A DNA stretch of 26,169 bases from Leptospirales bacterium (GTDB taxonomy: Bacteria > Spirochaetota > Leptospiria > Turneriellales > JAOUFE01), in contig JBEQLE010000048.1 in the NCBI GenBank assembly GCA_040326155.1, forward strand, positions 1 to 26,169, given 5' to 3'. Below, piece by piece: positions 1-26,169 of this stretch. The notes below the pieces were generated by a model. That model did not search any database. It worked only from the letters and a program-made list of their open reading frames with translations, and was not told the DNA's origin. The position numbers and the translations under genes are program-made. Positions within the stretch are counted from its first letter, which is position 1; every line of letters begins with the position of its first letter.

Positions 1-296
1 GTACCAATAAATTTGGCCGAAAACTCTCCATAACTTATTTATCCCAGTCATGTAACCATTTTCGCGATGGCAACCCAAAGTTAAATCGCTGGTACAAGAA
101 AAAAGAAAACAATATGCAAAAAGGGAAAATAAGAATGGCCATGATCAGGCGGGTTATTTCAGAAATTTATCAAATGCTTAAAAAAGAAGAATATCATATG
201 TTCAGGGAAGCAGAGAACCATGAGAAAAAGATGAAGGCATATTATAAGTTACTGGCTATTTAAAAATGTATAAAAGCCCTTGACGTTCTCATAGAC
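1..296 (+). mobile_element. Right end of an IS110-family insertion sequence
   Basis: The transposase stop is followed by a short tail with TTGACG (280-285) and CATAG (290-294), resembling the outward-facing -35 and terminus typical of IS110 right ends. Exact boundary inferred. Confidence 0.55.
3..263 (+). CDS. IS110-family transposase, C-terminal fragment (5' end outside window)
   Basis: Hand translation of frame 3 gives TNKFGRKLSITYLSQSCNHFRDGNPKLNRWY...KGKIRMAMIRRVISEIYQMLKKEEY...LLAI*. This matches the IS110 C-terminal pattern (K.G...L / Y / K.a.vA..R.l...iy.ml). Stop TAA at 261-263. Not in the ORF track. Confidence 0.75.
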   Translation, partial: TNKFGRKLSITYLSQSCNHFRDGNPKLNRWYKKKENNMQKGKIRMAMIRRVISEIYQMLKKEEYHMFREAENHEKKMKAYYKLLAI

Positions 297-392
297 GAGT
301 CTGTAGAATAAGTAAAAACAGGTGGCTGTAACCCCTCTAGATTGGCGTAGAAGGTAAAAAATCAGGCCTAAATTTACTTATTCTACAGCCTC
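297..392. mobile_element. 96-bp MITE-like element with 20-bp terminal inverted repeats
   Basis: GAGTCTGTAGAATAAGTAAA (297-316) versus TTTACTTATTCTACAGCCTC (373-392; reverse complement GAGGCTGTAGAATAAGTAAA) is 19/20 identical. No coding capacity. Confidence 0.6.
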
Positions 393-522
393 AACATATT
401 ATTCACTAAACCTACATTAACCGCCATACTCGCACCAAACTTGAGATTTATTTTTCGCACCCGTCTGACGGGTCGAAGTGGTTTGCTCCATTGTCACCAA
501 TGAACTTTAGCGACGCACTTTC

Positions 523-1299
523 CTAAAATTTTATTTTCATTAAATCTGGCTCCAGAAACTCGTAATTTAGAACCTGCTTCACTTTATGATTGCTTATGAT
601 CTTAAACGATTTCGTATCTGAAACTGCAAACTCTGGGACAGAGTTTCCAGTGGACGCAGCCGCTTGAGTGTAGAATTCTCTTTTAGTGGGATGAGTATCA
701 GCACAACAATTGAAAACTTCATCCCAGACTTCTTGTTCGACGATTTGGGCGAGAATTTTAATGCAGTCATCGCGATGAATAAGATTTACATTGGAGTCAG
801 GATTACGAATAAGCTTTCCCTTGCTAAAAAACATTCCGGGGTTTCGGTTGTAACCAATTAATCCCCCAAATCGAACAATAGTGGTTTTAATTTTATCGCA
901 GTTTCTAAACACATTTTCAATTGTAAATAAAGGGCTTGTTGTTGACTCTTCACCATCTGACTCTGAGATTGTTTTGTTCTTGTTTTCATAAACTGAAGTG
1001 GAACTAACAAATAAGACACTTTCTATTTCAGATTTTTCAATTTCTTTTAGCAGGCCTCTGAAAGCCTCGGGGTTTTTGGACGGTATATTAACTATTAAAA
1101 TATCAGCGTGCAGAAAGGTTTGAATGTTTTCGGGTAACTTCTCAATATCAAGGAGGAAGGGTTCAGCCTTAATGGACGTTAGTTTTGGCAGGCGATTTGT
1201 TGATGTTGTCGAAGCTTTGACAATGTGACCCATCGAAATAAAATACTGAGCTAAGGGGCGCCCAAGCCAACCACTTCCTAATATGCTTATAGTTTTAAT
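523..1299 (-). CDS. NAD(P)-dependent oxidoreductase/epimerase, YeeZ-like atypical SDR; start non-canonical (ATT) or frameshifted
   Basis: The frame stays open upstream of the listed ATG (1233) and encodes IKTISILGSGWLGRPLAQYFIS (Rossmann GxGxxG). Downstream motifs FVSSTSVY, IVRFGGLIG and NLIHRDD are present. Confidence 0.8.
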   Translation of the reverse strand: MKTISILGSGWLGRPLAQYFISMGHIVKASTTSTNRLPKLTSIKAEPFLLDIEKLPENIQTFLHADILIVNIPSKNPEAFRGLLKEIEKSEIESVLFVSSTSVYENKNKTISESDGEESTTSPLFTIENVFRNCDKIKTTIVRFGGLIGYNRNPGMFFSKGKLIRNPDSNVNLIHRDDCIKILAQIVEQEVWDEVFNCCADTHPTKREFYTQAAASTGNSVPEFAVSDTKSFKIISNHKVKQVLNYEFLEPDLMKIKF

Positions 1300-1496
1300 A
1301 CATTGATTTTCAAATAACTGGTTCAGTATGTCAATTATTTATCTTTATCTTGCGAGTCTACTGGCATCACCGGGCTCAACGCTTATAAAATATCGTATTG
1401 GGTGGCGAAGGCTTTTTTAATTCTAAAAAAGCCGAAGACAGGGAAAAGGCGATCTTCGCGTGGAGGAAAAAACGCACTTTTCCCCTTTTATGGTTA

Positions 1497-1955
1497 TTAT
1501 AGAATAATTTTTTGAGGTAAAAGGACTTTATGTGATATGTATCTGCCTGTGGGGATGTTTTGTATCTTGCGTATGCGGGAGGGTGTTTGGTTGTTTTGCG
1601 TTATACCTTGAAAAGTTCCATCGGACTCTTTACGATAGCCTTTGAAAGTCCAGTCGATTTTATATTCAGCTCCGGGACGAAGGTCGCCTATTTTTTTCTC
1701 TGCCGCAAAGTCCCAGCGGTCAATTCGATATTGAAGATATACGGCCACCCCTTTTTCATCGTAAAAGATTAAGTCGTTGCCGATTTTCCCCTGGTAACGC
1801 AATATAGAAACGTAATTTTTATTTTCGTTTAGATCAGTTTCAGAAAGGCTTTGGGCTTCGAGAATAAAAAGAGACGGTAACAAGAATAAAAGTAAAACCA
1901 GTCCGCTCGTTTTCGATATCAACTTTTTGGGAAGCAGTGAACTAAATACATGCAT
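1497..1955 (-). CDS. Hypothetical exported protein
   Basis: 152-aa ORF with a hydrophobic N-terminal segment ending ..LEAQ. Starts 2 nt after the HEAT gene stop. Confidence 0.7.
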   Translation of the reverse strand: MHVFSSLLPKKLISKTSGLVLLLFLLPSLFILEAQSLSETDLNENKNYVSILRYQGKIGNDLIFYDEKGVAVYLQYRIDRWDFAAEKKIGDLRPGAEYKIDWTFKGYRKESDGTFQGITQNNQTPSRIRKIQNIPTGRYISHKVLLPQKIIL

Positions 1956-1957
1956 TT

Positions 1958-3052
1958 TTATTTCTCTTTTTCTTTCTCTTTGTCTTTCTTCTTTGAATCA
2001 GGTTTTTCACCGCGAATTTTTACCAAGGCTTCTTCAGCCGATTTACGAACAGATTTACTCGGATCATTTTTTTCTTTATATTCCAGAAGATCGATATATT
2101 CCCGACCACCAAGATCGCCCAGGTGAATAATGGCTGCTTTTCGCGTACTTGCATCGTTACTTTTTGTCATCTCGATTAAAATATTTTTTACTTTGGGGTC
2201 GCCCATTATGGTTAAAGCGGCAAGCAATTTTAAGCGGTAGCGAAAATGTTTCTTTTTCTCATCAATATCATCGATAGCTTCCAGCTTATCTAACTCTTTA
2301 TTAAAAACTTCACCGGCGGGTTTATACTTTAATTTCCCCAGAGAGTAAGCGGAGGTCCCTCTTACTCCTAAATCTTCTTTCTCGTCAGTCACTCTGGACA
2401 TTAAATATTCTTTAATTTCCTCTGGCAATTTTTTAATTTCAGAATAATAACGGATGATATATATTTTATACGTTGGTAAAGTTTTCTCTTCTTTAAGTTT
2501 TTCCATAAAGAAGTCAACCAATGTGGGGTCTTTAAAATATGTCAGAACCAGAAACATCTCGTCAATTTTACCCGAAAGTTTTTTATAATCGACTTCTTCT
2601 TTTAAGTACGTATTAATTCTTGGTACAACTTCTTTTATATTTTTCTTTCGACAATGAGAGAGTACGGCAATAACAACAGGACTAGACGCCGAGTCGAAAA
2701 AGACAAGTACATCTTTGTCGAGATCATTCCATTCGACTTTTGCTAAAAGATCAATTAAAGTGCGTTGAACCCCAGGGTCTTTGCTTGTCAACAATACCTT
2801 TAGATCAGCAATAACTTTCTTCTGGTCTTCCTTTTCCAGTTTACCAATACGCTTAATTGCTAAAACAATCTGCTCTGCGTGACCATAATGCAACGTATCT
2901 TTTATGCGCTCAATTTCAGTTTTAGCTTTTTTGGTATCTTCAGCCTTATCCTTTTTTTTGTCTTTCTTGTCTGAACCGGCGCCCTCAACGGTAAAAGCGC
3001 CGGCAGAACTCATTAAAAAAATAGCTGTTAATAAAACTGACCGGGTTCTCAT
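1958..3052 (-). CDS. HEAT-repeat protein with signal peptide
   Basis: Helical repeats (VRGTSAYSLGKL, TRKAAIIHLGDLG, VRKSAEEALVKI) and signal peptide MRTRSVLLTAIFLMSSAGA. ATG 3052 is preferred because it lies 1 nt after the TPR gene stop. Confidence 0.8.
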   Translation of the reverse strand: MRTRSVLLTAIFLMSSAGAFTVEGAGSDKKDKKKDKAEDTKKAKTEIERIKDTLHYGHAEQIVLAIKRIGKLEKEDQKKVIADLKVLLTSKDPGVQRTLIDLLAKVEWNDLDKDVLVFFDSASSPVVIAVLSHCRKKNIKEVVPRINTYLKEEVDYKKLSGKIDEMFLVLTYFKDPTLVDFFMEKLKEEKTLPTYKIYIIRYYSEIKKLPEEIKEYLMSRVTDEKEDLGVRGTSAYSLGKLKYKPAGEVFNKELDKLEAIDDIDEKKKHFRYRLKLLAALTIMGDPKVKNILIEMTKSNDASTRKAAIIHLGDLGGREYIDLLEYKEKNDPSKSVRKSAEEALVKIRGEKPDSKKKDKEKEKEK

Positions 3053-3053
3053 A

Positions 3054-5525
3054 TTACATCGAGTCAATCATTTCCTGAATCGCGTCACGATCAGGATGAT
3101 TCGGGTGTACCCGTAGTAGTTTTTGTAGCGTCTCTTTTGCCCGGGGTTTATCATTCAACTTTCGATAATATAACAAACCGAGTCTTTCTAAAGCAAGTTT
3201 ATGGTTCGGGTCTCTGCTCAATACCGCCTGGTATTGAGTTTTTGCCTTTTCGTACTGCCCCGCTTCATCCAGTGAAATTGCTAAAACAATTCTGGTTGTG
3301 TTATCTTTCGGCCTCGAAAGCACTGCTGCGTTATAAGGTCTTATCGCCTTGTCATACTTTTTTTCTTTATAGTACAAATTACCAAGGTTTGAATTGGCGT
3401 CAAAAGAAGTGGCTCGAATTTCCAAAGCCTTTAAATAATACTCTTCAGCTTGCTCGTTTAAACCCTGTTCATCATAAATACGAGCGGTATTCAAATGAGG
3501 CTCAAAATAATTATTATTATATTTAATCGCCGTCATGTAATAATTCAAAGCCTCTGTGGCGTTTTTCGAGGTTTGGGCTAACTTACCAAGTTCATAATAT
3601 ACCTTGGGGTCCTTCTCTTTGTATGTCAGAATTTGCTCGAAAGCTTCTTTCGCTGCGCTGAGTTTTCCCATTTCGGCGTAAACCAGACCAAGATTAAAAG
3701 CTGCTTCATAGTGCTTTGAATTTATGGACAAAGCTTTCTTCAACGCGCTTTCGGCGTCGGTATAACGTTTCAGTTTTTTATAGATCTCCCCTTTCTGGTA
3801 AAGGGTATCGGGGTTGCCGGGGTCTAACTCGTCAGCTTTCGTAATGGCTTCTAATGCTTTCTCATACTTATTCACTTTTTTATACGATATTGCGAGATTT
3901 ACCCAGGCTGCGACTTTCTCCGGTGCGTAATCAAGCGCAAGTCGATAATCTTTAATAGCGTCATTGTCTTTTTTAAGTTGGTCATTCGATAAACCAGCCA
4001 TATAATGAGCATTATAATATTCTGGTTTTAAAGCAGTCGCTTTTCGAAAAGACCCGAGCGCTTTCTTATACCAGGTTTTCTTAAAGTAAAGCATACCTAA
4101 ATAATAAAATGATTTTGCATTATCAGGTTCTTTTTTAATCGACTCTTCGAGACTTGCTATAGCTGAATCGACTTTATTCTGATTCGCCTGGGACCGCCCG
4201 ATAAAATAATCGATCTCGCCTATTTCCCAATCTATCTTTTTTGCCTGTTTGAATAATGATTCGGCTTCGGGATATTTTTTGGCTTTAAAAGCAGCTTTTG
4301 CTTCTTCAATAAGGTTTGCCAAATCTTCAGGAGAGGTTCCGTCGCCATTGTCGGCTCCGTCGCCATTGCCGCTTCCGTCGCCATTACCGTTTCCTTCGCC
4401 ATTACCGCTTCCTTCGCCATTACCGCTTCCTTCGCCATTACCGCTTCCTTCGCCATTGCCGCTTCCTTCGCCATTGCCGCTTCCTTCGCCATTGCCGCTT
4501 CCTTCGCCATTACCGCTTCCTTCGATATTACGCTTTTTATTGGCGGCGTCGTATGCACTTTGGTAGCGTTTCAGAAGTGATTCATTGTTGGGGTCCTGGG
4601 CCATCGCAGTTTTGTAATAAGGCAGAGACTTTTCGACTTCGCCTCGGTAATTATAGATATCCGCTAAACGTGCGTTGGAAGGTCCATGGTTCGGATCTAC
4701 CTGTAAGGCTTTTTCCAGCTCTTGAATCTCTTTATCTATTTCACCAGAATCCTGGTAAATTTTAGAACGCGCAAAGTAATAATCAGCGTTATTCGGATCG
4801 AGTCCAATGGCATCATTAAAAGCTTTCATCGCTTCTTTAATTCTTCCATCTTTATAATATTGCTTTCCCAGGTTATAAAAACCATCCGGATTATCGGGGT
4901 TCTTACGAATATAATCGTATAGTTGGTCATAACCTGCTTTTGAGTCGCCGCGCAAAAAGGCCTGGTTTGCCAGGTTTTCATGACCGGCCGGGTCTTCAGG
5001 GTCGACTTTAATCGCGCTCTTATATTCTTTGGTCGCCTTTTCCGTCTCTTTTTGACTATCGTAAAGGTTTCCCTTTTCGTTATAGGCATCCGGATTTGAT
5101 TCATCCAAATTTTTTGCCATCTCGTAATATTTATGAGCTTCTTTATCGTGACCCGCTTTTTCAAGCGCGTCAGCCAGATCTAGCAATATCTGGTATTTGT
5201 CTTCTTTGGGAGCATTTTGTTTTTCGGCCAGCTCATAAGCTGTTTTCAAGGTATCGATCGCCTCAGGATACCTTTCCATTGTTTTATACAATCTGCCAAG
5301 TTCGTGGTAGTTTTTATAATTATCAGGATCGTACTCAATCAGTTTTTTAAGCCCATCGAGTTGTCGATTTAGATCAGCATCAACCGAGTCAGGGCTAAGG
5401 TTTTCAAATTGCTGGTTCTCTTTATAATTGCTATAAAAGTGGTATGCCACAGTTGCGCCAACAATTGAGAATATGGCCAACAGGGCTATAAGCCGTTTTT
5501 TATTATTTTTTTTATCTTCTTCCAT
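3054..5525 (-). CDS. Membrane-anchored tetratricopeptide-repeat protein with central Gly/Asn-rich linker
   Basis: N-terminal basic stretch plus TM helix, followed by many 34-aa TPR motifs (e.g. GFYNLGKQYYKDGRIKEAMKAFNDAIGLDPNN) in two blocks. Confidence 0.9.
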   Translation of the reverse strand: MEEDKKNNKKRLIALLAIFSIVGATVAYHFYSNYKENQQFENLSPDSVDADLNRQLDGLKKLIEYDPDNYKNYHELGRLYKTMERYPEAIDTLKTAYELAEKQNAPKEDKYQILLDLADALEKAGHDKEAHKYYEMAKNLDESNPDAYNEKGNLYDSQKETEKATKEYKSAIKVDPEDPAGHENLANQAFLRGDSKAGYDQLYDYIRKNPDNPDGFYNLGKQYYKDGRIKEAMKAFNDAIGLDPNNADYYFARSKIYQDSGEIDKEIQELEKALQVDPNHGPSNARLADIYNYRGEVEKSLPYYKTAMAQDPNNESLLKRYQSAYDAANKKRNIEGSGNGEGSGNGEGSGNGEGSGNGEGSGNGEGSGNGEGSGNGEGNGNGDGSGNGDGADNGDGTSPEDLANLIEEAKAAFKAKKYPEAESLFKQAKKIDWEIGEIDYFIGRSQANQNKVDSAIASLEESIKKEPDNAKSFYYLGMLYFKKTWYKKALGSFRKATALKPEYYNAHYMAGLSNDQLKKDNDAIKDYRLALDYAPEKVAAWVNLAISYKKVNKYEKALEAITKADELDPGNPDTLYQKGEIYKKLKRYTDAESALKKALSINSKHYEAAFNLGLVYAEMGKLSAAKEAFEQILTYKEKDPKVYYELGKLAQTSKNATEALNYYMTAIKYNNNYFEPHLNTARIYDEQGLNEQAEEYYLKALEIRATSFDANSNLGNLYYKEKKYDKAIRPYNAAVLSRPKDNTTRIVLAISLDEAGQYEKAKTQYQAVLSRDPNHKLALERLGLLYYRKLNDKPRAKETLQKLLRVHPNHPDRDAIQEMIDSM
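4344..4523 (-). repeat. In-frame 18-bp tandem repeat, 10 units encoding (E/D)GSGNG-like hexapeptides
   Basis: GCCATT(A/G)CCGCTTCCTTC units on the + strand. Protein: 7x EGSGNG, then EGNGNG, DGSGNG, DGADNG. Confidence 0.95.
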
Positions 5526-5550
5526 AATTTCCTTATCGTCCCTTTTCCAG

Positions 5551-5589
5551 AAAATCAGTAGATTTTTTATTAAAAATCAGTAGATTTTT
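5551..5589. promoter_or_regulatory. Tandem pair of palindromic 17-bp boxes upstream of the TPR operon (candidate operator)
   Basis: AAAATCAGTAGATTTTT at 5551-5567 and 5573-5589 (22-bp period). Each has the form AAAATC-N4-GATTTT. Confidence 0.45.
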
Positions 5590-5627
5590 CCTAAAAGTCA
5601 ATACAATTTTATCAATAATACAGACGC

Positions 5628-5652
5628 AAAAAAACCCGACTTGCGGGTTTTT
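5628..5652 (-). terminator. Intrinsic terminator of rplM-rpsI
   Basis: Minus strand AAAAACCCG-CAAGT-CGGGTTTTTTT forms a hairpin plus T tract about 70 nt after the rpsI stop. Confidence 0.75.
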
Positions 5653-5723
5653 CTTTTATATTTGAGACAATAATACAAAACTCTTTGCTCAATTTCCAAT
5701 AAAATGGAGCAAAGATGCAAAGA

Positions 5724-6551
5724 TTATCGTTTTGAGAACTGAGAAGCTCGACGAGCTTTGTGTAGTCCGTATTTTTTTCGTTCCACCATACGAGAGTCTC
5801 TGGTTAAGAAACCTGCATCTCTCAGTTGTTTATGGTGTTCAGGGCTGGCTTCATCAAGAGATCTGGAAATACCCATACGAGCAGCTTCAGCTTGTCCTGT
5901 GTTTCCACCGCCATGGACATTTATTTTAATATCATAAGTTTTTGTAAAACCGGTCAGTTCAAGAGGTTGGCGTACTTTGCGAACATCAGCCGGTTTTTTA
6001 AAGAATTCTTCAAGAGGTTTTTTATTTACTGTAATGATGCCACTGCCTTTAACCATTTTAACGCGAGCAACAGCATTTTTACGACGACCCGTAAATATTT
6101 CCCCTACTCGTTTTTCAGAAGAAGTTTTTGGCTCGGGTTTCGTATGCACTGGCTTCCCTTCAGTCTTGGCTTTAGCTACAGGCTTTGCTGCTGGTTTGGC
6201 TTCGGCTTTAACTGCAGGTTTTGCTTCGGCTGCGGGTTTTGCTTCAGCTACAGGTTTTACTTCTGCTGCAGGTTTTGCTTCTGCTGCAGGTTTTGCTTCG
6301 GCTGCGGGTTTTGCTTCTGCTGCAGGTTTTGCTTCTGCTGCAGGTTTTGCTTCTGCTGCAGGTTTTGCTTCTGCTGCAGGTTTTGCTTCTGCTGCGGGTT
6401 TTGCTTCAGCTGCAGGTTTTGCTTCTGCTGCGGGTTTTGCTTCAGTTGCTGGTTTTGCTTCTGCTGCTGGTTTTGCTTCTGCTTCAGGTTTTGCTTCGGC
6501 TGCGGGTTTTTTTTCTTCCTCAGAAGAGTTTTCGTTATTTATTTCAGACAT
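5724..6551 (-). CDS. rpsI: 30S ribosomal protein S9 with long N-terminal Ala/Glu/Lys/Pro extension
   Basis: TGRRKNAVARV, VHGGGNTGQAEAARMGISR and LTRDSRMVERKKYGLHKARRASQFSKR. Follows rplM, with GAGG RBS before ATG 6551. Confidence 0.97.
   Translation of the reverse strand: MSEINNENSSEEEKKPAAEAKPEAEAKPAAEAKPATEAKPAAEAKPAAEAKPAAEAKPAAEAKPAAEAKPAAEAKPAAEAKPAAEAKPAAEAKPAAEVKPVAEAKPAAEAKPAVKAEAKPAAKPVAKAKTEGKPVHTKPEPKTSSEKRVGEIFTGRRKNAVARVKMVKGSGIITVNKKPLEEFFKKPADVRKVRQPLELTGFTKTYDIKINVHGGGNTGQAEAARMGISRSLDEASPEHHKQLRDAGFLTRDSRMVERKKYGLHKARRASQFSKR
6216..6503 (-). repeat. In-frame 18-bp tandem repeat, 16 units encoding AAEAKP and variants
   Basis: 288 nt of (A/G)GGTTTTGCTTC(T/G/A)GCTGC-type units within the rpsI 5' region. 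Confidence 0.95.
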
Positions 6552-6569
6552 ATATTACCTCTTGGTCTT

Positions 6570-7031
6570 TTATAGCGTTATCGCTACGGGCTTTTGAGAT
6601 TCCATTCCATGATCATCACCATTAAAAACACGGATTCTGGTTAATAGCTTACTGCCAACTTTATTTTTTGGAAGCATACCTTTTATAGCGTGGGTCATAA
6701 TTTTTGCAGGGTCTCTTTCCATTTGTTCGCGCATAGTACGAGCTTTAATACCACCGAAATAACCGGTATGCCAATAGTATTTTTTGGTATCCATTTTATT
6801 CCCGGAAACACGAATTTTCCCTGCATTTGTAATAATAACTTTATCGCCGATGAGAGTTCCCGGCTGAAAATTAGGCTTATTTTTGCCCATTAGCTGTTGA
6901 GCGACTTTAGATGCAAAACGCCCCAAAATCTGGTCTTCTGCATTTACAACAACCCAATTCTCATTTAAGTCGTTTTTCTTTGGATAACTGCTTTTTTGTC
7001 CGTATAAAGGATCCATTTTCTCTCCCGTCAT
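6570..7031 (-). CDS. rplM: 50S ribosomal protein L13
   Basis: WVVVNAEDQILGRFAS, LMGKNKP, GDKVIITNA, YYWHTGYFGG and AIKGMLPKN. The start could be the second Met (7016). Confidence 0.97.
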   Translation of the reverse strand: MTGEKMDPLYGQKSSYPKKNDLNENWVVVNAEDQILGRFASKVAQQLMGKNKPNFQPGTLIGDKVIITNAGKIRVSGNKMDTKKYYWHTGYFGGIKARTMREQMERDPAKIMTHAIKGMLPKNKVGSKLLTRIRVFNGDDHGMESQKPVAITL

Positions 7032-7078
7032 TTTGAACTTTAGAGTTCAATTTGGATAATATTCAGTCAAAAATACAT

Positions 7079-7097
7079 ATTGACATGGCGTGTCAAT
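7079..7097. promoter_or_regulatory. Palindrome ATTGACA-N5-TGTCAAT in the divergent rplM / pseudouridine synthase intergenic region
   Basis: TTGACA on + (7080-7085) and on - (7096-7091). No convincing -10 at a 17-bp spacing on either strand. Confidence 0.4.
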
Positions 7098-7127
7098 GTT
7101 TTCCCTATCGAGTAGGAGAAAAATCGA

Positions 7128-7793
7128 GTGAGAATAGGAAAGTATTTATCAAGAGCTGGAATCTGTAGCCGACGAGAAGCTGCTGATTTCATAAAAAAGA
7201 GCCAGGTACTCTATAAAGGAGTTTTAGTCGAAAGGCTCGACATGGACATACCAGAAAGTGACAGCCTGGAAATAAATGGTAAAACAGTTCAACTGCCACT
7301 CAGTAACAAAGTATACATTTTAAACAAGCCACCCGGTTTTATTTGCTCCCATAAAGAACAATGGGGGAAAAAATCTATATTTCGACTGCTACCCAAAGAG
7401 TTATTTAATTACTATTTTGCAGGACGCCTGGACGAAAACTCCAGAGGTCTAGTCGTATTATCGAATGATGGAGACCTCGTGTACAACCTGACCCACCCTT
7501 CGAACAAAACCGTAAAAATCTACCATGTAGTTACCTCTCGCCCGCTTTCTAAAGAAGCAAAAGAAAAAATGATAGCCGGGTTATGGGACAAAGCGGAAAA
7601 ACTTTCAGCAGACCGAATCGATAATCTCGAAAAACCGGCACATTACGAAATGGAGCTGCACAGTGGGAAAAAAAGGGTCATACGAAGAATGATCGAAATG
7701 GTGGGAACATCCGTAGTCGACCTGGTTCGTATAAAAATGGGAAAATACGACCTGGACAATTTAGAACAGGGAAAGTATATAGAAAAGAATTAA
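7128..7793 (+). CDS. rRNA pseudouridine synthase, RsuA/RluB family
   Basis: S4-like N-terminus (RIGKYLSRAGICSRREA), LNKPPG, and catalytic GRLDENSRGL. GTG start after AGGAG. Confidence 0.92.
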   Translation: MRIGKYLSRAGICSRREAADFIKKSQVLYKGVLVERLDMDIPESDSLEINGKTVQLPLSNKVYILNKPPGFICSHKEQWGKKSIFRLLPKELFNYYFAGRLDENSRGLVVLSNDGDLVYNLTHPSNKTVKIYHVVTSRPLSKEAKEKMIAGLWDKAEKLSADRIDNLEKPAHYEMELHSGKKRVIRRMIEMVGTSVVDLVRIKMGKYDLDNLEQGKYIEKN

Positions 7794-7798
7794 CAGCA

Positions 7799-8482
7799 CT
7801 AGTCTATAAAAAATATACCAATAACCGTTATAAAATTCTGCATGGAGTGAATTATTATAGAAAGCATTATACTCTTTTTGTAAAGAGTCAGAGCAGACAA
7901 ATATAGAGATAGAATAAAAACCGGCAACCATGCCTGGCTTTCGTGTACAAGCGCGAAAATAAGACTGGTAAAAATAGCGGCGAAGACCTGACGCCACACG
8001 CCTGGTTTTTTCTTGCCGACGAAAAACTTCAATAAAAAGCCTCGGTAAGTAACCTCTTCATAAATTGGCGCAATAATCGTTGTTGCAATGGCAAATAAAA
8101 TCCAGGTTGGTTTGAGAGAGTCGAAGTCAATTTCTAAAAACTGTTCTGTGTCTAGTCCGATAAATTCAACTAAAGCCGTAATCAACATGGAGACCAAAAC
8201 CCATCCAAAAATAGCAAGTATTAACTCCATTGGATTTATATTACCACCCCAATAATACAGGTCGACTTTAACAAACCGAACCATTAAGGCAACATACAAC
8301 AGAAAAACAGAAGCTTGAGTGGATACCTGAATTAAAAAATGAGCGGAGCTCCACTGGGACACCACTTGAGGTAAAACCCCGATCAATACGAGACTCAACG
8401 AAAGCAGTAACGTGATGGCAAAGGGAACTAGAATAGATCCGAAAACAACGATGTTGCGGAGCGCTTTGCTTTTAGACTTCAT
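7799..8482 (-). CDS. CPBP (CAAX/Abi) intramembrane metalloprotease
   Basis: Multiple TM helices. Motifs APIYEEVTYRG, FALVH and IHSMQN. Confidence 0.9.
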   Translation of the reverse strand: MKSKSKALRNIVVFGSILVPFAITLLLSLSLVLIGVLPQVVSQWSSAHFLIQVSTQASVFLLYVALMVRFVKVDLYYWGGNINPMELILAIFGWVLVSMLITALVEFIGLDTEQFLEIDFDSLKPTWILFAIATTIIAPIYEEVTYRGFLLKFFVGKKKPGVWRQVFAAIFTSLIFALVHESQAWLPVFILSLYLSALTLYKKSIMLSIIIHSMQNFITVIGIFFID

Positions 8483-8876
8483 TTACCGGAGTAAACTCTC
8501 TTTCAACGGTTGTTTGAATACCGCCTCGAACATTGTATACGGCCCGAACTTTTACATAACGAGGAAAGGCGGCTTTCACCAGATCGTCGAGAACTTTATT
8601 AACAACGTTTTCGTGAAAAATTCCAAGGTTGCGGTAAAAAACAAAATACTCTTTCAAGGATTTCAATTCGAGGCAATGCTCAGAGGGTTTGTAATCAATA
8701 TAAATAATACCAAAGTCTGGCAACCCTGTTTTTGGACATATGGCTGTAAACTCAGGTATCTCAAACTGAATTAAATATTCTTTATCGTGATAGATATTTT
8801 CAAAAACTTCTATAGAGGGAGTTTCTAGTTGGAGGATGTCGTTTTGTTTACCTTCATACTCACCTCTTTTCATCAT
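8472..8876 (-). CDS. queF: NADPH-dependent 7-cyano-7-deazaguanine reductase (preQ1 synthase), unimodular type
   Basis: PEFTAICPKTGLPDFG, ELKSLKEY, GIFHE and NVRGGI. Confidence 0.95.
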   Translation of the reverse strand: MMKRGEYEGKQNDILQLETPSIEVFENIYHDKEYLIQFEIPEFTAICPKTGLPDFGIIYIDYKPSEHCLELKSLKEYFVFYRNLGIFHENVVNKVLDDLVKAAFPRYVKVRAVYNVRGGIQTTVEREFTPVNEV

Positions 8877-9273
8877 TTATTTCCCAGTCAATAAATTGAT
8901 CCCAACTGGTTTCAACACTTCCTTTTCCTTGCCACGCAAAACCTATATTTCGTTCTATTTCAGCGTCGCCAGAGTGCTCGGTCCACTCGATAGAGCCTGA
9001 AAACAGACCACAAGCTTCACTGTAGTCGATAATACGAACTGCGCTGAGAGTCGCCTGGGGAAACTCATGGGCGAGTTTTCGAAACAGACGTTCCACATAC
9101 CCAAGGGACATATGAACGGAAACTTCTTTGTCTGGAAAAATAAGATGAGGAATTTCTGGTAGAGTATCGCGAATATCAGACCTTTTTAAAGTAGCCTCAT
9201 CGCCCGACGTTCTTGTACTTGTGGTTGTTTCTACAATTTGTTCAAAAGAGAGTTTTTTCGTTTCTATTTGCAT
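8860..9273 (-). CDS. Hypothetical protein, first gene of the queF operon
   Basis: 137-aa ORF overlapping the queF start. No family recognised. Confidence 0.65.
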   Translation of the reverse strand: MQIETKKLSFEQIVETTTSTRTSGDEATLKRSDIRDTLPEIPHLIFPDKEVSVHMSLGYVERLFRKLAHEFPQATLSAVRIIDYSEACGLFSGSIEWTEHSGDAEIERNIGFAWQGKGSVETSWDQFIDWEINDEKR

Positions 9274-9353
9274 GGTCCGGTAAGAACCAGCGTCGAAGAT
9301 GTCCCTTCAATCACTTTTATGGTTTTTTGTAGCTGACTGATGAGCAATTTTCA

Positions 9354-9440
9354 TTATGAAAACAGTTTTATGGGGGGAAGTTTCAAATCACTAAAAGGGA
9401 AAGGAACGACAACGACATCACCCTTTACAAATATTGCCAA
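9354..9440 (-). pseudogene. Truncated MazF/PemK toxin
   Basis: TTG start overlapping the antitoxin end; translates MAIFVKGDVVVVPFPFSDL-KLPPIKLFS*. The first 19 aa match the PemK N-terminal GD(V/I)VxVPFPFSDL motif, but the expected KxRPALV is absent. Not in the ORF track. Confidence 0.8.
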
Positions 9441-9619
9441 GCCAGATCTTCCTCAGGACTGAGCCAATCTTTTTTTAATGCACTTTCGGCAAGGCCCAAC
9501 GTTTCGAGTTTTTCAGTTTTATTCTTCGATTTAATAAACTCAATAAAATCGATCACTTCATCTAAAAGCGGCTCAGGTAAAGCTTTGATTTCTTGCACAA
9601 TATAATCTCTTTCGCCCAT
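9425..9619 (-). CDS. DUF2281-like putative antitoxin
   Basis: IVQEIKALPEPLLDEVIDFIEFIKSK and AESALKKDWLSPEEDLAW, typical of small antitoxins preceding PemK toxins. ATG 9619 preferred. Confidence 0.8.
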   Translation of the reverse strand: MGERDYIVQEIKALPEPLLDEVIDFIEFIKSKNKTEKLETLGLAESALKKDWLSPEEDLAWQYL

Positions 9620-9681
9620 TGGTTTCAAGTAAACAAAATTCATTGTAACGGACAACTAAAAAATTTTTATTTCTTCTCCCT

Positions 9682-9770
9682 CACTAGTGTTCGGTTCAGA
9701 GTAGCAAAAATAATCCCCGATTTTTTGCAGAAACCGGGGGTTTAAAGGATTTTAAACGTGAAACACACTA
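9682..9770. mobile_element. Degenerate MITE-like element / IS end
   Basis: CACTAGTGTTCGGTTCA (9682-9698) is identical to 24169-24185. A partial inverted counterpart TGAAACACACTA ends at 9770, giving TAGTGT...ACACTA termini. Confidence 0.4.
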
Positions 9771-9801
9771 ATATTTTATTTCAAAAGATCAAACAACCTC
9801 C

Positions 9802-9927
9802 TTATCTCAAAGAAAATAAATAATTTCTTGGGGTTACAGAAATGCCTCTTTCCCAAACTTCATAATGTAAATGTGGACCTGTACCGCGACCGGTATTACC
9901 TGCCACGCCATATTCAACCCCTTTTTG
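9802..9927 (-). pseudogene. M23-family metallopeptidase C-terminal remnant
   Basis: Hand translation gives *QKGVEYGVAGNTGRGTGPHLHYEVWERGISVTPRNYLFSLR*. It contains the G.TG.STGPHLH(Y/F)EV signature; an in-frame stop lies upstream and no HxxxD is present. Confidence 0.85.
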
Positions 9928-10139
9928 TTAGAAAATTAAAAACAGCGAGAATCGCTGACTGATGATGAGGGTAAAAACTTCATTCTACGATTCATAGCTG
10001 TAGTGCGGTTGAATACCGAACTATTTACCCGGCTCAATGTATACCTTAACACTTCGAGGGTACAGGTTTCGTGGACAGCCAATTTATTTTGTTTTCTTTA
10101 TAGATGCAATATCGATTGACCGGGCGGAGCTGGCAGTAA

Positions 10140-10970
10140 ATGTTCCATATGGTTGTTTTCTTAATTCTGGTTGCTTCGTTATCTGTGATGAGTACTATAA
10201 TAGTTAGTCTGCATAATCGGAAAATTCGAGCGGAGCTTGCGAGTTTACAACATTATGAACGCGCCGCGAGTAGACTGATTTCAGAAAACGAGAGTATTAC
10301 AGATGAGTTTGTACTCGATTTTCTGGAGACTCTGCTTGAGATGGCGATACAATCTTATATCATTTTTCGGTTGTCGTCGGGTAATTCCCAGATTAAATAT
10401 ATATTGGCCGAAACGTCAAACATGACGCATCTACAATCAGAGATTGTAATATCGAGGTTGCTGGGTAAATACCGGTTTGAACCCTTACCGCTAGAATCTG
10501 TTGAAACATTTTCTGTGGAAAAAATAATAAAAGATGCGGCGCAGTTGTCGCAGGTGAAAGCAAAAAAAATCGTCCACGCACAAAATACGCCTGTTGCTGC
10601 GAATACGCCAACTGTGGTTAAAATGCCTATGGCAATGGCTCGTTTTAGTTTGTTTTATCTATTTATTGCGGCTGATCAAGTGTCTGGTAAAAATGACATT
10701 CATGTGAGCTATAATTCATCTGAGCAAGGGGTGGAGGTAATAATAGAAGTGACAACGGAGGCTGGATTAGAAAGATCAAGAGCGTATCAAATGTGCATTC
10801 AAAGTGAGGGTGAGAGTGAATATGCGCGTGAAGATTACCTTAGCTCCTTTTCTCCAGGGTTGGAATTAGCTAAAAAACTCACCAGAATCTATAAGGGTAA
10901 AATAATGATTCGCGGTAAAGAGAATAGAGTGGAATTTTTAATTCAATTTCCATTGCACCGGCATAAATAA
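10140..10970 (+). CDS. Membrane-anchored degenerate histidine-kinase-like protein
   Basis: N-terminal TM helix. C-terminus SPGLELAKKLTRIYKGKIMIRGKENRVEFLIQFPL resembles the HATPase_c G2-box tail. No recognisable H, N or G1 boxes. Confidence 0.55.
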   Translation: MFHMVVFLILVASLSVMSTIIVSLHNRKIRAELASLQHYERAASRLISENESITDEFVLDFLETLLEMAIQSYIIFRLSSGNSQIKYILAETSNMTHLQSEIVISRLLGKYRFEPLPLESVETFSVEKIIKDAAQLSQVKAKKIVHAQNTPVAANTPTVVKMPMAMARFSLFYLFIAADQVSGKNDIHVSYNSSEQGVEVIIEVTTEAGLERSRAYQMCIQSEGESEYAREDYLSSFSPGLELAKKLTRIYKGKIMIRGKENRVEFLIQFPLHRHK

Positions 10971-11087
10971 ATTTTATTTTTCCAAAAAAGACCGCCATTT
11001 TTCATAAAAAAGACTTAAAAACGAATTTTCTTATTTGCAATATACCTTAGTGTATTATCATAGTATAATATTTGTAATAATTACTAA

Positions 11088-13619
11088 ATGGATATTATAG
11101 AAAAAGAAAAAATCACCTACCTGTTCAAAAACAGTCCAAATGGGTTGCTGGTTAACTTCCTTATGTCTGCTCTGGCATTTGCCGTGCTTTGGGGGGAAGT
11201 GGGTCACCAGTATTTGTGGGGGTGGATAGCCGCAGTTTATATTATAAATATCGCGCGAATTTTCCAGGTTAAATTGGTATTCAAAAGGATTAAAACCGGG
11301 AATGAACCGGTAGAATCCTTAAAAAAACGGGAAAATCTGTTTTTCGCGCTAAGTGTATTATCGGGTCTTGCCTGGGGTTCGCTCTCTTTTGTACCTGTAT
11401 TTGAAAACGGCATTATCAATTACGTTTTTATTGCATTTATTCTCGGGGCAATGGCAATCGGATCTTTACCATTGCTTTCCATTTCACCCAAAATCTCGAT
11501 ATCGTATATTCTACTCACTCTGGTTCCCATATCTACTCGTTTGTTCTGGTTTGGCGAACCTATGTTTCTGGTAATGGGAACGATGGCCTTGGTATTTATT
11601 GCCATAGCGCTCTTGTTCGGTAAAAACCTGCATACACTTCAAGTAAACTCGTTTGAATTAAAAAACTCGAATGTAAGCCTTATAAATGACCTGAAACATG
11701 CCAATGAGAAACTCGAAGACAAACTTTATCAACAAATGAAAATTTCTGAAACGATTCAAGAAGCATATGAGTTTGAAGCCAGCATTATGGACAACTCTTT
11801 AAGCGGTATTTATGTACTCGATTTAAATGGGGAATTTTTAAAAAGTAATTCGGCGATTGAAAAAATTACGGGTTTTAATAAAGAAGAGTTATTCGGAATG
11901 TCGTATAAAAATGTGATACATGAAAAAGCCGTTAACGAAGTAGTAAAATTATTTAAAACGATCATTACCGAAGGCGCGACAATTCGAGAGTTTAAAACCA
12001 GATTAATTCGTAAAAATGGTTCCCATGCAAATATTATATTCACTGCCTCTCCGATACAAAAGTCAGGAAAAATTGTGGGGGTCTTGGGCAGCGTTGAAGA
12101 CGTGACCTTACCGCATCGAGTCAGAATACTTGAAAAGGCCAGATTAAATATGCTGGAGATGCTTGCCTCGGGGCAATCTCTGGAGAATATTCTGGAGATA
12201 ATTATTGATAATATTGAAAAAGTGAACGAAGATATGATCTGTTCGGTTCATTTGCTGGATGAATCAGGAAAAAAACTTTTACATGGAGCGGCCCCTGGTC
12301 TGCCAGAATTTTACAATAAATATATTCATGAATTATCCATCGGACAAGACGTGGGTTGTTGCGGAACTGCGGCGTATACGAAAAAACGGGTGATCAGTGC
12401 AAATGTAAGGGAAGACCCGAAGTGGGTAAATTTTCAAGAAATTACAGAAAAGGCGGGTCTTCAAGCATGCTGGTCGCAACCCATTCTAGGTAAAAAAGAT
12501 GAAGTTTTGGGAACTTTTGCGATCTACTTTAAAAACCCACAGACGCCCGATGGTAATGACATTCAGGTTATTGAAGAGTGTTCCCAGATTGTTCAAATTG
12601 CTATTGAACGAAAACAAATGGAAAACGAGATGATTATGCAAAACAAAGCTCTGTCGCTTCTTTTTGATACATCTTCTGTGTTGATACAGGCAGGCAAACT
12701 AGACACCTTGTTTGAAGAAGTTTCTAAAAATCTGGCGGGCCTGGAAGAGTTGAAAATTTCAAGACACATTAAAATATTTCAAAAGGGTGAAGATGCTCTT
12801 GAGTTATTATACGATAATAAAGAAAATGTAAAACAAGGCACCCGGGTTAACAGATGTGCAAAAGTCCAACCGGGGCAGTGTCTTTGTGGAAAGGCGCTAG
12901 AGACTAAAGAGGTCATTATATCGTTTAATTCACAGGAAGATGCGGAACATACTTTAACCGATGAAAACTCGGAACCGCATGGGCATATTATTATTCCATT
13001 AATAGGACGGGATGGTATTAACGGGGTTCTTTGTTTATATACCGAAGTTAGACACATCAGCTTAAATCAGAGTATCCATAAGATGTTTCATTCGCTGGGA
13101 CGCCAGATTGGCATACTTTTGGAAAACGCAGCTTTGATGGAGGAATTGCGGGCTCGGTCCATATACGATCCTCTTACGGGTTTATCGAACAGGTATCATA
13201 TGAATCTGGTTCTTGATAAATGGTTACCCCGTGCGAAAAGAGGTGATTTTCCAATTAGTGTCGTTCTACTTGATATCGATTATTTTAAAAACTACAATGA
13301 TACGTATGGACACAACGCAGGAGATAAAGTTCTTTTGAAAACTGCTGTTATTATTGAAAATGAAATTCGCGAAGAGGATATGGCAGTTCGTTACGGAGGG
13401 GAGGAATTTTTAGTCATCCTTCCGGATACCCCAGTGCAAAAGGCCGGGGAAATTGCAGAAAGAATTCGTAAGTCGATGGAAAATGCAAAAATTGTAACGG
13501 TCAGCGCCGGCGTCACGTCCTTGAAATCGGGAGATAATCTTGAGATGTTAATTGAAAAGGCCGACAAGTATCTTTACGAAGCAAAAAGATCAGGTCGAAA
13601 CAAAATAATTTTAAAGTAA
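11088..13619 (+). CDS. Diguanylate cyclase: membrane sensor-PAS-GAF-GAF-GGDEF
   Basis: About 5-6 TM helices, PAS (NSAIEKITGFNKEELFG), GAF (GCCGTAAY...ACWSQPI), second GAF (CLCGKAL), DPLTGLSNR, DIDYFKNYNDTYGHNAGD, and RYGGEEF with RxxD I-site (REED). Confidence 0.95.
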   Translation: MDIIEKEKITYLFKNSPNGLLVNFLMSALAFAVLWGEVGHQYLWGWIAAVYIINIARIFQVKLVFKRIKTGNEPVESLKKRENLFFALSVLSGLAWGSLSFVPVFENGIINYVFIAFILGAMAIGSLPLLSISPKISISYILLTLVPISTRLFWFGEPMFLVMGTMALVFIAIALLFGKNLHTLQVNSFELKNSNVSLINDLKHANEKLEDKLYQQMKISETIQEAYEFEASIMDNSLSGIYVLDLNGEFLKSNSAIEKITGFNKEELFGMSYKNVIHEKAVNEVVKLFKTIITEGATIREFKTRLIRKNGSHANIIFTASPIQKSGKIVGVLGSVEDVTLPHRVRILEKARLNMLEMLASGQSLENILEIIIDNIEKVNEDMICSVHLLDESGKKLLHGAAPGLPEFYNKYIHELSIGQDVGCCGTAAYTKKRVISANVREDPKWVNFQEITEKAGLQACWSQPILGKKDEVLGTFAIYFKNPQTPDGNDIQVIEECSQIVQIAIERKQMENEMIMQNKALSLLFDTSSVLIQAGKLDTLFEEVSKNLAGLEELKISRHIKIFQKGEDALELLYDNKENVKQGTRVNRCAKVQPGQCLCGKALETKEVIISFNSQEDAEHTLTDENSEPHGHIIIPLIGRDGINGVLCLYTEVRHISLNQSIHKMFHSLGRQIGILLENAALMEELRARSIYDPLTGLSNRYHMNLVLDKWLPRAKRGDFPISVVLLDIDYFKNYNDTYGHNAGDKVLLKTAVIIENEIREEDMAVRYGGEEFLVILPDTPVQKAGEIAERIRKSMENAKIVTVSAGVTSLKSGDNLEMLIEKADKYLYEAKRSGRNKIILK

Positions 13620-13710
13620 AATTCAAGGTTGCAAAAAGAGGGCGTCACGTCAGAACGTCAGATTGGTAAAATTTGATTTGACAATGGAACGGTGAATTCC
13701 ATCTTCCGGG

Positions 13711-14214
13711 ATGAGTAAAAATGAAGCTGACAATAGTAACAACACGAATAAGAGTAATGAATTTTTCTACCATGAAATTCCGAGTCAAAAAAACATTGCC
13801 CTTGTTGCCCATGATAATCGCAAAAAAGATCTAATTGATTGGGTAAAAACCCACCAGGGTACTTTAAAGAATCATACTTTATCGGGTACGGGTACAACGG
13901 GTAGTCTGCTTACGGAGGCAACCGGACTCGAAATAAAATGTTTTGCCAGTGGGCCGCTCGGAGGGGACCAGCAAATTGGAGCTGAAATATCTTATGGAAA
14001 TATTGACCTGTTGATTTTCTTCTGGGATCCTCTTGCCGCCCAGCCGCATGACCCTGACGTGAAGGCGTTGCTGCGTTTATCAGTCCTGTTTAATGTACCT
14101 ACCGCGTGTAATCGATCTTCTGCTGATTTTCTAATTGCAGCTGAACATTTTCATAAAAGTTATACGAAACGAGTTGTCAATTATGCGGCAAAAAAACCAA
14201 AACCGCCTGTTTAA
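13711..14214 (+). CDS. mgsA: Methylglyoxal synthase
   Basis: IALVAHDNRK, GTGTTG, SGPLGGDQQIGA and FFWDPLAAQPHDPDVKALLR. Confidence 0.97.
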   Translation: MSKNEADNSNNTNKSNEFFYHEIPSQKNIALVAHDNRKKDLIDWVKTHQGTLKNHTLSGTGTTGSLLTEATGLEIKCFASGPLGGDQQIGAEISYGNIDLLIFFWDPLAAQPHDPDVKALLRLSVLFNVPTACNRSSADFLIAAEHFHKSYTKRVVNYAAKKPKPPV

Positions 14215-14567
14215 GAACTGCTCTCTTCCATTTCGTCGTCGTAGATTTCCCCACCGGCGGTATCCGATACAATGCTGTGAAAATCGACCCTGAACCACTC
14301 ATTAAAAGCTTTTCGATTGCGTTTTTCAGGCCAAAGCGATTCATCGGTGTACCAGGCATTCAGCTCATTTTTAAACAGAGTTTCATAGTTCAGATCCAGC
14401 CAACGATCCAGAAATTCTCCGTCTTCTACCGAAATTAGATATACAGTCCCTTCGGACTCTGCGTTTTCATCTTCAATTTCAGAATTTTCACTATCCGGAT
14501 TACATTTGTCCAGCCACTGTAAAAACGGCTCTTGATATTTTAATATAATTGCACACCTGTTTACCAT
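14211..14567 (-). CDS. Conserved-looking acidic hypothetical protein
   Basis: 118 aa (NR.AIILK...PFLQWL ... FKNELNAWYTDESLWP..R...F.EWF). AAGGAAG RBS; stop overlaps the mgsA stop. Confidence 0.8.
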   Translation of the reverse strand: MVNRCAIILKYQEPFLQWLDKCNPDSENSEIEDENAESEGTVYLISVEDGEFLDRWLDLNYETLFKNELNAWYTDESLWPEKRNRKAFNEWFRVDFHSIVSDTAGGEIYDDEMEESSS

Positions 14568-14691
14568 TGTTCTTCCTTACGAATAAATAATTCTATGTTA
14601 ACCTGTTTCATACTCTATTGCTTTGTTTAGAGTTCACACGCATAGTAGAAAATATTATTCAAACAGTCTAATATTCACATATAATAATTTA

Positions 14692-14719
14692 TTGCCGTCA
14701 GGTCTCAATTTTTTATACT
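14692..14719 (+). promoter_or_regulatory. Sigma70-type promoter candidate
   Basis: TTGCCG (14692-14697), 16-bp spacer, TATACT (14714-14719), with AT-rich upstream sequence. Confidence 0.5.
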
Positions 14720-14724
14720 GCCGG

Positions 14725-14789
14725 TTCGAGAGCCCGGATCTCCTTGCGAGAGCTTACCCTGAATACCTATCACCGGGCTTTCTTTTTTT
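14725..14789 (+). ncRNA. Candidate ~65-nt small RNA or attenuator leader
   Basis: Begins just after the promoter. Stem GAGAGCCCGG (14728-14737) / CCGGGCTTTC (14773-14782) encloses a small CTC-CTTGC-GAG hairpin and is followed by T7. Family not recognised. Confidence 0.4.
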
Positions 14790-14793
14790 AATG

Positions 14794-15074
14794 CACAAAA
14801 AAGTCCTTCGGCTTTTTTGTGTCGCTTCGTTCGATTATCATTTAAAGTTTATCTGTTTTCAAAAAGCGTGGTTTTTGAAAACCTGCTTCGTAGTATATTA
14901 CTAAAAAGTCCTTCGGTTTCCTTAGTCCGTCAAAAAATCCTTCGGTTTTTTGAGCGTCGCTTCGTTCGATTTTCGTTTAAAGTATTTTGTTGCCAAAAAA
15001 CGTCGTTTTTGGCAACTCGCTTCGTGGTATTATATTAGCTTCGTTCGATTATTGTTTGAAGTTTATCTGGTTTT
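14794..15074. repeat. Structured repeat array: two ~135-bp units plus a partial third, made of hairpins followed by GCTTCGT
   Basis: GCTTCGT at 14824, 14885, 14959, 15019 and 15038. CCTTCGG loops at 14805, 14910 and 14939. Hairpins at 14794-14821, 14855-14882, 14900-14926 (degenerate), 14930-14953 and 14989-15016. Confidence 0.85.
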
Positions 15075-15237
15075 AAATACTTTCGCTGACACAGGAAGGT
15101 GTTGTGTGACATTCATATTGTTTCTACTCTTTTATCTAAATTAGGTATTTTTTGATGATATTAATGACACAATAGGGTATTTTATATTTACATTCCTAAT
15201 CAGTATACAGTTATAGCTTAGTCTTGGAAAATATTTC

Positions 15238-17364
15238 ATGAACAATGTAGAATTAAACATAAATTCATATATTCAACCAGATCCCTTCTGGCTAAACTAT
15301 AGTAATGAAATCAATCGATTTGCTGGTCTTCTCGTTAAAAATCCATTTTTTCAACGAATGAAAAATACTACCTTTTTAGGTATATTATCTCCTTACTTTC
15401 ATGAATATACTAAAAGTAATAGTCCAATACACCTAAGCAGAAAATACATTGATGGCAACAGGCTGGACCATTCTTTAAATATGGCGGCATTACTGATAAA
15501 CCTATATGATTCTAACTTTGAAAACATAAAACACAGCGATAATTTAAAAGAAGAGATTATTCGTTATGCTGTTGTTTGGTGTATACTTCATGACTTAACG
15601 ACCTGGCCAGTTTCTCATACTTCAGAACCAGCCTTTGAGAATATTTTTAATACCTCTCACAAAGAAATACTATTTTCTATGATCAATAATTCTAAAAATT
15701 TACCACGTGAAATGTGGCTGGGTGATACGCTGGCTGATATTAATATCAACATTAATGATATATTGTGCCTACTAAAAAAAATGAAACCAAATAACGAAAA
15801 CCTAATACCACTTTATAACTTAATCAGTTCTCCCATAAATCCTGATACAATTGAAGGTATGTGGCGAGCCAGCCCAGTTTTTATGAGCAAAAATAGAATC
15901 AACCATCCAATTAAAGTATACTCAAACATTGAAGTATTAATGACTAATGATATAATGATTAAGCATGGGAAAAGGGGTAATTTATTAAATTTTTGGAAAA
16001 ATAAGTCTATTGTGTATAAAGATTTTATCAATAAAGACAAGGTTGTTAGGTGGGAGTCTAGTTGGACATTGGCTATACAAAAATCTGTAGGCAATATTGA
16101 CTTGTTAGAATCCTTTTATTTGGATGAAGACGAATTAATCAAAAAAGCAAAAAAATACTTTTCGGAGGATGTCACAGAAATTCATCGTTACAAACCTCCG
16201 CATGTTTACCCTATTTTTAAAGAAAAAAATTTAAAAAAAGGTACACCGAAATATTTAAACAGTTTAAAGTCCAAATTATTAGCTTACCCTAATTTTTTGT
16301 ATAAAGATGGAAGGATAAATCAAATGGAAGAAAAACATTTATTTGAATCTTTAAATGGTAATGTTAAATCTGAAACCTATGCCAAAATAGAGAGTACTTT
16401 TAATTATTCCAAAACCTTGGTGCAAAACATTGCAAAAATCATTCAGAATTACATTGTAGAAAATAAATTAAAAAAAGAAAATATTTGCTTTGCAGTTATG
16501 GGATCAATTGGCCGGTTTGAAGCCGGTGAAACTTCTGACATTGACATCATTCCAATATTCAGTGATGAGGGTTCTAAAGCATTGTTTGAATCTGAAAATC
16601 ACAATAAACTATTTCGAAAACATCTGCGCGAGCATTCCTCCAGGGATGTATCTAAAGGTGAAGACATTACTGCTCCAGTTACTATTGCTGAATTGATTGA
16701 TCCTGAAACAATTGGGGGTCAAAAGGATAATAGTAATACTCTAACAAGACGTTTGTTGTTAATCACAGAAGGCGTACAGGTTGGAGGCAACTTAGATTTG
16801 AATTTGATTAAAACTGAAATTCTTAAATCATATGCTGATCAGGAAAGAACTAGTGGTCGCAATGTCTTGTCATTAATGAATGATATTGCAAGATATTATA
16901 GAACCCTACTTATTGAATTTAAAGCTAAAATTGATGTTGAAGATAAAGCTTGGGGCATAAGAAACGCTAAATTGCGACACAATCGTAAGTTCTGGTATTT
17001 TTCATGTATATTGGCATTCGTTATGAACGATTCAAAAAATGAAAGCATTGAGAATCAAATAGACTTTTTAATAAAATCGTTCAACACACCAGCATATTTG
17101 CGCTATTCACAAATCTTAAATAAGTTCCCAGTTGAATATGGTGAACTATTGGCTTCTTATTTTTGGTTCATTGAATTTATTGGTTTAAAAGATAAAAGAG
17201 CATTATTAGGTAAGGTTCGTTTTCAAAATAGAAATAATATGGATCAAATAGATTATCAAGCTGTTAAATTGAATTCAGGAAGATTGCATAATGAGATGAT
17301 TTCGATTATACTTAGTCTACCAGAAAAATATAAGAAAAAATTGCTTGATTGGTTCCTTCTATAA
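15238..17364 (+). CDS. Fusion of HD-superfamily phosphohydrolase (YdhJ/SAMHD1-like) and Pol-beta-superfamily nucleotidyltransferase
   Basis: N-half: NPFFQRMK..TFLG, RLDHSL (H78), ILHDL...PVSHTSE (H118-D119), NPDT (D203). C-half: AVMGSIGRFEAGETSDIDII (G422-S423, D434-x-D436), IGGQKDNSNTLTRRLLLITEG and LMNDIARYYRTL. Visibly more AT-rich than its flanks. Confidence 0.8.
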   Translation: MNNVELNINSYIQPDPFWLNYSNEINRFAGLLVKNPFFQRMKNTTFLGILSPYFHEYTKSNSPIHLSRKYIDGNRLDHSLNMAALLINLYDSNFENIKHSDNLKEEIIRYAVVWCILHDLTTWPVSHTSEPAFENIFNTSHKEILFSMINNSKNLPREMWLGDTLADINININDILCLLKKMKPNNENLIPLYNLISSPINPDTIEGMWRASPVFMSKNRINHPIKVYSNIEVLMTNDIMIKHGKRGNLLNFWKNKSIVYKDFINKDKVVRWESSWTLAIQKSVGNIDLLESFYLDEDELIKKAKKYFSEDVTEIHRYKPPHVYPIFKEKNLKKGTPKYLNSLKSKLLAYPNFLYKDGRINQMEEKHLFESLNGNVKSETYAKIESTFNYSKTLVQNIAKIIQNYIVENKLKKENICFAVMGSIGRFEAGETSDIDIIPIFSDEGSKALFESENHNKLFRKHLREHSSRDVSKGEDITAPVTIAELIDPETIGGQKDNSNTLTRRLLLITEGVQVGGNLDLNLIKTEILKSYADQERTSGRNVLSLMNDIARYYRTLLIEFKAKIDVEDKAWGIRNAKLRHNRKFWYFSCILAFVMNDSKNESIENQIDFLIKSFNTPAYLRYSQILNKFPVEYGELLASYFWFIEFIGLKDKRALLGKVRFQNRNNMDQIDYQAVKLNSGRLHNEMISIILSLPEKYKKKLLDWFLL

Positions 17365-17406
17365 TATACGAAAATAGTTAATATTTAATGTGAACTTCAG
17401 ATAACC

Positions 17407-17462
17407 AGTCTGTAGAATAACCCTATTCCAGGTCGGCACGAAACTTGAGGTTTGGTTCTACA
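17407..17462. repeat. Degenerate copy of the TIR of the 297-392 element
   Basis: AGTCTGTAGAATAA (17407-17420) is identical to 298-311. Partial inverted TTCTACA at 17456-17462. Confidence 0.5.
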
Positions 17463-17602
17463 ATCATTTCATTGGTAACATTGATCCAAAAACTTTTTCC
17501 TTTACGCCAAATATAGACCAGAGTAAGGTGATTAAAATAGTATTATTGTTACGGATGAGACTATGCTGCTTTCGGTGGTTTACTCTGGAAAAAGGATTTT
17601 TT

Positions 17603-18715
17603 ATGTTTAAATATTATCTCAGAACGATTGCTGTCAGCTGGAAAATATTTGGTTTTAGCAGAGTTTTATTTTTTTCCATTTTCGTGGAAGCTTTGTTAAG
17701 AGGGTTCACTTTTTTCACCCTTTTTCTTGATAATATCTTTTATCGAAAATATAAAACCATCAAGGTTGAAAAACCAATTTTTATTTTGGGACACCCTCGA
17801 AGCGGCACGACTTTTCTGCATAACATGTTGACTTCAACCGATGAAACTGCCGTTTTTAAGACCTGGCATATTTTTTTTCCCGCTCTCACGGCGCGCCTGT
17901 TTATTAAACCGCTTATTAACAGACTAATACGAAAAGGTAAAACAGTACTGGTTCCAGAATCGGCGGGCCATAAGACTGATCTGAACCAGGTTGACGAAGA
18001 AGAGCTTTTATTTCTCAATAATTACGACACGCAATTTACTACGATTGGTTTACTTGGCCTTGATGAAAATGAATATCCCGAACTACACTTTCAAGACAAA
18101 CAACCGCGGTCACGGCGAATGAAATCAATGAAATTTTTTAATGGCTGTCTGCAAAGACATATGCTTTACACCGGGAAGCGACGCGTCATTGCTCAAACAC
18201 ATTTTTCAACTATGCGCATCAAGACACTGGCAGAGTTTTATCCTGATGCTACATTCATCTTCGTGGTTCGCAGCCCCCATCAAACAGTCCCCTCTTTTTT
18301 CTCTCTCCTGCATAAGGCAATTGACTATCGTTGGGGTTTGAAAAAAATCCCGGAGAAAGTTCTACATCGCTACAACAAAAAGCGTTACCAGGCAATGATA
18401 GACCTGTATAGATACTTTTACGATCTGGACACAAACAATGAACTTCCACCCGGCCGTGTATTGACCCTGCCCTACGACAAACTGCTCAAAGATCTAGAAT
18501 CAGGTTTTGATGAGATATGCGCTTTAACAGGAATTGAACCAAGCGACGAACTACGAGACAAGGTCCGAAAACAAGCAGCAAAACAAAAAGACTTTAAAAG
18601 AAAGCACAAAGTTATGGAACTCGGGCAGTTCGGGATAACTCGTGAAATGATTACCCGAGATTTTGCCTTTGTTTTTAAAAGGTATGGAATCTCCTCTGAA
18701 CATAAAGATTCATAA
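17603..18715 (+). CDS. PAPS-dependent sulfotransferase (Sulfotransfer_3 type)
   Basis: 5'-PSB loop PIFILGHPRSGTTFLH and 3'-PB FIFVVRSPHQTVPS. ATG 17603 after AAAGGA is preferred over GTG 17528. Confidence 0.9.
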   Translation: MFKYYLRTIAVSWKIFGFSRVLFFSIFVEALLRGFTFFTLFLDNIFYRKYKTIKVEKPIFILGHPRSGTTFLHNMLTSTDETAVFKTWHIFFPALTARLFIKPLINRLIRKGKTVLVPESAGHKTDLNQVDEEELLFLNNYDTQFTTIGLLGLDENEYPELHFQDKQPRSRRMKSMKFFNGCLQRHMLYTGKRRVIAQTHFSTMRIKTLAEFYPDATFIFVVRSPHQTVPSFFSLLHKAIDYRWGLKKIPEKVLHRYNKKRYQAMIDLYRYFYDLDTNNELPPGRVLTLPYDKLLKDLESGFDEICALTGIEPSDELRDKVRKQAAKQKDFKRKHKVMELGQFGITREMITRDFAFVFKRYGISSEHKDS

Positions 18716-18745
18716 AATCTATAATAAAGCGCCCCGGGCTTAACT

Positions 18746-19675
18746 TCACTCTTTTACTTGAAGATGGCGCAACTTGCTGAGCAACTTTTTATTTCTCTTA
18801 CCCAGAGTTTTTATCAAATTGAGTGTTTTATTAGGGTCCTGAAAAAACATTTGATCAAACGATTTTTTAGTCAAAGCCATCACTTGCAAAGGTGTGGTTG
18901 CGATAATGTCCGCAGTTCTTGGCTCATTAAAAAGAAGAGCCAGCTCTCCAAAGACATCCCCTTTTGTTAGAGTATCAACGATCGTGCTGGTGCCAGGTAA
19001 TCTTACATCAACATCGCCTTCAATAATAATATAAGCTCGCTGCCCGCGTTCCCCGCCGCGAATGACATATTCGTCCACTTCATAAAAACTTCGCTCATAC
19101 TCACCTATATAATCTTGAAGCTGGTTTTCTTCTACAAAGTGTATAAAAAAATCAGAGAGATTTCTGGCGTCGAGCATGAGCGGAATCATACGAGCATTCA
19201 TATGCGGTTCGGTAAACTCTTCGCCAACCTGCTCATAACCGACTCTTTTAAGTAGCCTGGCAATCGCCGGGTTGATCGGGGCAACCACATGGGTAACACC
19301 ATTGGATATACCAAAGTAAGTTGCCATTAACATCAGACCTGTTGTAATTTTCGGGGTTCGGTAGGCGTCGCTGACGCAAAACATACCACAGTGCATGATC
19401 AATGATTCTCCGGAAATATGAGGTCGAAAGTCAAAGTATTCATCTGCCGGTAAACCTACCTCCGAATCGATCGATAGGCGTAAGCTGCCAACCACGTTGC
19501 CTTCTTTTTCTACGACTAGATTTGATGTTGTGGGAAAAGCGTCAAAGCGATCCATTAGTCTGCCCGTTGGATCTTTTTCAAGCAACTTCTCTTCTTCATG
19601 AAAAACCTTATGACGAACTTTGAAAACTTCATCAATGGTTTCGGGTGTTTTTGCTATTTTTATTGTTGTGGCCAT
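18746..19675 (-). CDS. FeeM-like (N-acyl amino acid synthase/GNAT) domain fused to a C-terminal cyclic-nucleotide-binding domain
   Basis: N-terminal IKIA...VFKVRHKVF..E, DRFD, VVGSLRL, GLPADEYFDF and INP. C-terminal YIIIEGDVDV and phosphate-binding cassette FGELALLFNEPRTADIIA. Confidence 0.8.
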   Translation of the reverse strand: MATTIKIAKTPETIDEVFKVRHKVFHEEEKLLEKDPTGRLMDRFDAFPTTSNLVVEKEGNVVGSLRLSIDSEVGLPADEYFDFRPHISGESLIMHCGMFCVSDAYRTPKITTGLMLMATYFGISNGVTHVVAPINPAIARLLKRVGYEQVGEEFTEPHMNARMIPLMLDARNLSDFFIHFVEENQLQDYIGEYERSFYEVDEYVIRGGERGQRAYIIIEGDVDVRLPGTSTIVDTLTKGDVFGELALLFNEPRTADIIATTPLQVMALTKKSFDQMFFQDPNKTLNLIKTLGKRNKKLLSKLRHLQVKE

Positions 19676-19693
19676 ATTTACTCAGCTTCTGTA

Positions 19694-20584
19694 TTATTTT
19701 TTATATTCTGCGCACGCGATCATTTCACCGTCGTGAACAACCATACCCGAGACCTCGGGCATCAGCTCTTTCAGGATCTCTTCTGATTTAACCACTGAAA
19801 GCAGTGGTATATTATTTCGACTCATAAACTTTTTTAAGTTCTCATAATTGATTTTCCAGTTCAAGGGCTCGTTTTTAATTTTCAAGTAGAGTCCGAGAAG
19901 AGGACCATGAGTATACTTGCCTTCTCCATCGGGAGTGATGAATGTGAAGATCAATCGAAATCCGTTTTTACTAACTGCTTTCATGGCGTTAAATAGAGTG
20001 GTGATTTTTTCCTCATCGAGATACATCAATACACCTTCAATAATATATATAGTCTGTAGTTTGGAATCGAAATGGGCGAACTCTTGCAACCCGTTTTCCA
20101 GAGAATCTTTATTGAAATCTATATCAAGCATATGAAGGTTTTTCGGTATCTGTTCCATCGCCTGCAAAGCATCTTTCTTTACCTTGTGTGTTGCCGGATG
20201 ATCAATTTCGATCAAATTAACTTCAGGGTATTCTATTCCGAGACGGTAGGCTAAACTGTCAAAACCGGCGCCCAGATTTATTATCTGCTTCGCGCCGCTT
20301 TTCAATGCTGATCTTGTAAATTTTTCTATCGCTTTTTTTCGCAGTGCATAATGAATGGTCAAACCGGGAATCATCAGTTTTTCTATGAACGGAACGATAA
20401 AGCGAAAAACAGGGTTCTGCACTTGTTTTAATTTCTTACGACCCGAATTTGAAGATTTTAAAATTTCTCTATAAAATATTTTTTCTATTTCACTGACCAG
20501 TGTGTTGACTTTTGTTTTTCGTGAAACCAGCAATATCCCCTGGGCGACGGTGAATGCAGTAGAGCTTACGATATCATCTTTCAT
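19694..20584 (-). CDS. Class I SAM-dependent methyltransferase, LCM/YktD-like
   Basis: QIINLGAGFDSLAYRL, IEIDHP and IIEGVLMYL. Confidence 0.9.
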   Translation of the reverse strand: MKDDIVSSTAFTVAQGILLVSRKTKVNTLVSEIEKIFYREILKSSNSGRKKLKQVQNPVFRFIVPFIEKLMIPGLTIHYALRKKAIEKFTRSALKSGAKQIINLGAGFDSLAYRLGIEYPEVNLIEIDHPATHKVKKDALQAMEQIPKNLHMLDIDFNKDSLENGLQEFAHFDSKLQTIYIIEGVLMYLDEEKITTLFNAMKAVSKNGFRLIFTFITPDGEGKYTHGPLLGLYLKIKNEPLNWKINYENLKKFMSRNNIPLLSVVKSEEILKELMPEVSGMVVHDGEMIACAEYKK

Positions 20585-20784
20585 AAAAGTCCCGGTTAAA
20601 ATTATTTACATCTGCATTCTGTCAAAACATTTCTATAATTTTATGTAACGGAATCTGCGTATTTTACCGCACAGTCATGACATGATATACGATTTAACGT
20701 AAACTATCGCCGATGCTTTAGCTGGCCACGAGGTCCATGTGATCGACCTGGTGCAGTCCATCACAATATTTACACTGGTGCTCT

Positions 20785-21813
20785 TTACTGCCATTTGGCA
20801 TACATGACTCGATCGCCTGTTCCAGTGTGGGACACAGCTACAAAAAGACCATTGGCATAGGTTACGCCAACCCAAGAGTTATCCGCTGGAGAAGGGCGGA
20901 TTGCCCATGTAATCCCATCCCGAGAAATCATTACACGATTGCCAGTACCACTGGAGCCCACAGCCACAAAGAGACCATTGCCATAGGTTACGCCAAACCA
21001 AAAGTTATCTGCGGCCGATGTTTGGCTTGTCCATGTAATGCCATCCGGAGAAGTCATGACTCGATCGCCGGTACTTGGACCAAAGTCGGACACAGCCACA
21101 AAGAGACCATTACCATAGGTTACGCTACTCCATAAGTTATCTGAGGCAGATACGCGTGTTGTCCAATTAATGCCATCCGGAGAAGTCATAACTCGATCGC
21201 CTGAACCAGTAAAAGCCACAGCCACAAAGAGACCATTACCATAGGTTACACTACGCCATACATTAAGCCCGGACCCAGTTTGGCTTGTCCATGTAATTCC
21301 ATCCGGAGAAGTCATGACTGCATTGGCTGTGCCATTGTTGGCAATAGCCACAAAGAGACCATTGCCATAGGTTACGCTTTTCCACACGGTATCTGAGGCA
21401 GGAGCGCGGGTTGTCCATGTGATTCCATCCGGAGAAGTCATGACTTTATCGGCTGTACCAGTGTCGGCCACAGCCACAAAGAGACCATTGCCATAGGCTA
21501 CGTCTGTCCAATTGTTATCCACGGAATTGGAACGGCTTGTCCATGTCATGCCATCGCGAGAAGTCATGACTCGATCGCCTACACCATCGAGGGAGACAGC
21601 CACAAAGAGACCATTGCCATAAGTTACGCCAACCCATTGGTTATCCGCGGCTGAGTTTGCTGTTACAAAATCAGTCCAGGTGCAGTAGCTTGAATCATAT
21701 GCACATGGTCCCTCAAGATAAGCATCATAATCCCATGCCTGACATCTCAAAAATCCGAAACCTGATAAAAGGAGAAAATATAGCATCGTTGTCATTTTTG
21801 TTTTAAATTTCAT
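20785..21813 (-). CDS. Beta-propeller repeat lipoprotein (paralog 2)
   Basis: Signal peptide ending FGFLR-C. Seven ~43-aa repeats W..VTYGNGLFVAV...VMTSPDGITWT (Asp-box/BNR-like S.DG.TW). Confidence 0.85.
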   Translation of the reverse strand: MKFKTKMTTMLYFLLLSGFGFLRCQAWDYDAYLEGPCAYDSSYCTWTDFVTANSAADNQWVGVTYGNGLFVAVSLDGVGDRVMTSRDGMTWTSRSNSVDNNWTDVAYGNGLFVAVADTGTADKVMTSPDGITWTTRAPASDTVWKSVTYGNGLFVAIANNGTANAVMTSPDGITWTSQTGSGLNVWRSVTYGNGLFVAVAFTGSGDRVMTSPDGINWTTRVSASDNLWSSVTYGNGLFVAVSDFGPSTGDRVMTSPDGITWTSQTSAADNFWFGVTYGNGLFVAVGSSGTGNRVMISRDGITWAIRPSPADNSWVGVTYANGLFVAVSHTGTGDRVMYAKWQ

Positions 21814-21941
21814 TTTATTTACCCACTCAACCTGTAAACAGAGACATTATTACTTTTTTCATGTTTCATTAACTTTAAATACAAAAGTAGTTACCCTAAT
21901 ATAACAGATACTAAGTCGCCTATCATTTACACCGATGCTTT

Positions 21942-22976
21942 TTACTGCCATTTGGCATACATGACTCCATCGCCTGTACCAGTGCCGGCCACAGCCACAA
22001 AGAGACCATTACCATAGGTTACGCCAATCCATTGGTTATCCGTTGCAGATGGGCGGATTCTCCATGTAATCCCATCCCGAGAAGACATTGCACGATCACC
22101 TGTTCCAGAGCCGGCCACAGCCACAAAGAGACCATTGCCATAGGCTACGCCATTCCATTGATTATCCACCGCAGATGTGCGGGTTGTCCATGTAATACCA
22201 TCCGGAGAAGTCATCACTCCATTGCCTATCCCATCGATTGCCACCGCCACAAAGAGACCATTGCCATACGTTACGCCCCACCAAGAGATATCTGCTGCCG
22301 ATGTGCGGCTTGTCCATGTAAGCCCATCCGAAGAAGTCATCACTCGATCGGTTGTACCAGTTGAGGCCACAGCTACAAAAAGACCATTGCCATAGGTTAC
22401 GCTACGCCATGCGTTATCCACGGGATAGGAACGGGTTGTCCATGTAAATCCATCCGGCGAAGTCATTATATAAGTGCCTGCGGTACCAGCGTAGGCCACA
22501 GCCACAAAGAGACCATTGCCATAGGTTACGCTGCCCCATTGGTTATCCACGGGATTGGAACGGATTGTCCATGTAATTCCATCCGGAGAAGTCATTATAT
22601 AAGTGCCTGTGGTACCTCCGTTGGCCACAGCCACAAAGAGACCATTGCCATAGGCTACGTCTAGCCAAGTGTTATCCACGGGATTGGAACGGATTGTCCA
22701 TGTAATAGCATCTGGAGAAGTCATGACACGTTCATTTGCGACAGTGCTACTCTGAGCCACAGCTACAAAGAGACCATTGCCATACGTTACGCCAACCCAT
22801 TGGTTATCCGCGGCTGAGCTTGCTGTTACAAAATCTGTCCAAGTGCAGTAATTTGCATCATATGTACATGGTCCTTCAAGATAAGCATCATAATCCCATG
22901 CCTGACATCCCAAAATTCCGATACCCGATAAAAGGAGAAAATATAGCATCGTTGTCATGTTCGATTTTATTTTCAT
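21942..22976 (-). CDS. Beta-propeller repeat lipoprotein (paralog 1)
   Basis: Signal peptide ending IGILG-C. Seven repeats as in the paralog, with shared QAWDYDAYLEGPC and VMYAKWQ ends. Confidence 0.85.
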   Translation of the reverse strand: MKIKSNMTTMLYFLLLSGIGILGCQAWDYDAYLEGPCTYDANYCTWTDFVTASSAADNQWVGVTYGNGLFVAVAQSSTVANERVMTSPDAITWTIRSNPVDNTWLDVAYGNGLFVAVANGGTTGTYIMTSPDGITWTIRSNPVDNQWGSVTYGNGLFVAVAYAGTAGTYIMTSPDGFTWTTRSYPVDNAWRSVTYGNGLFVAVASTGTTDRVMTSSDGLTWTSRTSAADISWWGVTYGNGLFVAVAIDGIGNGVMTSPDGITWTTRTSAVDNQWNGVAYGNGLFVAVAGSGTGDRAMSSRDGITWRIRPSATDNQWIGVTYGNGLFVAVAGTGTGDGVMYAKWQ

Positions 22977-23001
22977 TTTATTTACACACTCAGATCTTTT
23001 T

Positions 23002-24108
23002 CTACATTAGATAATTCAGCGATAACATAAGCCCGCCAAAATAGAGTGAAACAGGTTCATCATAATATATATTAATATTAGCCGTAACGCCTGCTGAAAA
23101 ATAAGTAGTAAGCATTAGTTCTGCCCCAATTCTAAAAGCAAAAGCTGGATTGTATATTTTTCCAAATGCGTCATCGTTAATAACATAGTAACCAATGCCC
23201 AGATCGGCGCTGAATAACCAACGATTTGCAGGTATAGATAAACCGGCAAAAGCCAAACCATCTATTGCAGAAATGGAACCATAATTTAGTGTAGGGGTCC
23301 AAATTTCTGAAAAATCTATTTTCATGCCAAGATAAAACCGTGGTAAGATCCAGTACCGTCCTGCCAGAGCAAATTGTAATTTACATACTCCACAAAGCCC
23401 GTTTGCGAAGGGATCCCCATACGTTGCCGATTTTTTAAAAAATCCACCTAATACAGATATCGATATTTTTTTTGTTGACCAATCAAAACTTCTGGCAACC
23501 ATATTCTTAGTTATTTCTATTTTGTTACCTTTTTTTTCATCCACTTCCATAGAAGTATTTTCTTGAGCCTCTTGTGCCATACGATATATTTCACTCACCA
23601 GAATTTTTGCGACTTTCTTTGTTGCCATAAACAAGGTTTGATTTATAGCATTACGAGCTTCATCAAGCTGTTTCACCTGATCAAGAGCAGTATAGTAGAT
23701 AGAAATAGTAAAAACGAGTTCGTTAGTTTCTTTGTCATAGAGAAAACTTCCAAAAATTACTATTTCAGCAGAAAGGTCTTTTGCTATTTCCTTTACGGTT
23801 CCTATTTGAATTGCATTTTGGTCCAACTGTTCGTCGTTTTTGGCTCTGGGTTTTTTTTGCTCTATTTCATATATAGAATTTTTTACTAAATAAGAACGAA
23901 TTGCATAATACGTGAAATTTTTTAACATAGAAATATTAATTGCATTACTCAGACTGCTAGAAAGGTATTCATAATCATTGGAACCAGTCCTGTCTTCAAT
24001 AGGCAAAATAGCTATTCGTGCAAGTTCTGGGTTCTTAGCCGCGATCAGATGTCCGTTTGCTAGAATGCCGAATAGCAAAATAGCGATCAATTTCAATAAA
24101 TTTAACAA
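23002..24108 (-). CDS. Exported protein: TolB_N/FlgO/CsgG-like N-domain plus probable C-terminal outer-membrane beta-barrel
   Basis: Signal peptide. RIAILPIEDRTGSNDYEYLSSSLSNAI and IAKDLSAEIVIFGSF. C-terminal amphipathic strands (LFSADLGIGYY, FRIGAELML, GGLMLSLNYLM). TTG start. Confidence 0.65.
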   Translation of the reverse strand: MLNLLKLIAILLFGILANGHLIAAKNPELARIAILPIEDRTGSNDYEYLSSSLSNAINISMLKNFTYYAIRSYLVKNSIYEIEQKKPRAKNDEQLDQNAIQIGTVKEIAKDLSAEIVIFGSFLYDKETNELVFTISIYYTALDQVKQLDEARNAINQTLFMATKKVAKILVSEIYRMAQEAQENTSMEVDEKKGNKIEITKNMVARSFDWSTKKISISVLGGFFKKSATYGDPFANGLCGVCKLQFALAGRYWILPRFYLGMKIDFSEIWTPTLNYGSISAIDGLAFAGLSIPANRWLFSADLGIGYYVINDDAFGKIYNPAFAFRIGAELMLTTYFSAGVTANINIYYDEPVSLYFGGLMLSLNYLM

Positions 24109-24168
24109 TTTAACATTATTCTTTCAACACCAACATTGTCAATATTAAATTTAAATTTTACGAACAGG

Positions 24169-24185
24169 CACTAGTGTTCGGTTCA
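24169..24185. repeat. 17-bp exact copy of 9682-9698
   Basis: CACTAGTGTTCGGTTCA occurs in both intergenic regions. Confidence 0.7.
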
Positions 24186-24454
24186 CTCAGGAAACACCTT
24201 CTTAGGAACAAATCCCTTTCAAAAACAAGAATCCCCCAGCGAGCGATGAAGTTACATGCTCGCATGGATTATATTTCACACGCAATAAGTCAAAAAAATC
24301 TGCAACCTATAAGATTTAGAATATAAAATATTTTAAAATTAATATCATTTGACAGTGTAGACGACTACTGCACTTGGAGGTTCATTTATTCGGTGCAGGA
24401 TAATTCTGTCCATGCCGAATTTATTTTAAAAATATAGAGAGAGGAGTAATTAGT

Positions 24455-26169
24455 ATGGGAAATTATCAAAATGTTATTGCAGCTCGAAAAGAGGGAATCG
24501 AAAAAAAGAGCGCCTATCTTGTCGGCGGCGGCATTGCTTCACTGGCGGCGGCAGCGTACTTAATAAGAGACGGCCATATGCCCGGCAAGAAGATCACGAT
24601 TTTAGAGCAACTCGATATTAACGGGGGATGTTTGGATGGCAGCGGTAACGCCATCGATGGCTACCTTATGCGTGGTGGGCGAGAAATGGAGTCTCACTAC
24701 GAATGCACATGGAATCTCTTTTCATACATTCCAGAGTTAATGCGTAAAAACCCTGACAAGATATTTGCAGGTAAAGAGCCTGAATTGGTTGCAAATCCGA
24801 ATAAAACGGTTTTAAAGGAAGTTCGCGATGTCAATGCGTGGGACCCCAACTCTGCCAAATGCCGCTTAATGAGCGATTGTGGAAAACCAGATCGGAAACC
24901 ATCGTTGGGTCTTTCCCTCTGTCACGTATGGTACCTGTTGAAACTGACACGAAAGTCCGAGGAAAAACTTGGCGCAACAACCGTAAAAGAATTTTTTCCT
25001 AAATCTTATTTTAAAACCCCGATGTGGTATTTCTGGACTTCGATGTTTGCAATGGAGACATGGCACTCGGTAGCCGAGATGAAGCGTTACATGCAACGCT
25101 TTATGCACTTGATGCCCACTATGAGCAGACTGGAAAATATTCTATTCACCACCTACAACCAATATGAATCTATGATTTTACCGTTGAAAAACTGGCTCAA
25201 GAGTGAAGGCGTTCACTTTGATTTGAATACCCAGGTTACTGATCTGAATATTAAGATCGTTGACGGCGAAAAGACCGTGACTGCCATCCACCTGCTACGC
25301 GGCTCTTCGGCTAAGAAAGAAAAAATTGCCACAACAAAAGATGATCTAGTGTTCGTCACCACGGGGTCGATGGTAGAAAACTCCACCATAGGCAATACGA
25401 ATGAACCGGCGATTCTTAACCGAGAGGTCGGCGCTTGCTGGAAATTGTGGAAAAATATTGCCGCCAAAGATTCTGCTTTTGGTAAACCCGAGGTTTTCTG
25501 TTCGCACATCGATAAAAGCAAATTTGTCTCTTTCACCATTACCGCAACAGACTCACCAATAGCAGATTTACTGGAAAAGTTTACCGGCGTCGATCCATAT
25601 TCCCATAGAGGAGTAACCGGCGGCATTATGACGATCAAGGACTCGAGTTGGCGCATGAGCGCCACTTGCAATCGACAACCGCAATACCGAGACCAGCCGG
25701 TCGGTGACTACCAGCCCAAACAAAAGAAGGGTCAACCGGACAAGAACGTTCTGGCAATCTGGGCTTATGGCTTATTCCCGGACAATGTGGGTGACTTCGT
25801 GAAAAAGAAAATGAGCGATTGCACCGGTGAAGAACTTCTCACGGAGCTTCTCTACCATTGGGGCGCCAAAGACCAGATTCCCGAGATTATGAAAACGGTC
25901 AAAGTCATACCTTGTATGATGCCCTACATCACCAGTCAATTTTTGCCCCGCGTCAAAGGGGACCGTCCGGATGTTGTTCCAGAAGGCAGTAAAAATCTCG
26001 CATTTTTAGGACAGTTTGTCGAGATTCCTGACGATTGCGTATTCACAGTCGAGTACTCAGTTCGCTCGGCGATTATGGGTGTCTACAAACTACTTGGCAT
26101 AACGGACAAAAAGGTGCCACCGGTCTTCCCTTCCAAATACGATATACGAGTGCTCATCAATGCTCTCAA
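24455..26169 (+). CDS. ohyA: Oleate hydratase (myosin-cross-reactive antigen family), runs off the window end
   Basis: GAGGAG RBS (24441-24446) and ATG 24455. AYLVGGGIASLAAAAYLIRDG, GGCLDG, MRGGREM, YNQYES, MMPYITSQF, NLAFLGQFVEIPDDCVFTVEYSVRSA. Absent from the ORF track because it has no stop in the window. Confidence 0.95.
   Translation, partial: MGNYQNVIAARKEGIEKKSAYLVGGGIASLAAAAYLIRDGHMPGKKITILEQLDINGGCLDGSGNAIDGYLMRGGREMESHYECTWNLFSYIPELMRKNPDKIFAGKEPELVANPNKTVLKEVRDVNAWDPNSAKCRLMSDCGKPDRKPSLGLSLCHVWYLLKLTRKSEEKLGATTVKEFFPKSYFKTPMWYFWTSMFAMETWHSVAEMKRYMQRFMHLMPTMSRLENILFTTYNQYESMILPLKNWLKSEGVHFDLNTQVTDLNIKIVDGEKTVTAIHLLRGSSAKKEKIATTKDDLVFVTTGSMVENSTIGNTNEPAILNREVGACWKLWKNIAAKDSAFGKPEVFCSHIDKSKFVSFTITATDSPIADLLEKFTGVDPYSHRGVTGGIMTIKDSSWRMSATCNRQPQYRDQPVGDYQPKQKKGQPDKNVLAIWAYGLFPDNVGDFVKKKMSDCTGEELLTELLYHWGAKDQIPEIMKTVKVIPCMMPYITSQFLPRVKGDRPDVVPEGSKNLAFLGQFVEIPDDCVFTVEYSVRSAIMGVYKLLGITDKKVPPVFPSKYDIRVLINAL

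Follow-up and report, generated by a model that had tools for sequence, protein, structure and literature searches.

A single open reading frame encoding 708 residues occupies positions 15238..17364 (stop codon included) on the forward strand of the window, by which we mean the whole 26,169-nucleotide stretch of Leptospirales DNA that was analyzed. The frame contains no internal stop, whereas the other two frames across the same interval contain 57 and 100, and its GC content is 0.308 compared with 0.402 in the remainder of the window. An uninterrupted reading frame, richer in AT than its neighbors, had already been described in a first-pass annotation of this DNA, and both observations hold. 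The encoded protein joins an N-terminal HD phosphohydrolase half to a C-terminal Pol-beta nucleotidyltransferase (NTase) half.

The fused protein matches no NCBIfam family, and a search of the PDB with its single sequence returned no match. An Rfam scan of positions 14200-17700 found nothing, a tRNA search of the window was equally negative, and a profile scan of the window found no defense genes beside the ORF. No match to the fused gene was obtained in any of 60 other genomes from its family, order and class. Synteny in relatives gave little guidance: the neighboring sulfotransferase gene was found in none of five genomes, and the neighboring GGDEF gene has dozens of paralogs. The fused gene is accessory and compositionally foreign. 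A whole-protein search recovers 1,070 representative proteins that match one or the other half at E ≤ 0.001, and the ORF is not a stand-alone invention: it joins in frame, as happens only rarely, the two genes of a widespread operon.

The HD and nucleotidyltransferase halves

The N-terminal half (residues 1-351; 15238..16290, forward strand) has, by predicted structure, profile and residue conservation, the fold of SAMHD1/EF1143-type HD phosphohydrolases. Its AlphaFold2 model (pLDDT 92.1) finds its best Foldseek matches in EF1143, BT4208 and SAMHD1 (TMq 0.50-0.58), and a profile of its family matches the PDB sequences 2hek (E 1e-15) and 2o6i (E 5e-12), which bears out the earlier description of a dNTPase-like HD domain. 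The metal ligands are H78 (15469-71), H118-D119 (15589-94) and D203 (15844-46), accompanied by an H-x-x-E dyad at H127/E130 (15616-27), all on the forward strand. Among 70 aligned homologs, H78, S126, H127 and D203 never vary, nor does Y260, and conservation reaches at least 90% at H118, D119 and E130; a tail of the form RYKxPxxY (RYKPPHVY at residues 317-324, forward strand) is conserved. The fold, the H..HD..D ligands, the H-x-x-E(D) dyad and an FQRL-type N-terminal motif are common to this half and to SAMHD1, EF1143, Aq_1910 (2hek) and BT4208. The HD half is shorter than these proteins, however, and its family, unlike them, is always coupled to an NTase.

In alignments to 2hek and EF1143, the substrate-contact motifs HDxGH and DRxDYxxRD of SAMHD1-type dNTPases are not present in the HD half. 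The fused protein carries HDLTTW and PDTIEGMWRA in their place and FLG in place of QLG, so that the atypical features picked out at first pass (HDLTT for HDIGH, PDTIEG for DxDRxDY, FLG for QLG) are all found. The second motif reads DT[ILV][ED]G..R throughout the HD family, and in the fused-form alignment the change of HDxGH to HD[IL][AT][TN]W is restricted to the clade of the fused protein. Because these substrate-contact motifs are replaced, the substrate of the HD half may differ from a dNTP. A role as a sensor only is not indicated for this half, since the H127/E130 dyad is kept and true dGTPases also lack the histidine of HDxGH, as in a CloA homolog that reads HDLGN.

The C-terminal half begins with a helix and the Pol-beta NTase core (residues 363-520; 16324..16797), delineated by Pfam, a PADLOC profile, alignment and predicted structure, and continues, by alignment and predicted structure, into a helical domain of the GlnE/DUF294_C/KNTase_C type (residues 521-708; 16798..17361), both on the forward strand; the family relationships of such helical domains are discussed in PMC3710099. 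The core site comprises G422-S423, ten intervening residues and D434-I-D436, with E511 as the probable third carboxylate; the segment IGGQKDNSNTLTRRLLLITE occupies residues 492-511 of the fused protein. The helical domain contains NDIARYYRT at 548-556 (NDIxRYYRT in the family) and WGIRNAKLR at 572-580 (WxxRNxKLRHxRK in the family). Across 62 aligned homologs, the Gly and R/E positions are invariant and the Ser and both Asp positions are at least 90% conserved. All HD and NTase residues listed at first pass are in place, and with this conservation they are no chance motifs; both active sites of the fused protein are, to judge by these residues, intact.

The Pfam DUF294 profile (PF03445; gathering cut-off 21 bits) scores 20.7 bits against the whole fused protein and 22.2 against its C-terminal half alone, and it matches 46 of the 62 NTase family members at E ≤ 0.01; the Pfam scan showed no DUF294_C in the NTase half. 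Six of the 62 members match the Pfam GlnE profile at E ≤ 0.01, and one matches the SMODS profile (E 0.009). Structure comparison confirms the Pol-beta NTase and its helical domain and places them nearest to DrrA (Z 15.5) and GlnE (Z 14.2-14.3), whose domains are also the top Foldseek matches; a G[SG]x9-13DxD core together with the helical domain aligns over 261-267 residues. Sequence identity to these AMPylation domains of GlnE and DrrA/SidM is 8-12%, and the NTase half has no glutamine-synthetase or Rab context. The next structural match, at Z 9.0, is the MNT antitoxin chain of 7ae2_B. In the MntA-HepT type VII toxin-antitoxin system, a similar minimal NTase core neutralizes its partner by AMPylation; the NTase described here is, however, three times larger, with its own helical domain fused, and the HEPN RNase toxin is absent. 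HalB matches at Z 5.5, and CD-NTases are absent from the best 50 structural matches listed and appear in Foldseek only at E > 0.1.

On fold grounds, the oligonucleotide signal that had been suggested as the NTase product is not favored, GlnE and DrrA being much closer than HalB and no CD-NTase standing among the 50 matches listed. The modeled fold points to protein modification instead of a diffusible signal, and Y260 and the RYKxPxxY tail of the HD partner present themselves as candidate nucleotidyl acceptor sites.

The same affinities bear on an alternative in which the two halves would write and erase a modification on a third protein: the NTase would adenylylate or uridylylate a host or phage protein on a Tyr, Ser or Thr residue, with the HD half removing the nucleotide again. 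GlnE and DrrA are AMPylators of tyrosines in other proteins, and GlnD combines, in one polypeptide, an NTase with an HD domain that takes off UMP. In GlnD, however, the NTase comes first, whereas the HD half leads here, and neither GlnD_UR_UTase nor ACT domains were detected in the fused protein by a Pfam scan, in agreement with the first-pass view of domain order and content. Furthermore, the fold of the HD half is that of the large SAMHD1/EF1143 triphosphohydrolases, H-x-x-E dyad included, and not that of the small GlnD-type HD, and no conserved third gene that could represent the target of the NTase was found across the loci described below. We consider modification of a third protein unlikely, while still taking it seriously.

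From two-gene operon to fused gene

The NTase half led to 80 genome loci, and at 71 of these an HD-half homolog is the immediately upstream gene, on the same strand. The other nine consist of three convergent arrangements, three loci without room on the contig, two without HD and one with a weak, distant match. The two genes usually overlap by a few nucleotides; the intergenic gaps range from -56 to +63 nt, with many overlaps of -4 and -17. The comparison of split and fused homologs, suggested at first pass, thus finds the split pair predominant, with the HD gene upstream.

Neighboring ORFs were called with a crude longest-ORF picker, which in high-GC loci yields some spurious ORFs and hence dilutes the neighborhood counts. 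Six near-duplicate loci were left out before neighbor selection, four of the 266 selected ORFs were dropped for size, and the other 262 were scanned with PADLOC profiles. Credible defense-gene matches (E ≤ 1e-10, within two ORFs) occur at 7 of 78 loci, corresponding to 9 of the 262 ORFs. This share is only about double the 1.5% that PMC13434031 gives as the proportion of bacterial genes belonging to anti-phage systems, and the association of the HD-NTase pair with known defense genes is weak. The defense role envisaged at first pass is still plausible, but gene neighborhood lends it weak support. A phage collection of 50,697 records contained no match to HD-NTase.

The NTase half does match a PADLOC profile, PDC-M70A (residues 366-693 of the fused protein, E 2e-26; split homologs up to 5e-56). 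PDC-M70 is presented as a putative candidate system of the 'guilt-by-embedding' class (Payne et al. 2024, 10.1101/2024.01.29.577857). The partner profile of that system, PDC-M70B, a different one of 238 positions, was found neither in the source genome nor in five other genomes with the HD-NTase pair; the HD protein that takes the partner's place here has no match among the PDC profiles of PADLOC. Our literature search did not meet PDC-M70 and found no account of the HD-NTase pair; DUF294 appeared in an anti-phage or HD-operon setting only in a 2013 HEPN survey.

A His_Phos_1 gene lies downstream of the NTase gene in one cluster of 13 loci (11 of 12 candidates confirmed by Pfam), and the NTase family has other partners too, with some loci carrying a histidine phosphatase and no HD. 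On a Rhizobium plasmid, a distant NTase and a histidine phosphatase, again without HD, lie amid glycosyltransferases, MFS transporters and a HAD hydrolase. These loci, and the aminoglycoside NTases, which have the same fold of NTase core and helical domain, would fit a metabolic module unconnected to conflict, in which the NTase activates a small molecule and the HD protein (with the histidine phosphatase where present) processes nucleotide or phosphate intermediates. The neighborhoods of HD-NTase loci are otherwise unrelated to one another, however, and the distribution of the pair is sporadic. In addition, E. coli plasmid NZ_CP092257.1, of only 4,499 bp, carries the pair as its sole cargo besides Rop, without any pathway context. 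A metabolic role of this kind seems to us rather improbable.

In the fused gene, an eleven-codon junction, NFLYKDGRINQ (16291..16323, forward strand), lies at the point where, in split operons, the HD gene ends in its stop codon and is separated from the NTase gene by a short gap or overlaps it slightly. Within it, a Shine-Dalgarno-like AAGGA (16311-16315, forward strand) ends 8 nt before Met363 (16324..16326, forward strand), the relic of the start codon that the NTase gene had in the ancestral operon and the point at which the split-NTase alignment begins. Internal initiation at Met363 is possible, going by these sequence elements. In a FastTree tree of 177 NTase rows, for which supports are local only, seven rows are fused forms, with at least four independent origins; fused forms that exist independently elsewhere are P0071, P0142, P0184, P0187, L048 and L059. 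Hence the single-gene system proposed at first pass gives way to a rare fusion of a two-gene operon, and the repetition of such fusions argues for physical and functional coupling of HD and NTase.

The fused protein itself stands alone on a long branch of this tree, with no close fused relative; its 90% identity cluster holds one member on one contig, and the source assembly is split into 171 contigs. This could raise the suspicion that an assembly or sequencing artefact has joined what are two genes in the organism. Yet the halves share a frame, the conserved HD-tail residues P337, L343, L347 and P351 reach to 11 codons before the relic start, and fused forms exist independently elsewhere. 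Because both other frames are rich in stops, a frameshift error cannot account for the fusion; only a substitution in the stop codon could, and we judge an artefact to be very unlikely.

Comparison with Clover

Clover, an anti-phage system consisting of the dGTPase CloA and the NTase CloB, is an analogous pair in which NTase control of an HD effector has been demonstrated by experiment (Yamaguchi et al. 2025 preprint, PMC12265719). As described there, the dGTPase gene is followed by the NTase gene, the system protects against T5-like phages, an NTase-dead mutant is toxic, and the CloB product p3diT is a small nucleotide ligand for CloA; CloB also pairs with a comparable range of partners (Extended Data Fig. 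1a of PMC12265719). In the split HD-NTase operons, too, a Pol-beta NTase gene overlaps the end of the HD gene that precedes it. The metal motif and H-x-x-E dyad of CloA (H69, H117/D118 and D242; H126/E129; PMC12265719) have their counterparts in the HD half, and both Clover and the HD-NTase family are accessory and sporadic, with NTases that have other partners. CloA, however, belongs to the Dgt-type dGTPases, is about 470-500 aa long and includes an HD_assoc bundle, whereas the HD half has about 350 aa; the ORF in the CloB position has about 266 aa compared with 340 aa for the NTase here, with no detectable profile similarity. Clover, moreover, is encoded by two genes, whereas HD and NTase are fused in the ORF described here.

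Methylobacterium symbioticum SB0023/3, named as a Clover operon carrier (Fig. 1 legend of PMC12265719), contains both kinds of pair. A CloA homolog (E 1.7e-126 to PDB 9P8S) is followed by a 266-aa NTase ORF that we infer to be CloB from its position and a GG..SDVDL motif, and an HD-NTase pair (locus L057) lies on a different contig. We considered L057 as the published Clover operon and rejected it, the true CloA homolog being elsewhere in the genome. A search of this genome with the NTase-family profile gave no match at the CloA-homolog locus, and hhalign of the NTase family against the 266-aa ORF gave a probability of 0.4%. On the HD side, hhalign against M. symbioticum CloA gave 87.5%, with an alignment confined to 82 columns about the HD motif, and the HD-family profile matched the presumed Salmonella CloA (473 aa; 9p8s-9p8v) with E values from 1.4e-5 to 0.06, spanning profile positions 65-126 at most.

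Judged by the M. symbioticum locus and PDB 9p8s-9p8v, the fused protein has neither a CloA-type HD half (Dgt with HD_assoc) nor a CloB-type NTase, and membership of the Clover family, in spite of the same gene order and enzyme superfamilies and the conserved HD motif and dyad (PMC12265719), is given almost no credence here. With both halves outside the Clover families, the HD-NTase pair may, by analogy, work like Clover without being Clover.

Proposed function and significance

We propose, with about even confidence, that HD-NTase is a putative mobile conflict module whose NTase keeps a nucleotide-hydrolyzing HD effector in check or tunes it. The gene described here is an in-frame fusion of a conserved HD-NTase operon, gained horizontally. 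Its HD half would act as the effector, hydrolyzing (deoxy)nucleoside triphosphates, and would be potentially toxic, and its NTase half would hold back or tune this activity through a nucleotide-derived product. That product could be a small nucleotide ligand, comparable to CloB p3diT acting on CloA, or a covalent nucleotidyl group on the HD partner, comparable to the action of GlnE, DrrA and MntA on protein targets. The module would serve genetic conflict, either as anti-phage nucleotide depletion or as an addiction module, with the fusion fixing the effector-to-regulator stoichiometry at 1:1.

For such a module, we count the pairing at 71 of 80 loci, the fusions of at least four origins, the fold and profile matches of both halves with their intact sites, the foreign GC content, the lack of matches in 60 related genomes, the varied neighborhoods, the plasmid cargo, the Clover precedent and the other partners with which the NTase family pairs. 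Counted against it are the rarity of defense neighbors, the lack of phage matches, the replaced dNTPase motifs and an NTase fold that points to protein modification, as well as the histidine-phosphatase third gene and the Rhizobium cluster, which hint at small-molecule metabolism.

A bolder version of the proposed module, to which we assign only a small chance of being right, would make HD-NTase a second lineage of immunity based on NTase-governed dNTPases, assembled independently and combining a SAMHD1-type HD with a GlnE/DrrA-type NTase. Control would then be covalent, with the NTase nucleotidylylating an HD tyrosine (Y260 or one in the RYKxPxxY tail) and the enzyme held off until infection, and the fused form would amount to an immune enzyme that modifies itself within a single chain.

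The repeated natural fusions provide a ready single-chain construct for biochemistry, and the E. coli plasmid pair allows a natural example to be tested in a laboratory host. SAMHD1-type dNTP depletion is an antiviral strategy of animals and bacteria alike, and studies of how such toxic enzymes are restrained have only just begun to give answers (Clover, 2025). The HD-NTase family presents a Clover-type layout built from different enzyme lineages for both of its parts. If the NTase does regulate the HD protein, this architecture would have arisen more than once, possibly with protein nucleotidylylation in place of a dinucleotide signal.

A fused ORF with hydrolase and nucleotidyltransferase folds

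The window holds a single open ORF of 708 aa at 15238..17364 on the forward strand, with 0 stop codons in its own frame vs 57 and 100 in the two other frames. Its GC content is 0.308, compared with 0.402 for the remaining window and 0.39-0.42 for the adjoining genes, which encode a GGDEF sensor, a methylglyoxal synthase, a sulfotransferase and an acyl-amino-acid synthase. ORF calling, stop counts and composition therefore bear out the first-pass annotation, which had described an uninterrupted, AT-rich ORF among ordinary genes; all the residues that it named lie where it had placed them. Its interpretation as a single-gene defence or toxin-antitoxin system is supported only in part.

The stretch directly upstream of the ORF (14790-15077) contains a ~105-nt repeat unit, present in two to three copies and bearing small GC-stem hairpins. 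This unit has 56 matches over many contigs of the genome, often in tandem clusters, and is therefore a dispersed intergenic REP/MITE-like element; it has no match in Rfam. Elsewhere in the window, a ribosomal protein S9 gene (5724-6551, reverse strand) carries an N-terminal extension of ~150 aa, with a weak Pfam match to a histidine-rich protein. At 18746-19675 (reverse strand), a fusion joins an N-acyl amino acid synthase (FeeM/autoinducer-synthase-like) domain with a cyclic-nucleotide-binding one, the latter accounting for weak Pycsar/TIR-effector PADLOC matches there.

Searches with the ORF product gave only sub-threshold Pfam matches (DUF294, NTP_transf_2, and HD), no NCBIfam family, and, as a single sequence, no match in the PDB. 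The PADLOC profile PDC-M70A matches residues 366-693 (E 2e-26), and no PADLOC profile matched the N-terminal half. A word-indexed search found no full-length relative, recovering six stand-alone proteins of ~400 aa for residues 9-324 (32-35% identity) and 63 stand-alone proteins for the C-terminal half, most of ~343 aa and most at 35-45% identity. An exhaustive representative search returned 1,070 proteins at E <= 0.001; among the other 149 listed of these, only four (P0071, P0142, P0184, and P0187) span both halves, the rest covering one.

AlphaFold2 models were built from alignments of 70 sequences for the N-terminal half and 62 for the C-terminal half (pLDDT 92.1 and 93.5, respectively). 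The former most resembles three dNTP triphosphohydrolases, EF1143 (3irh, 4lrl), BT4208, and SAMHD1 (TMq 0.50-0.58), and its family profile matches the PDB sequences of 2hek (E 1e-15) and EF1143 (5e-12). When the latter was aligned to 48,161 PDB representatives, the AMPylation domain of DrrA scored best (Z 15.5), followed by the two domains of GlnE (Z 14.2 and 14.3), and Foldseek gave the same top matches; an MNT antitoxin came next and far lower (Z 9.0). Structure searches thus uphold the proposed HD dNTPase-like and Pol-beta nucleotidyltransferase (NTase) halves. HalB reaches only Z 5.5 with the latter half, against 15.5 for DrrA.

Within the HD family, H78, S126, H127, and D203 are invariant and H118, D119, and E130 at least 90% conserved, so that the H..HD..D metal site is intact, as is the H-x-x-E dyad, which is termed catalytic in CloA and Dgt (PMC12265719). 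The atypical HD motifs that had been pointed out recur in the alignments: the SAMHD1-type DRxDYxxRD is replaced by DT[ILV][ED]G..R throughout the family, and HDxGH by HD[IL][AT][TN]W in the clade of the window protein, HDIGH being retained in the Pseudomonadota branch. Invariant positions of the NTase family are the GS glycine, R426, and E511; S423, D434, and D436 are at least 90% conserved, leaving the GS..DxD site intact.

A mobile two-gene operon, repeatedly fused

The NTase alignment retrieved 80 genome loci, in which we then looked for matches to the HD half. An HD homolog lies directly upstream on the same strand in 71 of the 80 and downstream in convergent orientation in 3; in 3 others the contig ends with no room for one, 2 lack one despite room, and 1 has a weak, distant match only. 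Conversely, of 7 metagenome loci retrieved by means of the HD alignment, 4 also contain an NTase. The spacing between the two genes varies from -56 to +63 nt, and overlaps of -4 and -17 are frequent. The single-gene system of the first-pass annotation thus describes this ORF, but the family is mostly a split operon. The pairing of an apparently active SAMHD1-type HD hydrolase with an apparently active GlnE-type NTase is conserved, and the two are often fused.

Both domains occur together in seven proteins, which require 6 changes of state on a FastTree phylogeny of 177 NTase domains, at least 4 of them forced by well-supported branches; fusion therefore occurred repeatedly. The window protein forms a long branch of its own. 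Its two halves join in frame: conserved HD-tail residues continue up to P351, eleven codons follow, and Met363 comes next, 8 nt behind an AAGGA. This AAGGA and Met363 resemble a remnant ribosome-binding site and start codon of an NTase gene. Because both alternative frames are closed at the junction, a frameshift error is excluded, and the fusion can come only from loss of a stop codon.

The pair is accessory and mobile. The gene was found in none of the 60 other genomes searched (3 of the same family, 30 of the order, and 27 of the class), 51 of which reach at least 90% completeness. Besides the pair itself, only close relatives share gene clusters across loci, and Pfam assigns the neighbors to unrelated families (serpin, MutS, dUTPase, relaxase, recombinases, PIN, and ThsB-like TIR). 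The pair occurs on one IMG/VR contig and on plasmids, among them the 4,499-bp E. coli NZ_CP092257.1, where the HD gene spans the record origin and is followed by the NTase, with Rop as the sole other annotated gene; this is the only occurrence among 5,426 complete E. coli genomes.

Defense context and a metabolic alternative

The defense context of the pair proved weak. PADLOC was run at E <= 1e-10 on 262 of 266 selected nearest-neighbor ORFs, two each side, from 78 loci. Credible defense genes were found in 7 loci: ThsB-like TIR (L018), PD-Lambda-5 A and B (L021), AbiEii (L030 and L057), a type I specificity subunit (L043), AbiEi and AbiEii (L046), and an Argonaute-like gene (L054). These amount to 9/262 ORFs (~3%), at best a modest excess. 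Matches at L016 and L019 were discounted, Pfam identifying a relaxase and a sigma-54 activator, as were partial matches to mad2, LmuA, and PbeA.

A metabolic role for the module is kept alive by a histidine-phosphatase gene 3' of the NTase in a cluster of 13 loci (His_Phos_1 in 11/12 candidates tested with Pfam), whose product could turn over the NTase product. This third gene, of ~170 aa (L022, L024, L028, L029, L034-L037, L045, L050, and L078), occurs in one family branch (Pseudomonadota and Bacteroidota); no such partner lies downstream of the window gene. The same goes for the Rhizobium sp. BT04 plasmid NZ_CP125653.1 (L091, 5848-7543), on which a distant NTase of the family precedes a histidine phosphatase, with no HD gene, among glycosyltransferases, MFS transporters, a HAD hydrolase, and an aminotransferase, a cluster that may represent a small-molecule pathway.

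Relation to known systems and a proposed mechanism

PDC systems are candidates from "guilt-by-embedding" within BREX, DISARM, and type I RM loci (10.1101/2024.01.29.577857), the main text of which does not mention PDC-M70 by name. The PDC-M70B profile was not found in this genome or in five other pair-carrying genomes, so PDC-M70 and the HD-NTase pair have the NTase component alone in common. NTase relatives pair with other partners too.

In Clover, as described in PMC12265719, CloA is a dGTPase activated by dTTP and inhibited by p3diT, which CloB makes; operons with a dead NTase are toxic, and protection is against T5-like phages. Because M. symbioticum SB0023/3, named in the Fig. 1 legend of that paper, is our locus L057, we tested the identity of the pair with Clover. 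This genome has one member of the NTase family, on contig 38 (L057), where the pair lies next to AbiEii; the true CloA homolog lies on another contig, and the identity was rejected. That separate Clover-type operon (L100, contig 25, 1369-3667) begins with a 501-aa Dgt-type protein matching PDB 9P8S at E 1.7e-126. A 266-aa ORF with a GG..SDVDL NTase motif comes next, overlapping it by 8 nt, and then a TerB_N-domain gene. We take 9P8S-V (8 chains, 473 aa) to be the Salmonella CloA entries, printed as "8P9S-V" beside 9P8W. In profile comparisons, the NTase family matches the 266-aa ORF, which stands in the position of CloB, with a probability of 0.4%, and the HD family resembles M. symbioticum CloA only over 82 columns that surround the HD motif. 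The window protein therefore has the Clover layout and is a member of neither Clover family; it is analogous to Clover and homologous at the superfamily level only.

The window gene is an accessory HD-NTase module in fused form. We propose that the HD half would serve as an effector with nucleotides as its target and that the NTase may restrain or tune it. Such control could run via a small nucleotide product, for which Clover is a precedent, or via covalent nucleotidylylation, as the fold would suggest; candidate acceptors on the HD partner are Y260, which is invariant, and its conserved RYKxPxxY tail.
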